Program-made: the position numbers and the translations under genes
Shown: one piece after another, positions 1 to 64,000 of the stretch
Position numbering within the stretch: the stretch's first letter is position 1
Layout: the number at the start of each line of letters is the position of its first letter
Assembly: GCA_963768855.1 (NCBI GenBank)
Contig: CAVYJM010000006.1
Coordinates: 896,001-960,000, forward strand
Source: an uncultured Thermoplasmata archaeon
Lineage (GTDB): Archaea > Thermoplasmatota > Thermoplasmata > RBG-16-68-12
DNA: 64,000 nt
Reading direction: 5' to 3'
Notes under the pieces: generated by a model
What the model saw: the letters and a program-made list of their open reading frames with translations, nothing else
The model's database searches: none
Told to the model about the DNA's origin: nothing

Positions 1-709
1 GGGCTCCGATCGTCGTCCCGAAGCGGGTCGTCGAACGCGCGAGGTATTCGTCGAGGAGGTCGTCCATCTCCAAGAACTCCTCCGAACCCGCCCGGTGGGT
101 CCCCGCGATCGTCTTCCGCCCCACCAGGTCGTAGACGTTGCCCACACAGTTCGTGACCACCACCGCGCCGAGGGTCCAGGAGCCGATTCTCGCGCTGCTG
201 CTGCCGAGCCCACCCTTCGTCCCCTTCAGTCCGCGCGCGTCGAAGAACGGGCCCACCGTCGCGCCGGTGCCCGCGCCCACGGTCCCCTGCCGCACCGGCC
301 TGGAGGTCGCCGCACGGCATGCGCGGTAGCCGAGGTCGACATAGTCCCGCCCCTCGAGCGGGCCGAAGTGGACGTCGTAGATGTTCGTGCCCATGATCGC
401 GGGCATCTTCCCGCCGCCCCGAGGCTTCGCGAGCCCCTTCTCCAGGAGGTATCGGCGGATCCCGATCGAAGCGTCGTACCCGTAGATGTCCCCTCCCGTG
501 AGGAAGAGGGCATGACGGTCGATGAACGTCTTCCCCAGGTCCGACGCCGCGGTGTCGAAGCTGCCGGGCCAGCCGCCGCGGGTGTCCGCGAAGGCCATCG
601 CCGGAGGATCGATCAGGACGACCGTGGTCCCGCTTCGGACGGCGAGGTCCTGCGCATGCCCGACGCGAACACCTCGAAGGGCCGTGAGGGTGCGGTTCGT
701 GGAAGGCAT
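1..709 (-). CDS. P1/DmpA family peptidase (S58), runs off the window edge
   Basis: Hand translation from ATG 709: MPSTNRTLTALRGVRVGHA...GTVGAGTGATVG...GAVVVTNCVGNV...GTTIGA; absent from the ORF track because there is no stop in the window. Confidence 0.85.
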   Translation of the reverse strand, partial: MPSTNRTLTALRGVRVGHAQDLAVRSGTTVVLIDPPAMAFADTRGGWPGSFDTAASDLGKTFIDRHALFLTGGDIYGYDASIGIRRYLLEKGLAKPRGGGKMPAIMGTNIYDVHFGPLEGRDYVDLGYRACRAATSRPVRQGTVGAGTGATVGPFFDARGLKGTKGGLGSSSARIGSWTLGAVVVTNCVGNVYDLVGRKTIAGTHRAGSEEFLEMDDLLDEYLARSTTRFGTTIGA

Positions 710-770
710 GAAGTTCAACCCCGGAGCGGCGCCGGAACGCCCTCGTCCCTTAAAGAACCGACGCGTGTCC

Positions 771-1955
771 CTAGGCGGGAGTCTCATCGATTTGGAAGGT
801 CACGCCGCGGGCCTCGAGCTCCGGCAGGACGACGTCGAGGGGAAGTTCCTCCGCCGCGAGGACGCCCGTGCGCGGGATCTTCTTCCCAATCACGATCGCC
901 GCCGCCGAGGCGACCGCGACGGCCGTGAGGAAGCGCTCCGCGGTCGTTCCGCGCCGCCGGTTCGCCTCGCGGTGGTCGATCACGATGGATGCCCGGATGC
1001 GCGCCCGGGAGCCGTCCGGCTTCACGCCGATCGCCTCGGCGACGATGGCCATGGATCCTGCGATGGGGTGGATCAGGGTCGAGGGCTCCGGGAACGTCGA
1101 GAGGAACGCGTCCCGGAAGGTGGTCTGGCCGCTCCCGATCTGGATGCGTTTCTCCTCGCGGAGCAGGCCGAGGGAGTCGAGCGAGACGATCGCCCGGATC
1201 AGCTCCGGGTTGATGTCGTGCTTGTAGACGACCTTCCCCACGGGCCGTCCGAGGCGGAACGGGAGGGTGAGGACCTCTTCATGATAGAACTGGTACAGAT
1301 GTCGCTTCCCGACCGGCGCGGGGAACTCGTAGTCCTCCTCGCCGCTGACGAAGGGTTGGGGCGTGATTTGGCCACCTTCCCACACCGAAGGCGGGGAGAG
1401 CGCATCGCGGAGGAACACGGCGCGGGAGTAGAGCGGATACCCTTCGACCTCGCCCGTCCCTGCGGCGGCCTTCAGGATTCGGATCTCCTCCACGGTCTGC
1501 AGGCGGTCCGCCGCGGCGCGCGCCATCACGTTGGAGAGGCCGGGGTCCGATCCCATCGAGACGACCGCGGTCCGCCCCTTCGCCCGCCAGGCGGCATCCT
1601 GGTCCAGCTGGGCGAGGACGCCGGGCCGTTCCCCCGGCGCCACGGGACTCAGCCCCCAGGAGTCGATGTAGGAGCATCCCGCCTCGAGGCACGCCGCCAT
1701 GACCGGGAGGTTGAAGTCCGGGAGGGTCGCGTTGACCGCGACATCGACGCCCGCCAGGGCGTCGCGGAGAGGGCCCGGTTGGGTCACATCGACCTGCAGG
1801 GGACGGACCGTCGTCGTGCGGCCGATGGACTTGAGCGCCTTCGAGCGGTCCCCGCGCTTGTCCGCAAGGACGAGCTCCGTGACGCGGGCGTCGGAGGCGA
1901 GCTCGAGCGCCAGAATCCGGCCCAGCCCCCCGATCCCGAGGACAGCGACCTTCAC
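771..1955 (-). CDS. Saccharopine dehydrogenase family NAD(P)-dependent oxidoreductase
   Basis: N-terminal GxGxxG (VLGIGGLG), DVAVNAT, YIDS, GSDPGLSN motifs. Confidence 0.85.
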   Translation of the reverse strand: MKVAVLGIGGLGRILALELASDARVTELVLADKRGDRSKALKSIGRTTTVRPLQVDVTQPGPLRDALAGVDVAVNATLPDFNLPVMAACLEAGCSYIDSWGLSPVAPGERPGVLAQLDQDAAWRAKGRTAVVSMGSDPGLSNVMARAAADRLQTVEEIRILKAAAGTGEVEGYPLYSRAVFLRDALSPPSVWEGGQITPQPFVSGEEDYEFPAPVGKRHLYQFYHEEVLTLPFRLGRPVGKVVYKHDINPELIRAIVSLDSLGLLREEKRIQIGSGQTTFRDAFLSTFPEPSTLIHPIAGSMAIVAEAIGVKPDGSRARIRASIVIDHREANRRRGTTAERFLTAVAVASAAAIVIGKKIPRTGVLAAEELPLDVVLPELEARGVTFQIDETPA

Positions 1956-2159
1956 GTCCGGTTCGAGGGGACGTGGCGCGGCTTCAATCTTTGCCCGCGA
2001 ATGTCCATTGGCGCGGGTCAGGGGAGCGGCCTGCCCCGCGCAGGAAGGCGGCTATGATTCTGCCGCATGCGAATGGCCTCGCAAGGACTTTATATCAACG
2101 AGACTCGATGAATCCCAAGGCCGGCATCCCCCCGCACCTCCGGCCGGAGTGAGGCTCGC

Positions 2160-4298
2160 ATGGTCGCGAAGGCGATCCCCGTCAATGGGAATGCGCATCC
2201 CCGCCTGGCCCGGGAGGTCCTCGTCATCGATGCGAACGAGGACCATCAGACCCTCAGCGCGCTCGCCCTGGGGCGTCGCGGGTTCAAGGTGACCGCGGTC
2301 GCGTCCGGGACGGAGGGGCTCCGGCTCGCGCTCTCCCAACCTTTCGATGCGATTGTCCTCGACCACAAGGTGCGCGATGTCGCGGCGTTCGAGGTCCTCC
2401 AGAGCCTCGTGCGGCGGCTGCCGCAGACGCCGAAGATCTTCGTGGTGGCCGCCGGGACCGAGGATCAGGCCGTCAAGGCGATGAGCGCGGGCGCGACCGG
2501 GTACCTCGTGAAGACCGCGCGGTACAACGAGGTCCTCGCGGTCGAGGTCGAGGACCAGATCGAGAAGGCGCGGACGAAGGCTCGCCTGGTCGAGCAGAGC
2601 CGGGCGCTCGAGCAGGGCGTGGCGGAACGCGAGAAGGCCGAGGAGGCGCTCCGGGCCTTCGAGGACCGCGTGGGCGTGATGAGCGAGCAGGCTCCCTTCA
2701 TCCTGTGGACTATGGACACGGACTTGCACTTCACCTCCTCGGTGGGCTCCGGACTCCAGAGCATCGGCCTGAGGCCGAACGAGGTCACGGGCCAGACCCT
2801 CCAGGAATTCGCGCGGAGCGACGATCCCGACCTCCCGCTCATCGCAGCGCACCGGCGCGCCTTGGCGGGAGAGACCGCGCGGTTCGAGCAGGAATGGGAG
2901 GGACGGGTCTTCGACGTTCATGTCGAACCGCTGCGGAAGAAGGGCGGCCCGATTCTCGGCGTATTCGGCGTCGCCCTGGATGTCACGGAGCGGGTGCGGG
3001 CGGAGCGGATCCAGTCCGCTCTCTTCCGGATCTCGCAGGCCGCGTCAAGCGCGGAGAGCCTGGAGGACGTCCTCCGTTCGATCCACGCGATCGTGGGCGA
3101 GCTCATGCCCGCAAGGAACTTCTACGTCGCCCTTCACAATCCTGATGCGAACACGCTCACCTTCCCATACTTCGTCGACGAGGCGGAGAACCCGCCGGGG
3201 CCCCAGCCGGTCGGGCGCGGCCTGACGGAGTATGTCCTGCGGACCGGGAAACCCCTCCTCGCGTCGCCCGATGTCTTCCAGAACCTCTTGGATACGGGCG
3301 AGGTGGAGCTGCTCGGTCCGCCCTCGATCGACTGGCTCGGCGTCCCGCTCATTGTGAAAGACCGCGTCTTCGGAGTCCTCGTCGTCCAGAGCTACACGGA
3401 AGGCGTCCGATACACGGAGGAAGAGCGGGACCTCCTGCGGTTCGTGTGCGCTCAGATCGCGATGGTGGTCGACCGCAAGCGCGCGGAGGACAGCGTCCGG
3501 CAGAGCGAACGCGCCCTGTCGACGATGCTGAGCCATCTCCCCGGCGTCGCGTACCGCACCCGGTACGACGAGGCCTGGACGAACGAGTTCGTGAGCGAGG
3601 GGTGCTTCGAGATCCTCGGATACCGTCCGGAGGACCTGCAGGGGAACCGGAAGGTCTCGGGGCGGGACCTGATCCACCCGGACGACCGTCGCTGGGTGCA
3701 ACAGGAGACGGAGGTCGCCGTCGAGGAGCATCGGCCCTACCGGATCCACTACCGCATCCGCACGGCGACCGGAGAGGAGAAGTGGGTCTGGGACCAGGGT
3801 CACGCGATCTACGGGCCGGACGGGAAGGTCGTGGCCCTCGAGGGCCTCGTGACCGACGTGACGGAGTGGAAGGCGGTCGTGGACGGCCTCCGGAACATGG
3901 GCATCTTCCGTGCACTCTTCGATTCCGCGAACGACCCGATTCTCCTCATCGATCGCAAAGGGTGCGTCTTCGACGCGAACCCCATGGCGGAGGCTCTCCT
4001 CGCGAAGGAACGGGGCCTCCTCCTCGGCAAGCCCGTCGAGGAGTTCGTGTGGTCCGAGCCCCTGGGGACGTTCCGCCGCCATCTCGAGGACCTGTTCGAG
4101 GATCGGATCCGGGAGGACTCGTGGGACGCGACGCTGCGCGGGCCGCCAAACACGCGCCGTCGGGTGCACCTCCACGCGCGCATGGTCCGCGAGGCCGGTG
4201 CGGACCCGCTCGCGGAGCTCAGCCTTCGGGACGCGGAGCCCGGAGCGGGTCCCGGGACCCGGGCCGCGGTGGGCCGGATCGGTCCGCCCAGGGCGTGA
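2160..4298 (+). CDS. REC-PAS-GAF-PAS-PAS signalling protein without a recognisable output domain
   Basis: Receiver motifs (IVLD, GATGYLVK), PAS/PAC motifs, GAF (WLGVPL...GVLVVQSY), PAS_3 (IHPDD...GEEKWVWD). Confidence 0.85.
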   Translation: MVAKAIPVNGNAHPRLAREVLVIDANEDHQTLSALALGRRGFKVTAVASGTEGLRLALSQPFDAIVLDHKVRDVAAFEVLQSLVRRLPQTPKIFVVAAGTEDQAVKAMSAGATGYLVKTARYNEVLAVEVEDQIEKARTKARLVEQSRALEQGVAEREKAEEALRAFEDRVGVMSEQAPFILWTMDTDLHFTSSVGSGLQSIGLRPNEVTGQTLQEFARSDDPDLPLIAAHRRALAGETARFEQEWEGRVFDVHVEPLRKKGGPILGVFGVALDVTERVRAERIQSALFRISQAASSAESLEDVLRSIHAIVGELMPARNFYVALHNPDANTLTFPYFVDEAENPPGPQPVGRGLTEYVLRTGKPLLASPDVFQNLLDTGEVELLGPPSIDWLGVPLIVKDRVFGVLVVQSYTEGVRYTEEERDLLRFVCAQIAMVVDRKRAEDSVRQSERALSTMLSHLPGVAYRTRYDEAWTNEFVSEGCFEILGYRPEDLQGNRKVSGRDLIHPDDRRWVQQETEVAVEEHRPYRIHYRIRTATGEEKWVWDQGHAIYGPDGKVVALEGLVTDVTEWKAVVDGLRNMGIFRALFDSANDPILLIDRKGCVFDANPMAEALLAKERGLLLGKPVEEFVWSEPLGTFRRHLEDLFEDRIREDSWDATLRGPPNTRRRVHLHARMVREAGADPLAELSLRDAEPGAGPGTRAAVGRIGPPRA

Positions 4299-4332
4299 GG
4301 TTTATCAACCGGGGGCCATTCCGGCGCATCGG

Positions 4333-4518
4333 ATGAAGCCCAACCACCCCGAGCTGTGCCCGAAGTGCGGGAAGCCCACCTTCAACTGGTACTACCTCGC
4401 GGTCCGCATCTACATCCATTGCGAGCACTGCGGATACGAGGAGCGCGGGATCAGCAACACCCCGCTGTCCGGCGTCCAGGTGAGCAGCGACAGCCGCACC
4501 CCCGCCGCGAGGAGCTGA
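4333..4518 (+). CDS. CPxCG-type zinc-finger microprotein (61 aa)
   Basis: MKPNHPELCPKCG...CEHCG; host-like codon usage. Confidence 0.7.
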   Translation: MKPNHPELCPKCGKPTFNWYYLAVRIYIHCEHCGYEERGISNTPLSGVQVSSDSRTPAARS

Positions 4519-4523
4519 GGTGG

Positions 4524-4964
4524 ATGCCCGAGGGGACTGTCGTCTTCGACGTGGCCGTGCCGGTCGACCGAGCCTGGACATTCTTGAGCGACATGAGGAA
4601 GGTCGGTACCTGCGTTCCCGGCGTCGAGGCCATCGAGGTCGTGGACGTGCGACACGCGAAGTGGACGCTGAAGGTCAAGATCGGGCCGCTCTCCCAGACG
4701 GTCCACGTCGACACGGAGACCCTCGAGCAGATCATCCCGTCGCGGGCCCGCTTCCGTGGGGTCGCGGACAACATGGAGATGCTCGGCACGATTGAGCTCG
4801 CCCCCGCGGGGGGTGCGACACACATCACCTACACGATGGTCGTGACCGCGAAGGGGCCGCTCGCGAGGATCATGGACAACTTCATGAAGTCGCGGCTCAA
4901 GCAGCAATCCGACGAGTTCGCGGCGAACGTGAAGAAAGCCCTGGAAGGCGGGGACGCGGCCTAA
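4524..4964 (+). CDS. CoxG/SRPBCC family protein
   Basis: AWTFLSD...CVPGVE...KVKIGP CoxG pattern; GAGGTG SD before the ATG. Confidence 0.8.
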   Translation: MPEGTVVFDVAVPVDRAWTFLSDMRKVGTCVPGVEAIEVVDVRHAKWTLKVKIGPLSQTVHVDTETLEQIIPSRARFRGVADNMEMLGTIELAPAGGATHITYTMVVTAKGPLARIMDNFMKSRLKQQSDEFAANVKKALEGGDAA

Positions 4965-5169
4965 CGGCATCCCTCCGCGCACAGCCCGACAGGACGAGCC
5001 GGTGGGGCGAAGGCCGTCGCGGGCTTGGTTCCTCGCCGCGCGCATGAGCGCGGGATGTCGGCCCGTTATCGACCTCGGCTCATTCTCTCGATTCCGTTCC
5101 ACAAGGCTTTTTGCCATCTCACGCCTACTTGTTGGAACCCCTGCACGGGTTGGGGAAGGAAGTCGGTTC

Positions 5170-6102
5170 ATGAAAGCCGTTCGAAGCCATTCGCGGGGAG
5201 GACCCGAGACGCTCGTGTACGAAGACGCCCCGGAGCCGCACGTCCAGACGGGCGATGCCCTCGTCCGGGTTCATGCGGCCGCCATCACGCCCACGGAGTT
5301 CACGTGGAACTCGACGTGGACGGGTGCAGACGGGAAGGACCGGCGTCCGATCGTGCCGAGCTTCGAGGTCTCCGGGACCGTGGAACGGGTGGCCGCTGGC
5401 GTGTCGGATGTGAAGAAAGGCGACGCGATCTACGGCTTGCTCAGTTTCTGGCGCGACGGTGCGGCGGCCGAGTACGTGGCGGTCCGCGCCGCCGACCTGG
5501 CTCCCAAGCCCGCGTCCCTCGATCATGTCCACGCGGCGGCCGTGCCGTTGTCGGGGCTCACCGCGTGGCAGGCCCTGTTCGACCATGCCCGGGTGGCGAA
5601 GGGAGACCGCGTCTTGGTTCACGGCGCGGCCGGCGGCGTCGGAACCTTCGCGATCCAGTTCGCGCACTGGCACGGGGCGCACGTGATCGGGACGGCTTCG
5701 AAGCGCAACGCGGAATTCCTCACGGACCTCGGAGCGGACGAGGTGCTCGACTATGCCTCGGTTCGCTTCGAGGATGCGGGCCGCGGCGTGGACGCGGTGA
5801 TCGACACGGTCGGTGGCGAGACCCTGGATCGCTCCTGGGGCGTGCCGCGCCCGGGCGGTGTCGTGGTCACGGTCGCGGGGGATGTTGCGGAAGCCGTTGC
5901 CGCGAAGCACGGTGTGCGCGGGGTGTCCATGCTCGTGCAACCGAACCGGTCCCAGCTCACTCAGATCGCCGGCCTGATTGACGCCGGGACGATTCGGCCG
6001 ATCGTCGAGGCGGTCCTTCCTCTGCCGCGGGCCCGCGAGGCGTACGAGCGCGGCCTCCGGGGGCACAACCGGGGAAAGCTTGTGTTGCAGGTCGTTCGTT
6101 GA
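5170..6102 (+). CDS. NADP-dependent quinone oxidoreductase (MDR family)
   Basis: LTAWQAL, VLVHGAAGGVG, GHNRGKLVL. Confidence 0.9.
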   Translation: MKAVRSHSRGGPETLVYEDAPEPHVQTGDALVRVHAAAITPTEFTWNSTWTGADGKDRRPIVPSFEVSGTVERVAAGVSDVKKGDAIYGLLSFWRDGAAAEYVAVRAADLAPKPASLDHVHAAAVPLSGLTAWQALFDHARVAKGDRVLVHGAAGGVGTFAIQFAHWHGAHVIGTASKRNAEFLTDLGADEVLDYASVRFEDAGRGVDAVIDTVGGETLDRSWGVPRPGGVVVTVAGDVAEAVAAKHGVRGVSMLVQPNRSQLTQIAGLIDAGTIRPIVEAVLPLPRAREAYERGLRGHNRGKLVLQVVR

Positions 6103-6241
6103 TCCAGGTCCGATGAGGGAGGCCGTCCCCAGGGAGATGGGTCCCGTGGCCAAGGGATTTGAGGGGGAACGAGTTGGGGTGGCCGCCGTCGCCCTGTGTC
6201 GATCGGACGGCCGGTGACCGGACGCGGTGAGGCGTGTCGCA

Positions 6242-7078
6242 ATGGCGAACCAGGCAGAGAAGGCCGAGGAATTCCGCAGGCTCCACCGGGGAAAGAAGCT
6301 GCTCATCCTTCCGAACGCATGGGACGTCCCGAGCGCCCGCGTGTTTGAGGAAGCGGGCTTCCCGGCCGTCGCGACCTCGAGCGCCGGGATGATGGTCTCG
6401 CTCGGCTACCCAGACGGGGAGGCCATCGACCGGAAGGAGTTCGCGTCGGCCATCAAGCGGATTGCCGGCGCCCTTTCCGTGCCGCTCAGCGCCGACGTCG
6501 TCTCCGGGTTCGGACCGACGCCTCGAGAGGTCGTCGCCACCGTGAAGGACGTGCTCCGGGCGGGCGCCATCGGGATCAACATCGAGGATTTCGACCACCG
6601 AACGGATCAGCTCGTTCCTGTCGAAACGCAGGTCGAGAAGCTCAAGGCTCTCCAGGCTCTGAGGGACTCGCAGGACGTCCATTTCGTGATCAACGCGCGC
6701 ACGGACGCGCTCCGGCAAGCGCCGGGAGACACGGCGGCGCGCCTGGAGGAAGCGATCCGCCGGGGAATCGCGTACCGGGATGTCGGAGTCGACTGCGTCT
6801 ATCCGATGGGCCTGACCGACGCGCCGTCCATCGCGACCTACGTGAGGGCATTGGACTTCCCGGTCAACGTGATGGTCCGGAGCGGACTGCCCCCCGTGCC
6901 GGAACTCGAGCGACTCGGGGTCGCGAGGCTCAGCCTCGGACCGACTCCCTCCTATGCGGCCCTGGGGCTGCTCCAGCGCGCATCTCGAGAGCTGCTTCAC
7001 CAGGGAACGTACGCGAGCTTGCTCGATGGGGCGATCACGTTCGAGGAGTTGAACCGGCTTGCGTCCCCGAGACGCTGA
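6242..7078 (+). CDS. Isocitrate lyase/PEP mutase family protein
   Basis: LPNAWDVPSA, VATSSAG, GINIED, INARTD. Confidence 0.9.
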   Translation: MANQAEKAEEFRRLHRGKKLLILPNAWDVPSARVFEEAGFPAVATSSAGMMVSLGYPDGEAIDRKEFASAIKRIAGALSVPLSADVVSGFGPTPREVVATVKDVLRAGAIGINIEDFDHRTDQLVPVETQVEKLKALQALRDSQDVHFVINARTDALRQAPGDTAARLEEAIRRGIAYRDVGVDCVYPMGLTDAPSIATYVRALDFPVNVMVRSGLPPVPELERLGVARLSLGPTPSYAALGLLQRASRELLHQGTYASLLDGAITFEELNRLASPRR

Positions 7079-7144
7079 CGATCTGCGGGAACCGTGCGTG
7101 CGTCGGGAGCGGGGAAACGCCCGAGGCCTCGGGGTCCCGCTGAC

Positions 7145-8113
7145 TCACGCGGCCGCGGGGAATTCGACCGGCTTGGCTTGGTCCGGATGCCGCATGGGGA
7201 ACTCCTTGATGTGGGCACCGTAGTAGGGAACGCGGTTCGCGACGACCCGGCGGAACGCGTCCCGCAGGCCGTCCAGGTCCAGACCGCGCGTCGGGATCAG
7301 GTCGTCGTTGCGGTTCAGGCAGCCCTTGAGCTCCCCCTTGTGCGTCACCCGGATGCGGTGGCAGTTCATGCAGAATTCCGCGTTGTACACGGGGTCGACC
7401 ACCTCGACCTCCGCGCCGTTGAAGAGGTAGATGTGACGGTGGTGCATCTCCCGCACGAGGACTTCGTCCGCGCGGGCCTCGAGCCACTTCTTCACGCCGT
7501 CGATGTCGACCATCCAGTCGTTGTGGTCCACGAGCTCGGGCATGAACTGGATGAGCTGGAGCTTGAGCCCCTCGCCGTGACCGATGTAGTCGATCATCGC
7601 GGGGATGTAGGGCAGGGTCTGGCGGAAGACGACCATGTTGAGCTTCACGGGCTTCAGGCCGACGCGGAGGGCCTCCTGGATTCCCAGCAGGACGGGGTGG
7701 AGGTCTCCTTTGCGGATCTCCTTGAATGCCTGTGGATCGAGCGAGTCCACCGAGACGTTCACCCGCTTGAGACCCGCGTCGCGCAACGCCTCCGCGCGCT
7801 TCGCCAGCATCGAGCCGTTCGTCGTCATTGAGACGTCGTCGATCTGCCGCACGGTGCGATCGACGATTTCCTCCATATCCAGGCGGACAAGCGGCTCACC
7901 GCCGGTGAACTTCACGGACCGGATGTCGGACTCGCGGGCCACGCGGACGATGCGCTCGACCTCGTCAGGGGTCATCTCCTCGTCGTGGGGGACGCGAGGC
8001 CGCAGGACCGGTCCGAGGCCCTCGTCATGGCAGTAGATGCAGCCGAAGTTGCAGCGCTTCGTGACGCTGATGCGTATGTCCGTGACCTCGCGTCCGAAAG
8101 CGTCGACGAGCAT
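7145..8113 (-). CDS. moaA: GTP 3',8-cyclase MoaA (radical SAM)
   Basis: MLVDAFGR...RISVTKRCNFGCIYC, FTGGEPL, C-terminal FCMNCHRIR...GCL; start chosen about 30 nt downstream of a CTATAAG TATA box. Confidence 0.9.
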   Translation of the reverse strand: MLVDAFGREVTDIRISVTKRCNFGCIYCHDEGLGPVLRPRVPHDEEMTPDEVERIVRVARESDIRSVKFTGGEPLVRLDMEEIVDRTVRQIDDVSMTTNGSMLAKRAEALRDAGLKRVNVSVDSLDPQAFKEIRKGDLHPVLLGIQEALRVGLKPVKLNMVVFRQTLPYIPAMIDYIGHGEGLKLQLIQFMPELVDHNDWMVDIDGVKKWLEARADEVLVREMHHRHIYLFNGAEVEVVDPVYNAEFCMNCHRIRVTHKGELKGCLNRNDDLIPTRGLDLDGLRDAFRRVVANRVPYYGAHIKEFPMRHPDQAKPVEFPAAA

Positions 8114-8345
8114 GTCGGTCGGAAGAGGCATTGTCCCGCCTTATAGTTGCGCGACCCTCGGAGCAGGCGTCTGGCGTCGTCATAGCTGCGCTGGCAGAAT
8201 TGGCTCGAGTCCTTCCCCCTGTCACGGTACACCACCCTTCGGCTGTCGTCGCACGGGTTCACAGGCAGGGACCCTGACCCCTCGCTTTGTGCTCCGGGTC
8301 GGACACGAATGTGGTAACCGTCGACCCTCGCGTCGGGCGAAGCAC

Positions 8346-8741
8346 TCAAGCTGTGAGCGGAGCTTCGACCCGGCGCTTCAGGTCATGCCGCGCGGCCCAC
8401 TCCGTGAGGCTCCGGAAGACGGGGGCGAGGGCGAGCGCCTTCTCCGTCGCGGCGTAGTCGACCCGGGGCGGGATCTCGTTGTACGCCGTACGGGTCACGA
8501 GTCCCGCATCGACAAGGTCGCGCAGGCGTTCGGAGAGTGTATTGGGGGAAATGCGGAGGCGCTCTTGGATGTCTACGAAGCGGTGGGGCGTCGGATCGGC
8601 GTGGAAGATGTGCAGGATGTCCAGCATATGCGCCTTTCCGAGGATCTGGAAAATCTCGGTGACTTGACATCCGCCCTGCCCGCCACTCGACGTCGTGCGG
8701 CGCTTGCGCGGCCGTCCCCCGTGCGGATGCTCGCTGGCCAC
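8346..8741 (-). CDS. HxlR/DUF24 (MarR-like) winged-helix regulator with N-terminal Cys
   Basis: CQVTEIFQILGK...RFVDIQ...ISPNTLSERLRDL...GLVTR...PPRVDY; start codon uncertain. Confidence 0.85.
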   Translation of the reverse strand: MASEHPHGGRPRKRRTTSSGGQGGCQVTEIFQILGKAHMLDILHIFHADPTPHRFVDIQERLRISPNTLSERLRDLVDAGLVTRTAYNEIPPRVDYAATEKALALAPVFRSLTEWAARHDLKRRVEAPLTA

Positions 8742-8746
8742 GCGCC

Positions 8747-8822
8747 TACTACGGAATCCGTAGTATAAATGCTTGCCACTCCGGAGTCCAGGAGTCGCTT
8801 CAATACTACGGAGTGGGAAGTA
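8747..8822. promoter_or_regulatory. Divergent hxlR/yceI promoter with two TACT-N11-AGTA boxes (candidate operator)
   Basis: Perfect palindrome TACTACGG-AAT-CCGTAGTA at 8747-8765; second box TACTACGGAGTGGGAAGTA at 8804-8822; both beside AT-rich TATA-like stretches. Confidence 0.6.
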
Positions 8823-8850
8823 TATCACTATCGAATGAATAGCGAGGCGC

Positions 8851-9438
8851 ATGGTGACTCAAACCTTCACCCCGAACGAACGCACTCCAGCCGAGACACC
8901 CACGACCACGGTGTGGCAGATCGACCCCGCCCATTCCTCCGCGGAGTTCGCGGTCCGCCACATGATGGTCTCCACCGTGAAGGGCTCCTTCAAAGTCCTC
9001 TCCGGCACTCTGACCGTTGACGAGTCGAACCCGGAGAACTCGAAGGTCGATGCGGAGATCGAGGCCTCGTCGATCGACACTGGCGTGCCGGACCGTGACG
9101 CCCACCTGCGCTCTCCGGACTTCTTCGATGTCGCTGCCCATCCGAGGCTCACGTTCCACAGCCAAGCGGTCCGAGCTCAGGGCAACGACAGCGGAACGCT
9201 CCACGGAGACCTCACGATCCATGGAGTGACGAGGCCCATCGCGTTCGACGTGAGCTACATCGGCGAGATCCGCGACCCGTGGGGCAAGCGCCGCCGCGGC
9301 TACTCCGCGGAGACGAGCTTGAACCGCAAGGACTTCGGGATGACCTGGAACCAAGTGCTCGACGCGGGCGGCGTCTTGGTCGGCGACAAGGTCAAGGTGA
9401 CCCTGAACATCGAGGCGGTCGAGAAGGCGAAGGCCTGA
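8851..9438 (+). CDS. YceI family protein
   Basis: WQIDPAHSSAEFAVRHMMVSTVKG, RDAHLRSPDFFD, DPWG...GYSA. Confidence 0.95.
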   Translation: MVTQTFTPNERTPAETPTTTVWQIDPAHSSAEFAVRHMMVSTVKGSFKVLSGTLTVDESNPENSKVDAEIEASSIDTGVPDRDAHLRSPDFFDVAAHPRLTFHSQAVRAQGNDSGTLHGDLTIHGVTRPIAFDVSYIGEIRDPWGKRRRGYSAETSLNRKDFGMTWNQVLDAGGVLVGDKVKVTLNIEAVEKAKA

Positions 9439-9475
9439 CCCGAACCGCCTCTCCTCTCTTTCTTCCGAACCCGTC

Positions 9476-10444
9476 TCAGAACGGCCTGGTGGCCAGGGCG
9501 ACCCGGATCTTCTTGGGCCCTTGGCGTTCGTAGCCGATCTCCACGGTGTCCCCGATCCGCTTCCCGCGCAGCGCCTCCACGAGGTCCGAGACGTCGGCCA
9601 AGGGGCGACCGTCGAGCGAAGTGAGAACGTCCCCGACCTGGAGTCCCGCGGCCCCCGCGGGTCCGCCCTCGGACAGTTCCACGAGGAAGACGCCCTGGGA
9701 GACGGGCAGCTGGTAGTAGTGGGCGATCCGCCGGTCGACGTCGTAGCCCACGACACCCAGCCAGGCCCTCTGCGCCTTCCCTTGGGCGATGATCTGCGCC
9801 GCAACATCCCGGGCCACGTTGATGGGCACCGCGAAGCCAATGCCCTCCGCGTAGGGGATCGTCGCCGCGTTGAGGGCAATGACCCGCCCCCGCAGGTCGA
9901 CGAGCGGGCCTCCGCTGTTCCCCGGGTTCACGGCGGCATCCGTCTGGATGACCTGGAGGCCGTCCCCCTCCCCGAGCTGGATGCTCCGGTGGAGGGAGCT
10001 CACGACCCCGGAGGTCACGGTCGGTCCGCCGGGCAGCCCGAGGGGGTTGCCGATCGCGAGGACGGGCTGGCCCACCTTGAGCCGGTCCGAGTCGCCGAAC
10101 TCCGCGGGCGTGAGGTGGTCTCCGTCCACCTTGACGACCGCGACATCCGTGTCCTCATCCGCACCGAGTACCCTCCCGCCGAGGACCCGACCGTCCCCGA
10201 GTCCGACGAGGATCCGCTCCGCCCCGTCGACCGTGTGGGCGTTCGTCAGGATGCGTCCCTCCGTGTCCATCACGACCCCGGAACCGATGCCCCGCCGCGG
10301 GTACGGCCGGAAGGGCGGGTTGTGAAAGGCACCCGCGACGCTGATGCTCACCGTGCTGGCCCCTGCGCGCTCCACGGCCTGCGTGTAGGCCGTCTCGAGG
10401 TCCGCGATCATGGTCTCGGGCTGGACAAGGCGGGCCCGGGTCAT
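9476..10444 (-). CDS. HtrA/DegP-like trypsin protease with PDZ domain
   Basis: GSG, TNAH, DVAVVK, TDAAVNPGNSGGPL triad motifs; C-terminal PDZ. Confidence 0.9.
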   Translation of the reverse strand: MTRARLVQPETMIADLETAYTQAVERAGASTVSISVAGAFHNPPFRPYPRRGIGSGVVMDTEGRILTNAHTVDGAERILVGLGDGRVLGGRVLGADEDTDVAVVKVDGDHLTPAEFGDSDRLKVGQPVLAIGNPLGLPGGPTVTSGVVSSLHRSIQLGEGDGLQVIQTDAAVNPGNSGGPLVDLRGRVIALNAATIPYAEGIGFAVPINVARDVAAQIIAQGKAQRAWLGVVGYDVDRRIAHYYQLPVSQGVFLVELSEGGPAGAAGLQVGDVLTSLDGRPLADVSDLVEALRGKRIGDTVEIGYERQGPKKIRVALATRPF

Positions 10445-10469
10445 GTTGACTAGACGCGGGGCGCCCCGG

Positions 10470-12524
10470 TCACGCGACGGCAATCGGGCAGTAGTACGCG
10501 CAGGATGGCGCAGCCGCGTACACCACGGAGGCGATCTCCGAGAGGTCTGCGGGGGAGCTCGCGAGGACCTCCGTCTCGGACACCGTGTACAGGACCTCCC
10601 CGATGTACAGGGACCGCCGGATCTGTTGCGCGGAGTTGTACCAGCCGTACGTCGCGTTCACCGTGCCATTCCCGTGCGCGATTCGCCCGACGTACTCGAA
10701 CCCGGTCGTCTCGTTGACGCGGTACACGTAGGCGCCCTGCCAGACGACGTTGCCCCAGGCGTACGGGGGGACGCCGTCCGGATACTGGGTCGGGTCGACG
10801 ATCGCGAGGTCGACCGGGAGGACGATGTACTGCCAGCCGGGCACGTAGAGGAAGGCGTGGGGGTCGCTCAGGACCTCGGACTGCGTGCCGCGGTCCCCGA
10901 TCGTCACGTTGGCCGTTTCGCTCGGGGCCGTCGCGTTCGTGACGTCGTACAGCCCGAGCTTGAGACCCTGGTACCACGAGAAGTTCCCCTGATCCGCAGG
11001 GAGAGCGTCCTTCCCGACTCCCACCAGGTGGCCCGCGTCGAGCGGGTAGAGGTATTCGGAGAAGCCGGGCATCTCCAGGAAGCCGCTGACCTTCGGGGTG
11101 GCCGGATCGGACAGGTCGATCACGAAGAGCGGGTCGATCTTGCGGAACGTGACCACGTACGCGCGGTCCTCGAGGAACCGCACCGCGAAGATGCTCTCGC
11201 CCGGCGCCAGCCCGGTCACCGAGCCCAACAGGTTCAGGGATGGGTCGAAGGCGTAGACGTTGTTCGTCACGGACGTCCCGTTCACGGTGAACGAGCGGTC
11301 GGTCGTCGCGACGCGCAATCCGCCGTGCCACTCGTCCATGGAGTACTGGCTGAGGAGGGAACCCGCGACGTTCGCCGAGGCCACGGCCTCGATGTCCAGC
11401 CCGTCCGCGGTCAGCTTGTAGATCGTGGTCCAGGTCGCGCCCGCCTGGAACGGCAGGATCATGGGCGCGAGGGCCACGGAGGGCACGGCCCACTTGTAGA
11501 ACGCGAGGTACAGCGCCGTCGGCGACATGTAGAGGACCGAGGACCCGCCCGTCACGACCGACATGGGCTTCGCTTCGCCCGTGCCGAGGTCGATGGCGAG
11601 GAGGTTCGTGTAGTCCCAGGCGTCCTGGGACTGGGGATCGCGGTAGATCTCCCCCGGCGCGAGATCGCGGCACGGTCCGTCCGCGCACACCTGCGGCGGA
11701 AGGTACGTCCCGTTGACCTGGGGGATCCACTCGTCCGCGACCAGGTAGACGGTGGACCCGACCATCCTGCCGGTCGAGGCCGATCCGCCGATCGCGATCG
11801 TGTGCTCCAGGACGGGCGAGCTCGGGTCAGAAACGTCGAAGAGGAAAGCGAACGTCTGTTGTGGGGAGACGAGCGGGGCCATCGGCAGGGGGGTCGGGGC
11901 CGCGAGCATGGGCCCGGGCGCCCCGCCCCCCACTGCACCCCCCCACGAGTAGGCGTAGGAATCGGCGACGACGAGGAGCTTCGCCCCGTCCAGGAAGAGT
12001 CCGACGGAGGAGGTCGCGTTACTTCCCGTCAGCGGGAAGGTCAGGTTCCCGAGAGCGACTCGACTGACGACATGCATGTCCGCCGCGGGGTGCGCGAGCA
12101 GGATGACGAGTTCGCTTTGGGACGCCAGGTACAGGTACGTCCCGTCCGTTTTGACCATGTCGAGTTCATCGACACCCGCCACCTGGACGTTCGTCCCCGA
12201 GTACGAAGGCCCGGAGGAGCCCGGCGGAACGCCCGCCGTGGGGGAGCCATTCGGCGACGCGGCGGGTCCTGAGATGAGGCCGGAGCCCCACCCGCTCGTC
12301 TCCTGGGCGGAGTGGGCGCCGCTCACGAAGCTCGTGAGCTCGGAGTAGCTCGCGAACGGGAGGAGCCCGGAGGCGGGCGGCGCGGCCGCGATGAGCAACG
12401 CCGCGGACGCGGATACGGTCAGGGTGACCAGCACGAGGAGCACGCCAATCTGTTTCCGGGCCCACATCAGGGTCCGAGAGGTCCGGGGGGATACTTCAAA
12501 CGCCGTTGTTTGTGAGGTGTCCAC
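10470..12524 (-). CDS. Secreted/anchored beta-propeller domain protein (Beta_propel-like)
   Basis: N-terminal hydrophobic segment; YSGTNVQVAGVDELDMVKTDG, GESIFAVRF, VTFRKIDPLFVIDLSDP, GFSEYLYP. Confidence 0.85.
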   Translation of the reverse strand: MDTSQTTAFEVSPRTSRTLMWARKQIGVLLVLVTLTVSASAALLIAAAPPASGLLPFASYSELTSFVSGAHSAQETSGWGSGLISGPAASPNGSPTAGVPPGSSGPSYSGTNVQVAGVDELDMVKTDGTYLYLASQSELVILLAHPAADMHVVSRVALGNLTFPLTGSNATSSVGLFLDGAKLLVVADSYAYSWGGAVGGGAPGPMLAAPTPLPMAPLVSPQQTFAFLFDVSDPSSPVLEHTIAIGGSASTGRMVGSTVYLVADEWIPQVNGTYLPPQVCADGPCRDLAPGEIYRDPQSQDAWDYTNLLAIDLGTGEAKPMSVVTGGSSVLYMSPTALYLAFYKWAVPSVALAPMILPFQAGATWTTIYKLTADGLDIEAVASANVAGSLLSQYSMDEWHGGLRVATTDRSFTVNGTSVTNNVYAFDPSLNLLGSVTGLAPGESIFAVRFLEDRAYVVTFRKIDPLFVIDLSDPATPKVSGFLEMPGFSEYLYPLDAGHLVGVGKDALPADQGNFSWYQGLKLGLYDVTNATAPSETANVTIGDRGTQSEVLSDPHAFLYVPGWQYIVLPVDLAIVDPTQYPDGVPPYAWGNVVWQGAYVYRVNETTGFEYVGRIAHGNGTVNATYGWYNSAQQIRRSLYIGEVLYTVSETEVLASSPADLSEIASVVYAAAPSCAYYCPIAVA

Positions 12525-12556
12525 CTAACGTTGCATGCGTGCAACCCAATCCAAGG

Positions 12557-13444
12557 TCAGGCGGCGTGCGCCTCATCGAGGTTCGGGTCATGCCGCGCGG
12601 GCTCGACATGGACCACGAGCTCCGACACGCTCGGCACGGCCTGCTGCACGGCCCGCTCCACGCCGTGGGCGAGCCCGTGCGCCGACTCGAGCGTCGACCC
12701 CCGGGTGACGTGGACCACCAGATCGATCAGGATGGTCCGGCCGGACATGCGTCCGCGGAGGCTGTGGACCTCGGAGACTCCCGGGACATGGGTCACGGCG
12801 TCCCGGACCTGCTCCAGGACTTCCGCGGGTGGCGCCGCGTCCACGAGGACTTCCAGGTTCCGACGTCCCATCCGAAACGCGGTGGCCAGGAACACGATCG
12901 CGATCGCGACCGCGCCCACGAGGTCCATCACAGGATAGCCCAGATAGGCCATGCCAACTCCGAAGAGGACGCCGACTTTGCCGATTGCGTCCGTCCCGAA
13001 ATGGTAGGCGTCCGCCTGGAGCGCGGAGCTGCCGAGCACGTCCCCGCGGCGCGAGATGTACCGGTACAGCCCGATGTCCAAGGCCATCGTGCCGAGGACC
13101 GCGGCGAGCGCGATCGCGCTGATGTGGATCGTGAAGCCGGTGAAGAGCCTCCGCACCGCTTCCTCGATGACCGTGACGCCGATGATTGCGATCAGCACCA
13201 TCTGGATGAGGGCTGCCGCGTTCTCGTACCGGGAGTACCCGTAACCGTGGCGCGAATCTGCATGCCGCAGAGCCATCACGATCCCGGAGACCGCGACGAG
13301 CGATCCAGCAAGGTCCACGCCGGAGTGGAACGCATCAGCGAGGATGGCAAGGCTGCCGGTGTACCACGCGATCGTGAGCTCGACCACGGTGAGCCCCGCG
13401 TTCGAGCCGATGGAAAGGCCCGCCACGCGCAGCTTCGGGTGCAC
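12557..13444 (-). CDS. Cation diffusion facilitator (CDF) transporter
   Basis: SLAILADAFHS, ALQADAYH, C-terminal dimerisation domain (VHVEP). Confidence 0.9.
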   Translation of the reverse strand: MHPKLRVAGLSIGSNAGLTVVELTIAWYTGSLAILADAFHSGVDLAGSLVAVSGIVMALRHADSRHGYGYSRYENAAALIQMVLIAIIGVTVIEEAVRRLFTGFTIHISAIALAAVLGTMALDIGLYRYISRRGDVLGSSALQADAYHFGTDAIGKVGVLFGVGMAYLGYPVMDLVGAVAIAIVFLATAFRMGRRNLEVLVDAAPPAEVLEQVRDAVTHVPGVSEVHSLRGRMSGRTILIDLVVHVTRGSTLESAHGLAHGVERAVQQAVPSVSELVVHVEPARHDPNLDEAHAA

Positions 13445-13542
13445 GCCGCGGCGAGTTAGGAGGGCCTATTTCCCCGTTTGGTCCATATCTCACGACACCG
13501 GTGGGGTCGGTGGTAGGGCGATGGGTTAAGAGGGGGAGGGAC

Positions 13543-14010
13543 ATGCAGCGGGCCATGAGCCAGGTCATCCTCCGAACGACCATGGGCGACATCCGCGTTG
13601 AGCTCTTCGAAGACTCGATGCCGATTACGGCGGGCAATTTCCGGAAGCTCGTCGAGAAGGGGTTCTTCAATGGGGTCATCTTCCACCGCGTGATTCCAGG
13701 ATTCATGATTCAAGGAGGAGACCCCACGGGCACGGGGATGGGCGGCCCCGGGTACACGATCAAGGACGAGTTCACGGGGAGCAACCGGAACGCCCGCGGG
13801 ACCCTGTCCATGGCGAACGCAGGACCCAATACGGGCGGGAGCCAGTTCTTCATCAACGTGGTCGACAACAACAGCCTCGATCGGAAGCATCCCGTCTTCG
13901 GTAAGGTCACCTTAGGCATGGAGGTCGTGGACGCGATCAGCAAGGTCCCGCGGAATCGCCAGGACCGCCCGACGACCAACGTGGTCATCAAGACCGCGAC
14001 CCTCGCCTAG
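13543..14010 (+). CDS. Cyclophilin-type peptidyl-prolyl isomerase
   Basis: FHRVIPGFMIQGGDP, LSMANAGPNTGGSQFFIN; GGAGG SD. Confidence 0.95.
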   Translation: MQRAMSQVILRTTMGDIRVELFEDSMPITAGNFRKLVEKGFFNGVIFHRVIPGFMIQGGDPTGTGMGGPGYTIKDEFTGSNRNARGTLSMANAGPNTGGSQFFINVVDNNSLDRKHPVFGKVTLGMEVVDAISKVPRNRQDRPTTNVVIKTATLA

Positions 14011-14153
14011 GCTCCCGACCGGTCCCACGGGCTACGGCGCCCCCGCAAGGCGCGGCCCGGACCGTTAGGCATGCCTAAACTCGAACAATACGTACCATGC
14101 CACCCGCCCGTTGATATTCCTCCTGGCTTTAGGTCGACCTAAGAGGCATCGGT

Positions 14154-14786
14154 ATGGCAGCGAACGAGAATGGAACAACGTCCCGGGCAGGCGTGCTTGA
14201 GCGGCGGATGAAGGGCCCGCGGCCGGCGAGGTCCGGCACGATTGTGATGATTGGGGCCGTGGTGCTGGTGGTCGGTCTTCTCGTCGGCGGGATCCTGGGG
14301 CACGTAGCGGCCCCGCCCGTCGTGACGAGCTCGGGGACGGATCACCTGTATCTTTCCGTCGCCTACGACCCCTACACCGGGCTCGACAAGTACTTCCCCG
14401 CGAACTTCACGGTACCCGCGAACGTGCCCGTCCTGATCACGATCACGAACTATGACAACGGGACAAACGTCGTTCCGGCCACCTTCTCGCAGGTCCTCGG
14501 GACCGTCGGCGGCACGGAGACGGTCACGAACGCGACGGCGAGCGGCGTGGCACTGACCTCGGTCCCCGCGGACCAGATCGCCCACACGTTCACGATGGAC
14601 GCCGCTTCCGTCAGCATTAACGTCCCGATCCCCGCGGCCCAGGACACGACGCCGACCGTGGTGACCTTCACGGTCGTCTTCACGACCACCGGACAGTTCA
14701 TCTGGCACTGCATGGCCCCGTGCGACATGGACGCAATGAAGACCCCCGGGTTCATGATGGGGACCGTCACAGTCGTGAGCGCCTAG
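14154..14786 (+). CDS. Membrane-anchored cupredoxin-fold protein (sulfocyanin/CoxB-like) with atypical ligand loop
   Basis: One TM helix, then FPANFTVP, AHTFT, WHCMAPCDMDAMKTPGFMMG. Confidence 0.7.
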   Translation: MAANENGTTSRAGVLERRMKGPRPARSGTIVMIGAVVLVVGLLVGGILGHVAAPPVVTSSGTDHLYLSVAYDPYTGLDKYFPANFTVPANVPVLITITNYDNGTNVVPATFSQVLGTVGGTETVTNATASGVALTSVPADQIAHTFTMDAASVSINVPIPAAQDTTPTVVTFTVVFTTTGQFIWHCMAPCDMDAMKTPGFMMGTVTVVSA

Positions 14787-14818
14787 AGGTGCGGGATTCG
14801 AGACGCAGTGATACTCAC

Positions 14819-14873
14819 GGGAGCGGGGCGACCGATGCCTCGAGGATGACCCCCGCTCCCCTCTCTTCTTTTT
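14819..14873 (+). terminator. Hairpin plus pyrimidine tract
   Basis: GGGAGCGGGG (14819-14828) / CCCCGCTCCC (14851-14860) followed by CTCTCTTCTTTTT. Confidence 0.6.
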
Positions 14874-14923
14874 GCAGGACCACTCAGACGGGAGTCCTTA
14901 TCCCCGTCGGCAGATGACGGTCC

Positions 14924-15739
14924 GTGGCGCGGATCCGCTACGACCTTCCGGGAGACCTGCGTCCCTCCTCGCTCGCGGAGCGGCGGACGTTCTACGCCCG
15001 CCTCATGGACTACGATGCCGCGGAGCGCTGGTTCTCCGGCTTCCCGGGCGAACACGTCTTCGCGCTGATCCTCGGCCGGCACTCGGGAATCTATCCGCGC
15101 CGGTTCCGGTCGCTGAAGAACATCTCCCTGCTCGTCGAGGACGCCCGAACCGTGCGGGACCTTCGGCCGTACCTCCTGAAGTACCTCCCGGAGGGCGTTT
15201 ACTATGACCGCAACGCCTACGCGTCCGTGCGCGAGGCCCAGGCTGCTCGACTAGATTACGCCCATTCGTGGCGGAGCCGGCTCTTCCTCGGGCAGGAGCT
15301 CGCCTTCGACCTGGATCCTGAGAACCTCTACTGCCCGATCCACGGGGACATCGTCGCGAAGATGCGCCGCCACCAGGGCCTCTCCTTCTGCGACTGGGAG
15401 TTCGAGGAGACGCGGCGCCAGGCCGGGGAGCTCCACGACCTGCTGGCCCGGGAATGGTCACGCCTGTCGGTCGTCTACTCCGGGCGCGGGTTCCACATCC
15501 ACGTCTTCGACGCGGACGCCTACTGCCTGACCAAGACGGAACGCACGCGGATCGCCCGGCGCTACGGCCAACGCTTCGCCCTCGACGAGTGGGTCACCTC
15601 GGGGGAGATGCGGCTCATCCGCCTGCCGCATTCCCTGCACGGCATGGTCTCGAGGGTCGTCGTTCCCGTACCGCGCAAGGCGCTGCCGGACTTCCGTTAC
15701 GACGATCCCCGCACGACCCCGAGGTTTGCGCGGCGCTGA
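14924..15739 (+). CDS. Archaeo-eukaryotic primase small-subunit (PriS-like) protein
   Basis: ELAFDLD, SGRGFH and RLIRLPHSLH motifs. Confidence 0.8.
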   Translation: MARIRYDLPGDLRPSSLAERRTFYARLMDYDAAERWFSGFPGEHVFALILGRHSGIYPRRFRSLKNISLLVEDARTVRDLRPYLLKYLPEGVYYDRNAYASVREAQAARLDYAHSWRSRLFLGQELAFDLDPENLYCPIHGDIVAKMRRHQGLSFCDWEFEETRRQAGELHDLLAREWSRLSVVYSGRGFHIHVFDADAYCLTKTERTRIARRYGQRFALDEWVTSGEMRLIRLPHSLHGMVSRVVVPVPRKALPDFRYDDPRTTPRFARR

Positions 15740-15829
15740 TCACTTCTTCGCGCGCTTTTCCTTGCGCCCGGAGTAGTACGCCTTCTTCTTGGCGGCCTTC
15801 TTGCCGCCCTTCTTGGCCTTCTTCGGCAT
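15740..15829 (-). CDS. Candidate 29-aa lysine-rich microprotein
   Basis: MPKKAKKGGKKAAKKKAYYSGRKEKRAKK; all 13 Lys codons are AAG; below the ORF-track length cutoff. Confidence 0.6.
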   Translation of the reverse strand: MPKKAKKGGKKAAKKKAYYSGRKEKRAKK

Positions 15830-15956
15830 CGCGGCGAGATAGGCCGGACGGGGGTTCAACCCTTCGGCGGAGGGCGGGAGGGCGTCCTCCGAGGAGATCC
15901 GGTCGGCAAAAGGAGATGGGGTGGGCGCCGACCTCGGCGCGGGTCGGTCGGTCCAC

Positions 15957-16355
15957 CTAGTGTTCGCACGTGCAGGCTTCGTCGGAGACGGGTTGGTTGG
16001 GCTGGACCGTCAGGATCAAGGCGGAAGTCGCCAGGACCTCGCAGGGATGATCCAGGTCCGCATGGGGGTGCTCCCTTGCCCGCCCGTTGAGGCCCTCTTC
16101 GTCGAAGTGGACGGCGGCAAGCCCCGGACGTAGCGAGGCGGACGGCGCACCCGAAGCGGCCGAGCGCGGAAGGCGTAGACGCGAGGCCAGCCACGCGCGG
16201 ACTCCGTTCCCCCACGGCGTGCGGGCTGGCATGGCGGAGAGGGCCCAGGCGAGGTTCGTTGAGGCGTGCTCCGTGCGGGCGTAGCGCAGGAGCTCCTCAG
16301 ACACCGACGGAGCGATGTAGGGCGGGACCCGATACAAATCCGACGGGGGGATCAT
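15957..16355 (-). CDS. Hypothetical protein
   Basis: GGAGGT SD upstream; no family recognised. Confidence 0.5.
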   Translation of the reverse strand: MIPPSDLYRVPPYIAPSVSEELLRYARTEHASTNLAWALSAMPARTPWGNGVRAWLASRLRLPRSAASGAPSASLRPGLAAVHFDEEGLNGRAREHPHADLDHPCEVLATSALILTVQPNQPVSDEACTCEH

Positions 16356-16525
16356 CGCATCGACCTCCGGAGAGCCGTGATCTCCAGGGAGATCCGCTTC
16401 GTTCCACTCAGCTCACGATTCACGCGGTCTTTTGCGCCGATGTTACGCATGTTTTTGCCACCCCAATGGCTGTTTGGCCAATACACACACCCACTATTAA
16501 AACTACCGATTGTCCGACCCAAACA

Positions 16526-16562
16526 CTTATATGTAGGCCTACAATATCTATTGATTCGGTAG
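16526..16562 (+). promoter_or_regulatory. TATA box and palindromes upstream of the ArsR gene
   Basis: CTTATAT, then TGTAGGCCTACA (16532-16543) and CAATA-TC-TATTG (16542-16553). Confidence 0.45.
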
Positions 16563-16569
16563 GTTCGGC

Positions 16570-17178
16570 ATGAAGTCTTTCAAGGTGATCAGCGACCCGG
16601 CGGCCTTCCAGCTTCTGGCGGACGAGACGCGGCGCCGGGTCATCTACCTCCTGCGGGCGAAGGAAATGACCGTGGCGCAGATCGCCGAGGAACTCAAGCT
16701 GACCCCCCAGGCCATCTACCACCACATCCGCAAGCTGAAGGACGCGGAGATGGTCGAGGTTGCGCGCGAGGAGCGCGTAGACCACTTCATCGAGACGTAC
16801 TACCGCGCGACGGCCGAGATGTTCAACCTCGCCCATGGCGAGGCGGGGAGCGCCAAGGTGATGGAGGAGGAGGTCCGCGAGGCGCTCGGAGCCCTGGTCA
16901 AGCTCGAGCTCTCCGCCAAGGTGGACGACGGCACGGTCACGAAGGTCGTCGAGCTCATCAAGCGCATGAAGGAGCCGGACGCAGGGTCGCCGTGGACAGA
17001 GAAGGTCAACGAGCTCGAGGACGTGAGCTACCTCGCCAAGCAGGAGCTGCTCGAGTTCACCTACCTCATGACAATCAGCGACCACGAGTTCGAGAGCTTC
17101 CTGAAATGCTACCGGGACCTCCGGAAGGCCCTCCGTTCGACGGTTAAACAGCCCGTGGCAGCTCCCTCCAAGCGGTGA
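16570..17178 (+). CDS. ArsR/HTH_20 family transcriptional regulator
   Basis: LADETRRRVIYLL...MTVAQIAEEL...QAIYHHIRKL...ETYYRAT. Confidence 0.9.
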   Translation: MKSFKVISDPAAFQLLADETRRRVIYLLRAKEMTVAQIAEELKLTPQAIYHHIRKLKDAEMVEVAREERVDHFIETYYRATAEMFNLAHGEAGSAKVMEEEVREALGALVKLELSAKVDDGTVTKVVELIKRMKEPDAGSPWTEKVNELEDVSYLAKQELLEFTYLMTISDHEFESFLKCYRDLRKALRSTVKQPVAAPSKR

Positions 17179-17239
17179 GGACGCCCTCCCGTCGTGTGGC
17201 GGGACCATCTCTATCGGGTCCCACGCTCCTCGCCCGTGC

Positions 17240-17617
17240 ATGCGAGCGCGGTTCCGATACACGGGCATCCGGGTGCGCGACTTGGACCGTTCCCTGACAT
17301 TCTACACGAACGTCCTGGGCATGCGGGTCATCGGCGGGGGAACGATGCCCCATGGTGGCCGCTACGTGCATCTCCGAACCCCCGGATCCCAGCAGCGACT
17401 CGAACTCAACTGGTACCCCAAGGGGAGCCGCTTCTATGCTCCGTACCGCGCTGGGGAGGAGATGGACCATCTCGCGTTCGTCGTGGACGACGTGCGCAAG
17501 GCCTACCGCGAGCTCGTGCGGAAAGGAGCTCAGCCGGCGGTGGATCCGGCCCACTCCAAAGGCACCGAGGTCTACGTAAAGGACCCCGATGGCGTCTGGA
17601 TCGAGCTCCTCCAGTAA
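17240..17617 (+). CDS. VOC/glyoxalase family protein
   Basis: IRVRDLDRSLTFY, DHLAFVVDD, DPDGVWIEL. Confidence 0.9.
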   Translation: MRARFRYTGIRVRDLDRSLTFYTNVLGMRVIGGGTMPHGGRYVHLRTPGSQQRLELNWYPKGSRFYAPYRAGEEMDHLAFVVDDVRKAYRELVRKGAQPAVDPAHSKGTEVYVKDPDGVWIELLQ

Positions 17618-17748
17618 CGGTCCGGGGAACCCGAGACCCTCGCCCCTTCGGCGGGAGATTTAGGTCCACCAAAAATCCGAACCCTGCGAGCCATTGCTCC
17701 GCGCTTTCGTAGAAGGCTCTTATATACGGCCGCGCCGTGAGAGGACCG

Positions 17749-18633
17749 ATGTCGGATTCCCAATCCCACCCAACGCGCGCGATCGAGGCCGTACTCCCCA
17801 GCCGCGAGACGATCGAGGGCGCGGGCGTGCACCTGCGGCGGGCCTTCGGCTACTACGAGGTCCCCAAGCTCGACCCGTTCCTCCTCCTGGACGACTTCCG
17901 CTCCCAGAATCCCGCCGACTTCGTCGCGGGGTTCCCGTGGCATCCCCACCGCGGGATCGAGACGGTCACCTACATGCTCGACGGCTTCGTCCAGCACGAG
18001 GACAGCCTCGGGAACAAGGGCGTCATCCGGTCGGGCGACGTGCAGTGGATGACCGCGGGGAACGGGATCATCCACCAGGAGATGCCGAAGCACCTCGACG
18101 ACGGGAAGATGGGCGGGTTCCAGCTGTGGGTCAACCTCCCTGCGAACCACAAGATGATGGACCCCCGCTACCAGGAGGTCCAGAGCGCGGGCATCCCGCA
18201 GTTCGAGGCCTCAAAGGGCGTGACCGTGCGGGTCATCGCGGGCCAGGTCGGTGACGTGCGCGGTCCGGTCCGGGACATCGTTGTCGAGCCCGAGTACCTG
18301 GACGTCCAGATCGCCCCGCACGCGGTCTTCGACCACCCGGTGAAGAAGGGTCACCGGGCCTTCGCCTACGTGCTCGGGGGCCGGGGCCGCTTCGACGACG
18401 ACAGCGGTGAGGTCGTCGACTCCGAGAACCTCGTCCTTTTCCGGGATGGGGAGCGCGTGCGAGTCGAGGCGATGGACCGCCCGCTGCGGTTCCTCCTGGT
18501 CTCCGGCAAGCCGCTCCACGAGCCCGTGGCGTGGTGGGGTCCGATCGTGATGAACAACCGGCGGGAACTGGAGACCGCGGTCCAGGAGTTCCAAGACGGC
18601 ACGTTCGTCAAGCACCGCGCCGCAACGGTCTGA
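17749..18633 (+). CDS. Pirin family protein
   Basis: DPFLLLD, GFPWHPHRGIETVTY, QWMTAGNGIIHQE, GPIVMN. Confidence 0.95.
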   Translation: MSDSQSHPTRAIEAVLPSRETIEGAGVHLRRAFGYYEVPKLDPFLLLDDFRSQNPADFVAGFPWHPHRGIETVTYMLDGFVQHEDSLGNKGVIRSGDVQWMTAGNGIIHQEMPKHLDDGKMGGFQLWVNLPANHKMMDPRYQEVQSAGIPQFEASKGVTVRVIAGQVGDVRGPVRDIVVEPEYLDVQIAPHAVFDHPVKKGHRAFAYVLGGRGRFDDDSGEVVDSENLVLFRDGERVRVEAMDRPLRFLLVSGKPLHEPVAWWGPIVMNNRRELETAVQEFQDGTFVKHRAATV

Positions 18634-18660
18634 TCGGCCCCTCTCCGGGGGCCCGGACGC

Positions 18661-19866
18661 TCACGCCGCGTCGCCCGTGCTCGGGCGCTCGTGGCCCCGG
18701 GCGATTCCATAGGCCCATGCGAACAGGATTCCCGCGACGAGCGTCACCCCGCCGGGAATGAGCGCGAGGGCCCATGGCAGGGCCCAGGTGGAGGCGAGGA
18801 ACCCGATGAGCGCCGCCCCGGTCGCGTCCCCCGCGAGGAACATGTTCTCCAGGAGTCCGAGCTCCGTGCGCTGAGCCCCGGCCCCGAGGCGCTGGCCGAG
18901 GAATGTCATCGGGATCTGGCCGCCCGCGGGCCACAGAAACGCGTACACGATCAGGAACGCGATCGTGGCCGGGAGTGAGTCCCAGAGGAGGAAGGTCATG
19001 TACGCCAGGCCCGTTCCGAGGCCGCCGAACACGATGAGCGGCCGGGCCCATCCTCGGTCCGCCATCCGCCCGAACCAGACCCCGCTGATGCCCCACGTCG
19101 CCGAGGCGGCCACGAAGATCAGGACGGCGGGCCGCAGCTCGAGGGACCGGTCCTCCACCAGGAAGAGGGGAAGCCAGGAGAACCCCGCCCCGCCGAGTCC
19201 GATCAGGTATTGGAGTCCCGCGACCCGGAGCACGTCGCGGTGCTTCAATGCGGCGCGGATGTCCTTCTGGATCAGGGGCCTTCCGATCTGACGGGGAAGG
19301 AGGATCCAGAGGGCCGCGGCCGGGACAAGCGCGAGGACCGCGGCGAAGAGGTAATAGTCCCGCCAGGAGGACACGAAGGGAAGGAAGAACGCCACGGCGA
19401 GCCCCGCGAGCACGCATCCCGCGACGATGCCCGTGACGTAGATGCCCAGGAACGCCCCCTTGCGCTCCCCGAGCACCTCGTTCACCCAGGCGTACGCCAT
19501 CACATTGTACATGCTGAACCCGGCCCCGAGCAGGAACTCCCCCAGCACGAGGACCCAGGGCGCGGGGCTGAGGCCCGCCAGGAGCGCGCCCGCGGCGGCG
19601 CACCCCAGCCCTGCGAGGCTGATCGGCCGGGGTCCGGCGCGGTCCGCGAAGATGCCCGCGATGAACGGGCTCGCGAAGCCTCCGATGCTCAGGCTCGCGA
19701 AGGCGATCCCGAGGCCCGCGTCGCCGAGGCCCAGGGTGTCCGTGACGAGCAGGGAGAGGATCGTGAGGAGGAATACGCCGAACCCTACGACCACGCAGCC
19801 GGCGTAGAGCCAGGTGAAGACGAGCCGCGGCGGCGGATTCCGGCTCGGCGCGGGACGGGCCACCAT
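18661..19866 (-). CDS. MFS transporter
   Basis: About 12 TM helices; motif A (GIFADRAGPR). Confidence 0.85.
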   Translation of the reverse strand: MVARPAPSRNPPPRLVFTWLYAGCVVVGFGVFLLTILSLLVTDTLGLGDAGLGIAFASLSIGGFASPFIAGIFADRAGPRPISLAGLGCAAAGALLAGLSPAPWVLVLGEFLLGAGFSMYNVMAYAWVNEVLGERKGAFLGIYVTGIVAGCVLAGLAVAFFLPFVSSWRDYYLFAAVLALVPAAALWILLPRQIGRPLIQKDIRAALKHRDVLRVAGLQYLIGLGGAGFSWLPLFLVEDRSLELRPAVLIFVAASATWGISGVWFGRMADRGWARPLIVFGGLGTGLAYMTFLLWDSLPATIAFLIVYAFLWPAGGQIPMTFLGQRLGAGAQRTELGLLENMFLAGDATGAALIGFLASTWALPWALALIPGGVTLVAGILFAWAYGIARGHERPSTGDAA

Positions 19867-19963
19867 GGACGGATACCTCCCACCCGGGGAGGCCGGGGAC
19901 GCCCAAAACCCTTCCGCCGGTCGCGACGAGGTTTTTATGGAGCGGACGGCTGGGCGTCCGCAC

Positions 19964-20320
19964 ATGCCGCAGCGTTCCGCAACCCCCGCACCCGATGGGT
20001 TCGATCCTCTGGCCCCGTTCGCGGACAAGGGCGTCCTGGATGAGGTCGTCGGCGCGCTCGCCTCGTTCCGCTGGAAGCTCTATGGTTCCATCCCGGTCCG
20101 CTTCCACCGAGGCGAGCCGACGCCGTACGAGTTCGACCTGAACCTTGGAGTCGTCCACGTCACGGAGCAGGACGCGAAGGGGCTCAGCGAGATCTTCCGT
20201 GCTGTGAACGAGCAATGGAGGACGCGTATGACCTACTGTATCTATCCCTCCAAAGAGACGCCCCGCGAGATGATTCTGAACATCCGCGGCTCGCCCCGCG
20301 CCCCGTCCGAACTTGACTGA
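19964..20320 (+). CDS. Hypothetical protein
   Basis: Host-like codon usage; no family recognised. Confidence 0.6.
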   Translation: MPQRSATPAPDGFDPLAPFADKGVLDEVVGALASFRWKLYGSIPVRFHRGEPTPYEFDLNLGVVHVTEQDAKGLSEIFRAVNEQWRTRMTYCIYPSKETPREMILNIRGSPRAPSELD

Positions 20321-20335
20321 TCCGGCGTTGTCCGC

Positions 20336-21307
20336 TCAGCCGGAGCTGGATTCTTCGACCCGCTTGAGGACCCGAAGGGCCGTCAGGGTGATCCACTTGC
20401 TCGGCTGACCCTCCGTCTCGAGCGCGAATCGCTTTGGCTTCTTGTGGAAGCGGTATCCCGCGCCGGCCCCCAGGTCCGGATGTATCTTGTCGAGCCGCCA
20501 CGTGCCATCGGCTCCTCGCTTCTTGCGCAGGATGTCGAGGGCGGCACGGAGGCGGCGGTCCCCGCCGTATCCGAGGGCCGTCAGCATATCCAGGCCCACA
20601 AGCACGTCGTAGTAATAGTGGACCGGGTAGTGGAAGCGGACCCAAGGGACATACCGGCGGCCCTGACGGAAGAGCTCGCGATCGAGGAAGAACTCTGCGC
20701 CCGCCTCCGCGGAACGCTTGATGCGGGGGGTCCAGTGTGCACGCGGGAGCGCGGAGTAGGCGTAGAGCCCCTCCCAGGCATCGAGCGTCCCGTGGCCGAA
20801 CGCCGTTTGGTAGAAGCAGTGCCAGCCGCCGTCCTCCATCTGATGCTCGACCAGCCAGTCGAACGCGGAGCGGACGCGCGGGTCGTCCGCGAACCCGCAC
20901 CGCGCGAGGGTCCTCGCGAGGTTCCCTGTGAGGCAGAGCTCGCTCCGCCTGCTCTCGACGTCGTCGAACCCTCCGTCCTTCCGGGCGTAGTCCGTCAGGA
21001 AGAGCTCGCAGGTCTTCCGGACCCGCGGGTCCTCCGCAGTCAGGCCCAGGTCCGCGAGGACGATGAACCGCCAGATCGTCGCGGTGTACTTGGGACGGTA
21101 CAGGTCCTTCCGGGATTCCCACTGACCCTCAGGCCGTTGCGTTTCCAGGATGGTCTTGGCCCAGCCCTGCTTCGGGATGGCTCTCCGAGCTTCGGCCACT
21201 TCGGCATCCTGGGGGCCCCGGTCAAGTAGACCTGTCAGGGTCCCGTAGCGAGCGGCGGGTTGGGACGGTTCGAGGAGCCAGTCGAGGACGGTCGGTCTCG
21301 GTCGCAT
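20336..21307 (-). CDS. Prenyltransferase/squalene-cyclase-like alpha/alpha-barrel protein
   Basis: QW-type repeats (QRPEGQW, QMEDGGWHC), YRPKYTATIW, FHYPVHYYYDVL. Confidence 0.75.
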   Translation of the reverse strand: MRPRPTVLDWLLEPSQPAARYGTLTGLLDRGPQDAEVAEARRAIPKQGWAKTILETQRPEGQWESRKDLYRPKYTATIWRFIVLADLGLTAEDPRVRKTCELFLTDYARKDGGFDDVESRRSELCLTGNLARTLARCGFADDPRVRSAFDWLVEHQMEDGGWHCFYQTAFGHGTLDAWEGLYAYSALPRAHWTPRIKRSAEAGAEFFLDRELFRQGRRYVPWVRFHYPVHYYYDVLVGLDMLTALGYGGDRRLRAALDILRKKRGADGTWRLDKIHPDLGAGAGYRFHKKPKRFALETEGQPSKWITLTALRVLKRVEESSSG

Positions 21308-21528
21308 CTGCGACAGGCGAGTCGTTGCGATTATATCCGCCTTGTGCCCTCGGTTGCGGGGGCCTCCAAGGCGGCGGCCGAAGACGATTGGGAGCAATCT
21401 CGATGTCCTGCCCCAGGCTTCCCGCACGACCTTCCGGATCCCGTCGCAGAACACCCTCATATCGGTTCTCCGGGAACGAAGCCGATACCGATATATAGTT
21501 CCGGCCATCTATCGGATGTCTGAGAAAC

Positions 21529-22458
21529 GTGCCCATACCGATATCCATATCTGACCTTCCCCCGCTGTTCTGGGGAAGGATTCAACGCAATTTCCGTATT
21601 CTCGACTCGCATCGTCCGTTGCCCAAGGACACGGTCCAGGCTCTCCAGAACCAGATTCGCATTCTGCACACCTACCACAGCAATGCCATTGAAGGGAACT
21701 CCCTCACTTTGAACGAGACCCGGCTCGTCGTCCAAGAGGGCGTCACTATTGGCGGCAAGAGCCTTCAGGACCATCTGGAAGCGACGAACAACGCGAAGGC
21801 TTTCGATTGGATCGTGAGTCTTGGGAAACCAGGTCTCCGAATCGATCATGCATTGACGCGGCGCCTGCACGAGGTGGTCACGCGTGGAATCCTTGACTCC
21901 GCGGGCAGGTATCGGACGGAACAGGTTTGGATCGGGGGGGCCAAGCTCACCCCGCCGCAGCCCGCCAAGATCATGCCCCTCCTGGATACACTCTTCGGCG
22001 AACTGCCCAGGATCCGGGAAGTCGTTCTCCGAAGCATCTACCTGCATCACCGGCTCGTCTACGTCCACCCCTTCCTCGATGGGAACGGACGGGTCGCCCG
22101 GCTCGCGGCCAACCTGGCCCTGATGAGCGGGGGCTATCCTCCGATCGTGTTGCGGGTCTCCGATCGGTTGCGCTATTACCGCCACCTTCAGGCGGCAGAC
22201 GCGGGGGATCTCCGACCGTTCGCCGGGTTCGTCCTTCGCGCGCTCGACGAGGCGATTGTCACCTATCTTGCGGCATTGGAACCGGAGCGGGCCCTCATCC
22301 CCCTGAAGATGCTCGCCCGCCGGTCCCCGTACTCCCAGGAATACTTGTCTCTGCGGGCGCGGCAGGGGGTTCTCGAAGCGGTGAAGATCGACGGGGCGTG
22401 GTACGCGAGCAGGAAGGGCCTTGCGGACTACGAGGAGAGCGTCGGCCGCAAGGGTTGA
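21529..22458 (+). CDS. Fic (Fido) family protein, class II, with C-terminal HTH-like domain
   Basis: HPFLDGNGRVAR catalytic motif; SNAIEGN inhibitory-helix motif; C-terminal EYLSLRARQGVLEAVKIDGAWY. Confidence 0.9.
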   Translation: MPIPISISDLPPLFWGRIQRNFRILDSHRPLPKDTVQALQNQIRILHTYHSNAIEGNSLTLNETRLVVQEGVTIGGKSLQDHLEATNNAKAFDWIVSLGKPGLRIDHALTRRLHEVVTRGILDSAGRYRTEQVWIGGAKLTPPQPAKIMPLLDTLFGELPRIREVVLRSIYLHHRLVYVHPFLDGNGRVARLAANLALMSGGYPPIVLRVSDRLRYYRHLQAADAGDLRPFAGFVLRALDEAIVTYLAALEPERALIPLKMLARRSPYSQEYLSLRARQGVLEAVKIDGAWYASRKGLADYEESVGRKG

Positions 22459-22462
22459 AAAG

Positions 22463-22535
22463 TGGACCGGGTGGGATTTGAACCCACGGCCTCTACCATG
22501 CCAAGATAGCGATCTTCCAGCTGATCTACCGGCCC
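22463..22535 (-). tRNA. tRNA-Ala(GGC), no intron
   Basis: GGGCCGG/CCGGTCC acceptor stem, CTATC-TTGGCAT-GGTAG anticodon arm, GTGGG-TTCAAAT-CCCAC T arm, 73 nt; CCTTAATA TATA box upstream. Confidence 0.95.
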
Positions 22536-22598
22536 GCGGAACCGCTGTAAGATAGGGTCCGGTATTAAGGTTTCTCGGACCGGGGCGCCTCGGATCCG

Positions 22599-23189
22599 TC
22601 ACCCAACGCGGCCCGCCACGGTCCAGATATGCAGGAGCGTGAACAGGAAGAACAGGCCCGTCTCGACGACGTGCATCGGCTTCCACACGCTGAAGGCGCG
22701 CTTCATCGCGGGGAGGTGCCGGTACAGGTAGCGGCCAAAGACGCCGCTGATCGTCGTGAGGATGAGCAGCCAGGTCGCGATCCCCGCGTATCCGAAGATT
22801 GTCAGGCTCCGATAGGGGAACTGGAACGGAAAGCCCGCGTGGATGAGGATCCCGATCAGCCCTCCGAGGCTGAGGCCGATGTGGGCCGTGAGCCATGCGC
22901 CGGAGCCGCCGAGCTTGCGGATGTACTGGGGCACCCCGACCCGCTTCACGAGCGTGTAGCCTTGGGCCGCCACGACGAGCGTGAGCCCGACGTACGCGAT
23001 CGTCGGATCCGTGTCTTCCCCGCCTCGGTAGGGGCGAAGCATGTTCGAGATGCTCCGCGCGGTTGTCGCGGGCACGTACATGTAGAACAGGAGGATCGCG
23101 ATTGTGAACAGCAATACGAGGATCGTGCCTCCGTACCGCTTCCAGAACCGCCGGACGTCGAAGGTCCGAACGGTGGCCGTCCCTTCCAT
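22599..23189 (-). CDS. Ferric-reductase-like / cytochrome b-type membrane protein
   Basis: Two TM His pairs: WLTAHIGLSLGGLIGILIHAG and WKPMHVVETGLFFLFTLLHIW. Confidence 0.6.
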   Translation of the reverse strand: MEGTATVRTFDVRRFWKRYGGTILVLLFTIAILLFYMYVPATTARSISNMLRPYRGGEDTDPTIAYVGLTLVVAAQGYTLVKRVGVPQYIRKLGGSGAWLTAHIGLSLGGLIGILIHAGFPFQFPYRSLTIFGYAGIATWLLILTTISGVFGRYLYRHLPAMKRAFSVWKPMHVVETGLFFLFTLLHIWTVAGRVG

Positions 23190-23476
23190 CAGGCCCTCGG
23201 CGGGGCGGGAGTGGGCTTCTTCGCGTTCTTCGCGCGCATCGAACGCCGGTGGATGAAGTCTCGGATCGCGAAGCCGAAGATGAACGCGAGGATGATGGAG
23301 ATGACCGAGACGTAGTTGTACGCGAAGCTCGCGCCCCCGGCTCCGAGCCCACCGTCCTCCGCGGCCGCGACGCTCGCGATCGGCGCGACGCGGGACAACG
23401 GCGATATGAGATAGGCTCCGAGGGCGGTCCAGAACGCTAGCACGAGGCGGTGGAGTCGGGTGGAGGCGGGCGCCAT
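23189..23476 (-). CDS. Small two-TM membrane protein
   Basis: Two hydrophobic segments; TGATG stop/start overlap with the downstream gene. Confidence 0.65.
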   Translation of the reverse strand: MAPASTRLHRLVLAFWTALGAYLISPLSRVAPIASVAAAEDGGLGAGGASFAYNYVSVISIILAFIFGFAIRDFIHRRSMRAKNAKKPTPAPPRA

Positions 23477-23607
23477 TGTTCGCTTCCCCTTCGCTCCCGC
23501 GCTTCGCGGGGAGCCGCGCCCGCACTCGATTTAGGACACTTGAAACTTATGGCACAAATACCGACCCGTGAAGGTCATGAACGAGATCCGTCGAGGTGCG
23601 TGGCAGC

Positions 23608-25090
23608 TCAGGCCGAGGACCGCGGCCGCTTCGCGGCCTTCTTTGAGGTCGTTTCGGCGTACATCTCGAGCGGCTTCTCCCGGCGCATCTTCTCGCCCGG
23701 GATCGCGATTGGGTACTCGCCGGTCAGGCACCCGAGGCACAGAGTCGTCGCGCGGGTGCTTGAGTGCCGTCATGAGACCGCGCATGGAGAGGTAGCCCAG
23801 GGAGTCGGCGGTGATGAACTCCGCGATTTCCGGGACGGTCTTCTGGTTTGCGATGAACTGCTCGCGCGTCTTCATGTCGATGCCCAGGAAGCAGGGGGAT
23901 CGGATGGGCGGGCAGCCGACTCGCACGTGGACCTCCTTGGCGCCCGCCTGGCGGACGATTTGGACGATCTTGCGAAGCGTTGTGCCGCGGATGATCGAGT
24001 CGTCGACCAGCACCACCCGCTTGTTCTTCACCGCGGAGCGGATGGGGTTCAGCTTGAGCATCACGCCCACCTCCCGTTCCGATTGCTCCGGCATGATGAA
24101 GGTCCGCTCGATGTAGCGGTTCTTGATCAGGCCCTCGACGACGGGCAGGCCCGTCTCACTCGCGTAGCCCTGAGCCTGCGCCCTCCCGGATTCCGGGACC
24201 GGGACCACGATGTCCGCCGTGACCGGATGCTCCCGCGCCAGTTCCTGGCCGATCTTCACGCGCGCGTCGTACACGAGGCGTCCGTCCAGGACGCTGTCGG
24301 GCCGGGCGAAGTACACCCACTCGAACATGCAGTGCGCGGTGTGCGTGGGATGAGGCAGCCGGAACGATTCGAACCCTCCGGGGCGCAGCTCGACGATCTC
24401 GCCCGCCTTGAGGTCGCGGATGAAGCGATAACCGAGCGCGTCGAACACGACACTCTCCGAGGAGATCATCATCGTGCCGTCCCGCTCGCCGAGGCAGAGG
24501 GGCCGGATCGCGAGCGGGTCCCGCACCGCGTACACCGTGCCGTTGATCAGGAGGGCGAGGCTGTAGGCGCCCTGGAGGCGGTTCGTGAACTCCTTCAGAG
24601 CGCGCTTCGGGTCTCCCGAGGTCACGAGCTCGTTCGCGAGGAGGCGGATGATCACCTCGCTGTCCGAGGTCGTCATGAAGGCCCACCCCTTCCGGCTCAG
24701 GTCCTCACGAATCTCGGGGGCGTTCACGATCTCCCCGTTGTGCGCGAGGGCGATGTCCCCGTAGGACGTCCGGACGACGATGGGCTGGGCGTTGTCGAGC
24801 ACGCTCGAGCCGGCCGTGGAGTAGCGGACATGGCCGATGCCCGACTGACCGCGGAAGCCCATGAGGTCGTCCTTCGTGAAGACCTCGTGGACGAGCCCCA
24901 TGCCGCGCTTCGACTTCACCTCGCCGTCGAAGACCGCGAGCCCCGCGGACTCCTGGCCGCGGTGCTGGAGGATCCGGAGCCCATAGTACAGCTCCGTGGC
25001 CACCGGCATCTCGCTCGCGCAACCAATGATGCCGCATTTTTCGCGCGGGCGGAGGTCGGAGTATTCCGACGCAGCGCCGTCGCCGGACAT
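23608..25090 (-). CDS. purF: Amidophosphoribosyltransferase with a one-base frameshift near the 3' end (extra base about 23743)
   Basis: EKCGIIG propeptide junction, QHRGQESAG, VLVDDSIIRGTT PRPP loop; LCLGCLTGEYPI appears only after removing one base. Confidence 0.9.
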
Positions 25091-25092
25091 CC

Positions 25093-25260
25093 TCAGTGCC
25101 TCTTCGCCCAGGAAAAATTCCTCAACTTCTTGGTGCTCCCGTACCCGCAGGAAGAACAGTATCCCTTGCGCTTGTGGTACGAATGGCGGCCGCAGCGCCG
25201 GCACCGGATGTGGACGGATTTGACGCCCATCTTCCCGAGCGATGCGGTTCCCTTTGTCAT
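25093..25260 (-). CDS. rpl37e: 50S ribosomal protein eL37 (L37e)
   Basis: MTKGTASLGK...HIRCRRCGRHSYHKRKGYCSSCGYG; missing from the ORF track. Confidence 0.95.
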   Translation of the reverse strand: MTKGTASLGKMGVKSVHIRCRRCGRHSYHKRKGYCSSCGYGSTKKLRNFSWAKRH

Positions 25261-25279
25261 CTACGCCACCTCGGCGCCG

Positions 25280-25495
25280 TCAGGGGGAGATGTAGATCAC
25301 GTTGTCCCCGCGAACGATCGCGAGGTCCATCTTCCGCTGCGACTGGTTGTCCTGGGTTTCCTCCGCGTTGCGGAGCACGAGGTTCATGTGCGGGTCGAAC
25401 CCGTCCAGGATGCCTCGATATCCCCGGCCTCCCTTGAGCTCGACCATCACGTTGGACGAGATCTTCTGGTTGAGGAGGGAGAGTGGCTTAATCAT
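25280..25495 (-). CDS. LSm/Sm-like RNA-binding protein
   Basis: GILDGFDPHMNLVL, IVRGDNVIYISP; conserved LSm-L37e order. Confidence 0.95.
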   Translation of the reverse strand: MIKPLSLLNQKISSNVMVELKGGRGYRGILDGFDPHMNLVLRNAEETQDNQSQRKMDLAIVRGDNVIYISP

Positions 25496-25576
25496 GGGAC
25501 CACGTCCGAAGGAGAGGAGGAGCAGTACTTAAAGGTCTCGGCGAAGCGGAAGCGACTTCCGCCTCCCTGGGCGCGC

Positions 25577-25740
25577 TCACGACTCCGACTTGACCACGGG
25601 CCGTCCCTCGCCCAGACCCGCGCCCTTTCTCGGACTGATGCGGAAGCTGGAGTGACGCAGCACGTCCATCCCGACGATCAGGTGGCACCGCATGTTCTTG
25701 CGGTCCGTGATGGCGACCTGCGCCTCGAAGGCGGTCAGCG
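25577..25740 (-). pseudogene. 3' fragment of a RimK-associated retropepsin-like protease
   Basis: FEAQVAITDRKNMRCHLIVGMDVL...FRISP resembles the family C-terminus; N-terminal catalytic part absent. Confidence 0.45.
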
Positions 25741-25910
25741 TCGAGATCAGCGGCGGGGCCATGATCTTCCGCGGGGAAGTGCCCGTGGTCCTCGAGGTGA
25801 ACGCGTCCCTCGGGTTTCGCGGCCTTCGGGAGGCGACCATGGCGAGCTCGGTGGACGCGATTGTCGACTACGCGATCGAGAAGGCCGACTCCGGAGCGAA
25901 ACCCACATGA
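25730..25910 (+). pseudogene. 3' fragment of a RimK/LysX ATP-grasp ligase
   Basis: VPVVLEVNASLGFRGLREAT...DAIVDYAIEKA resembles the RimK C-terminal LEVNxSPG motif. Confidence 0.55.
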
Positions 25911-25934
25911 TGGGTGGAACACCTGCCGGAAAGC

Positions 25935-26375
25935 ATGCCGGAGGAACCGATTCCGGGCTCCCGCGTCCGAGCGACCACGAAGCAGGGCACCCTGACGGTC
26001 GATGAGATCGCCGCGATGCAGCCCGGCGGCGCGCGGCTCATGGACGAGGTCGCGCACCGGGTCTGGGTGCTCTACTATGCCGCGAAGGCGGGGAACTGGG
26101 AGCTCGCGCACTACATGGAGAGAGAGTCGGAGAAGACCCTCGAGTTCCTCGCGAAGACCCGACCGAAGTACGCTGCGGACCTCGAGACGTTCGTGCGCGA
26201 GGAGCTCGGCCCGATCGTGCGGGCCGTCGACGCGAAGGACTGGGGCGCCTTCGAGGCAGCCTTCCGACACATGGTGGACGTGTCCGATGTCTATCATGCG
26301 AAGTACAACAAGGGCTTCCTGCGTTTCCGCCTCCCCGACCGTCCGCCCGAATGGTTTGACCTGAGCCCGCGATAG
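25935..26375 (+). CDS. Helical-bundle protein resembling cytochrome c'-like proteins but without CxxCH
   Basis: LYYAAKAGNWELAHY...AVDAKDWGAFEAAF...SDVYH. Confidence 0.6.
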   Translation: MPEEPIPGSRVRATTKQGTLTVDEIAAMQPGGARLMDEVAHRVWVLYYAAKAGNWELAHYMERESEKTLEFLAKTRPKYAADLETFVREELGPIVRAVDAKDWGAFEAAFRHMVDVSDVYHAKYNKGFLRFRLPDRPPEWFDLSPR

Positions 26376-26421
26376 CCTTTTGCGCCGGTCCCGCTTACGA
26401 GCCGCGAGCGAGGCAGAACCG

Positions 26422-27366
26422 ATGAAGCGCGTGTCACTCGGGAAGAAGGGGCCGAAGGTCTCCGAGATCGGGGTCGGGATGTGGCAGGCCGGCGGCAAGG
26501 CCTGGGGCAGCGACGTCCGGGACCTCGACTGCCAGAAGGCGATGGAGCGCGCAATCGAGCTCGGCATCGATCTCGTCGACACGGCGGAGGCCTACGGCGA
26601 CGGGCACTCCGAGGAAGTGGTCGGCAAGGCCGTCAAAGCGGTCGGCCGGGACAATGTGTTCATCGCCACGAAGGTCGGAGGCGAACACCTCCGCGGTCGG
26701 GACGTGGAGCGCGCCTGCCAAGAGAGTCTGAAGCGACTCGGGGTACGGGAGATCGACCTGTACCAGGTCCACTGGCCGAACCCCTGGAGCCTGACGCCCA
26801 TTCCCGAGACGATGAGCGCCCTGGAGCGCCTCGAACGCCAGGGCAAGATCCGCCACATCGGCGTCAGCAACTTCGCGGTCCGGGACCTCGAGGAGGCGCG
26901 CGCCTCGCTGTCGCGCACGGATATCGTCTCGGACCAGGTCCAGTACAGCCTGCTCCACCGCGAGCCCGAGGCGGGCCTCGTCTCCTACGCGAGGCGGGAG
27001 GGCATTGCTCTCCTGGCGTGGAGCCCGATCGCGAAGGGGATCCTAGCCGGGAAGTTCGATGCGAAGAAGCGACCCCGGGATCCGATTCGCTCGGACAGCG
27101 ACCTGTTCAAGCCGCAGAACCTGAAAGCGGCCGCCCCGCTCGTCTCCAGCCTTCGGAAGATCGGGAAGGCGCACCGCAAGACGTCCGCTCAGGTGGCCCT
27201 GCGCTGGGTCGCAGACCACCCCGGCGTGATCCCGATTCCCGGCATGAAGCGCCCCGCGCAGGCGGAGGAAAATGCGGGGGCCGCAGGCTGGTCCCTGTCC
27301 CATGCGGAGCGGGTCGTCCTCGATCGGGTGTCGTCGGCGGTCTTGGCCCGGCTCGACACGTTCTGA
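26422..27366 (+). CDS. Aldo/keto reductase
   Basis: VDTAEAYG, FIATKV, IDLYQVHWP, IGVSNF, QVALRWV. Confidence 0.95.
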   Translation: MKRVSLGKKGPKVSEIGVGMWQAGGKAWGSDVRDLDCQKAMERAIELGIDLVDTAEAYGDGHSEEVVGKAVKAVGRDNVFIATKVGGEHLRGRDVERACQESLKRLGVREIDLYQVHWPNPWSLTPIPETMSALERLERQGKIRHIGVSNFAVRDLEEARASLSRTDIVSDQVQYSLLHREPEAGLVSYARREGIALLAWSPIAKGILAGKFDAKKRPRDPIRSDSDLFKPQNLKAAAPLVSSLRKIGKAHRKTSAQVALRWVADHPGVIPIPGMKRPAQAEENAGAAGWSLSHAERVVLDRVSSAVLARLDTF

Positions 27367-27375
27367 GGCGGACGC

Positions 27376-28290
27376 CTACTGCGGCGGCTGGGTCGGCGGC
27401 ATCCTGGGCTTGCGCCGGATGACGACCATCGCCGCGACCGCGATGACCACGATGACGATGATGGCCGCCGCATACAGCGTGTAATCAGGGGTCGAGGGCG
27501 CCGCGCCTCCGCCCGTGCTCAGCACTTGGAACGGTCCTTCCATCGCGGAGCCGTGGAAGCCGCAGTAGTAGGTGTAGTTCCCCGGGGCCGCCGCGACCGT
27601 GTACGACCAGCCCGTGACCGGGAACGCGCTTCCACCGAACGAAGGGGACTGGGGGTCGCTGGCATCCGGGCTCGCGCCGCTGTGGTCCACGTCGATGAAG
27701 AACGAGTGCTCCGCGCCGTCCGCGGAGACGAGCTCGAAGGTCACCACGTCTCCCTGGTGGGCCGAGAGGAGCGGCCCGGGGTTCTGGATGGCCGAGCTTG
27801 ACGTCCCCCATCCCGCGGTGGCGGACCCGTAGAGGACGAAGGTCGGCGCCGCAACGATCGTGATCGGGCCGTGCATGGATCCGGGGTGGATGTTGCAGTA
27901 GTAGGTGTACGTCCCTGGGCTGTCCGGCACGGTGAACGTGAACGTGAGCGGAGCCGTCGGGGACGAGAAGCTCGCAGAGCTGATATCGCCCGTGTTGTTC
28001 GTGCCGTCCTTGGTCAGGTCGATGAACCACGTGTGGGTCGCGCTGTCGTTCGAGTAAAGATGGACCGTCACGCTGTCGCCGACAAACATCGTCAGGCTCG
28101 GCCCGGGTTCCGAGATAGATGTCGCCGTCAGACCCCATCCGCCGGTCACGGAGCCGTAGAGGTTGATCGAGTAAGCCGCGGCGACAGCGGGCGTCGGGCT
28201 CGATCCGCTCGCGGAGGGCAGGCTCAGCACGAAGGCGGAACTCACCAGGAGGAGCCCGAGCACCAGGATGCCAAAACCAGTCGTCTTCAT
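27376..28290 (-). CDS. Secreted, C-terminally anchored protein with two type-1 copper (plastocyanin-like) domains
   Basis: Signal peptide; THTW...YYCNIHPGSM and EHSF...YYCGFHGSAM; C-terminal TM followed by RRK. Confidence 0.9.
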   Translation of the reverse strand: MKTTGFGILVLGLLLVSSAFVLSLPSASGSSPTPAVAAAYSINLYGSVTGGWGLTATSISEPGPSLTMFVGDSVTVHLYSNDSATHTWFIDLTKDGTNNTGDISSASFSSPTAPLTFTFTVPDSPGTYTYYCNIHPGSMHGPITIVAAPTFVLYGSATAGWGTSSSAIQNPGPLLSAHQGDVVTFELVSADGAEHSFFIDVDHSGASPDASDPQSPSFGGSAFPVTGWSYTVAAAPGNYTYYCGFHGSAMEGPFQVLSTGGGAAPSTPDYTLYAAAIIVIVVIAVAAMVVIRRKPRMPPTQPPQ

Positions 28291-28363
28291 GTTCCTCTTC
28301 CTCGTTCGGACGGCCGAAGTGGCGCGGTTCCTTAAAGGTTGGCCGAAAAACCACCCAAGGGTA

Positions 28364-28479
28364 TGCGGGGGATGGGATTTTCCGCCCGGCGCCTCTGGAC
28401 GCGGGGCCTTTGAACCCATGAACTCCTTCGAGACGGGATTTTAAGTCCCGCGCCGTTGTTCTAGCTTGGCTACCCCCGC
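28364..28479 (-). tRNA. tRNA-Leu(TAA) with a 31-nt intron in the T-loop (59/60; intron 28378-28408)
   Basis: GCGGGGG/CCCCCGC-A acceptor stem, CGGGA-CTTAAAA-TCCCG anticodon arm, long variable arm, ATGGG-TTCAAA[intron]T-CCCAT; spliced length 85 nt. Confidence 0.9.
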
Positions 28480-28628
28480 GCGCCGCGCATCGGACCTGCC
28501 GTATAATGCCTTTGGGGTGACCGTGTCCGGGGACGGGCGGGAGCAGCAACTACCGTACGGGGGTGACTCCTGTCCGGAAGGCGGAGGCTCCGCGAGCCTT
28601 TATTACGCGCCGGAGGGGTGCCCCGCTC

Positions 28629-29393
28629 ATGGGGCGACTCGCCGGCAGGACAGCGATCGTGACCGGCGGGAGCGGAGGAATCGGCCGGGCCACGGCTCTC
28701 GCATTCGCGCAGGAAGGCGCCGACGTGGTGGTTCAGTATCGCGGCGGCCAGAAGAGCGCCGAGGAGACCGCCAGAGCCATCCAGGCACTCGGCCGGAAGG
28801 GCCTTCCGCTCTCTGCGGACGTCTCCGATCCTGCATCCTGTCGACGGCTGGTCGAGGAGGTCCTGAAGCAGCTCCCTGCGATCGACATCCTCGTGTGCAC
28901 CGCGGGCCACCCGTTCCGTCGCGAGGAATGGTTCAAGGAGTTCACATCCCTGAGCCCGGAGGAGATCCGCCGTCCGCTCGACGTGGACCTCCTCGGGTCC
29001 GTCTTCATGGCCCAGGCGGTCCTCCCCGGCATGACTCGACAACGCCGCGGCAGCCTCGTCCTCATCGGTTCGACACCCGCGCTCACCGGCGATGTCGTCG
29101 GCATTCCTTACCTCATCGCGAAGGCAGGCCTCCTGGCCTTGACGAGGGCACTCGCCCAGAAGTACGGCCCGGACGGCATCCGCGTGAATGCCCTCGCGCT
29201 CGGGAGCATCGACACGGAGGCGATGGCGGGCCTCTCCGACGCGGACCGGGCGGCGCTCGCCGAGGAGCCCGCCTTGAAGCGGCGGGGGACGCCTGAGGAG
29301 GTCGCGCACGCGATCGCCTTCCTGGCCTCGGACGACGCATCCTACGTCACGGGCCAGACGCTGGTCGTGGACGGCGGCTACGCACTCCGGTGA
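28629..29393 (+). CDS. Short-chain dehydrogenase/reductase
   Basis: TGGSGGIG, YLIAK (YxxxK), IRVNAL, YVTGQTLVVDGG. Confidence 0.95.
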   Translation: MGRLAGRTAIVTGGSGGIGRATALAFAQEGADVVVQYRGGQKSAEETARAIQALGRKGLPLSADVSDPASCRRLVEEVLKQLPAIDILVCTAGHPFRREEWFKEFTSLSPEEIRRPLDVDLLGSVFMAQAVLPGMTRQRRGSLVLIGSTPALTGDVVGIPYLIAKAGLLALTRALAQKYGPDGIRVNALALGSIDTEAMAGLSDADRAALAEEPALKRRGTPEEVAHAIAFLASDDASYVTGQTLVVDGGYALR

Positions 29394-29402
29394 CCGCGGA
29401 CG

Positions 29403-29663
29403 TCAACGGGCCGTGGTCTCGCCGCCCTCGAGGGCGTAGGTCATCTGCTCGTTACACGCATGGCAGGTGACGACGAGCTTCGGCCCGCCGCCCCGGAACT
29501 GCTCGTGAACGATCCAGTGACAGCGGCCGCAGCGGGAGACGAGGCGGATCTCCTCCTGATGGCCCCGAACCCGGAGGAACAATCCTTCGTCCGTGCTGCG
29601 CCAGCCTTTGACCACGAAGCCCAGGGACTCGTCAAACGGGACGTCGCGCACCACGGCCGTCAC
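29403..29663 (-). CDS. Small zinc-ribbon hypothetical protein
   Basis: CGRC...CHAC; start codon uncertain. Confidence 0.55.
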   Translation of the reverse strand: MTAVVRDVPFDESLGFVVKGWRSTDEGLFLRVRGHQEEIRLVSRCGRCHWIVHEQFRGGGPKLVVTCHACNEQMTYALEGGETTAR

Positions 29664-29691
29664 GACCGTGTCGCCATGGATGCCGCGCCAC

Positions 29692-30237
29692 TTACGCTTT
29701 GCCCCGCGCTGCTGGGTAAGTGATGCGTCCCCCGCGGACCTTCGCGAACGGCGCGAGCTCGTGTTCCTGCGTCTTCCCCGGCGATAAGATGTGGAGGACG
29801 CGCACGCGCCGGACGACGAGGGCATCGGAGAGGAGCCCGCGGTGGCATCGCCAGGGCACCGCCTCGGCGCACATGATCGCGGTCCTCCGCTCCTTCGCGA
29901 GGGCAACCAGGCGGTCCAGGGCCGTCCGGAAGGCATCCGTCTCCATGTAGTCCGCGTAGCCACGGAACCCCGTGTTCCTCCATCCTGTGTTCGGGGAATC
30001 AGGCCGGGGCTTGCGGTATCCTCCGAGGTCTACGAGGTGCTCGTAGGCGAGGCCCGCCTCTCGCAGGTTCGCGGCGAGGACGGGCTGGTTCGTCCACGGC
30101 ACACGGGCCGAGGCCGGGTAGTGGCGCACGTCGACGAGGAGGGCGATCTCGTGCTCCCGCAGGAGGGCGAGGAAGTCCTCCCATGTGCGAGTCGAGTGGC
30201 CCAGGGTCCAGAGAGTAGCTTCCGCAGGGACGAGCAT
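29692..30237 (-). CDS. DUF488 family protein
   Basis: TLGHSTR, LVDVRHYP, LGGYRK, AIMCAEAVPWRCHR. Confidence 0.9.
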   Translation of the reverse strand: MLVPAEATLWTLGHSTRTWEDFLALLREHEIALLVDVRHYPASARVPWTNQPVLAANLREAGLAYEHLVDLGGYRKPRPDSPNTGWRNTGFRGYADYMETDAFRTALDRLVALAKERRTAIMCAEAVPWRCHRGLLSDALVVRRVRVLHILSPGKTQEHELAPFAKVRGGRITYPAARGKA

Positions 30238-30283
30238 GGCGCGGGCGCACGGAACGCGCGTCGGCCGGATGAAGGTGCGCGCG

Positions 30284-30631
30284 TCAGCGGTACGTCTGGC
30301 ACCGCGAGCAATACCAGCGTCCGTACTGGGGCACCCAGGAGAGCGGCGAGCTGCAGACCGGGCAGAGGGGCTGGCTGTACTGGGCCTGGCCCGGCGGCGC
30401 GGGCATGCCCGCCGCGGGCGGCTCGGGCGGATACGCGTACGGCGGGCTCGAGGGATACCCGTAGCCCGGGGCCGCGTATTGGTGCGACCTCGACTGGGCC
30501 GTCGCCACGAAGACAATCCCGATGATGAGAAGGAGAATGCCGATGCCGCAGATCGGCCAGAAGAGGAAGCCGACGGCCATGAGGACCACCCCGAGCACGA
30601 CGAACACGATCCCGATTTCCTCGTCCGGCAT
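30284..30631 (-). CDS. Two-TM protein with Pro-rich linker and C-terminal zinc ribbon
   Basis: Hydrophobic hairpin, PYAYPP linker, CPVC...WYCSRC. Confidence 0.75.
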   Translation of the reverse strand: MPDEEIGIVFVVLGVVLMAVGFLFWPICGIGILLLIIGIVFVATAQSRSHQYAAPGYGYPSSPPYAYPPEPPAAGMPAPPGQAQYSQPLCPVCSSPLSWVPQYGRWYCSRCQTYR

Positions 30632-30703
30632 GAAACCCCTGCCGCGTCGGCATCGCCCGGGAGCCATAAATACGTGGGGAGGCGGAGCCTCGGAGTATCC
30701 GCC

Positions 30704-30949
30704 CTACGCGACGTTCACCGGCCGGACGGTCGAGCCCAACAGGGAACGGCGGCAGGTGCACTCCCGAGCGGCCCCGCATCCGATGCAGAAGAACTCATGC
30801 TTCTCGATGTCGAACGCGACCGAAGACCCGCAGCCGCAGGCCGTGGGCTTCAGGATGCGCCGTGCACGGACTTCGCGGTGGCGGACCGCGGGGACCGACA
30901 CCGCAGCGGAACCGGACGATCTCAGGCTCTCCTCGACCATGTGGATCAC
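30704..30949 (-). CDS. Small Cys-rich hypothetical protein
   Basis: CGCG...CIGCG...CTC. Confidence 0.55.
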   Translation of the reverse strand: MIHMVEESLRSSGSAAVSVPAVRHREVRARRILKPTACGCGSSVAFDIEKHEFFCIGCGAARECTCRRSLLGSTVRPVNVA

Positions 30950-31049
30950 CGGGCTGGTTGCCTGCTATTATTTTCCACGAGCTCCTATAAAAACCTGACG
31001 CGGGTTGCCCCCAGCCGACGGGTTCGCCCCCGCTCGGAAGCCAGGGATC

Positions 31050-32753
31050 CTATGTCTTCCGGACCTCTTCGTAGAAGTACTCGTCCGGTCCCTTCTCGAG
31101 ACCCGAGCGGGCCTCGACCTCCTTCGACCGCAACTCGATTCGGCGGATTTTGCCGCTGATCGTCTTCGGCAGCTCCGTCACGAACTCGATGATCTTCGGG
31201 GCCTTGTACGGCGCCAGGTTCGTCCGGGTGAACTGGAAGAGGTCGTCCGCCAGGGCGCGCGACCCCGCGTGTCCCGGACGCAGGACCACGAAGGCCTTCA
31301 CGACATTCCCGCGGATGGGGTGGGGGCTGCCCACGACGGCGGCTTCGGCCACCGCCGGATGCTCGAGCAGAGCGCTCTCGACCTCGAACGGCCCGATCCG
31401 GTAGTCGGACGCCTTGATCACATCGTCCGTCCGGCCGACGAACCAGAGGCGTCCCTCCGGGTCGCGGAAGGCCCGGTCCCCGGTCCGGTAGAGGTTGTTC
31501 GCGAACACCTGCGCATACCGGTCCGCGTCTGGGCCCACGTACCTTGCGAACAGGCCGATGGGGCGCGGGTCGAGGCGGACGGCGATGTCGCCCTCCTCGT
31601 CTGTGGGGACCTCGGTTCCGTGCTCGTCCACGAGCAGGACGTCGTACAGGAACGACGGGCGACCCATGGAGCCCAGCTTCACCTCGTCCCCCGGGAGGTT
31701 GCCGACCATGAGGGTGCTCTCCGTCTGCCCGTAGCCGTCGCGGATTGTGAGGCCGGTAGCCAGGCGCCACGCCACGATGACCTCCGGGTTGAGCGGCTCT
31801 CCCGCGCTCACGACCTCTCGCAGGCTGAACCGGTATTTCGGCAGGTCCTCGAGGACGAACATCCGCCACACCGTCGGCGCCGAGCAGAAGGTCGTGACCT
31901 TGTGGTCTTGGATCGCCGCGAGGTGCTTCGACGCAACGAAGCGGCCGGCGTAGCCGTACGCAAAGACGGTGGCCCCGACCGTGAGCGGGGCGAAGAAGGA
32001 GCTCCACGCGAACTTGGCCCAACCCGGCTGGCTGATGTTGTAGTGGACGTCCCCCGAACGGACGCCGATCCAGGCGGCGGTCGCGAGGTGGCCGATCGGG
32101 TAGCTGGCGTGGGTGTGGACGACCATCTTCGGAAGACCCGTCGTCCCGGACGTGAAGAAGATCAGGAGGGTGTCGCTCGATCGCGTCCGTTCCGCCTCCG
32201 CGCTCTCGGGATAGCGGGAGATTTCGGAGGCTCCCAGCCATCCGGGTCGTTGGTCTCCAGCCAGGATCTTGACCGTCGCGGTCTTCCCCCGGCTCTTCTC
32301 CGCCGCGTCGATCTTCTCCGCGCTCGCCGCATCGGCGAGGACGGCCGCGGGCTGGAGCTGGGAGAACCGGTACGCGATGTCCTTCTCGGTCAGGATCGTA
32401 GCGGCGGGGACGAGGACGAAGCCGCCCTTAATCGCCGCGTAATAGCTGAACCAGACCTCGGGGACCACGGGGAGCATCACGAAGACCGTGTCGCCCTTCC
32501 GCAGGCCGTGCTCGCGCAGAAGGTTCAGGAGCTGATTGCCCCGCGCGGCGAGCTCCGCAAAGCTGAAACGGTGCGCCCGTTCCGCCTCGTCCAGGTAGAG
32601 GAGGGCCGTCTCGGAACCCCGCTCGGTCGTGTAGAGCGGCTCGAAGAGGTTCGACGCCCAATTGAAGAACTCCGGGATTGCCGGTCGGGCCCGGCGCAAC
32701 GAGTCGTAGTCCTGGACCTGGATCAGCTGGAGGGCGTCGAGGACGTCAGTCAC
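31050..32753 (-). CDS. Acyl-CoA synthetase (AMP-forming, ACSM-like)
   Basis: FFTSGTTGLPK, DGYGQTE, YRTGD, GRTDDVIK, LPKTISGKIRR. Confidence 0.95.
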   Translation of the reverse strand: MTDVLDALQLIQVQDYDSLRRARPAIPEFFNWASNLFEPLYTTERGSETALLYLDEAERAHRFSFAELAARGNQLLNLLREHGLRKGDTVFVMLPVVPEVWFSYYAAIKGGFVLVPAATILTEKDIAYRFSQLQPAAVLADAASAEKIDAAEKSRGKTATVKILAGDQRPGWLGASEISRYPESAEAERTRSSDTLLIFFTSGTTGLPKMVVHTHASYPIGHLATAAWIGVRSGDVHYNISQPGWAKFAWSSFFAPLTVGATVFAYGYAGRFVASKHLAAIQDHKVTTFCSAPTVWRMFVLEDLPKYRFSLREVVSAGEPLNPEVIVAWRLATGLTIRDGYGQTESTLMVGNLPGDEVKLGSMGRPSFLYDVLLVDEHGTEVPTDEEGDIAVRLDPRPIGLFARYVGPDADRYAQVFANNLYRTGDRAFRDPEGRLWFVGRTDDVIKASDYRIGPFEVESALLEHPAVAEAAVVGSPHPIRGNVVKAFVVLRPGHAGSRALADDLFQFTRTNLAPYKAPKIIEFVTELPKTISGKIRRIELRSKEVEARSGLEKGPDEYFYEEVRKT

Positions 32754-33026
32754 GAAGGCTGGACGACGGCATCAGGGACTTGATGTTTTTGTCTTGTCGA
32801 GCACGGGTCCTCGGCGGGACGCGGCGGTCCGCGGCGCCGGTTCCGGTTGGGTTCTGGACGCACCGGTGGCGGTCGTGGTCATCCCATTCATCGTATGTCA
32901 AGTCGCGTACATGGAGGCCGTCTATCGTCGTCGGTTGATTGTCTGAAACGGGAGCCGCACCGGGAAGCATTCGCTTCGTTGTTCGAGATCGCGTGAGCTG
33001 TGCCCCGTCTCCCCCGAGCGGAGACG

Positions 33027-33320
33027 CTACGTCCCTCGAAGCCGACGATACGCGAAGACGCTTACGATGACAAGCACCATCGACACGAGGTACCAGAACA
33101 CCACGTCGATGAGGAGGGAAACCAGCACGAACTCCGCCGATCCCAAAGGACCTCCCGGCATGTAGGCGTAGCACTGGGCGTAGAAGTACCGCGGATAGCC
33201 GATGACGGTCCCGCCCTCGATGCACATCGTGGACTTTAGGTATGCCGTGGAGAGGCCGAAGAACAAGGCAAAGAGGACAAGGGTGGGGATTTGCCACGTA
33301 AGGTACTCACTGGGTCTCAT
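33027..33320 (-). CDS. Small two-TM hypothetical protein
   Basis: Two hydrophobic segments around a GYP-containing loop with two Cys. Confidence 0.6.
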   Translation of the reverse strand: MRPSEYLTWQIPTLVLFALFFGLSTAYLKSTMCIEGGTVIGYPRYFYAQCYAYMPGGPLGSAEFVLVSLLIDVVFWYLVSMVLVIVSVFAYRRLRGT

Positions 33321-33617
33321 CGTCCGTCCGGAGGCGAATCAGCTTCTCCGCGCATAATCCCTCGGAATCCGTTAGGTGACCACAGGACGAGTGCCCCCGC
33401 GCGTCGGCACGAGCGTCCGGAAGGGCCATGCCGACGCTGGCCGTGGGTGCGGCTGCCGGAAGGGTCCTGCGGGGAAGCATGTTCGCGAAAGGGGAGTTGC
33501 CCCTCCTCATTCCCTCGAGGGATACGCGAAACCATTCAAGCGCGTCCCAAGGCCATCCCCCTGGGGCGTTGGACCCCGGGCTCCAGGGGCTCGCCCTAGG
33601 AAATGAAAGCCCTGCCG

Positions 33618-34031
33618 CTAGCGCCGGTCCGTACCCTTCGTCCTAGGGTCGTCCTTCGGGTTCGCGTAGAAGATGTCGAATGGCTTCGACCCATAGGCCA
33701 GGAAGATGCACTCCCCCGGAGTGTGAGCCACGTACCGCATGTCTCCAGGCAGGAAGAAGAAGCCTCCCTCCCGGATGGCCACGTTAGGCCGGCCGTCGCG
33801 GCGGATTGTCATGGAGCCTTTCATGAGCACCACCGCCACGTCGTTCGTGTGCCAGTGGGTGGGCACGGTGAATCCCGCGGGGAACCGGGCGATGAACGCG
33901 TACTCGCCCTCCGTCGGGTCCCCGTGCACCGTGGCCGAAGATGCACCAGGGGGCAGCGCTTCCTTCGGCTCCCATTCGAATTCCGAAGGGTTCACGACTA
34001 CCATTGGATCGTCAGTTGACTTACCTTCCAT
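33618..34031 (-). CDS. Cupin domain protein (DUF4437-like)
   Basis: HGDPT...FPAGFTVPTHWHT...LPGDMRYVAH; GGGGAG SD. Confidence 0.85.
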   Translation of the reverse strand: MEGKSTDDPMVVVNPSEFEWEPKEALPPGASSATVHGDPTEGEYAFIARFPAGFTVPTHWHTNDVAVVLMKGSMTIRRDGRPNVAIREGGFFFLPGDMRYVAHTPGECIFLAYGSKPFDIFYANPKDDPRTKGTDRR

Positions 34032-34240
34032 GAACTCCCCTTGGGTCGCCACTAATGCGAGAGGCTCTCATTAATCCTGCGAAGACTCGGACGAAGCAGC
34101 CTTCCTCGCCAACTGAAAGAGTGCGGGAGGGACTCAAGAGCGAATAGCCCAGGGTTGGGTGCAAGGGGGCACCCTCAGAGCCTCGCCAGCCCGACGGACC
34201 GGCAAGCTGGGACCCAATTGGTATTACCCCGTGAGAAGAA

Positions 34241-34354
34241 TGGGTCCGTCCGGATTTGAACCGGAGTCGCCAGCACCCCAAGCTGGTAGGATTTCTTGTG
34301 GGTGGGCAGGCCGACGAGGGCCCCCGCACGCAAACCAAGCTACCCCACGGACCC
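34241..34354 (-). tRNA. tRNA-Pro(GGG) with a 41-nt intron in the D-loop (20/21; intron 34293-34333)
   Basis: GGGTCCG/CGGACCC-A acceptor stem, CCAGC-TTGGGGT-GCTGG anticodon arm, TCCGG-TTCAAAT-CCGGA T arm; spliced length 73 nt; lies after rpoN. Confidence 0.9.
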
Positions 34355-34417
34355 GCGGGCGTCCTCGAACGGTTGCCGAGCTAAATAGTTTCTAGTCCGT
34401 CCCGGCGGTTCGGGCTC

Positions 34418-34609
34418 TCAACCAAAGGGGGCGACCTCGTCGATCAGTTCGGCGTGGGAGAGGATCATCCGGCGGCAACAGTACCGCGTGAGGCCCAGCT
34501 CGTCGAGGACCTTCCGCGGTTCCTCGCCGTTCCGGGTGCGCTCGACGAAGGGCTGCCATGCACTGGAGACGACCTTCCCACAGGTGAAGCAACGGACGGG
34601 GATGATCAT
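34418..34609 (-). CDS. rpoN: RNA polymerase subunit N (Rpo10)
   Basis: [11 protein letters not shown]...RYCCRRM. Confidence 0.97.
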
Positions 34610-34613
34610 GGAC

Positions 34614-35015
34614 TCACCGGTACGACTTCTGGCGCTTCTTGCGCGCGCCCCGGCCGAGGGGCTTCTTCGGCAGCTTCCGCCGGGTGTCGGGCACGATCAG
34701 CGTGCGGTCGTATTCGCGGAAGAGGAGCTCGAGGTCCTGGTCGTTGAGGTACTGAACGAGGCCCCGCGCGATCGCAGTGCGGACCGCGTCCGCCTGCCCC
34801 ATCACGCCGCCTCCCTGGACATTGACGTTGATGTCGACCGTCTCGGCCTTCTTGCCCGCGAGCTTGAGCGGCTCGAGGATCTTCATCCGGGCGAGCTCGT
34901 GGGGGAAGATCTCGACGGGAACGCTGTTCACGCGGACAATGCCCCGCCCCTTCGTGAGGCTGGCCCGGGCCACCGCCGTCTTCCTCTTCCCGCTCGCCAC
35001 GACCGCCTTCGCCAT
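34614..35015 (-). CDS. rps9: 30S ribosomal protein uS9
   Basis: [30 protein letters not shown]. Confidence 0.97.
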
Positions 35016-35023
35016 GATGACAC

Positions 35024-35455
35024 CTAGAACTTGGAGCCGAGCATCCGGGAGATTTCTCCCAGGCTCATGACGGGTCCCTGCGGAGGCCGCTTCGCCGTCG
35101 CGATGGTCTCGAACGGTCCCGCCTTGTACTCCGCGGGGACGTCCATGTAGACGCGGAGGCGTTTCAACGCTTCCCTCCCGCGGGCCTGCTGGTGCGGCAC
35201 CATCCGACTAATCGTCCTCCGGAGGATCATGTCCGGACGCCGCGGGAACAGGGGCCCGACGCCGCGCATGCGGCTTGCCGTGCTCCCGAGCTCCCGCTTG
35301 TGCTTGTAGACATTGAAGACCCTGCTTCGCTTCCCGGTGATGATCGTCTTCTCCGCGTTGACGATGACGATCTCCTCGCCGCGCAGGATGCGCTTCGCGA
35401 CCTCGGAGGAGAGCCGACCGAGCACGTGACCGGTGCCGTCGATGATGACCGCCAT
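35024..35455 (-). CDS. rpl13: 50S ribosomal protein uL13
   Basis: IIDGTGHVLGRLSS, IVNAEK, PRRPDMILRRTI. Confidence 0.95.
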   Translation of the reverse strand: MAVIIDGTGHVLGRLSSEVAKRILRGEEIVIVNAEKTIITGKRSRVFNVYKHKRELGSTASRMRGVGPLFPRRPDMILRRTISRMVPHQQARGREALKRLRVYMDVPAEYKAGPFETIATAKRPPQGPVMSLGEISRMLGSKF

Positions 35456-35457
35456 GC

Positions 35458-35820
35458 TTACCCCAGGATCCGGACGCCGCTGCCCTTCGGGTTCTGGACC
35501 GCGAGCTCGAGGAGGCTCACGGATCGCCCGCCGGCCGCCTCGACCTTCTTCCGCGCGGCCGCGGAGGCGCGGAACGCCGCGACGGTCACCGGAACGCTCA
35601 GGTCTCCCGTTGCGAGCAGGACGCCCGGCACGACGAGCTGCTCGCCCTTCGCGGCGTAGCGGCTGACGCGCGAGAGGTTGACCTCGGACCAGTTCTTGCG
35701 CGAGCGCTCCAGCCGGTCCGCCACATCCCGCCAGATCGCGACCCCGTTCTCGCGGGAGAGCTCCCGCAGCTCGTGCACGACCCGGGTGAGTTGAGAGTTC
35801 GTCTTGGGGGTCCTGGCCAT
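35458..35820 (-). CDS. rpl18e: 50S ribosomal protein eL18
   Basis: KTNSQL, IWRDVA, EVNLSRV, VVPG, SAAARKK. Confidence 0.95.
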   Translation of the reverse strand: MARTPKTNSQLTRVVHELRELSRENGVAIWRDVADRLERSRKNWSEVNLSRVSRYAAKGEQLVVPGVLLATGDLSVPVTVAAFRASAAARKKVEAAGGRSVSLLELAVQNPKGSGVRILG

Positions 35821-36074
35821 GAGAAGGGGCCTCGCGAAGCGGCGTTAAACCCGTGCCCGATATAAAGGTTTGGGCGCGCTCCTCTGGAGGACGCATCGCG
35901 CCGCTCGCGCCGAAAGGTTCTCGTGCTCGCGCGCCTTGCGGGCCGGAGAGGCGTGGAGTGTTGCATCTTTTTCCGAGTCCGCGTTCCGCCCGGCCCGTTC
36001 GCGTCCGCAAAACTATTAGTATCATCCAGTGCAGAATAATAGTCCTTGGCTGAGGGCGCACCGGCGGTTCCGAC

Positions 36075-37166
36075 ATGATCCGATTTGGCCCCTCGGGGAT
36101 CCCCTTGTCCTGCAAAGGCCGCACCCTGCGGGACGGGATCGAGGACATTCACAATCTCGGACTGACCGCGATGGAGGTCCAGCTCGTCCGCGTGAACCTG
36201 AACGAGCGCTACGCGGGCGACGAGGACATCGGTCACACTCCGCGGGAGATTCCGGGCGAGCTCGTCGTGCAGATCGGGCGGAAGGAGGACCGCAAGGAGG
36301 TCCTCTTGTCGAACCTCCACGAGAAGATCCAGAAGGGCGACACGCTCTACAGCCTGGCCTCGGGCGTCGCGCGGGACTACCTCGAGCTCGAAGATCTGGG
36401 CATCCTGGCGCGGGAGCTCGACATCGAGCTCTCCCTGCATACGCCGTACTACATGGACCTCGCGGACGCGGACGGCCTCGCGGAGAAGAGCATGCAGAGC
36501 GTCATGTGGGCGGGCATGCTCGCGCAGGCGATGAACGCCTCGATGGTCATCACCCACCTGGGCATGTTCGGCGAGGTGGACCATAAGGTCGCCCTCGACG
36601 CGATCCAGAAGAATCTCCGCACGCTCCGCGACTCGTATCGGAAGGCGAAGATCCACGCGCGCCTCGGGATCGAGGCGAGCGGTCGCCAGGAGGTCGTGGG
36701 CAGCTTGGATGAGATCCTGAAGCTCACCAAGAACGTGAAGGGGATCGCCCCCGTCCTGAACTTCGCGCACGTACACGCGCGCGGCTTCGGGCTCTTCAAG
36801 CGGCCCGAGGACTTCGACGACGTTCTCGGCAGGGTGGAGAAGATCGCGGACGACGGGCATCTCCACACGCACTTCTCCGGCGTCGAGCACGCGGACGGCA
36901 ACGAGCTGCGGTACACGCCGATCAAGAAGGGGGACCTGCGGTTCGAGCCCCTCGCCGAGTGCCTCCTGGACGAGGACTACGACCTCACGATTGTCTCGTC
37001 CTCCCCGCTCCTCGAGCACGACGCGATGTACATGAAGGTCATCCTCGAGCGCGTCCTCGCCAAGCGCTTGATCCGACCCACGAAGCCGGAGACCGAGGAG
37101 AAGCCGGAGAGGCCCGAACGACCGGAGCGACCGGAGAAGCCGGAGCGGGAGACCCGGAGGCGATGA
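36075..37166 (+). CDS. Endonuclease IV-like TIM-barrel protein (AP endonuclease family 2)
   Basis: MIRFGPSG, LHTPYY, IEASG, NFAHVHAR, HTHFSG; low-complexity (ERP)n tail. Confidence 0.8.
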   Translation: MIRFGPSGIPLSCKGRTLRDGIEDIHNLGLTAMEVQLVRVNLNERYAGDEDIGHTPREIPGELVVQIGRKEDRKEVLLSNLHEKIQKGDTLYSLASGVARDYLELEDLGILARELDIELSLHTPYYMDLADADGLAEKSMQSVMWAGMLAQAMNASMVITHLGMFGEVDHKVALDAIQKNLRTLRDSYRKAKIHARLGIEASGRQEVVGSLDEILKLTKNVKGIAPVLNFAHVHARGFGLFKRPEDFDDVLGRVEKIADDGHLHTHFSGVEHADGNELRYTPIKKGDLRFEPLAECLLDEDYDLTIVSSSPLLEHDAMYMKVILERVLAKRLIRPTKPETEEKPERPERPERPEKPERETRRR

Positions 37167-37732
37167 GCGCCGTCGTGCCGACGAAGGGCGCCGCTGCGGA
37201 GGCGTACGCGTTCCTCGTCGAGCATCTCGCCAGAGTGCTCGGCGCGGACCGCACGCAGGAGATCGGCGAGACCGTGGACATCGTCGTCTCCGCGAAGCAC
37301 GTCTTCGTGTACGGGGTCGGGCGCAGCGGGCTCGCCGCGCGCGCGTTCGCGATGCGGCTCGTCCAGCTCGGGATCGACTGCTACTTCATCGGGGAGACGA
37401 TCACCCCTGTGGTGCGAGACGGGGACGCCGTCCTGATCGTCTCGAACACGGGCGCCACGATGAGCGCGAACCAGGTCGCAAACATCGCGCGCCGCGTCGG
37501 GGCGAAGGTCATCTCCGTGACGGGAGTTCGCGGGTCGAAGCTGTCCCACGCGAGCAACATCGTCCTCCTGCTCCAGGCGAACGGCGGCGCGGAGCAATCG
37601 CGGCTCGCGCCCCTGGGCACCCTGTTCGAGGACGCGTGCCTCATCCTCCTCGACGGGATCGTGGCCCAGGTCATGGAACGCCTCCGACAAACGGAGGCCG
37701 ACATGCGGGCCCGCCACGCCATCATGGTCTGA
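37163..37732 (+). CDS. hxlB: 6-phospho-3-hexuloisomerase (SIS domain)
   Basis: YGVGRSGL...FAMRL, GETITP, LAPLGTLFE, MRARHA. Confidence 0.85.
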   Translation: MSAVVPTKGAAAEAYAFLVEHLARVLGADRTQEIGETVDIVVSAKHVFVYGVGRSGLAARAFAMRLVQLGIDCYFIGETITPVVRDGDAVLIVSNTGATMSANQVANIARRVGAKVISVTGVRGSKLSHASNIVLLLQANGGAEQSRLAPLGTLFEDACLILLDGIVAQVMERLRQTEADMRARHAIMV

Positions 37733-37789
37733 GCGCGGACCGCGAAGACGGCGAACGCTTAAGCTTCCGAAAGGGGTGGAGGGAGTGCG

Positions 37790-38224
37790 ATGGCCAGTTC
37801 CGTGAGCGGTTTCCTCAAGACGTACGTCCTCATCGTGGTCATCTTCCTCGTGATCGCGGTGGTCCTCACGCTCCTCCTCCACTGGCCCTTCCTCGAGGTG
37901 GCCGCGCAGGTGTACCTCTGGATCGGCGTCGGCTACGTGTTCGCCTCCGTGCTGGCATGGACAGGGTTCGCCAACCTGTACCGGTACTCTCCCACCCTGT
38001 TCCTAGGGTCTCCGAGCTACCGGCAGCAGATTATCCGGGGCCAGCTCTGGAAGGAGGGCCGGGACAGCGGGTCGCTCCTCGTCGGCTCCGCCTTCGGCCT
38101 CGCGTTGATGGGGCTCGGTGCGGCCCTCTGGGATCCCCTCTTCATCGTGTTGGATTCCGCGGTGATTGCGCTCGTCGTCCTCCTGTTCCGGTACCGCCGT
38201 TCGCGCGCCACCGCGAGGGCGTGA
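37790..38224 (+). CDS. Hypothetical multi-pass membrane protein
   Basis: About 4 TM helices; GGGAG SD. Confidence 0.7.
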   Translation: MASSVSGFLKTYVLIVVIFLVIAVVLTLLLHWPFLEVAAQVYLWIGVGYVFASVLAWTGFANLYRYSPTLFLGSPSYRQQIIRGQLWKEGRDSGSLLVGSAFGLALMGLGAALWDPLFIVLDSAVIALVVLLFRYRRSRATARA

Positions 38225-38276
38225 GCCGCGCTGAGATGGAATGCATTTATCTACGCGCCCCGGATACTCCGCGCAA

Positions 38277-39398
38277 ATGCCCGAGGATTTCGTGGTCACC
38301 CCCTGGGAGGTCAAGGGCTCGATTGACTACGAACGCCTGATCACCCAGTTCGGCACGGAGCGCGTCACCCCGGAAATCCTGGAGCGGATCCGGCGCAAGG
38401 CCGGCGACCTGCACTTCATGCTCCGCCGCGGGATCTTCTACAGCCACCGCGACCTGAACTGGATCCTCGATGAGTCGGAGAAGGGCCACCCCTTCGCGCT
38501 GTACACGGGCCGCGGGCCGTCCAGCGGAATCCACATCGGACACATGCTCCCCTGGTTCTTCACCCGCTGGCTCCAGGAGAAGTTCAAGGCGACGCTCTAC
38601 TTCCAGATCACGGACGACGAGAAGTTCCTGTTCAAGGACTTCGACGACCTCGGTCAGGCCACGAAGGTCGGGTACGACAACATCCTCGACATCATCGCGA
38701 TGGGCTTCGACCCGAAGCTGACCCGGATCATCATCGACACGGAATACATCCACCATCTCTACCCGATTGCGGTGGAGGTCGCGAAGCGGATCACGTTCTC
38801 GACGACCCAGGCCGTCTTCGGGTTCACGAACTCGAACAACATCGGGGAGATCTTCTACACGAGCGTCCAGGCGGCGCCCGCGTTCCTTCCCAGCGTCCTC
38901 GCCAAGAAGAGTGTGCCCGTCCTGATCCCCTGCGGCATCGACCAGGACCCGCACTTCCGCGTCGCGCGGGACGTGGCTCCGAGGCTGGGCTTCCCGAAGC
39001 CCGCGCTGATCCACAACAAGCTCCTGATGAGTCTGCAGGGCCCGGACGCAAAGATGTCTGCATCGATTCCGGAGTCCAGCATCTTCACCACGGACTCCGA
39101 GAAGGCGGCCCAGAAGAAGATCCAGAACGCCTTCACCGGCGGCCGTGCGACCGTGGAGGAGCAACGTCGCCTCGGGGCGAACCCGACCATCTGCCCGATC
39201 TTCAACTTCTACGAGTACATCTTCGACCTGGACGACGCCCACCTCGCCGAGGTCGAGCGCACGTGCAAGTCGGGCGAACGGCTCTGCGGGGAATGCAAGC
39301 TGGAGTTGTGGGGCCTCGTGAAGCCCTTCCTGAAGAAGCACCACGAGGCGCGGGAGAAGGCGAAGGACCGCATCGAGGAGTTCGTTGTCCGCGACTGA
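38277..39398 (+). CDS. trpS: Tryptophanyl-tRNA synthetase
   Basis: YTGRGPS...HIGH, GIDQDPHFR, KMSAS. Confidence 0.97.
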   Translation: MPEDFVVTPWEVKGSIDYERLITQFGTERVTPEILERIRRKAGDLHFMLRRGIFYSHRDLNWILDESEKGHPFALYTGRGPSSGIHIGHMLPWFFTRWLQEKFKATLYFQITDDEKFLFKDFDDLGQATKVGYDNILDIIAMGFDPKLTRIIIDTEYIHHLYPIAVEVAKRITFSTTQAVFGFTNSNNIGEIFYTSVQAAPAFLPSVLAKKSVPVLIPCGIDQDPHFRVARDVAPRLGFPKPALIHNKLLMSLQGPDAKMSASIPESSIFTTDSEKAAQKKIQNAFTGGRATVEEQRRLGANPTICPIFNFYEYIFDLDDAHLAEVERTCKSGERLCGECKLELWGLVKPFLKKHHEAREKAKDRIEEFVVRD

Positions 39399-39404
39399 GC
39401 CGCT

Positions 39405-40112
39405 TCACGCCATGATCCGCGTGACCTTGAACCCGTTGTCGAAGACGAGAGCGTGGTAGTCCGTGTCGTGACGCGTGCCGCGCATCTTGACGATCCGGAG
39501 CTGGCGCTGCATCCCGAACTCGCCCTGCCTCGCGAGCCGCAGGTGCACGACGCCGTCCGCGAGATACTCCTCCTTGTGCTTCGCGAAGACCTGGCTCGCG
39601 GTTGCGCCGTCGTCGCTCGGCAGCTCTCCGAGGAGGAACACGGTGCACTCCAGCCCCCGGAGCCACCGGATCAGGGCGAACAGCTCCCGCCTCACATCCT
39701 GGAACTTGGCGAGGATCTCGAGCGCGTCGAGCGAGTCGATGACGAGGAGGCGGTAGTCGAGGGATTTCCTCAGGCCCTTGGCGTACAGCTTGAAGAGGTC
39801 CATCCAAGGCTGGTCGACCGGGCCCGTGATTTTCTTCCGGAGCGCGGCGAGATCGAGCACGCTCAGGTTCCCTTCGACATCCGCGAGGCGGTAGCCCAGG
39901 CCTTCCGTGTGATCGAGGAGACTGGCGCGGCTCTGCTCGAGGGAGACGTACAGCCCCTTCACCCCGGTCCGTGCGTTCGCATGGAGCACGTGGTACGTCA
40001 GGGAGGTTTTCATCGTCCCGGGCGCGCCAGAGACGAGCACGACGCTCCCTTCCGGGATTCCCTTCCCGAGGATCTCGTCCAGGCCGTCGACGTACGTCTT
40101 GATGAAGTTCAT
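39405..40112 (-). CDS. KaiC/RAD55-like ATPase (operon gene 10)
   Basis: GAPGTMKT P-loop, YVSLEQ, LVIDS, EYLADG, RQLRIVKMRG. Confidence 0.9.
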   Translation of the reverse strand: MNFIKTYVDGLDEILGKGIPEGSVVLVSGAPGTMKTSLTYHVLHANARTGVKGLYVSLEQSRASLLDHTEGLGYRLADVEGNLSVLDLAALRKKITGPVDQPWMDLFKLYAKGLRKSLDYRLLVIDSLDALEILAKFQDVRRELFALIRWLRGLECTVFLLGELPSDDGATASQVFAKHKEEYLADGVVHLRLARQGEFGMQRQLRIVKMRGTRHDTDYHALVFDNGFKVTRIMA

Positions 40113-41866
40113 GGTTGCTCCCCCGCGATCGCTTCGAGACGACGACGGATGGATTCGACCTGACCCTGGATCCGCTGTTTCTCTTGGGGCACGTCCACGA
40201 TTTCCGCCATGGCCACGAGATCGACCGCCGCGCGGTCCGCGAGTCGGGCAACGTCCCCGGGCCGCAGATCCTCCGGTCTCTTCCCCAGCTTTGACAGTTC
40301 GGACCGGAGGACGCCTTCGCCCGCCTCGCCGAGCTGTTCGACGAAGATGGAGCGGGCGCGCTCGAAGAGGGATTCCCGTTCGCTCAGGTCGCTCGCCACG
40401 GCGAAGAGCTCGTCCATCTCCTTGCCCTTCCAGTAGTCCGCCGCGGTCACCAGGATGCCCCGGTCCGCCTCGGATGCGCGGCGGGAGGGCCAGTCGCCCT
40501 CCGCGAGGTCTTGCGGGCTGCGCTCGGCGAACGCCTGCAGCGCGGCGCTGGCCGCGGTCGCCTGGACGCGGAGGCCCGAGCGGGCCGCATCGTCCGCGGC
40601 GGGGTCCCCGAGTTCGCGGACAGCTCGATCCAGAAAGCGCAGGAACGGGTCCGTGTCGCTGAGGGTGAGGTCCTCCCGGCGGAGGGAACGGGAACGGCAG
40701 AACGCCTCGAGGAGCTGACGGGCGCCCGGACCAAAGGACTGCGCGAGGACGGCCTCCATCTCCTCGGACGGGTCGGGCAGGGTCCACCAGGCCAATCGGT
40801 GCCCCTTCAGGTCCTCTTTCTCCCGGGTCGTCAGGCGGGATGCGGACACCGCGAGGCTGCACCGGGTGTCCCGGCACACGCTCCGGAGCCGCAGGAGGAT
40901 TGCCTGGGTCCGCGGCCACCCCGACATCATCGCGATGTCGGCCGTGTCGACGAGGACCGCGAGGCCGCCCGACGATCGGGTCCCGAATTCCGCGACCGTG
41001 CCGAGGGTGCGGGGAGCAGCGTGGGGGGTCGAAGAGATCGTGGCGAGCCCCGGGGGCGGATCCAGTGCCGTGATGGCAGGGCTTCCCCGGCCCACGACGA
41101 GCGTGGCCTGGCCGCGCCGGGCGGCCAGTCCCGCCAGGTGGAGCGCGTACTTGGGACGCGCCTCGTCCAGAACGACGGTGAGGCCCGGTTCGATTTCTCC
41201 CTGAACGGTCGGCCCCCGGCTCCGCCGCGGCCGCATTCCCGGGAACGGTTCGGAGTGGAACAGGACGTAGGCGAACAGGGCCACCGCTACCGGCGCCGCG
41301 ACGTTCGACCCCGCGGACTGGAGGATGCCGAGATCCTGGAACTCGAGGGCGTAGATCGGACCTCCGATGATGAGGGCGGCGACAGCGAACGCGAGCCAGA
41401 ACGAGTCGGCCGCGAACAGGGGGCTCACCATCCTCTCGTAGACGGGCTCCGCGAGGGCGACGCCCAGGCAGACGATCAGGAACGCGCCCAGGAGGTTCGG
41501 CTCATAGGCGTGCGCGACGGCCCAGTCCGCGCTCGGGGTGAGCACGACGACGATCGGGACGAGGGCCAGGAGTGCGAACACGGCGGGCCGGCGGCGCGGC
41601 ACGGTCTCTCCGTGGATTAGGGTGAGGACCAAGATCGCCGTGAGGGGATGGGCGAGGACCAGGGTCCACAGGACCGCCCCCTCCCACGCCGGCGCGAGGA
41701 AGCCTTCCGAGGTCCCGATGAAGGCCGCGCCGTTCACGATGAGCGTGAGGACGAGGGCCGCGAACGTGGCCTGCAGCCACGGGCGTCTCCCCCGGACGAC
41801 GACGAGCGCTAAGAGCCAGGCCTCCACCGCGAGGCCCGCGCCGACGGCGAGGCTGTATGCGATCAC
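40109..41866 (-). CDS. 7TM membrane protein with a DUF835-like degenerate ATPase domain and repeated helical modules (gene 9)
   Basis: Seven hydrophobic segments, then VVLDEARPK...AVLVDTADIAMMSGW; GGAGG SD and GTGA overlap. Confidence 0.7.
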   Translation of the reverse strand: MIAYSLAVGAGLAVEAWLLALVVVRGRRPWLQATFAALVLTLIVNGAAFIGTSEGFLAPAWEGAVLWTLVLAHPLTAILVLTLIHGETVPRRRPAVFALLALVPIVVVLTPSADWAVAHAYEPNLLGAFLIVCLGVALAEPVYERMVSPLFAADSFWLAFAVAALIIGGPIYALEFQDLGILQSAGSNVAAPVAVALFAYVLFHSEPFPGMRPRRSRGPTVQGEIEPGLTVVLDEARPKYALHLAGLAARRGQATLVVGRGSPAITALDPPPGLATISSTPHAAPRTLGTVAEFGTRSSGGLAVLVDTADIAMMSGWPRTQAILLRLRSVCRDTRCSLAVSASRLTTREKEDLKGHRLAWWTLPDPSEEMEAVLAQSFGPGARQLLEAFCRSRSLRREDLTLSDTDPFLRFLDRAVRELGDPAADDAARSGLRVQATAASAALQAFAERSPQDLAEGDWPSRRASEADRGILVTAADYWKGKEMDELFAVASDLSERESLFERARSIFVEQLGEAGEGVLRSELSKLGKRPEDLRPGDVARLADRAAVDLVAMAEIVDVPQEKQRIQGQVESIRRRLEAIAGEQP

Positions 41867-42393
41867 GCCGCGCCTCCTAGCGGGCGGACCTTGAGCACCG
41901 CAACGAGGTCCCGGGGCCGCCACTTCCAGCGGGCGCTCCCCGACTCCCGCATCTCCGGAGCCGAGTGGAACCCGGCCTTGCGGGCCTCCTCGTCCGTCAC
42001 GTCCGCGAGGAGCTTGCGCGTGCCGTCGACCACGAGCAGTCGGCCGAACGGCCGGCCCGTGTCGTACTTCGCCCAGACCACCTGGCCCACGAGGGGCAGC
42101 GAGACGTCGCCAATCGGGCGGATCATGAGCTCCGCGCCGCCCCGGAGGAGCCGGTCCCCTTCATCGAGGGTGAACGCCAGCTCCCCGTGAGGCCGCCGGC
42201 GGGGCAGCTCCCCGGACAGCGCGGCGCGGAACCCGAGGATCACGAGGAACGTGACGAGCCCGCCGAGCAGGAGGAGGTTCGTGAAGCCGATCTGGTAGAA
42301 GTTGCGGTGCTCCCAGAACCCGAAGACGAGGACGACGGAGAGGAGGAAGAGCAGGCCGGCGCGGGCGAGCAGGGTCACGAACCGTCGGGGCAT
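41863..42393 (-). CDS. Two-TM protein with ASCH/PUA-like domain (gene 8)
   Basis: Two TM helices, then LMIRP...VGQVV...LADVTDEEARKAGF. Confidence 0.65.
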   Translation of the reverse strand: MPRRFVTLLARAGLLFLLSVVLVFGFWEHRNFYQIGFTNLLLLGGLVTFLVILGFRAALSGELPRRRPHGELAFTLDEGDRLLRGGAELMIRPIGDVSLPLVGQVVWAKYDTGRPFGRLLVVDGTRKLLADVTDEEARKAGFHSAPEMRESGSARWKWRPRDLVAVLKVRPLGGAA

Positions 42394-42396
42394 GGC

Positions 42397-43140
42397 TCAC
42401 CCGATCGCTCGAGCGACCTCGAACCGGCCGTTCTCGAAGAGGAGCGTGTGGTCCTCGCTGTCCTGGTTCACGCTCCGCATCTTCGTGCACTGGATCCGGC
42501 GCTGGAACGACGTCTCCGTGACCGGGGCCATGCGCAGCCGCAAGATGCCGTCCGCGAGGAACTCCTCCTCGAGGACGTTCCCGCCCGCGCCGAGCCCCGG
42601 CTCCTCGGAGACGAGGAGGCTCGTGACCCCGAGGTCCCGGAGCCACTCGAAGAAGGCGAACGTCTCCGTCCGGCGGTCCTTGAACTCGAGGACGAGTTCG
42701 AGCGCGTCCCAGGAGTCGATCGCGAGGAGGCGGAAATCCTGGCGGCGCCGCAGATCGAGGATCTTCCCCTGGAGGACCGTGAGGAGGGCCTCGCCCTGCC
42801 GCAGGTCCGGACCCGCCATCTCGCCGACCTTCGCCGCCATTTCCTCGAGGTACTCGCGGCCGCGGCTCAGGTCGAGGATCGGCAGAGAATCGGAAACCTG
42901 CGTCGCGCGCAGTCCGAGCCCCGCGACGTGCTCGAGGAGGCTCGCGGCGCTCTGCTCCAGGGTCACGTAGAGCCCGGGCGTCCCCTGGAGGGCGTTGTGG
43001 TACAGGATGTAGTAGGCGAGGGAGGACTTCATCGTCCCGCTCGCGCCCCGCAGGAGGAGCACGTGCCCCTCGGGCACGCCGCCCCGGAGGACCTCCTCGT
43101 CGAAGCCTCGGATGAACGTCTTCACGGGGGTGCGGGCCAT
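42397..43140 (-). CDS. KaiC/RAD55-like ATPase (gene 7)
   Basis: GASGTMKS, YVTLEQ, LAIDS, EFLADG, RRIQCTKMRS. Confidence 0.9.
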   Translation of the reverse strand: MARTPVKTFIRGFDEEVLRGGVPEGHVLLLRGASGTMKSSLAYYILYHNALQGTPGLYVTLEQSAASLLEHVAGLGLRATQVSDSLPILDLSRGREYLEEMAAKVGEMAGPDLRQGEALLTVLQGKILDLRRRQDFRLLAIDSWDALELVLEFKDRRTETFAFFEWLRDLGVTSLLVSEEPGLGAGGNVLEEEFLADGILRLRMAPVTETSFQRRIQCTKMRSVNQDSEDHTLLFENGRFEVARAIG

Positions 43141-43148
43141 CGGACACC

Positions 43149-44858
43149 TCACGGGCTCATCGCGCGGGTCACCTTGAACCGCCCCTCGTCCAGGACCAGG
43201 GCCATGTAGCCCGTCTCATGCTTCGTGCCGCGCATCTTGACGACGCGCAGCCGGCGCTGTAGCTCCACATCGGAGACGAGGTGCTGCCGCAGATGGAGGA
43301 CGCCGTCCGCGAGGAAGTCCTCGTCCCAGCGGCCTTGCATCACGTGGCCCCCGATGACCCAGTCGGGCCGCTCCGTGACCACGAAGCTCGTGACGTCCAG
43401 GTCCCGGAGCCACTCGAACAGACGGAAGATCTCGCGGCGGCGGTCCTTGAACTTCGCCAAGACCTCGAGCGCCTCGAGGGAATCGATCACGACGAGGTCG
43501 AGCCCGCGCTGGGCCTTGACCGCCTGGAGGGCGTGCTGGAACGTCTCGACCCAGTCCTTCCGTTCCTCGAGCAGCCCCTTCGCCGCGCGGGGATCCATGA
43601 CGACGAGGGATCCGCTGGTGACGTGGAGGGGCAGGCCGATGGAGCCCATCTGCTTCAGCAGGCTCGACGTCCGCTCCTCGAAGCTCAGGTAGAGGCAGTG
43701 CAGGCCCGCGTGCGCGGCGTTCTGCGCGAGCACGGAGAAGCTCAACGAGGACTTCATCGTCCCCGGCGCCCCGGAGACGAGCACGATGTGGCCCCAGGGG
43801 ATGCCGCCGCCGAGGGTCTCGTCGAGCCCGTCGACAAACGTGCGGACCCGGGCCGGGTGGGCCTTCGTCTCCTCCGCCGGTTTCGGTGGAGGCGGAGCGG
43901 GCGGGGCGGACAGGTCGGCGAAGTCGGGGAAGTCCTCGTCCTCGGGAGGGGCCACGGTCGCGGGAGGAGTCACCGGCGCCACGGGCTCCGGCTCGGGTTC
44001 CGCCTCGGCGGGTTCCGGGGCCGCTTCCGGGGCGCGCGTGGCGAGCTTCTCGTACCGCACGCGGGCCGTCCGGTGGTCGGGCCGGAGCTCCAGGGCTTTC
44101 TGGAAGCTCTTCGTGGCGTCGACCGGACGGTCGAGGGCCTCGAGGACGATGCCTCGTTCGGACCAGGCCTCCGTCAGCGCGGGGTTCGCCTGGACCGTGC
44201 GGTCGAGCACCTCGAGCGCGCCCGGCAGGTCCTCCATGGACCGGAGCGTGCGGGCGAGCCCGAGCCATGCGCTGTCGTTCGGCGGATCGAGCTCGATGGC
44301 GCGGAGATAACCGACAGCGGCCTTGTAGGGCCTCTCGAGGCGCAGGTACGCCTCCCCCAGGAGGGTCCACGAGCGGGGATCGCCGTCCTCCTTCGCGATG
44401 GCCTTGAGGAGATGCTCGATGGCAGCGTCGAAGTGACGCTCGCGGAACGCTTGGGTCGCCGCCTCGAGCTGCCGCGTCACGGCCTGCTTGGCCTCGTTGC
44501 TCGGGGCCTTCCGGGGGCGATCGCTCGTGTAGGGTTTGAATCGCTGGCCCGAGGCGGATGCGCGCTGGGCAATCCGATCCTTGAGTGCAGCGACGGGATC
44601 GCTTCGAGCCGGGGTACCGGGGGCAGGGAGAGCCGCGGCCTCCTCGGGCCGCGGCTCCGGCGGTACCGTCTGTGCGCGGCGGGGCCTCTTGACAACCGCG
44701 CTGTAGACCTCGCTGCCCATGACACGCTGCAGGTGGACGGGCTGTTCCGGAGGAGGTGAAGCCGTCTCGGCCGGGAGCTCGTGGCCGCAGATCCGGCAGC
44801 GGGCCTGGCCCGGTTCGTTCGTCGAGTAGCAGGCAGGGCACCGCACGGTTGGCGTCAT
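43149..44858 (-). CDS. Double Zn-ribbon - TPR - KaiC/RAD55-like ATPase fusion (gene 6)
   Basis: CPAC...CRICG, about four TPR repeats, Pro/Glu linker, GAPGTMKS, VVIDS, RRLRVVKMRG. Confidence 0.9.
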   Translation of the reverse strand: MTPTVRCPACYSTNEPGQARCRICGHELPAETASPPPEQPVHLQRVMGSEVYSAVVKRPRRAQTVPPEPRPEEAAALPAPGTPARSDPVAALKDRIAQRASASGQRFKPYTSDRPRKAPSNEAKQAVTRQLEAATQAFRERHFDAAIEHLLKAIAKEDGDPRSWTLLGEAYLRLERPYKAAVGYLRAIELDPPNDSAWLGLARTLRSMEDLPGALEVLDRTVQANPALTEAWSERGIVLEALDRPVDATKSFQKALELRPDHRTARVRYEKLATRAPEAAPEPAEAEPEPEPVAPVTPPATVAPPEDEDFPDFADLSAPPAPPPPKPAEETKAHPARVRTFVDGLDETLGGGIPWGHIVLVSGAPGTMKSSLSFSVLAQNAAHAGLHCLYLSFEERTSSLLKQMGSIGLPLHVTSGSLVVMDPRAAKGLLEERKDWVETFQHALQAVKAQRGLDLVVIDSLEALEVLAKFKDRRREIFRLFEWLRDLDVTSFVVTERPDWVIGGHVMQGRWDEDFLADGVLHLRQHLVSDVELQRRLRVVKMRGTKHETGYMALVLDEGRFKVTRAMSP

Positions 44859-45580
44859 GGGCTGATCACCGAGGTGACCTGGAACCGTCCGTCCTCGAAC
44901 ACGAGGGCGTGGAACCCAGTCTTGTGGTTCGAGCCGCGCATCTTCACGACCTGCATGCGCCGCTGGATTTCGACGTCCGTAATGGGATGCATCTTGAGCT
45001 CGATGATGCCGTCCGCGAGGAACGTCTCGTCCTTCCGGGGCGGGGCGGACTCGAGCCCGAAGAAGCTGGCCTCGGGGGACGCCTCCGTCAGGACGAGCGT
45101 CGTGGCGCCGAAGTCCCGTAGCCACTCGAAGAAGTGGAACAGCTCGGTCCGGCGGTCCTCGAACTTCGCGAGAACCTCGAGCGCCTCTAGGGAGTCGAGG
45201 ACGACGAGGTCGACGCCATCGATCTCCTTCGTCGTCGTCAGGCTCCGCCGCAGGAACTCAATCCAGGGCTTCGTCGCGCTCTTGCCGATCTCCTTCTGGA
45301 TCGTGCCCACGTCGAGGAGATGCAAGTCCCCACGCACGGCCTCCGTGTTGAAGCCCATCGAGTCCATCTGTGCGAGGAGGCTGCGACGCGTCTGCTCTAG
45401 GGTGACGTACAGCCCCTTCGCACCTCGCTTCTCCACGTTGTTCTGGAGGATCGCATAGCTCAGCGTCGATTTCATCGTGCCCGGAAGCCCGGAGACGAGG
45501 ATGACGTGGCCTGCGGGCAGGCCGCCGCCGAGCGCCTCGTCCAAGCCATCCACGAACGTCGGGATCTTCTTGATTTCCAT
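44855..45580 (-). CDS. KaiC/RAD55-like ATPase (gene 5)
   Basis: GLPGTMKS, YVTLEQ, VVLDS, TFLADG, RRMQVVKMRG. Confidence 0.9.
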   Translation of the reverse strand: MEIKKIPTFVDGLDEALGGGLPAGHVILVSGLPGTMKSTLSYAILQNNVEKRGAKGLYVTLEQTRRSLLAQMDSMGFNTEAVRGDLHLLDVGTIQKEIGKSATKPWIEFLRRSLTTTKEIDGVDLVVLDSLEALEVLAKFEDRRTELFHFFEWLRDFGATTLVLTEASPEASFFGLESAPPRKDETFLADGIIELKMHPITDVEIQRRMQVVKMRGSNHKTGFHALVFEDGRFQVTSVISP

Positions 45581-45611
45581 GTTCACACGTCTCCTGGGGT
45601 CCAACCTTGTG

Positions 45612-45995
45612 TCATGCCATAGCCTCCTGGTGGAGGATCACGTCCACCAGCCGGGCGGTTTTTTCCATGGCCATCAGCACGAGCCCGAGGTTTGCGTCTT
45701 TGTAGACTAAGGCGACGAGGAGGGCCTCCTCCCCCGCGCCGAGGCTCAGGAGCTTGCCCTCATCCGACTCGATGATGGCGCGCTCGAAGTGGCCCTGGGA
45801 GAGTTGGATCGTGGCCATCTCCGAAGTGCCGACGATCGCGGCCGTCATCGCGGCTACGATCCTCGGGTCCACGCCGTCCGGGAGCGTGTGGGTGATCACG
45901 AGCCCGTCCCTCCGCACGACCGCGGCGGCCTTGATGTCCGTGACGTGCGCGAGGTCGTCCATCGCGGCCTCGAGACGCTGCCACACGTCGGTCAC
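45612..45995 (-). CDS. Roadblock/LC7 (MglB-like) protein (gene 4)
   Basis: AAAVVRRDGLVI...AAMTAAI...ANLGLV. Confidence 0.9.
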   Translation of the reverse strand: MTDVWQRLEAAMDDLAHVTDIKAAAVVRRDGLVITHTLPDGVDPRIVAAMTAAIVGTSEMATIQLSQGHFERAIIESDEGKLLSLGAGEEALLVALVYKDANLGLVLMAMEKTARLVDVILHQEAMA

Positions 45996-46387
45996 GTCCC
46001 GACCTCCTGCGCGGCCGTTTCCATGAGGTCGGCGATCGACTGGACGGCCTTGCCCACGCTGAGGAGGACGAGGCCCATGTTGGCGTCCGTCCGGACCATC
46101 GTGATGAGGATGCCTTCCTCGCCTGCGCCCGTGGCGAGCATCTTGACCTTCTCGCTGTCCACAATCGACTGGAAGAACGGGCCGAACCCCATCTCCCCGG
46201 CAGCCATCTCCGAGGTGCCGACGATTGCGGCGGCCATGGCGGCGATCCGCTTCGGGTCCATGCTCTTCGGGAGGAGGTGGGCGATCAGCAAGCCGTCGCG
46301 CCGCGCCAAGGCGACGGCGACGACGTCCGGGATGCGGCGGAGCTCCTGGAGGACGCCGATGAGGCGGGCGTGGAGCGAGTCGACCAT
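45992..46387 (-). CDS. Roadblock/LC7 (MglB-like) protein (gene 3)
   Basis: ALARRDGLLI...AAMAAAI...ANMGLV. Confidence 0.9.
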   Translation of the reverse strand: MVDSLHARLIGVLQELRRIPDVVAVALARRDGLLIAHLLPKSMDPKRIAAMAAAIVGTSEMAAGEMGFGPFFQSIVDSEKVKMLATGAGEEGILITMVRTDANMGLVLLSVGKAVQSIADLMETAAQEVGT

Positions 46388-46388
46388 C

Positions 46389-47564
46389 TCACCTCACCCC
46401 GATGATCATCTCGGCGAGGATCAGGAGCGCGTCGCGCACGCCCGAGTTCGCCGTCGCCACGGTGGCCAAGATGGGCGTCTCGTCGGGCAGCTCCATCTTC
46501 CGTGCAATCACGTCCGGCTTCAGGGCGCCCGGGAGGTCCGACTTGTTGGCCAAGACAACGTAAGGGATCCGTGGCCCGATCAGCTCGAGCATGTACTTCG
46601 CGCGCTCGAAGTCCTCCGGCCGAGTCGCATCGACCACGAGCAGGACGCCGCTGACCTCCCGCGCGAAGATCCGGAAGATGAACTCAAAGCGTTCCTGGCC
46701 GGGCGTACCGAAGACCTCGGCCTCGATGCCCGTGATGTTCACGCTGCCGTAGTCGAAGGCGACGGTTGTCCCCATGCGGTCGATGCTGATCGACTTCTCG
46801 CAGAGGACCCTGACCACCGTCGACTTGCCCGCATTGAAAGGACCCGTGACGAGGATCCGCGGGAAGTACACCGTCACACCGACGAGATCCTTGAAGGTGT
46901 ATGGAATCCAATTCGTGCGGATCCCGTCTTCCTGCATCTGCGAGATGCGCATCGAGTTGCGGAGGATTCCTCCGCGCATGGAGGACTGGAACTCGATGAT
47001 GAAGTCCGACATCGCGCGGATCGTGCCGAGGTCGCGCTCGTGGTAGGTCCAGTTGATGAAGAGGAAGCAGGTGACGCTGTGGGCGGCTTCCGAGGCCTCG
47101 ATGATCCGTCGCCACTCCGAGAGCACCGCTTCCTTGGGGAATCGGTCCGAGAGGAACTCCATGGAGTCGATGACGATCCGGGCGGGCCGCTCCGCCTCGA
47201 TGGCGTCGACGATGACATCCGTGATGCCGATTAGGCTGCCGATGTCCTTGACGCTGTACTTCTCCATGCTCGGGACGAGGAGCTGGCTTGAGATCGCGTC
47301 GACGATGACGAGGTTCTCCTGCGAGAACTTGCCGAAGCGGCCGAGCTCCGCGCGAGCGAGGCTCGGCGCCCGGAAGAAGTCCACATACAGGGTCGTCTCG
47401 CCCGTCTTGGCGCCCTCGACCGCGAAGTTCTCCGCGAAGAGCCGCTTCTCCGTCGGCTTGTCACTGAACAGGAGGAGCGTGGATGGCCGAGGGAATCCGC
47501 CATTGAGTCGCTCGTCGAGGATCTGGATCCCGGTCTTGACCCGAGTCGTGTCGGGATCGCCCAT
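46389..47564 (-). CDS. Degenerate KaiC/RAD55 domain fused to an MglA/CvnD-like small GTPase (gene 2)
   Basis: N-terminal KTGIQILD...IVIDS with the P-loop lost; C-terminal GPFNAGKS, TTVAFDYG, FGTPGQERF, NKSD. Confidence 0.9.
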   Translation of the reverse strand: MGDPDTTRVKTGIQILDERLNGGFPRPSTLLLFSDKPTEKRLFAENFAVEGAKTGETTLYVDFFRAPSLARAELGRFGKFSQENLVIVDAISSQLLVPSMEKYSVKDIGSLIGITDVIVDAIEAERPARIVIDSMEFLSDRFPKEAVLSEWRRIIEASEAAHSVTCFLFINWTYHERDLGTIRAMSDFIIEFQSSMRGGILRNSMRISQMQEDGIRTNWIPYTFKDLVGVTVYFPRILVTGPFNAGKSTVVRVLCEKSISIDRMGTTVAFDYGSVNITGIEAEVFGTPGQERFEFIFRIFAREVSGVLLVVDATRPEDFERAKYMLELIGPRIPYVVLANKSDLPGALKPDVIARKMELPDETPILATVATANSGVRDALLILAEMIIGVR

Positions 47565-48229
47565 CAGAGGCCTCCCGTGACCACCGGCATCTGGACGAAC
47601 GGGTGCCAGGTGCTGTCGACCTGGAATCCCCTCATGTGGTGCACGCGCACCTCGTGGTCCATTGTGTCGGTGAAGCGCATCTCCACGACGCCGTCGACGA
47701 GGGACCGCAGGAGGTTCATCGTCATCTGCTCGTGGACGCCTTCGTGGACGGCGTACATGATGAAGCCCATGTTCATCTTCGCGCGGCTCGTGACGATCTG
47801 GAAGAACTTGGCAATCGCTTGCGTGGAGTTGTGAAGGAACAGGGTCGAGATCGTGTAGAAGTAGATCCGGACGGGCGTCCCGAGCTCCTGGGCCGCCTTG
47901 CTCATCGCCATCCCGATGCCCTCGAGGTTGCTGAAGCTCGACACGAGGAACGTCTTCTTGCCGGCGGGAACCTCGGGCCGCTCCGAGGCGGTCGCGCTGT
48001 AGCAGTCGACGAAGGCGAAGCTCCGGCCCTCGTACTGGTCCAGGTCGAGCTTGAGGGCCTTGGCCCGCGCGCGGATCTCGGACGGGTGGAGGTCGAGCGT
48101 CACGAAGACGACGCGCTCGCCCGCCCGCAGCGCCTCCCGCACCTGGGCGATCATGTACTCGAACTTGCCCACGCCGGGCGGGCCGCCGAGTAGGATCGCG
48201 TAGTTCGTCGGGAACCGCGGGTCACCCAT
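47564..48229 (-). CDS. KaiC/RAD55-like ATPase domain protein (gene 1)
   Basis: GPPGVGK, FVTLD, FVDCYS, LVDGVVEM, VHHMRG. Confidence 0.85.
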   Translation of the reverse strand: MGDPRFPTNYAILLGGPPGVGKFEYMIAQVREALRAGERVVFVTLDLHPSEIRARAKALKLDLDQYEGRSFAFVDCYSATASERPEVPAGKKTFLVSSFSNLEGIGMAMSKAAQELGTPVRIYFYTISTLFLHNSTQAIAKFFQIVTSRAKMNMGFIMYAVHEGVHEQMTMNLLRSLVDGVVEMRFTDTMDHEVRVHHMRGFQVDSTWHPFVQMPVVTGGL

Positions 48230-48309
48230 GGCCGAGCCCCCTGCGGGCTCGCGCTCGTAGCCGACGGCGAGAGACCTGGTTCACTGTCCGTCTCGATGCC
48301 CCGATTTCG

Positions 48310-48317
48310 CTTATAAG
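48310..48317 (-). promoter_or_regulatory. TATA box, candidate promoter of the KaiC/Roadblock operon
   Basis: CTTATAAG about 80 nt upstream of the first ATG. Confidence 0.5.
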
Positions 48318-48429
48318 GGCCGTGCCGTAGTTCTCACCCTTGAGAGTGGCACGGGCCCCGACCCCGCCGACTCGGGGGGATGCAGGGAGGATTGAAGAGC
48401 GGGAAAGGGATTAGGCACCTGGAGGAGAG

Positions 48430-48982
48430 ATGCTGTCCAATCGTCCCCCTGGGAAGGGCCTGCTTTCGGAGCCGTTCTCGTGGATCATCTTGGGTGCGGC
48501 CCTTGTATTCGCGTCGAGCATTTTGTCCGGCGCCCTCGGCATTGTCTATGTGTTCGCGGAATTCAATCCAGCCGCGACCTTTCCCGGGGACCTCTTTCTG
48601 GCCGTCTCCGTAGGGCTCGTTCCTTCTCTTGGTGGGTCTCGCCCGAGCAGTCCATCGCCCCTTCTTCCCCGCCACGGAGCCCCTAGCCCATGAGGGCCAA
48701 GGCGCGGGGGTCGCCGGCCTCGCCCAACCCGCTAACCCGTACCGCATCGCGCTCCTGGGCGCCGTGCTCGCCCTGATCGGAGGGCTTGCGGGCATCTCGG
48801 CGTGCCTCGCGCGGTATCTCTTCCCGCCCGCATGGGCCTACACCGGTATCCAGGGGTACCTCCAGACATGGGCCCTGGTTGCGCTCCTGACCGGCGCGGT
48901 CGCTGCGGTTGGCTCCCTGCTCGCCTTCGTCGGCGTGGGACTCATGATTCGGTATGCCTCGCGCCGAGCAGAGCGTGTCTAA
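48430..48982 (+). pseudogene. Multi-pass membrane protein split by a one-base frameshift near 48620
   Basis: Hydrophobic ORF 48430-48693 continues in the adjacent frame (LLVGLARAVHR...IALLGAVLALIGG); span 553 nt = 3n+1; GGAGG SD. Confidence 0.55.
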
Positions 48983-49040
48983 GGCGGTCCGAGGGCGCGG
49001 CGGGAAAAGCATATACGAAGTGCGCCCATCCGCCGACCTG

Positions 49041-50567
49041 ATGCCCCGGGATGTGGCGGCGGAGCTGAGCTACCTCGAGAAGCGGGTCCTGCTCACCCTG
49101 AAGGAGCTGAAGCGGGCCTCCCCCGAGGAGATCCGCTCGAAGGGGAAGTTCAAAGAGCTCGTCGAGGTGATGAACGCCGCTTCCTGGCTCCAGGCGAAAG
49201 GCCTCGTGACGATGAAGGAGCGGGTCGTGCGCACGTACAGGCTCACCCGAGCGGAGCTGGCGCGGAAGCCGCTGCCCGAGCGCAGGGCGCTCAAAGCCCT
49301 CCTGAAGGCGGGAGGCCGGATGCCCGTCTCGAAGGTCCAGGTCGCGTGCAAGTTCGACGAGTCGGAACTCGCGATCGCCCTCGGATGGGTGCGGCGGAAG
49401 GGCTGGGCCCAGGTCGAGAAGGGGCCCGGGGGCAGCTTCCTCGTCGCGACGGATGCGGGCCGCGCGGCCTCCGAGGGCCGGGCGCCCGACGAGGAGCTCC
49501 TTACGAAGATGGCCAAGGAGGAGATCGCGGAGGACGCCGCGGACCCGAGGCTCCTGAAGGACCTGAAGTCCCGCCAGGATCTCGTGCGGGAGCGGGAGTC
49601 CGTGCGGCGGGAGATTTCCCTCACGCCCGCGGGGGAGAAGGTGCTGGCGGCCGGGATCGAGCTGAAGCCCGAGGCCACGGTTGTGACGACGGACCTCCTC
49701 CGTGACGGGAAGTGGAAGTCGGTCGACTTCCGTCGCTACGACACGCGGGCCTTCGCCCCCACTGTGTGGCCGGGGAAGCGCCACGTGCTCGGCGCGTACC
49801 TGGAGAAGATTCGACGCATCTTCCTCGAGATGGGCTTCACGGAGATTGACGGGGATTACGTCCAGAGCGCGTTCTGGAACTACGACGCGCTCTTCCAGCC
49901 CCAGGACCATCCGGCGCGGGACCAGCTCGACAGCTTCTATCTCTCCAAGCCGCGGACGGTCCCGCTCCCCGAGGACCGCGTCGTGCGGCGCGTCGCGGAC
50001 GCGCATGAGACGGGCGGCGGCACGGGCAGCAAGGGGTGGCGGTACGCCTGGGACCGAGGCGAGGCCGAGCGAGCGCTCCTCCGGTCGCATACGACCGCGA
50101 TCACGATTCAGTGGCTTTCCGAGCACCCGAAGCCGCCGCAGAAGGCGTTCATCATCGGCCGCAACTTCCGGCGGGACGCGATCGACTGGAAACACCTGCC
50201 GGAGTTCCACCAGGTCGAGGGCGTCGTGATGGAAGAAGGCGCGAACCTCGCGCAGCTCATCGGCACGATCGAGGAGTTCTATCGGAGGCTCGGCTTCCTC
50301 GGCTCGAAGTTCCGCCCGGGGTACTTCCCGTACACGGAGCCGAGCATGGAGCCCGAGGTCCAGCTGCCCGATGGCCGGTGGATGGAGCTCGGCGGGAGCG
50401 GGATCTTCCGGCCCGAGGTGACGAAGCCGCTGGGCATCGAGACGCCCGTGCTTGCCTGGGGCCTCGGGCTGGAGCGGGTCATCATGGCGCTCGAGGGGAT
50501 CTCGGACATCCGGGAGCTGTACCTGAGCGACTTGGATTGGCTCCGGAACCACCGCGCCCTCGTCTGA
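49041..50567 (+). CDS. pheS: Phenylalanyl-tRNA synthetase alpha subunit
   Basis: WNYDALFQPQDHPARD, motif 2 FRRDAIDWKHLPEFHQVEG, motif 3 AWGLGLER. Confidence 0.97.
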   Translation: MPRDVAAELSYLEKRVLLTLKELKRASPEEIRSKGKFKELVEVMNAASWLQAKGLVTMKERVVRTYRLTRAELARKPLPERRALKALLKAGGRMPVSKVQVACKFDESELAIALGWVRRKGWAQVEKGPGGSFLVATDAGRAASEGRAPDEELLTKMAKEEIAEDAADPRLLKDLKSRQDLVRERESVRREISLTPAGEKVLAAGIELKPEATVVTTDLLRDGKWKSVDFRRYDTRAFAPTVWPGKRHVLGAYLEKIRRIFLEMGFTEIDGDYVQSAFWNYDALFQPQDHPARDQLDSFYLSKPRTVPLPEDRVVRRVADAHETGGGTGSKGWRYAWDRGEAERALLRSHTTAITIQWLSEHPKPPQKAFIIGRNFRRDAIDWKHLPEFHQVEGVVMEEGANLAQLIGTIEEFYRRLGFLGSKFRPGYFPYTEPSMEPEVQLPDGRWMELGGSGIFRPEVTKPLGIETPVLAWGLGLERVIMALEGISDIRELYLSDLDWLRNHRALV

Positions 50568-50630
50568 CCGCGCTGGTCAAGCCCTCGCGACCATCCGCTA
50601 CAAATAGGTCCGGCGCCAGACGTGTCCTCC

Positions 50631-51185
50631 ATGCCTTCGCCTCCCCCCGGAACCTCGCAGGGCGACTCGACCCCCCTCCCTATCACCTACGATTCGGAGA
50701 CGGGACGGATCTCCCTCCTGGGCGAGCCCGCCTGGTTCATGTCCCCGGAGTTCTACCTGGACCTCCAGATCCAACTCGAGACGCTGTCCGGGAAGGCCGC
50801 GCGGGGCATCCTCTACCGCGTGTCCTTCAGCGCGGGCTCCCGCACGGCGAAGCGGCTCGCGGGACCCCTGACCCCGCGGGACGACGTCCACGAACGGATG
50901 CAACAGATCTCCGATTACTCGTCCCTCACGGGGTACGGACGGTACGCCTACAAGGCCACGAACCCCGCGAACGCGGAGACCGAGTGGACGATCGCGGAGA
51001 GCCTGATCGCCTCGCTTCACCCGCCGGGTCGGGATTCCGTGTGCCACATGTACGCGGGCTTCCTCGCGGGGTGGCTCACGGTCCTCTTCGACCGTCCGGT
51101 CGAGTGCGTGGAGGCCGAGTGCCGCGCGAAGGGTGACTCCCGCTGCCTGTTTCGGACGAAGCCGACGCGCGTGGCGCCGGTCTAG
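50631..51185 (+). CDS. V4R (4-vinyl reductase) domain protein
   Basis: GYGRY, CHMYAGFLAG, CVEAECRAKGDSRCLF. Confidence 0.85.
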   Translation: MPSPPPGTSQGDSTPLPITYDSETGRISLLGEPAWFMSPEFYLDLQIQLETLSGKAARGILYRVSFSAGSRTAKRLAGPLTPRDDVHERMQQISDYSSLTGYGRYAYKATNPANAETEWTIAESLIASLHPPGRDSVCHMYAGFLAGWLTVLFDRPVECVEAECRAKGDSRCLFRTKPTRVAPV

Positions 51186-51256
51186 CTCGCTCCGGGCGTT
51201 TGAGAATCCTGAGGTAACCTTTATCAGGCCTCTCCTGTGTTCCGCGGACGATTCCG

Positions 51257-51745
51257 ATGCCCTCCGCCGAAGAGGAAATCGCCGCAGGCGAGCAGGCCCT
51301 GAGCACCCTCGACTACGACGCCGCCTACAAGCACTTTGACAAGGCGTGCAAGGCGGACCCGAAGAACTCCGTCGCGTTCTTCGGTAAGGCGGAGTCCGCG
51401 CTCGGCGTGCCCAAGGCGGAAGCGGAGGAGATCCTCGGCCTGTACAAGAAGGCGATCGAGCTGGATCCGGAGAACCCCGGATACCACGACGCCCTCGCGT
51501 CGTTCTGCGTCGACCTCGGTCGGTTCAACGAGGCGGAGGAGCACTACAACAAGGCCGCCGCCCTCGACGAGGACAACGCCCCGTTCTACTGGTCCGAGTT
51601 CGCGATCAACTACGCCCGCAAGGCGCCCGTGGCGATGCAGCAGTTCCTTGATGACAAGACGCGGGACATGATCCGCGCGAAGGCCCTCACGTACGCGCTC
51701 AAGGCGCTCGACATCGGGAAGGACGACGCGAAGCGCGTCCTGTGA
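51257..51745 (+). CDS. TPR repeat protein
   Basis: Repeated helical TPR pattern (YKKAIELDPEN, YNKAAALDEDN). Confidence 0.85.
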   Translation: MPSAEEEIAAGEQALSTLDYDAAYKHFDKACKADPKNSVAFFGKAESALGVPKAEAEEILGLYKKAIELDPENPGYHDALASFCVDLGRFNEAEEHYNKAAALDEDNAPFYWSEFAINYARKAPVAMQQFLDDKTRDMIRAKALTYALKALDIGKDDAKRVL

Positions 51746-51746
51746 C

Positions 51747-51902
51747 TCAGCTGCGCACTCCGGTCCGCGCCCGGCGCCCCACGCGACAGGCGACACACAC
51801 GCCATCTGGGCCCAGATGCTCCTCGCACGTGGGACGTCCGCATGCCACGCACGTTCTCAGGGTGGGACGGCTGCAGACCTGGCACAGCCCGGGCACGACC
51901 AT
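51747..51902 (-). CDS. Cys-rich zinc-finger microprotein
   Basis: CQVC...CVACGRPTCEEH...CVAC. Confidence 0.7.
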   Translation of the reverse strand: MVVPGLCQVCSRPTLRTCVACGRPTCEEHLGPDGVCVACRVGRRARTGVRS

Positions 51903-51976
51903 CGGAGCGGTATGTTCCTGCAAGGCGAAGAGGTTTCGCCCCTCGCGGCGCAACGAGGCGTGCGTGGGCGGGGTCG

Positions 51977-52864
51977 TCACGGCGCGCGCAGCTCGCCGAA
52001 CGTGGCGGCGCGCTCCGCGAACGCGTTGTGCTTGTGGATCGATTCTTCGGCCTCGGACTTCACCCGCACCCAGGTGGCGTCCGGCAGCTTCGGATACTTG
52101 GCGAGGAGCCGGTCCAGGACCTCCCGCACGACGTCCTCGACGAAGCGGGGGTTCGCGTGCGCGAGTTCCACGAGTCGCCCTTCATCGGGCCGCTTCAGGA
52201 GACCGTACGTGGGCGCGGACATGGACGCCTCGACGATGTCGATCAGGTCGTCCGCTTCGATGTCGAACCCGTCCGGCTCCTGGAGGATCAGGGTCGTGCG
52301 GTTCCTCTGGTTGTGCGTCACGAAGGGGATGTCCTCGGGCCACGCCTTGATCTCCGGATGTTCCTTGACGAGGCGATCCCGCACCATCTCCATGGCGCAC
52401 GGGCAGGCGGTCATCCCGATCGCCTCGACGCCGATCGACCGCTCCACCGACGCGGATCCGCGGTGCGCGTTCGCGCGCGCCACGAGGTGGTACGGCTCCA
52501 TCGAGGTGTGGCCCCAGGGCGACTTCCGTTCCAGGAAGTAGTCCGCCCGCGCCCAGACCTCCGACGTGGTCGCGTACTCGTGCTTCTTCAGGAGCTGCCG
52601 CGCGATCGTCTCGGTGAGCTCCTCGAGGCTCCCGACGGGTTCTCGGACGGAGCGGTCCACCAGCTCGTTGATGACCTCCATGTTCCGCGAGAGGTGGGAG
52701 CCTTTCTGCTCCGGAGGCAGGTCCACGAAGACGTCCAAGGACGTGGTCAAGGTGAGATTCCGGCCCTTCCGGCGGATCTCCACGGGCTTCTGCACGCCCG
52801 TCACGCCGACCTTGTTCAGCCGGTACGAGTGATTCGCATTCTCGTTCTGGATGTCGCGGGGGAT
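51977..52864 (-). CDS. mptA: GTP cyclohydrolase MptA (FolE2 family), apparent ATC start
   Basis: DIQ...LNKVGV, QKGSHLSR, TACPCA, HNQR, ESIHKH. Confidence 0.92.
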   Translation of the reverse strand: MPRDIQNENANHSYRLNKVGVTGVQKPVEIRRKGRNLTLTTSLDVFVDLPPEQKGSHLSRNMEVINELVDRSVREPVGSLEELTETIARQLLKKHEYATTSEVWARADYFLERKSPWGHTSMEPYHLVARANAHRGSASVERSIGVEAIGMTACPCAMEMVRDRLVKEHPEIKAWPEDIPFVTHNQRNRTTLILQEPDGFDIEADDLIDIVEASMSAPTYGLLKRPDEGRLVELAHANPRFVEDVVREVLDRLLAKYPKLPDATWVRVKSEAEESIHKHNAFAERAATFGELRAP

Positions 52865-52901
52865 GCGGCTGCCTCCCGGGGTGGCCAGTTCTGCGGTGGA
52901 C

Positions 52902-53336
52902 TTAAAGATTGTCGGCGTCCCCCACGACTTGGACGAGGACCTCGCGCCGCCTCGGCTTGTTGTCCAGCTCGAGGAACACGACCTGTTGCCAGGTGCCGAG
53001 GGCGAGCTTCCCGTCCACGACGGGAACGGTCAGGCTCGGGCCGAGGAAGGCCGCGCGCACATGGCTGTGACCGTTGCCATCGCCCCAACGCTTCTCGTGG
53101 CCGTACGCCAGGTCCTCCGGGAACAGCCGTCCCAGCGCCGCCGGGAGGTCTTCCTCCATGAGGCCCGCCTCGAACTCGTTCGTCAGGATCGCGGAGGTGC
53201 TGCTTGGGGCGAAGACACACGCCAGTCCGGCCCGAATCTTCGACCGGCCGACTGCATCGGTCACCTCGCGGGTGATATCGAGCGCTTGCGGTCCGGTTCG
53301 CGTGGAGAGATGCAGGGTCTCCGTGTGGACGGCCAT
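52902..53336 (-). CDS. YjbQ/UPF0047 family protein
   Basis: NGHSHVRAAFLG, LGTWQQVVFLELD. Confidence 0.92.
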   Translation of the reverse strand: MAVHTETLHLSTRTGPQALDITREVTDAVGRSKIRAGLACVFAPSSTSAILTNEFEAGLMEEDLPAALGRLFPEDLAYGHEKRWGDGNGHSHVRAAFLGPSLTVPVVDGKLALGTWQQVVFLELDNKPRRREVLVQVVGDADNL

Positions 53337-53383
53337 GCCCCGCGGTACGGGCCTGGCTCGCAAGAAGCTTCCCCCCGTCGGCG

Positions 53384-53444
53384 GAAAGAAAGGGTCGCGA
53401 GGGCCGCCCGGCGCCTTGCGGCGCCGGTCGCCCGATGCCCTCGC
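53384..53444 (-). terminator. Hairpin with GCAA tetraloop and pyrimidine tract after the ftsZ-like gene
   Basis: CCGGCGCC-GCAA-GGCGCCGG inside an 8-bp outer stem, followed by CTTTCTTTCC on the minus strand. Confidence 0.55.
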
Positions 53445-53490
53445 GGGTGGGCGTGTTGGGGGGAGGAGTTACGTAAGATGGAAAGGGGGC

Positions 53491-54267
53491 TCAGCGGAGC
53501 CCGATGAATCCGTTGTCGTCGAACGCCACGGGTGCGACCTCCCAGGCCGCCTGGACCGTCTCCGGAGGCTGGACCTCCATGTGGACCGCGTGGCTGTTCT
53601 GTTCCTCGATCTCCCTCGCCACGGTCTCGACCTCCTCGGCGACCGTGGACAGGAAGGACTTCTCGAGATGGTCGACGACGCCCTCGACGATGGCCGCGAC
53701 CATGTAGTTCACGACCTGGAGCGCCTCGTTGAAAGAGAGGTGGTCCGCGAACTTGTTGAGGGAGTTGTTGTCGACGACGATCAGGCTGTCCGCCTCACGA
53801 CGGAGGTCCTCGAGTCCCGCCTTCGCGGTCTCGGAGCGGCCTTCCATGTCGAAGGGGACGATGCCGATTGCGATCGTCACGGCGCCGTTCGCGCGCGCGG
53901 CCCGGGCCACGACGGGCGCAGCGCCCGTTCCGGCGGCACCGCCCATGCCCGCGACCACGAACACGATGTCCGAGGACAGGGTGTCCTTGAAGTTCCCTTC
54001 GGAGCCTTCCGCGGACGTTCGCGCGGCGAGCACCCGGTCCTCACCGTCGACGTGGCTCAGCAGGATCTTGAAGTCCGCGGCGGACTTGGAGAGTCCGGCC
54101 GGATCCGTGTTGACCGCCACGGTCTCGACGCCCTTCAGGTCGCGATCGTAGAGCGCGCTCACCACGTTGCCGCCGGCACCGCCGATGCCGACCACGCTGA
54201 TCTTCGGATCGACGGCGTCCTCGAACAGTCCGTTGATGACTTCGTCGACATAGTCTCGGGGTATCAT
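53491..54267 (-). CDS. Short FtsZ/tubulin-family protein (N-terminal GTP-binding domain only)
   Basis: VVGIGGAGGNVV, AVNTD, AGMGGAAGTG, IVVDNNSL; no NxDxxD T7 loop and no C-terminal domain. Confidence 0.85.
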   Translation of the reverse strand: MIPRDYVDEVINGLFEDAVDPKISVVGIGGAGGNVVSALYDRDLKGVETVAVNTDPAGLSKSAADFKILLSHVDGEDRVLAARTSAEGSEGNFKDTLSSDIVFVVAGMGGAAGTGAAPVVARAARANGAVTIAIGIVPFDMEGRSETAKAGLEDLRREADSLIVVDNNSLNKFADHLSFNEALQVVNYMVAAIVEGVVDHLEKSFLSTVAEEVETVAREIEEQNSHAVHMEVQPPETVQAAWEVAPVAFDDNGFIGLR

Positions 54268-54438
54268 TCACCTAGCCTCCGCCTCGCGTACGCCCCTCGA
54301 TCGACGATCGAGGGAGGCCAGAGGGGAACTCCTCGTCTGAAGGCGTGCATCCCATCCCTTCATGACTGATCCCATCCCATTCCCTTTTTCCTGGATTGAG
54401 GCTTTCCCTTCTGGCATCCGACACGCCCCGCAGCTCAT
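54268..54438 (-). CDS. Candidate 56-aa microprotein (MSCGAC...)
   Basis: ATGA overlap with the RHH gene stop; its TGA directly abuts the ftsZ-like ATG. Confidence 0.5.
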   Translation of the reverse strand: MSCGACRMPEGKASIQEKGNGMGSVMKGWDARLQTRSSPLASLDRRSRGVREAEAR

Positions 54439-54830
54439 GGCGGGATGACACCGTCCTTCTCGCCCGTGGATACGGAGACCACCCGGCCCGTTGTCTTGTC
54501 GATCTCCTGCCGGTGGTCTTGGATCTCCTTCACCCGCGCCCGCGTGAACCACTCCTCGATGCTGCGGACGATCGCGTGCTCCCGGCTGAGGAAGTACCCG
54601 TCCGTCACGAGGCGGTCGATCAGCTCCAGGTAGTACCTCGGGACGTGAATCGACACCGTGTTGCCCTCGCCCCGAAGGCTCTGGATGAACGACTGGACGG
54701 CATCGCGAACGAGCTGCGAGCGGCTGTCGTACGACTTGTTCTCTTTCAAGAACGCATCGACCAGCTCGAGGTTCTCCTTCTCGAGCCGCAGTGTGATCCG
54801 CTCGTTCTCGTCCATCCCGGTCCCGTCCAT
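54435..54830 (-). CDS. Tandem ribbon-helix-helix (CopG/CdrS-like) regulator
   Basis: RITLRL...SRSQLVRDAV and VSIHVP...LIDRLV..GYFLSREHAIVRSI. Confidence 0.85.
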   Translation of the reverse strand: MDGTGMDENERITLRLEKENLELVDAFLKENKSYDSRSQLVRDAVQSFIQSLRGEGNTVSIHVPRYYLELIDRLVTDGYFLSREHAIVRSIEEWFTRARVKEIQDHRQEIDKTTGRVVSVSTGEKDGVIPP

Positions 54831-54842
54831 TTCACGCGGTCG

Positions 54843-54951
54843 GTATGACGAGGGTCACACCGTCCTTCCCCGCATGATTTTGGCGTGTTGTCTGACGGTA
54901 TCCGGGGGGTCTTTATAAATACGTTTTGTCAAGCGTCATACGACGTATGAC
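54843..54951. promoter_or_regulatory. Promoter of the RHH-ftsZ operon with GTCATAC/GTATGAC half-sites
   Basis: TTTATAAAT (54912-54920); perfect GTCATAC-GAC-GTATGAC (54935-54951); GTATGAC-N4-GTCACAC (54843-54860). Confidence 0.55.
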
Positions 54952-55110
54952 AAGTTCTCCATCCGTTCCGGAACGGGGGCGGAATCGGGGACGCGGATTT
55001 TTATCGGACATACCCGATGCAAAACGGTCCCGACGCGCGAGTCCCGCCGTGCGCTCCGGACACCGCGGCGGCTACGAAAAGCTTTACGACGGGCGTCCGT
55101 TCAGGCGCGC

Positions 55111-58100
55111 GTGGCGAAGCGGTCGAGGGGCACGCCATCGCGTCGGCGGCCTCGCCCGGCGAGGCGAAAGGGGGCCCGTCCGCGGAAGGACCGGACCCGG
55201 GCGCGCGTCCCCGTGACGAAGCGATCGAAGAAGGCGCCCAAGCCGCGTCGCACGACGCTTCCTCGTCGTCCGTCGAAACGAACGCGGGTGCGCGCTCGCG
55301 CACGCCCTGTCACACGAAAGGTGCGTCGGAGGAGTCCGCGGCGCACATCCGGGAAGATCGCGCCCCCTGCCCGCCCCCGTCGCCGGGTCGCGCCTGTGGC
55401 GCATCCGAGGGACCTCGATTTCCGCTCAATTGAGCAGAAATGGCAGGACGCATGGTCCCAGGCGGGGCTCTTCGAGGCGACCGCCGCACCCGGGAAGCCG
55501 AAGTGGTACTCCAACGTCCCGTACCCCTACATGTCGGGGTACCAGCACATGGGGTTCGGGGTCTCCTTCCTTCGGGCCGAGTTCCAGTCGCGCTTCCGGC
55601 GGATGCGGGGGTACAACGTCCTCCATCCGCAGGCGTTCCACTGCACGGGCCTGCCCATCCTCGGCGCCGCAAAGCGGGTGGCGGAGGGAGAGCCCGGGCA
55701 ATTGAAGATCCTCGAGCAGATGGGCGTGCCCGCTTCTGAGGTCCCCGCGTTCGCGGACCCCCTGCACTGGATCGAGGTCTTCCCGCAGGCCACGATCGAG
55801 GACCTGAAGGGCCTCGGCGCCGCCGTGGACTGGCGGCGGTCGTTCATCACGACCGAGCTGAACCCGCCGTACGACGCGTTCGTTCGCTGGCAGTTCCGCC
55901 GCCTCCGGGACGGGGGCTACGTGAAGATCGACAAGCACCCCGTGATCTGGTGCCCCAAGGACCAGGCCCCCATCGGGGACCACGACCGACTCGAGGGCGA
56001 GGGCGTCACGCCCCAGGCGTTCACCCTCCTCAAATTCCCCCTCGCCGATGGACGCATCCTCGTCGCGGCGACCATCCGCCCCGAGACGGTCTTCGGCCAG
56101 ACGAACATCTGGGTGGACCCCGCAGCCGAGTACCTGGTCGCCGCGGTGGACGGGGAGCGCTGGATTCTGAACGAGTCGGCCGCGGCGAAGCTGGGGGAGC
56201 AGGGAAAGAAGGTCACCCGCGAGGCAACCTTGCGCGGCGCCGACCTGGTGGGCCAGGAGGGCATCGCACCCATGATCAACCGCGCGGTCCCCGTGCTCCC
56301 CGGCGCATTCATCGACCAGGGCCGGGGGACGGGCATCGTGACGAGCGTCCCCTCCGATGCGCCCGACGACTATGTCGCGCTGCGGGAGGTGCAGGGGGAC
56401 GACGCGCTCCTCGAGCGATACGGGCTCGACAAGGACCGCATCCGGTCGATCGAGCCCTTCCCGATCATCAAGACTCCGGGCTGGGGCCCCCTCCCCGCGA
56501 AGGAGATCGTCGAGCGCATGGGGATCACGAGCCAGCGGGACAAGGACCGCCTCGCCGCGGCGAAGGCGGAGGTCTACAAGTCCGGGTTCTACCAAGGGGT
56601 CATGAACGAGCAGTGCGGCTCCTACGCCGGCATGCGCGTCGAGATCGCGAAGGAGGAGATCCGCAAGGAGCTCCTGGCGAACCGCCTCGCGGACACGATG
56701 TACGAGCCGAGCGCCGAGGTCGTATGCCGTTGTACGACGCGCGCGATCGTGAAGGTCGTCGAGGACCAGTGGTTCCTTGCCTACGGCGACGCGGCCTGGA
56801 AGACGAGGGCCCACGAGGGCCTCGCGAAGATGACCCTCTACCCGGACTCGATCCGGAAGCAGTTCGACTACGTGATCGACTGGCTCCAGGACTGGGCTTG
56901 CTCGCACCACAAAGGCCTCGGGACGAAGCTCCCCTGGGACGACCACTGGGTCATCGAATCCCTGTCCGACTCCACGATCTACATGGCGTACTACACGATC
57001 GCCCACGTGCTCCAGGGCGGCAAGCTGCGGAGCGAGGTGCCCTGGGCGGCCCGCCTCGACGACGCGTTCTTCGACTACGTGTTCCTGGGCCTCGGAGACG
57101 CGGCGTCCGTCGCCTCGCGTCTCGGCCTCGCCGCAGAGGACGTCGACCGCCTGCGGGGGGAATTCACGTACTGGTACCCCTTCGAGCTTCGCAACACCGG
57201 CAAGGACCTTCTCCAGAATCACATGACCTTCTGCCTGTTCAACCACGTCGCGGTCTTCCCGCCCGAACTCTGGCCCCGCGGCTTCGGCGTCAACGGGTGG
57301 GTCCTCATGGCGGGCATGAAGATGTCCAAGTCCAAGGGGAATACGGTCTACATCCGGGACGCCCTGAAGGACTGGGGGGCGGACACGGTCCGCGCGACCG
57401 TCGCGAACGCCGGGGACGGCGTGGACGACCCGAACCTGGAGAAGGAGTTCGCCGCGTCGATCCGCGCCCGCCTGCGGGACTGGCATGCCTACGCGACCGG
57501 ACCGCATGAGACGAGGTCGGAGCGCCGGACGATCGACGCTTGGTTCCTGTCCGTCCTCAACCGGACGATCGCGTCGACGACCGCGGCCATGGAATCCATG
57601 AGCTACAAGGCCGCTCTCCGGATCGGATACTTCGACCTCCAGGCCGCCTGGTCCTGGTATCTGCGGCGGTGCGGCGGGCGGCCCCACGCGGAGGTCCTGA
57701 CGCGGTTCCTCGAGGTCCAGACCAAGATCCTGGCGCCGTTCACGCCCCACGTCTGCGAGGAGATCTGGCAGCGGATGGGTCGGGAGGGGTTCGTTTCCAG
57801 CGCGGTCTACCCGACGCCCGACGCTCCCGAGATCGATCCCGCGGCCGAGGCCGCGGAGGCCCTCCTTCAATCCACCCTCGGGGATGTGCGCGAGATCCTC
57901 AAGGTCACGGGGCTCAAGCCGCGGCGGATCGCCCTGTACGTCGCGCCCGCGTGGAAGGCGCGCGTGCGCGCCCTCGCGATCGAGCTCGCGCGCGCGGGGC
58001 CCGTTCCCATGAACGTGCTGATGGAGACCGTCCTCGCGGAACCCGGCATGCGGGAACGGGCTCGCGACGTCGCCGCCTATGCGAAGCGGGTCGCGGACGA

Positions 58101-58302
58101 CCTGCGGCGGACGAAACCGGACGACGCGGCCCGCCTGGCCGTGGCGGACGAGCTGTCCATGTTCTCGGAGAACGCGGACTTCGCGCGGGCCGAGCTCCGT
58201 TGCCGAGTCGATGTCTTCCGCGCCGACGACGCGGCGCGCTGGGATCCCGCGAAGAAGGCGGAGCACGCCGTGCCGGGACGACCCGCCATCTACGTGGAGT
58301 GA
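55111..58302 (+). CDS. leuS: Leucyl-tRNA synthetase with a 95-aa polybasic N-terminal extension (alternative start 55396)
   Basis: IEQKWQ, HMGF at the HIGH position, CP1 TIRPET and GTGIVTSVPSDAPDD, GKDL, KMSKS. Confidence 0.93.
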   Translation: MAKRSRGTPSRRRPRPARRKGARPRKDRTRARVPVTKRSKKAPKPRRTTLPRRPSKRTRVRARARPVTRKVRRRSPRRTSGKIAPPARPRRRVAPVAHPRDLDFRSIEQKWQDAWSQAGLFEATAAPGKPKWYSNVPYPYMSGYQHMGFGVSFLRAEFQSRFRRMRGYNVLHPQAFHCTGLPILGAAKRVAEGEPGQLKILEQMGVPASEVPAFADPLHWIEVFPQATIEDLKGLGAAVDWRRSFITTELNPPYDAFVRWQFRRLRDGGYVKIDKHPVIWCPKDQAPIGDHDRLEGEGVTPQAFTLLKFPLADGRILVAATIRPETVFGQTNIWVDPAAEYLVAAVDGERWILNESAAAKLGEQGKKVTREATLRGADLVGQEGIAPMINRAVPVLPGAFIDQGRGTGIVTSVPSDAPDDYVALREVQGDDALLERYGLDKDRIRSIEPFPIIKTPGWGPLPAKEIVERMGITSQRDKDRLAAAKAEVYKSGFYQGVMNEQCGSYAGMRVEIAKEEIRKELLANRLADTMYEPSAEVVCRCTTRAIVKVVEDQWFLAYGDAAWKTRAHEGLAKMTLYPDSIRKQFDYVIDWLQDWACSHHKGLGTKLPWDDHWVIESLSDSTIYMAYYTIAHVLQGGKLRSEVPWAARLDDAFFDYVFLGLGDAASVASRLGLAAEDVDRLRGEFTYWYPFELRNTGKDLLQNHMTFCLFNHVAVFPPELWPRGFGVNGWVLMAGMKMSKSKGNTVYIRDALKDWGADTVRATVANAGDGVDDPNLEKEFAASIRARLRDWHAYATGPHETRSERRTIDAWFLSVLNRTIASTTAAMESMSYKAALRIGYFDLQAAWSWYLRRCGGRPHAEVLTRFLEVQTKILAPFTPHVCEEIWQRMGREGFVSSAVYPTPDAPEIDPAAEAAEALLQSTLGDVREILKVTGLKPRRIALYVAPAWKARVRALAIELARAGPVPMNVLMETVLAEPGMRERARDVAAYAKRVADDLRRTKPDDAARLAVADELSMFSENADFARAELRCRVDVFRADDAARWDPAKKAEHAVPGRPAIYVE

Positions 58303-58307
58303 GCCCC

Positions 58308-58802
58308 GTGAAGATCCCCAAGGCGACGGAACCGGAGGCTCCCCCGTTCAAGCGCAAGCGCGGACCGCCGCCGCAGGCCACGAAGCTCCTCATCGCCTCG
58401 CTGGGCGCGGGGCTCGTGTTCATGGCCCTCCTGGCCATCGTCTTCGTCCCGCGCTACCTGGAGAACCTGAACCCGGCGCCGTCCACGCTCCTCACGCTCC
58501 AGCTGAACACGACCGCGGGAGCGCCCCGGATCGACGTGACGTTTGCCCTGTATGACCTCGACCTGTCCAAGTTCAACGCATCCCTGACGCGCGACAACGG
58601 GACGATCGCCTCCCTTCCTGCCGGCCTCGGCGGGACAGATGCCGGCTTGAACTTCACGGACACGAACCGGGACGGCAAGCTGGACGCGGGCGACTTCTTC
58701 ACGCTTCCCGCGGGACCCCAGGCCAACTACCGCTTCGAGGTCTGGCAGGTCGACGTGGACCATCGCGTCGGGCTCCTCGCGTGGACGGGCGCTCCCGGGT
58801 GA
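58308..58802 (+). CDS. Membrane-anchored surface protein with a DxNxDG Ca-binding-like loop
   Basis: Basic N-terminus, one TM helix, FTDTNRDGKLDAGD. Confidence 0.7.
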   Translation: MKIPKATEPEAPPFKRKRGPPPQATKLLIASLGAGLVFMALLAIVFVPRYLENLNPAPSTLLTLQLNTTAGAPRIDVTFALYDLDLSKFNASLTRDNGTIASLPAGLGGTDAGLNFTDTNRDGKLDAGDFFTLPAGPQANYRFEVWQVDVDHRVGLLAWTGAPG

Positions 58803-58851
58803 GGTCGCCCGTCGGAATCCTTATCTAACGGCGCACATTAGGCCGCGCCGC

Positions 58852-58987
58852 GGGCCTGTAGCTTAGCTAGGTAGAGCGATCGGCTCTTATCGCCGCGCCT
58901 GTCGGACCGTCGAGAGACACCGATAGGTCAAGGGTTCGAACCGGCTGCGGGCATCTCCCCGCCGCCCCGGAAATCCCTTCAGGCCCG
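58852..58987 (+). tRNA. tRNA-Lys(CTT) with two introns: 37/38 (58890-58918, 29 nt) and T-loop 59/60 (58941-58973, 33 nt)
   Basis: GGGCCTG/CAGGCCC-G acceptor stem, ATCGG/CCGAT anticodon stem, AAGGG/CCCTT T stem; spliced length 74 nt; CCTTATCTAA TATA-like element upstream and T-tract downstream. Confidence 0.92.
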
Positions 58988-59082
58988 CTCTCCTTTTGTC
59001 GCCGGGAACTGCCCGCCCTCGCCATGAGGCAACTCTCAAGAACGCAGAAGGCCATGAGACGGGCGGTCGTGGAGGGTTGGAC

Positions 59083-59288
59083 TTGAGCGCATCCGTTTCG
59101 GAGAACGCCTGCCTTCGCTGCGGTGGGCGGCTGCAATCGATGGGGTCGAACAGTTCCGGGTGGGGGGCACGAGCGGCGGCTGGAAGCTCTTGTTCGGGGA
59201 GTGGGCCGAGCTGGGCGAGCAGATGCTGCCTCTCGAGCTCCTCGCCTGCGGAAGCTGCCGGCGGGTCGAGGTCCGCGCGCCGCGGTGA
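59083..59288 (+). pseudogene. Zn-ribbon microprotein with a one-base deletion in a G run (59142-59145)
   Basis: Adding one G gives CLRCGGRLQSMGVEQFRVGGTSGGWKLLFGEWAELGEQMLPLELLACGSCRRVEVR; span 206 nt = 3n-1. Confidence 0.7.
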
Positions 59289-59298
59289 CGGCGTCGGG

Positions 59299-59649
59299 TC
59301 AGGAAAGCCGCCGGCCACAGTACGGGCACAGAAGGGAATCGGACAGGATGCCCCGGCCGCAAGCGGGACAGGTGCCGAAACCGCCGGGCGCAGCCCGGGC
59401 GCGAACGGTTGCAGAATGGGCAGCGATGAAGATGATCGCCGCGACCACTACGCCGGAGAGGATCGTAATCCCGGCGTCCGGGCGGAATCCGCCGGTCGTC
59501 CAGTCGAACGAGAGGATCACGCTGAGCCCGACGATGAAGGACACGATCGTCATCACCATGCTCGCCCTCTGCTCGGCGCCGCGGATCGATCGCGGCCGGG
59601 TCGTCATCCCCGTCTGCCGCGACGGCAAGGGCGCGCTCGGTCCCGACAT
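59299..59649 (-). CDS. Two-TM protein with C-terminal double zinc ribbon
   Basis: Two TM helices, CPACG...CPYCG. Confidence 0.75.
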   Translation of the reverse strand: MSGPSAPLPSRQTGMTTRPRSIRGAEQRASMVMTIVSFIVGLSVILSFDWTTGGFRPDAGITILSGVVVAAIIFIAAHSATVRARAAPGGFGTCPACGRGILSDSLLCPYCGRRLS

Positions 59650-59745
59650 CCCCCTCACCCAGGCGTGCATCACCGGGAGTCCACTTAGCGCTTCGCATTC
59701 CCCGCGAAGCTTCATCTGGGCCGGGGCCATGGCCGGCGCACCACC

Positions 59746-60513
59746 ATGGCGAGGAACTTGTATTTCATCGGCACCGCGGGCAGCGGCAAGTCGACGATGG
59801 TCTACGCGTTCCAGCTCTGGATGAACTCCCAAGGCCTCGACTGCGTGACCGTGAACCTGGACCCCGGGGCGGAGACGCTCGGCTACACAGCGGACATCGA
59901 CGTCCGCGATTGGGTCGACCTCGGGAAGCTGATGGAGGAGCAGGACCTCGGCCCGAACGGCGCGCAGGTCGCGGCGGCGGACATGCTCGCCCTGAACGCG
60001 AAGGAGATCGCGGATGTCCTGGAGACCTTCGAGACGAACTACTTCCTGATCGACACGCCTGGGCAGATCGAGCTCTTCACCTTCCGCTCCTCCGGTCCCG
60101 CCATCATCGACGCCTTCGGCCGCGAGGATTCCGCGTTCATCTACCTGAACGACCCGAACCTCGTGCGCACCGCCTCGGGATTCGTGTCCGCCGTCCTCCT
60201 GAGCGCGATCGTCCAGTTCCGCCACTCGCTGCCGTTCATCAATGTGCTGAGCAAGGCGGACCTCCTTCCCGAGGGCGAGCTCGAGCAGGTCGTGAAGTGG
60301 TCCCTGGACCCGTTCGCCCTCTACGAGGCTCTGTTCGCGGACGCGGCCACGCCGAAGACCCTCCTCGACGTCGAGTTCCTCAAGAGCATGGAGACGATCG
60401 GCGTGTACCGTCGGCTGCACCCCGTCTCCTCGGAGCTGACCTTCGGATTCGAGGAGATCTACAATCAGGTGCAGCAGGTGTTCGAGGGCGGCGAGGACCT
60501 GAGCAAGGACTGA
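59746..60513 (+). CDS. GPN-loop GTPase
   Basis: GTAGSGKST, VNLDPG, LGPNG, DTPGQIE, SKAD. Confidence 0.95.
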   Translation: MARNLYFIGTAGSGKSTMVYAFQLWMNSQGLDCVTVNLDPGAETLGYTADIDVRDWVDLGKLMEEQDLGPNGAQVAAADMLALNAKEIADVLETFETNYFLIDTPGQIELFTFRSSGPAIIDAFGREDSAFIYLNDPNLVRTASGFVSAVLLSAIVQFRHSLPFINVLSKADLLPEGELEQVVKWSLDPFALYEALFADAATPKTLLDVEFLKSMETIGVYRRLHPVSSELTFGFEEIYNQVQQVFEGGEDLSKD

Positions 60514-60551
60514 GATCCACTTCATCGATCGCCGCGGGCCTTCCGGCCGTA

Positions 60552-61739
60552 TCACACGAGGAGGCCTTTGAACCCCTGGAGGGCGTCGGGGCACCGTTCG
60601 AGGACGACCTGCACGATCGCCTTCGCGCTGATGTCCTTGATTCCGGACTCCGCGACCGCGCGGACGATCCGGTTCATCGAGGCGTCGTCCGTCCTCTGGA
60701 GGCCCTCTTTGATCAGGTAGTGCCGGGCCAGCTCCTCCTCCATCCGCGCCCGCCATCGTCGCTCGTACCCGAGGAGGCCCGCCTCGCTCGGGTCCTTGGA
60801 CTGGACCGCCGCCGCGGCGGCCTCCCCGGCCCAGCGCCCGGAGAGGAGGCCGTTCAGGATTCCCGCACCCGAGATCGGATCGATGAGCCGGGCCGCATCT
60901 CCGGCGAGCATGAGTCCCGACGCCACGCTCTTGGCAACCGGAAGGGAGGCGCTCACGCCCCCGGCGACCTCCTCGATTACTTCGCCCCGCGCGAGCTCCG
61001 GATGGCGGGCGATGAAAGCGTCGAGGTAGTCCTTGACCTCCGCACGATCATGGAGCTTCGCGAGGCACGCACCGATCCCCACGTTCGCGAGGTCGTTCCC
61101 CTTCGAGAAGACCCAGGCGTAGCCTCCTGGGGCCTGCGTCCCAAGGTGGAAGTCGAACGTGTCCTTGTCGATGTCGACCCCCGCCAGGGTGTACTGGAGG
61201 CACGAGACGACGTCCCGCATCCGGAGGCGCGTCGTGAGGCCGGCCCAGCGGCCGATCTGGCTCTCGAACCCGTCCGCGCCGATGACCACCGTGGCTCGCA
61301 CGTCGAACGACTCGGCCATGTGCTGGCACCGCGCCCCGACAATGCGGCCGTCCTCCTGCAGTAGCTCTGTGGCGCTCGTCTTGATCCGAATCTCCGCGCC
61401 GGCCTTGGCCGCGTCCTTGGCCAGGAAGCGGTCGAAGAGGTCCCGTTCGACGACGTACCCGCTCTTCCCCGCCCCGAGGGAGTCGAACGAGATGCACGTG
61501 CCATCTGGGGAGAAGACGCGGGACCGGTTGACCTCGTGCGCGATGAAGCCGGGGCTTGCCTCGACCCCCGCCTCCGCGAGCCAGTGCTTCCCCACGCCTT
61601 CACCGCACCGGACGGGCGTGCCGATCTCCTGGCGCTTCTCGATCATCAGGGTGCGTGCGCCGCCGACTGCCGCGTATTTCGCGGCCATGCTGCCCGCCGG
61701 CCCGGCGCCCACGACGAGCACGTCCACATCGAGATCCAT
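60552..61739 (-). CDS. Digeranylgeranylglycerophospholipid reductase (GGR family)
   Basis: VVGAGPAGS, PVRCGEG, PGGYAWVF, LAGDAA...DPISGAG. Confidence 0.88.
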   Translation of the reverse strand: MDLDVDVLVVGAGPAGSMAAKYAAVGGARTLMIEKRQEIGTPVRCGEGVGKHWLAEAGVEASPGFIAHEVNRSRVFSPDGTCISFDSLGAGKSGYVVERDLFDRFLAKDAAKAGAEIRIKTSATELLQEDGRIVGARCQHMAESFDVRATVVIGADGFESQIGRWAGLTTRLRMRDVVSCLQYTLAGVDIDKDTFDFHLGTQAPGGYAWVFSKGNDLANVGIGACLAKLHDRAEVKDYLDAFIARHPELARGEVIEEVAGGVSASLPVAKSVASGLMLAGDAARLIDPISGAGILNGLLSGRWAGEAAAAAVQSKDPSEAGLLGYERRWRARMEEELARHYLIKEGLQRTDDASMNRIVRAVAESGIKDISAKAIVQVVLERCPDALQGFKGLLV

Positions 61740-61790
61740 GTCTGCCGCACAGAACGCGGGGCGGGGCATGAGGCTTTGGGGCGCGGACGG

Positions 61791-61828
61791 AAAAAAAGAG
61801 TGAGGGAGCGGGAGGGCGGACTCCCGCC
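61791..61828 (-). terminator. Hairpin plus T7 tract
   Basis: GCGGGAG/CTCCCGC stem followed by seven T on the minus strand. Confidence 0.65.
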
Positions 61829-61837
61829 CATGAGCGT

Positions 61838-62926
61838 TTAGTCGTCGAGGAGAACGAGCAGCGTCCCGGTCATCGTCTGGTGTCCGTCGCCGCAGGGGTT
61901 CGTGCAGTACCAAATGAAGGCGCCGGCCGTGGGAACCGTGAAGGTAATCAGGGTCGCCGTCGGCGTGATGTCCCCCGTGACGTTGTCCTGGCTTGCCGCC
62001 GGGAGGACTTGGTTCACTCCGATCGCGTCGATCGCGAACCCGTGGTCCATCGTATCCTCGTTGTACACCGTGATCTTGACCGTGTCTCCCGCATGCGCGA
62101 CGAGCTCATCCGGCACGAAGGAGTCCCAGCCCGCGCCGCGGAAGTCCGGGACGACGGTGACCTGGAGGCTGACCGTCGCCGGCACGTACCCGCTCGACTT
62201 GCCGACGCCTCCGGTGACGAGCAAGGCTACCGCGGCCCCCGAGAGGATCAGGGCCGAGATCGCCAGGTAGGCGACCGCTTTGTTCGCGTTCGCGGCTCCG
62301 GGGACACGTTTCTTGGACACGTTCTTGTCGGATTCTTGTTCTTCCATGCTCTCCGTCTCCTCTGACTCGAATGCGTCGTCCTCAGGTCGGGATCCCGCGC
62401 CCCGGATGCCGAGGATCAGATAGCCGATGAAGCCGTACGTCGCCCAGACTCCGCCGATCACGGCGACGATTACGAGCACGATGAGGCGGTCCGCGGGGAC
62501 TGCCGGGGGCGGCGGGGTGTACGCGGCGAGGACCGTGAGGGACAACGTCGTGTTGCTGGGGGCGTAACTCCCATCCCCGGCGTACGACACGACGATCGAA
62601 TACGTCCCGTTCGCTACGGGCGCGAATCGCACGCCGCCTTCGCCGAGGGCGTTCGTCGTGACGTTCCCGAGGAGGAGCCATCCGAAGGTCGTCTTCTCCG
62701 TGAAGCTGAGGTTGGCCCCGCCAACGGGCTGGCTCGTGGCCGTGTCCCGAATCGATGCGACGAGCGTGGTTTCGATTCCGGCGACGAGCGCAGACGGGGT
62801 CACGGCCTGGATGCTCGTCGGGTCCACCGCGGCAGGGGCGCTGGGCGCAGGCCCTGAGGCCGCGACGGCGGGTGCCGTCGCGAGGATGACGAGCAGGACG
62901 GCGGCCGCCACGAGGAGCGCCTTCAT
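61838..62926 (-). CDS. Signal peptide - Ig-like - 2TM - CuA-type cupredoxin protein
   Basis: DHGF...CTNPCGDGHQTM (CuA C-x3-C-x3-H-x2-M); ATGA overlap with the upstream nrfD-family gene. Confidence 0.8.
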   Translation of the reverse strand: MKALLVAAAVLLVILATAPAVAASGPAPSAPAAVDPTSIQAVTPSALVAGIETTLVASIRDTATSQPVGGANLSFTEKTTFGWLLLGNVTTNALGEGGVRFAPVANGTYSIVVSYAGDGSYAPSNTTLSLTVLAAYTPPPPAVPADRLIVLVIVAVIGGVWATYGFIGYLILGIRGAGSRPEDDAFESEETESMEEQESDKNVSKKRVPGAANANKAVAYLAISALILSGAAVALLVTGGVGKSSGYVPATVSLQVTVVPDFRGAGWDSFVPDELVAHAGDTVKITVYNEDTMDHGFAIDAIGVNQVLPAASQDNVTGDITPTATLITFTVPTAGAFIWYCTNPCGDGHQTMTGTLLVLLDD

Positions 62927-64000
62927 TGGGCCACCTCCTCTCCGGCGGGCTCCGGGGTCGGCTGCTTCGCGGGAACCTCCTCGGACACCTCCCAGATGCT
63001 GACCAGGGGGAACACCTTCGAGAACAGCGCGTACAGGAGGACGAACCCGGCGATTGCGCCAGCGGTGATGGACCACTCGACCCACGTCGGGCTGTACGTG
63101 CCCCAGGCGACAGGCATCTGCGGCGTCGCCATGGCAGGCACGACGATCAGGAGGCGCTCGAACCACATCCCGACGTTGACGCAGACCGCCGCGACGACGA
63201 GCCAGGCGATGCTCTTCACGCGGGTGAAGGCGAGGATGAAGACGGGCACGAGGAACCCGCCGACGACCATGCCCCAGAACATGTAGGCATAGGGGCCGAA
63301 GGCGAGGGACGCGAGCCAGGCGTTGTCCGAGCTCTCGGACCCGTACGCCGCGGTCAGGTACTCACTCAGGGTGAAGTAGATCAGGATCAGCTCGAGGGCG
63401 AGCATCATCAGGCCCAGGTTCCGGAAGTGCAGCGGCTTGATCCAGCGCTCGAGGTGGTACGCCTTCCGGAACACGGCCATCGCGAGGATGATCGTCGCGA
63501 TTCCGGACAGGATCGCACCCACGACGAAGTATGGGCCGAAGATCGTGCTGTGCCAGCCCACGCGGAGGGTCATCCCGAAGATCCACGAGACGACCGTGTG
63601 GACGCTGACCGCAATCGGGATGATGAGGATCGCCATGATCGCGATCCCGCGCTTTAGCCGCCGGCGCTGGCCCGGGCTGCTGCGCCACTTCATCGCCAGG
63701 AAGCCGTACAGGCGGCGCTGAAGGCGGTTGCCGACCTGCTTCTCCTTCAGGGCGGCGAGGTCCGGGATCAGCGGGAGGTAGAGGTAGAGGAGGCTGCCCG
63801 TGAGATACGTGGCGATCGACATCAGGTCCCAGAGGATCGGGGACTGGATCCTCCCGTAGAGGAGCAGGTTCGCGATCCGGTCGGGACCGCCGAGGTCGAT
63901 GAGCGGGAACAGGGCGCCGATCGAGATCGCGATGACCGTGATGGACTCCGCCATCCGGGTGATCGGCTTGCGCCATTCCGCCCCGCTGACCCGCAGGATG
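62923..64000 (-). CDS. NrfD/PsrC family quinol-site membrane subunit (ActC/QrcD-like), 5' end outside the window
   Basis: SPILWDL...LIPDLA, VSVHTVVSW, GWHSTIFGPYFVVGAILSG, GMWFER. Confidence 0.92.
   Translation of the reverse strand, partial: ILRVSGAEWRKPITRMAESITVIAISIGALFPLIDLGGPDRIANLLLYGRIQSPILWDLMSIATYLTGSLLYLYLPLIPDLAALKEKQVGNRLQRRLYGFLAMKWRSSPGQRRRLKRGIAIMAILIIPIAVSVHTVVSWIFGMTLRVGWHSTIFGPYFVVGAILSGIATIILAMAVFRKAYHLERWIKPLHFRNLGLMMLALELILIYFTLSEYLTAAYGSESSDNAWLASLAFGPYAYMFWGMVVGGFLVPVFILAFTRVKSIAWLVVAAVCVNVGMWFERLLIVVPAMATPQMPVAWGTYSPTWVEWSITAGAIAGFVLLYALFSKVFPLVSIWEVSEEVPAKQPTPEPAGEEVAQ

What the first reader, a model, noticed from the sequence alone, without database searches (positions are those of the whole stretch)
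58852..58987. tRNA-Lys(CTT) with two introns
Seen: intron 1 at 37/38 has a textbook BHB (CTCT/AGAG, bulges TA^T and AC^A). Intron 2 at 59/60 has central helix TTCG/CGGA, bulges AA^C and AA^T, and a C.C mismatch opening the inner stem (relaxed motif). Without intron 2 the gene looks 3'-truncated; the missing TCCCTTCAGGCCCG resumes 33 nt later. Multi-intron tRNAs are known mainly from Thermoproteales and a few other archaea.
Basis: seen in the sequence. Interest (0 to 1): 0.75.

Follow-up and report, generated by a model that had tools for sequence, protein, structure and literature searches.

The report
Two-intron lysine tRNA gene, Thermoplasmata
This is a real lysine tRNA gene, the genome's only one for its main lysine codon, cut by two short protein-spliced introns; the kind is known, but it sits in a soil archaeal group that reviews describe as having only single, standard-site tRNA introns.

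Summary
Removing window 58890-58918 (29 nt, site 37/38) and 58941-58973 (33 nt, T-loop site 59/60) leaves a perfect 74-nt tRNA-Lys(CUU). It differs at 1 of 74 positions from uninterrupted orthologues in sister families of the same order.

- **Splice motifs.** These motifs are kept in 35 (intron 1) and 14 (intron 2) orthologues, with compensatory changes.
- **Expression signals and use.** A conserved promoter box and the upstream leucyl-tRNA synthetase gene accompany the gene. It is single-copy, and AAG outnumbers AAA 63:5 in two checked genes.
- **Detection.** ARAGORN and Rfam miss the gene.
- **Host.** The genome is a Thermoplasmata MAG (GTDB order RBG-16-68-12, Ca. Angelarchaeales). Its only splicing endonuclease is a two-unit alpha'2-like enzyme without the loops linked to broad specificity.
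- **Distribution.** In the genus, 10 of 30 species carry both introns and 20 only intron 1. T-loop introns of this shape look common across the class.
- **Earlier scan notes.** The scan noted multi-intron tRNAs before, in this genome and in other Thermoplasmata.

Verdict: a genuine new member of a known kind, of moderate interest. The suggested shared origin with the Leu T-loop intron is not supported.

The parts
58814..58828 (+). Putative archaeal promoter (BRE-like purine stretch plus TATA-like box CTTATCTAA), about 24-38 nt upstream of the mature 5' end
   Evidence: This is an AT-rich box in a 67% G+C window. A box of the form AAYSTTTAAYTRA lies at the same distance upstream of the orthologous gene across the genus, and related boxes occur in other families. 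Function is inferred from position and conservation.
58852..58889 (+). Exon 1: acceptor 5' strand, D-arm, anticodon stem 5' strand and loop positions 32-37 (anticodon CTT)
   Evidence: Identical or nearly identical in about 35 orthologues.
58890..58918 (+). Intron 1, 29 nt, canonical site 37/38, strict hBHBh' motif
   Evidence: Central helix CTCT/AGAG, bulges TA^T and AC^A, inner helix CG/CG then a mismatch then CG/CG. The central helix is intact in 34 of 35 orthologues. The intron is absent in orthologues L028-L033.
58919..58940 (+). Exon 2: position 38, anticodon stem 3' strand, variable loop, T-stem 5' strand and T-loop positions 54-59
58941..58973 (+). Intron 2, 33 nt, T-loop site 59/60, 3-4-3 BHB with a C.C as first inner pair
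   Evidence: The outer helix is the T-stem. Central helix TTCG/CGGA, bulges AA^C and AA^T, G+C-rich inner hairpin. The motif is recovered by minimum-free-energy folding of the whole precursor and of the T-arm in 11 of 12 orthologues. A compensatory G-C to A-U change occurs in the inner stem. The intron is missing precisely in 20 species of the same genus.
58974..58987 (+). Exon 3: T-loop position 60, T-stem 3' strand, acceptor 3' strand and discriminator G; no CCA is encoded
58994..58997 (+). Oligo-T run, a likely archaeal transcription stop
   Evidence: T-runs follow the gene in many orthologues. Function is inferred.

Best explanation
Window 58852-58987 is the functional, single-copy gene for tRNA-Lys(CUU) of a soil Thermoplasmata archaeon (Ca. 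Angelarchaeales).

Proposed pathway:
- The gene is transcribed from a BRE/TATA promoter about 25-35 nt upstream, as a precursor of roughly 140 nt.
- Two independent bulge-helix-bulge motifs form in the precursor. One is built on the anticodon stem (intron 1, site 37/38) and one on the T-stem (intron 2, site 59/60).
- The genome's single splicing endonuclease, a two-unit alpha'2-like homodimer, cuts after the second base of each 3-nt bulge.
- RtcB joins the three exons, and CCA is added after transcription.
- The product reads AAG, by far the commoner lysine codon.

Shown here: gene structure, motifs, their conservation and covariation, presence of the enzymes, and precise presence/absence of each intron among relatives.

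Inferred: transcription, cleavage by this enzyme, ligation, and tolerance of the C.C closing pair.
For: - **Spliced product.** It is a perfect 74-nt cloverleaf. It matches uninterrupted orthologues in the same order at 73/74 nt, and those orthologues score 69-74 bits on Rfam tRNA.
- **Motif conservation.** On 7 two-intron orthologues, 95.8% of cells pair in the proposed structure against 32-55% when partners are slid. Two pairs change on both sides.
- **Anchored counts.** The central helix is intact in 34/35 orthologues for intron 1 and 13/14 for intron 2. Inner-stem G-C/A-U swaps occur.
- **Folding.** Minimum-free-energy folds recover the intron-2 motif.
- **Context.** The promoter box and the upstream archaeal LeuRS gene (TIGR00395, 1000 bits) are conserved across the genus.
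- **Need for the gene.** No second tRNA-Lys(CUU) gene was found, and AAG:AAA is 63:5 in LeuRS plus EndA.
- **Enzymes.** One EndA gene carries two N-terminal and two catalytic-type domains, and RtcB is present.
- **Published support.** A homodimeric EndA from Ferroplasma cleaves minimal BHB substrates (PMC8707768 abstract). On that basis the position of the motif in the tRNA should not matter.
Against: - There are no expression or splicing data.
- Free-energy folding of the anticodon arm prefers a slipped register with 1-nt bulges rather than the BHB (0 of 25).
- In this species the first inner pair of intron 2 is C.C. The 5' bulge could therefore act as a 4-nt loop.
- Alpha4 and alpha2 enzymes are said to need a strict 3-4-3 motif (PMC3239211). 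This EndA lacks the CSL/L1 and ASL/L2 inserts and has no C-terminal insert.
- The genome is a MAG with 7.7% estimated contamination. However, the gene lies on the 1.13-Mb main contig in conserved synteny.
Confidence: 0.9

Rival explanations
1. The gene is functional, but intron 2 of this species has a relaxed motif (C.C closing pair, effectively a 4x1 loop). A strict alpha'2 enzyme would cut it poorly. Either this lineage's loop-less EndA has broader specificity than the textbook rule allows, or a helper factor is needed.
For: The C.C is kept in 7 species and a G.G in an eighth, while G001, G052 and families f4 and f7 have a paired closing position. Bulges of 1-4 nt are described as substrates of (alpha-beta)2 enzymes only (PMC3239211). 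EndA here lacks L1, L2 and L3-type inserts.
Against: A single non-Watson-Crick pair can stack inside a helix and leave a 3-nt bulge. The 3' splice site sits in a fully strict bulge. No second endonuclease gene was found.
Confidence: 0.2
2. The locus is a decaying pseudogene. Intron 2 is a disabling insertion, and AAG is read by tRNA-Lys(UUU) through wobble.
For: Standard finders reject the locus. A tRNA-Lys(UUU) gene exists at C6:~475060-475220.
Against: Exons are invariant and the inserted segment keeps a BHB with compensatory changes in 14 orthologues from three families. The promoter is conserved. The gene is the only CUU decoder in a genome where AAG is about 93% of lysine codons sampled.
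Confidence: 0.04
3. The two-intron structure is an assembly or binning artefact, for example a chimeric join or contaminant DNA.
For: The genome is a MAG with 7.7% contamination and several duplicated small contigs.
Against: The gene lies inside a 1.13-Mb contig. The same two-intron gene, in the same place next to LeuRS, was assembled independently in 9 other species.
Confidence: 0.02

Closest known systems
Multi-intron tRNA genes of Thermoproteales (Pyrobaculum, Thermofilum, Caldivirga; Sugahara et al. 2007/2008, as cited in PMC4090602 and PMC8450103)
   Same: Two or more short BHB introns sit in one tRNA gene, including non-canonical sites such as 59/60. The genes are missed by simple finders. 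Introns are gained and lost among close relatives.
   Different: The host here is a euryarchaeal-type Thermoplasmata, not TACK. Its EndA is a single two-unit protein without the crenarchaeal loop, not (alpha-beta)2 with CSL. The motifs here are strict or nearly strict 3-4-3 rather than HBh'/hBH.
Methanopyrus kandleri pre-tRNA-Glu(UUC), with a D-loop HBh' intron plus a 37/38 intron (Kaneta et al. 2018, PMC5829648)
   Same: The host is a euryarchaeon with a loop-less EndA, and the tRNA carries one canonical and one non-canonical intron. The best solved-structure match of this genome's EndA is the fused M. kandleri enzyme (5x89, E = 5e-37).
   Different: The second intron is in the D-loop and strongly relaxed. 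The M. kandleri enzyme is a heterotetramer, and removal of that intron was inefficient in vitro. Here the second intron is in the T-loop with a near-strict motif.
ARMAN-2 pre-tRNA-Cys(GCA) (59/60, hBH) and pre-tRNA-Pro(GGG) (53/54 and 59/60, strict hBHBh') (Fujishima et al. 2011, PMC3239211)
   Same: The insertion site is the same 59/60 T-loop position, with the T-stem as outer helix. One of these genes also has two introns with strict motifs.
   Different: The host is DPANN with a three-unit epsilon2 EndA bearing a specific loop. This EndA shows a 7-residue gap at that loop.
pylT genes of Ca. Methanohalarchaeum thermophilum HMET1, with one or two BHB introns (PMC9071458)
   Same: This is another case of a two-intron tRNA gene outside TACK and DPANN.
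   Different: The class (Methanonatronarchaeia), the tRNA and the intron positions differ. I did not examine those positions.

Membership tests
Archaeal protein-spliced (bulge-helix-bulge) tRNA intron | Excision restores a canonical cloverleaf with the conserved tRNA elements | tested here: met
   One search gives a 74-nt tRNA-Lys(CTT) with all stems perfect. It matches uninterrupted orthologue L030 at 73/74 nt.
Archaeal protein-spliced (bulge-helix-bulge) tRNA intron | A 3-nt bulge / 4-bp helix / 3-nt bulge spans both splice sites, flanked by outer and inner helices, with cuts after the second bulge base | tested here: met
   Intron 1 is strict, although this register is not the free-energy minimum. 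Intron 2 is 3-4-3 with a C.C as first inner pair.
Archaeal protein-spliced (bulge-helix-bulge) tRNA intron | The motif is maintained in relatives while the intron sequence drifts | tested here: met
   Searches show conserved central helices and G-C/A-U swaps in the inner stems. Intron identity is far below exon identity.
Archaeal protein-spliced (bulge-helix-bulge) tRNA intron | The host encodes the splicing endonuclease EndA and the ligase RtcB | tested here: met
   EndA is at G000:C17. RtcB is at C6:311586-312893 with 573 bits.
Archaeal protein-spliced (bulge-helix-bulge) tRNA intron | Spliced mature RNA and excised introns are observed | not testable with these tools
   No RNA data are available for this MAG.
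Thermoproteales-type multi-intron tRNA system | Two or more BHB introns in one tRNA gene | tested here: met
Thermoproteales-type multi-intron tRNA system | The host has an (alpha-beta)2 EndA carrying the crenarchaeal specific loop (CSL/L1) | tested here: not met
   There is a single gene with two full units. It shows an 11-residue gap where A. pernix alpha has the CSL.
Thermoproteales-type multi-intron tRNA system | The host belongs to Thermoproteales / TACK | tested here: not met
   EndA relatives are Thermoplasmata MAGs. EA_11, UBA8695 and E29_bin30 are listed as GTDB o__RBG-16-68-12 in supplement 3 of PMC9038741.
Self-splicing group I intron in a tRNA gene | Intron of about 200 nt or more with a group I core | tested here: not met
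   The introns are 29 and 33 nt. No Rfam intron family matches.
Split or permuted tRNA gene | Exons are encoded apart or in permuted order | tested here: not met
   The three exons are colinear within 136 nt.

The most novel reading that the evidence does not exclude
The gene is one visible piece of a class-wide, largely unreported set of T-loop (59/60) and multiple tRNA introns in Thermoplasmata. These would be processed by a loop-less two-unit EndA. If so, the accepted coupling between EndA architecture or specificity loops and intron diversity is wrong for this class. The within-genus presence/absence of intron 2 (10 species with it, 20 without, on a well-supported split) would then give a natural system for timing tRNA intron gain and precise loss.
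Probability: 0.5. Interest if true: 0.55.

Novelty: new member of a known kind. Interest (0 to 1): 0.4.

Why it matters
- **Annotation.** The gene is needed to read the dominant lysine codon, yet routine annotation does not see it. Genomes of this soil lineage (Ca. Angelarchaeales, known for novel copper monooxygenases) will therefore appear to lack tRNA-Lys.
- **Conflict with reviews.** Reviews state that Euryarchaeota with alpha4 or alpha2 endonucleases carry only one intron, at the canonical site (PMC4090602). This gene, its relatives and the class-wide survey run against that statement. The motifs nevertheless stay close to the strict form such enzymes are said to require.
- **Intron turnover.** The clean presence/absence pattern of intron 2 among 30 congeneric species is useful material for studying how tRNA introns are gained and lost.

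Tried and rejected
- **Standard finders.** ARAGORN in default mode and with intron options, on the window and on the whole genome, finds no tRNA-Lys. Rfam at gathering threshold finds nothing here. In permissive mode it forces a 17.7-bit tRNA match that mis-pairs the 3' end.
- **Free-energy folding as a test of intron 1.** It failed because the CTCTT/AGAGA repeat allows a slipped register. I used anchored pair counts instead.
- **Common origin of the 59/60 introns.** I aligned the cores of the five T-loop introns in the genome against shuffles. Lys(CUU) versus Leu(UAA) gave z = -0.77. Only Lys(UUU) versus iMet stood out (p = 0.002 before correction for 10 tests).
- **First species marker.** The ORF at 57540-58802 turned out to be a spurious frame overlapping the end of LeuRS. 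I used the LeuRS C-terminus instead.
- **Literature.** Searches for tRNA introns in Methanomassiliicoccales or Thermoplasmata returned nothing specific. The Angelarchaeales paper does not mention tRNA or introns.
- **Rejected readings.** A C/D-box guide RNA inside intron 2 is ruled out because 33 nt is too short. A group I intron, a split gene and a permuted gene were also rejected.

Full report
**What is in the sequence**

Window 58852-58987 reads as three tRNA pieces separated by two short inserts. Removing 58890-58918 (29 nt) and 58941-58973 (33 nt) gives a 74-nt sequence. ARAGORN folds it as tRNA-Lys(CTT) with every stem perfect, a TTCGAAT T-loop and discriminator G. No CCA is encoded.

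The unspliced gene is invisible to standard tools:
- ARAGORN finds one unrelated tRNA in the window and no tRNA-Lys in the whole 2.87-Mb, 65.9% G+C assembly.
- Rfam at its gathering score finds nothing here.
- Rfam in permissive mode gives only 17.7 bits, with a wrong 3' end.

**The splice motifs**

- Intron 1 (site 37/38) uses the anticodon stem as outer helix. Its central helix is CTCT/AGAG and its bulges are TA^T and AC^A.
- Intron 2 (site 59/60) uses the T-stem as outer helix. Its central helix is TTCG/CGGA, its bulges are AA^C and AA^T, and a G+C-rich inner hairpin opens with a C.C.

Minimum-free-energy folding of the whole precursor and of the T-arm alone returns the intron-2 motif. Folding of the anticodon arm does not return the intron-1 motif. 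It slips one base in the CTCTT/AGAGA repeat in all 25 distinct orthologues. For intron 1 the evidence is therefore conservation, not thermodynamics.

**Comparative evidence**

A search of relatives found the orthologous gene in three states.
- Six genomes of sister families carry an uninterrupted 74-nt gene. One differs from the predicted spliced product at a single base, and all score 69-74 bits on Rfam tRNA.
- Twenty species of the same genus carry intron 1 only. One of these genes was scanned and scores 59.8 bits.
- Ten species of the genus (including this one), plus two other families, carry both introns.

In species without intron 2 the T-loop is exactly the sequence predicted by splicing. 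In species whose intron ends in G, T or C, the 59/60 assignment has no ambiguity.

On seven two-intron sequences, 95.8% of cells pair in the proposed structure against 32-55% when partners are slid. Two pairs change on both sides. Counts anchored on the splice sites show the 4-bp central helix intact in 34 of 35 (intron 1) and 13 of 14 (intron 2) sequences. G-C to A-U swaps occur in the inner stems.

The C.C closing pair is confined to this species' subclade. It is G.G in one species, and paired in G001, G052 and families f4 and f7.

**Context and need**

- An AT-rich box (CTTATCTAA, 58820-58828) lies about 28 nt upstream of the mature 5' end. It aligns with a conserved TTTAAYT-type box in all relatives.
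- A T-run follows the gene (58994-58997).
- The upstream gene is archaeal leucyl-tRNA synthetase (TIGR00395, 1000 bits). This synteny holds across the genus.
- BLAST of the spliced product finds only this locus in the genome. AAG outnumbers AAA 63 to 5 in two verified genes.

**Who the host is and what cuts the introns**

The genome has one endonuclease gene. It encodes two N-terminal and two catalytic-type domains in one chain, so it is an alpha'2-like homodimer.
- Against A. pernix alpha it has an 11-residue gap where the crenarchaeal loop sits.
- Against ARMAN-2 it has a 7-residue gap at that enzyme's loop.
- Against M. jannaschii it has no C-terminal insert.
- Its best solved relative is the fused M. 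kandleri enzyme.
- RtcB is present.

Close EndA relatives come from Thermoplasmata MAGs. Three of them (EA_11, UBA8695, E29_bin30) are listed as GTDB order RBG-16-68-12, Ca. Angelarchaeales, in supplement 3 of PMC9038741. That paper says nothing about tRNAs.

**Distribution**

A tree of the LeuRS C-terminus (24 species, one marker) puts all eight sampled two-intron species on one side of a 98/98 branch, together with three one-intron species. The other side holds 13 one-intron species. This fits either one gain with some loss, or retention with loss. The single marker cannot decide.

Outside the order, uninterrupted tRNA-Lys(CUU) genes dominate. Families f14, f15, f18 and f21, however, have a strict 59/60 intron in the same gene without the anticodon intron.

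A pattern for a T-loop split by a hairpin matches 113 of 151 sampled genomes of the class. The reversed control pattern matches 22. No matches occur in families f24, f20 and f25. These two class tallies include one unpublished genome (G144).

This genome itself has at least five tRNA genes with 31-33-nt introns at 59/60.

**Comparison with the literature**

Reviews and primary papers state that alpha4 and alpha2 enzymes need a strict 3-4-3 motif. They also state that Euryarchaeota carry single introns at the canonical site (PMC3239211, PMC4090602, PMC5829648). Known exceptions are M. kandleri tRNA-Glu and the HMET1 pylT genes.

The present gene conflicts with the statement about position and number. 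It conflicts only mildly with the statement about motif strictness.

Earlier notes of this scan report other multi-intron tRNAs in this genome and in other Thermoplasmata. I treated them as leads only.

**Verdict**

This is a real, probably essential two-intron tRNA gene. It is a new member of a known kind, in a lineage where the literature does not expect it. Interest is moderate.

Noticed in passing
window 55111-58302 (+): Archaeal leucyl-tRNA synthetase (TIGR00395, 1000 bits). The model matches from about residue 100 of the ORF, so the true start is probably near 55410. Its position directly upstream of tRNA-Lys(CUU) is conserved across the genus.
   Followed up: partly
G000 C6:475167, C6:954930, C6:1074459, C6:924419(-) (= window 28364-28479), C11:139995: At least five tRNA genes of this genome carry a 59/60 T-loop intron: Lys-UUU, Lys-CUU, Ile2-CAU, Leu-UAA and a probable initiator Met. 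All are 31-33 nt long. The cores of the Lys-UUU and iMet introns are more alike than shuffles (z = 3.5, p = 0.002 before correction for 10 tests).
   Followed up: partly
G000 C16:1483 vs C6:1074459; C3 vs C18; C11 vs C17; C21/C23/C24: Identical or near-identical stretches, including a second copy of the intron-bearing Ile2 gene, recur on small contigs. This points to assembly redundancy or strain mixture, in line with the 7.7% contamination estimate.
   Followed up: no
G000 C17:54944-55735 (-), protein P0001: The only splicing endonuclease is closer to the fused M. kandleri enzyme (5x89, E = 5e-37) than to the A. fulgidus (5e-23) or T. acidophilum (3e-18) alpha'2 enzymes. Its N-terminal, non-catalytic unit is full length. 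Relatives align from residue 24-25, so the annotated start is probably too early.
   Followed up: partly
class-level sample: T-loop introns of the same shape appear in most sampled Thermoplasmata families (113/151 genomes against 22/151 for a reversed control). None were seen in families f24 (0/12), f20 (0/3) and f25 (0/2). The sample includes one unpublished genome, G144.
   Followed up: partly
L090 (G098:C120:7410-7640): In family f9 the tRNA-Lys(CUU) gene carries an unusually long insert (roughly 90-100 nt) at the anticodon-loop site.
   Followed up: no
window 58884-58920: The CTCTT / AGAGA repeat around intron 1 allows two pairing registers. Nearest-neighbour folding always picks the non-BHB register, so energy-based intron finders could mis-place this splice site.
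   Followed up: yes
window 58303-58813: About 500 nt lie between LeuRS and the tRNA promoter with no recognisable protein family. The ORFs at 57540-58802(+) and 58290-58763(-) have no Pfam or NCBIfam match. The stretch is homologous across the genus in tblastn.
   Followed up: no
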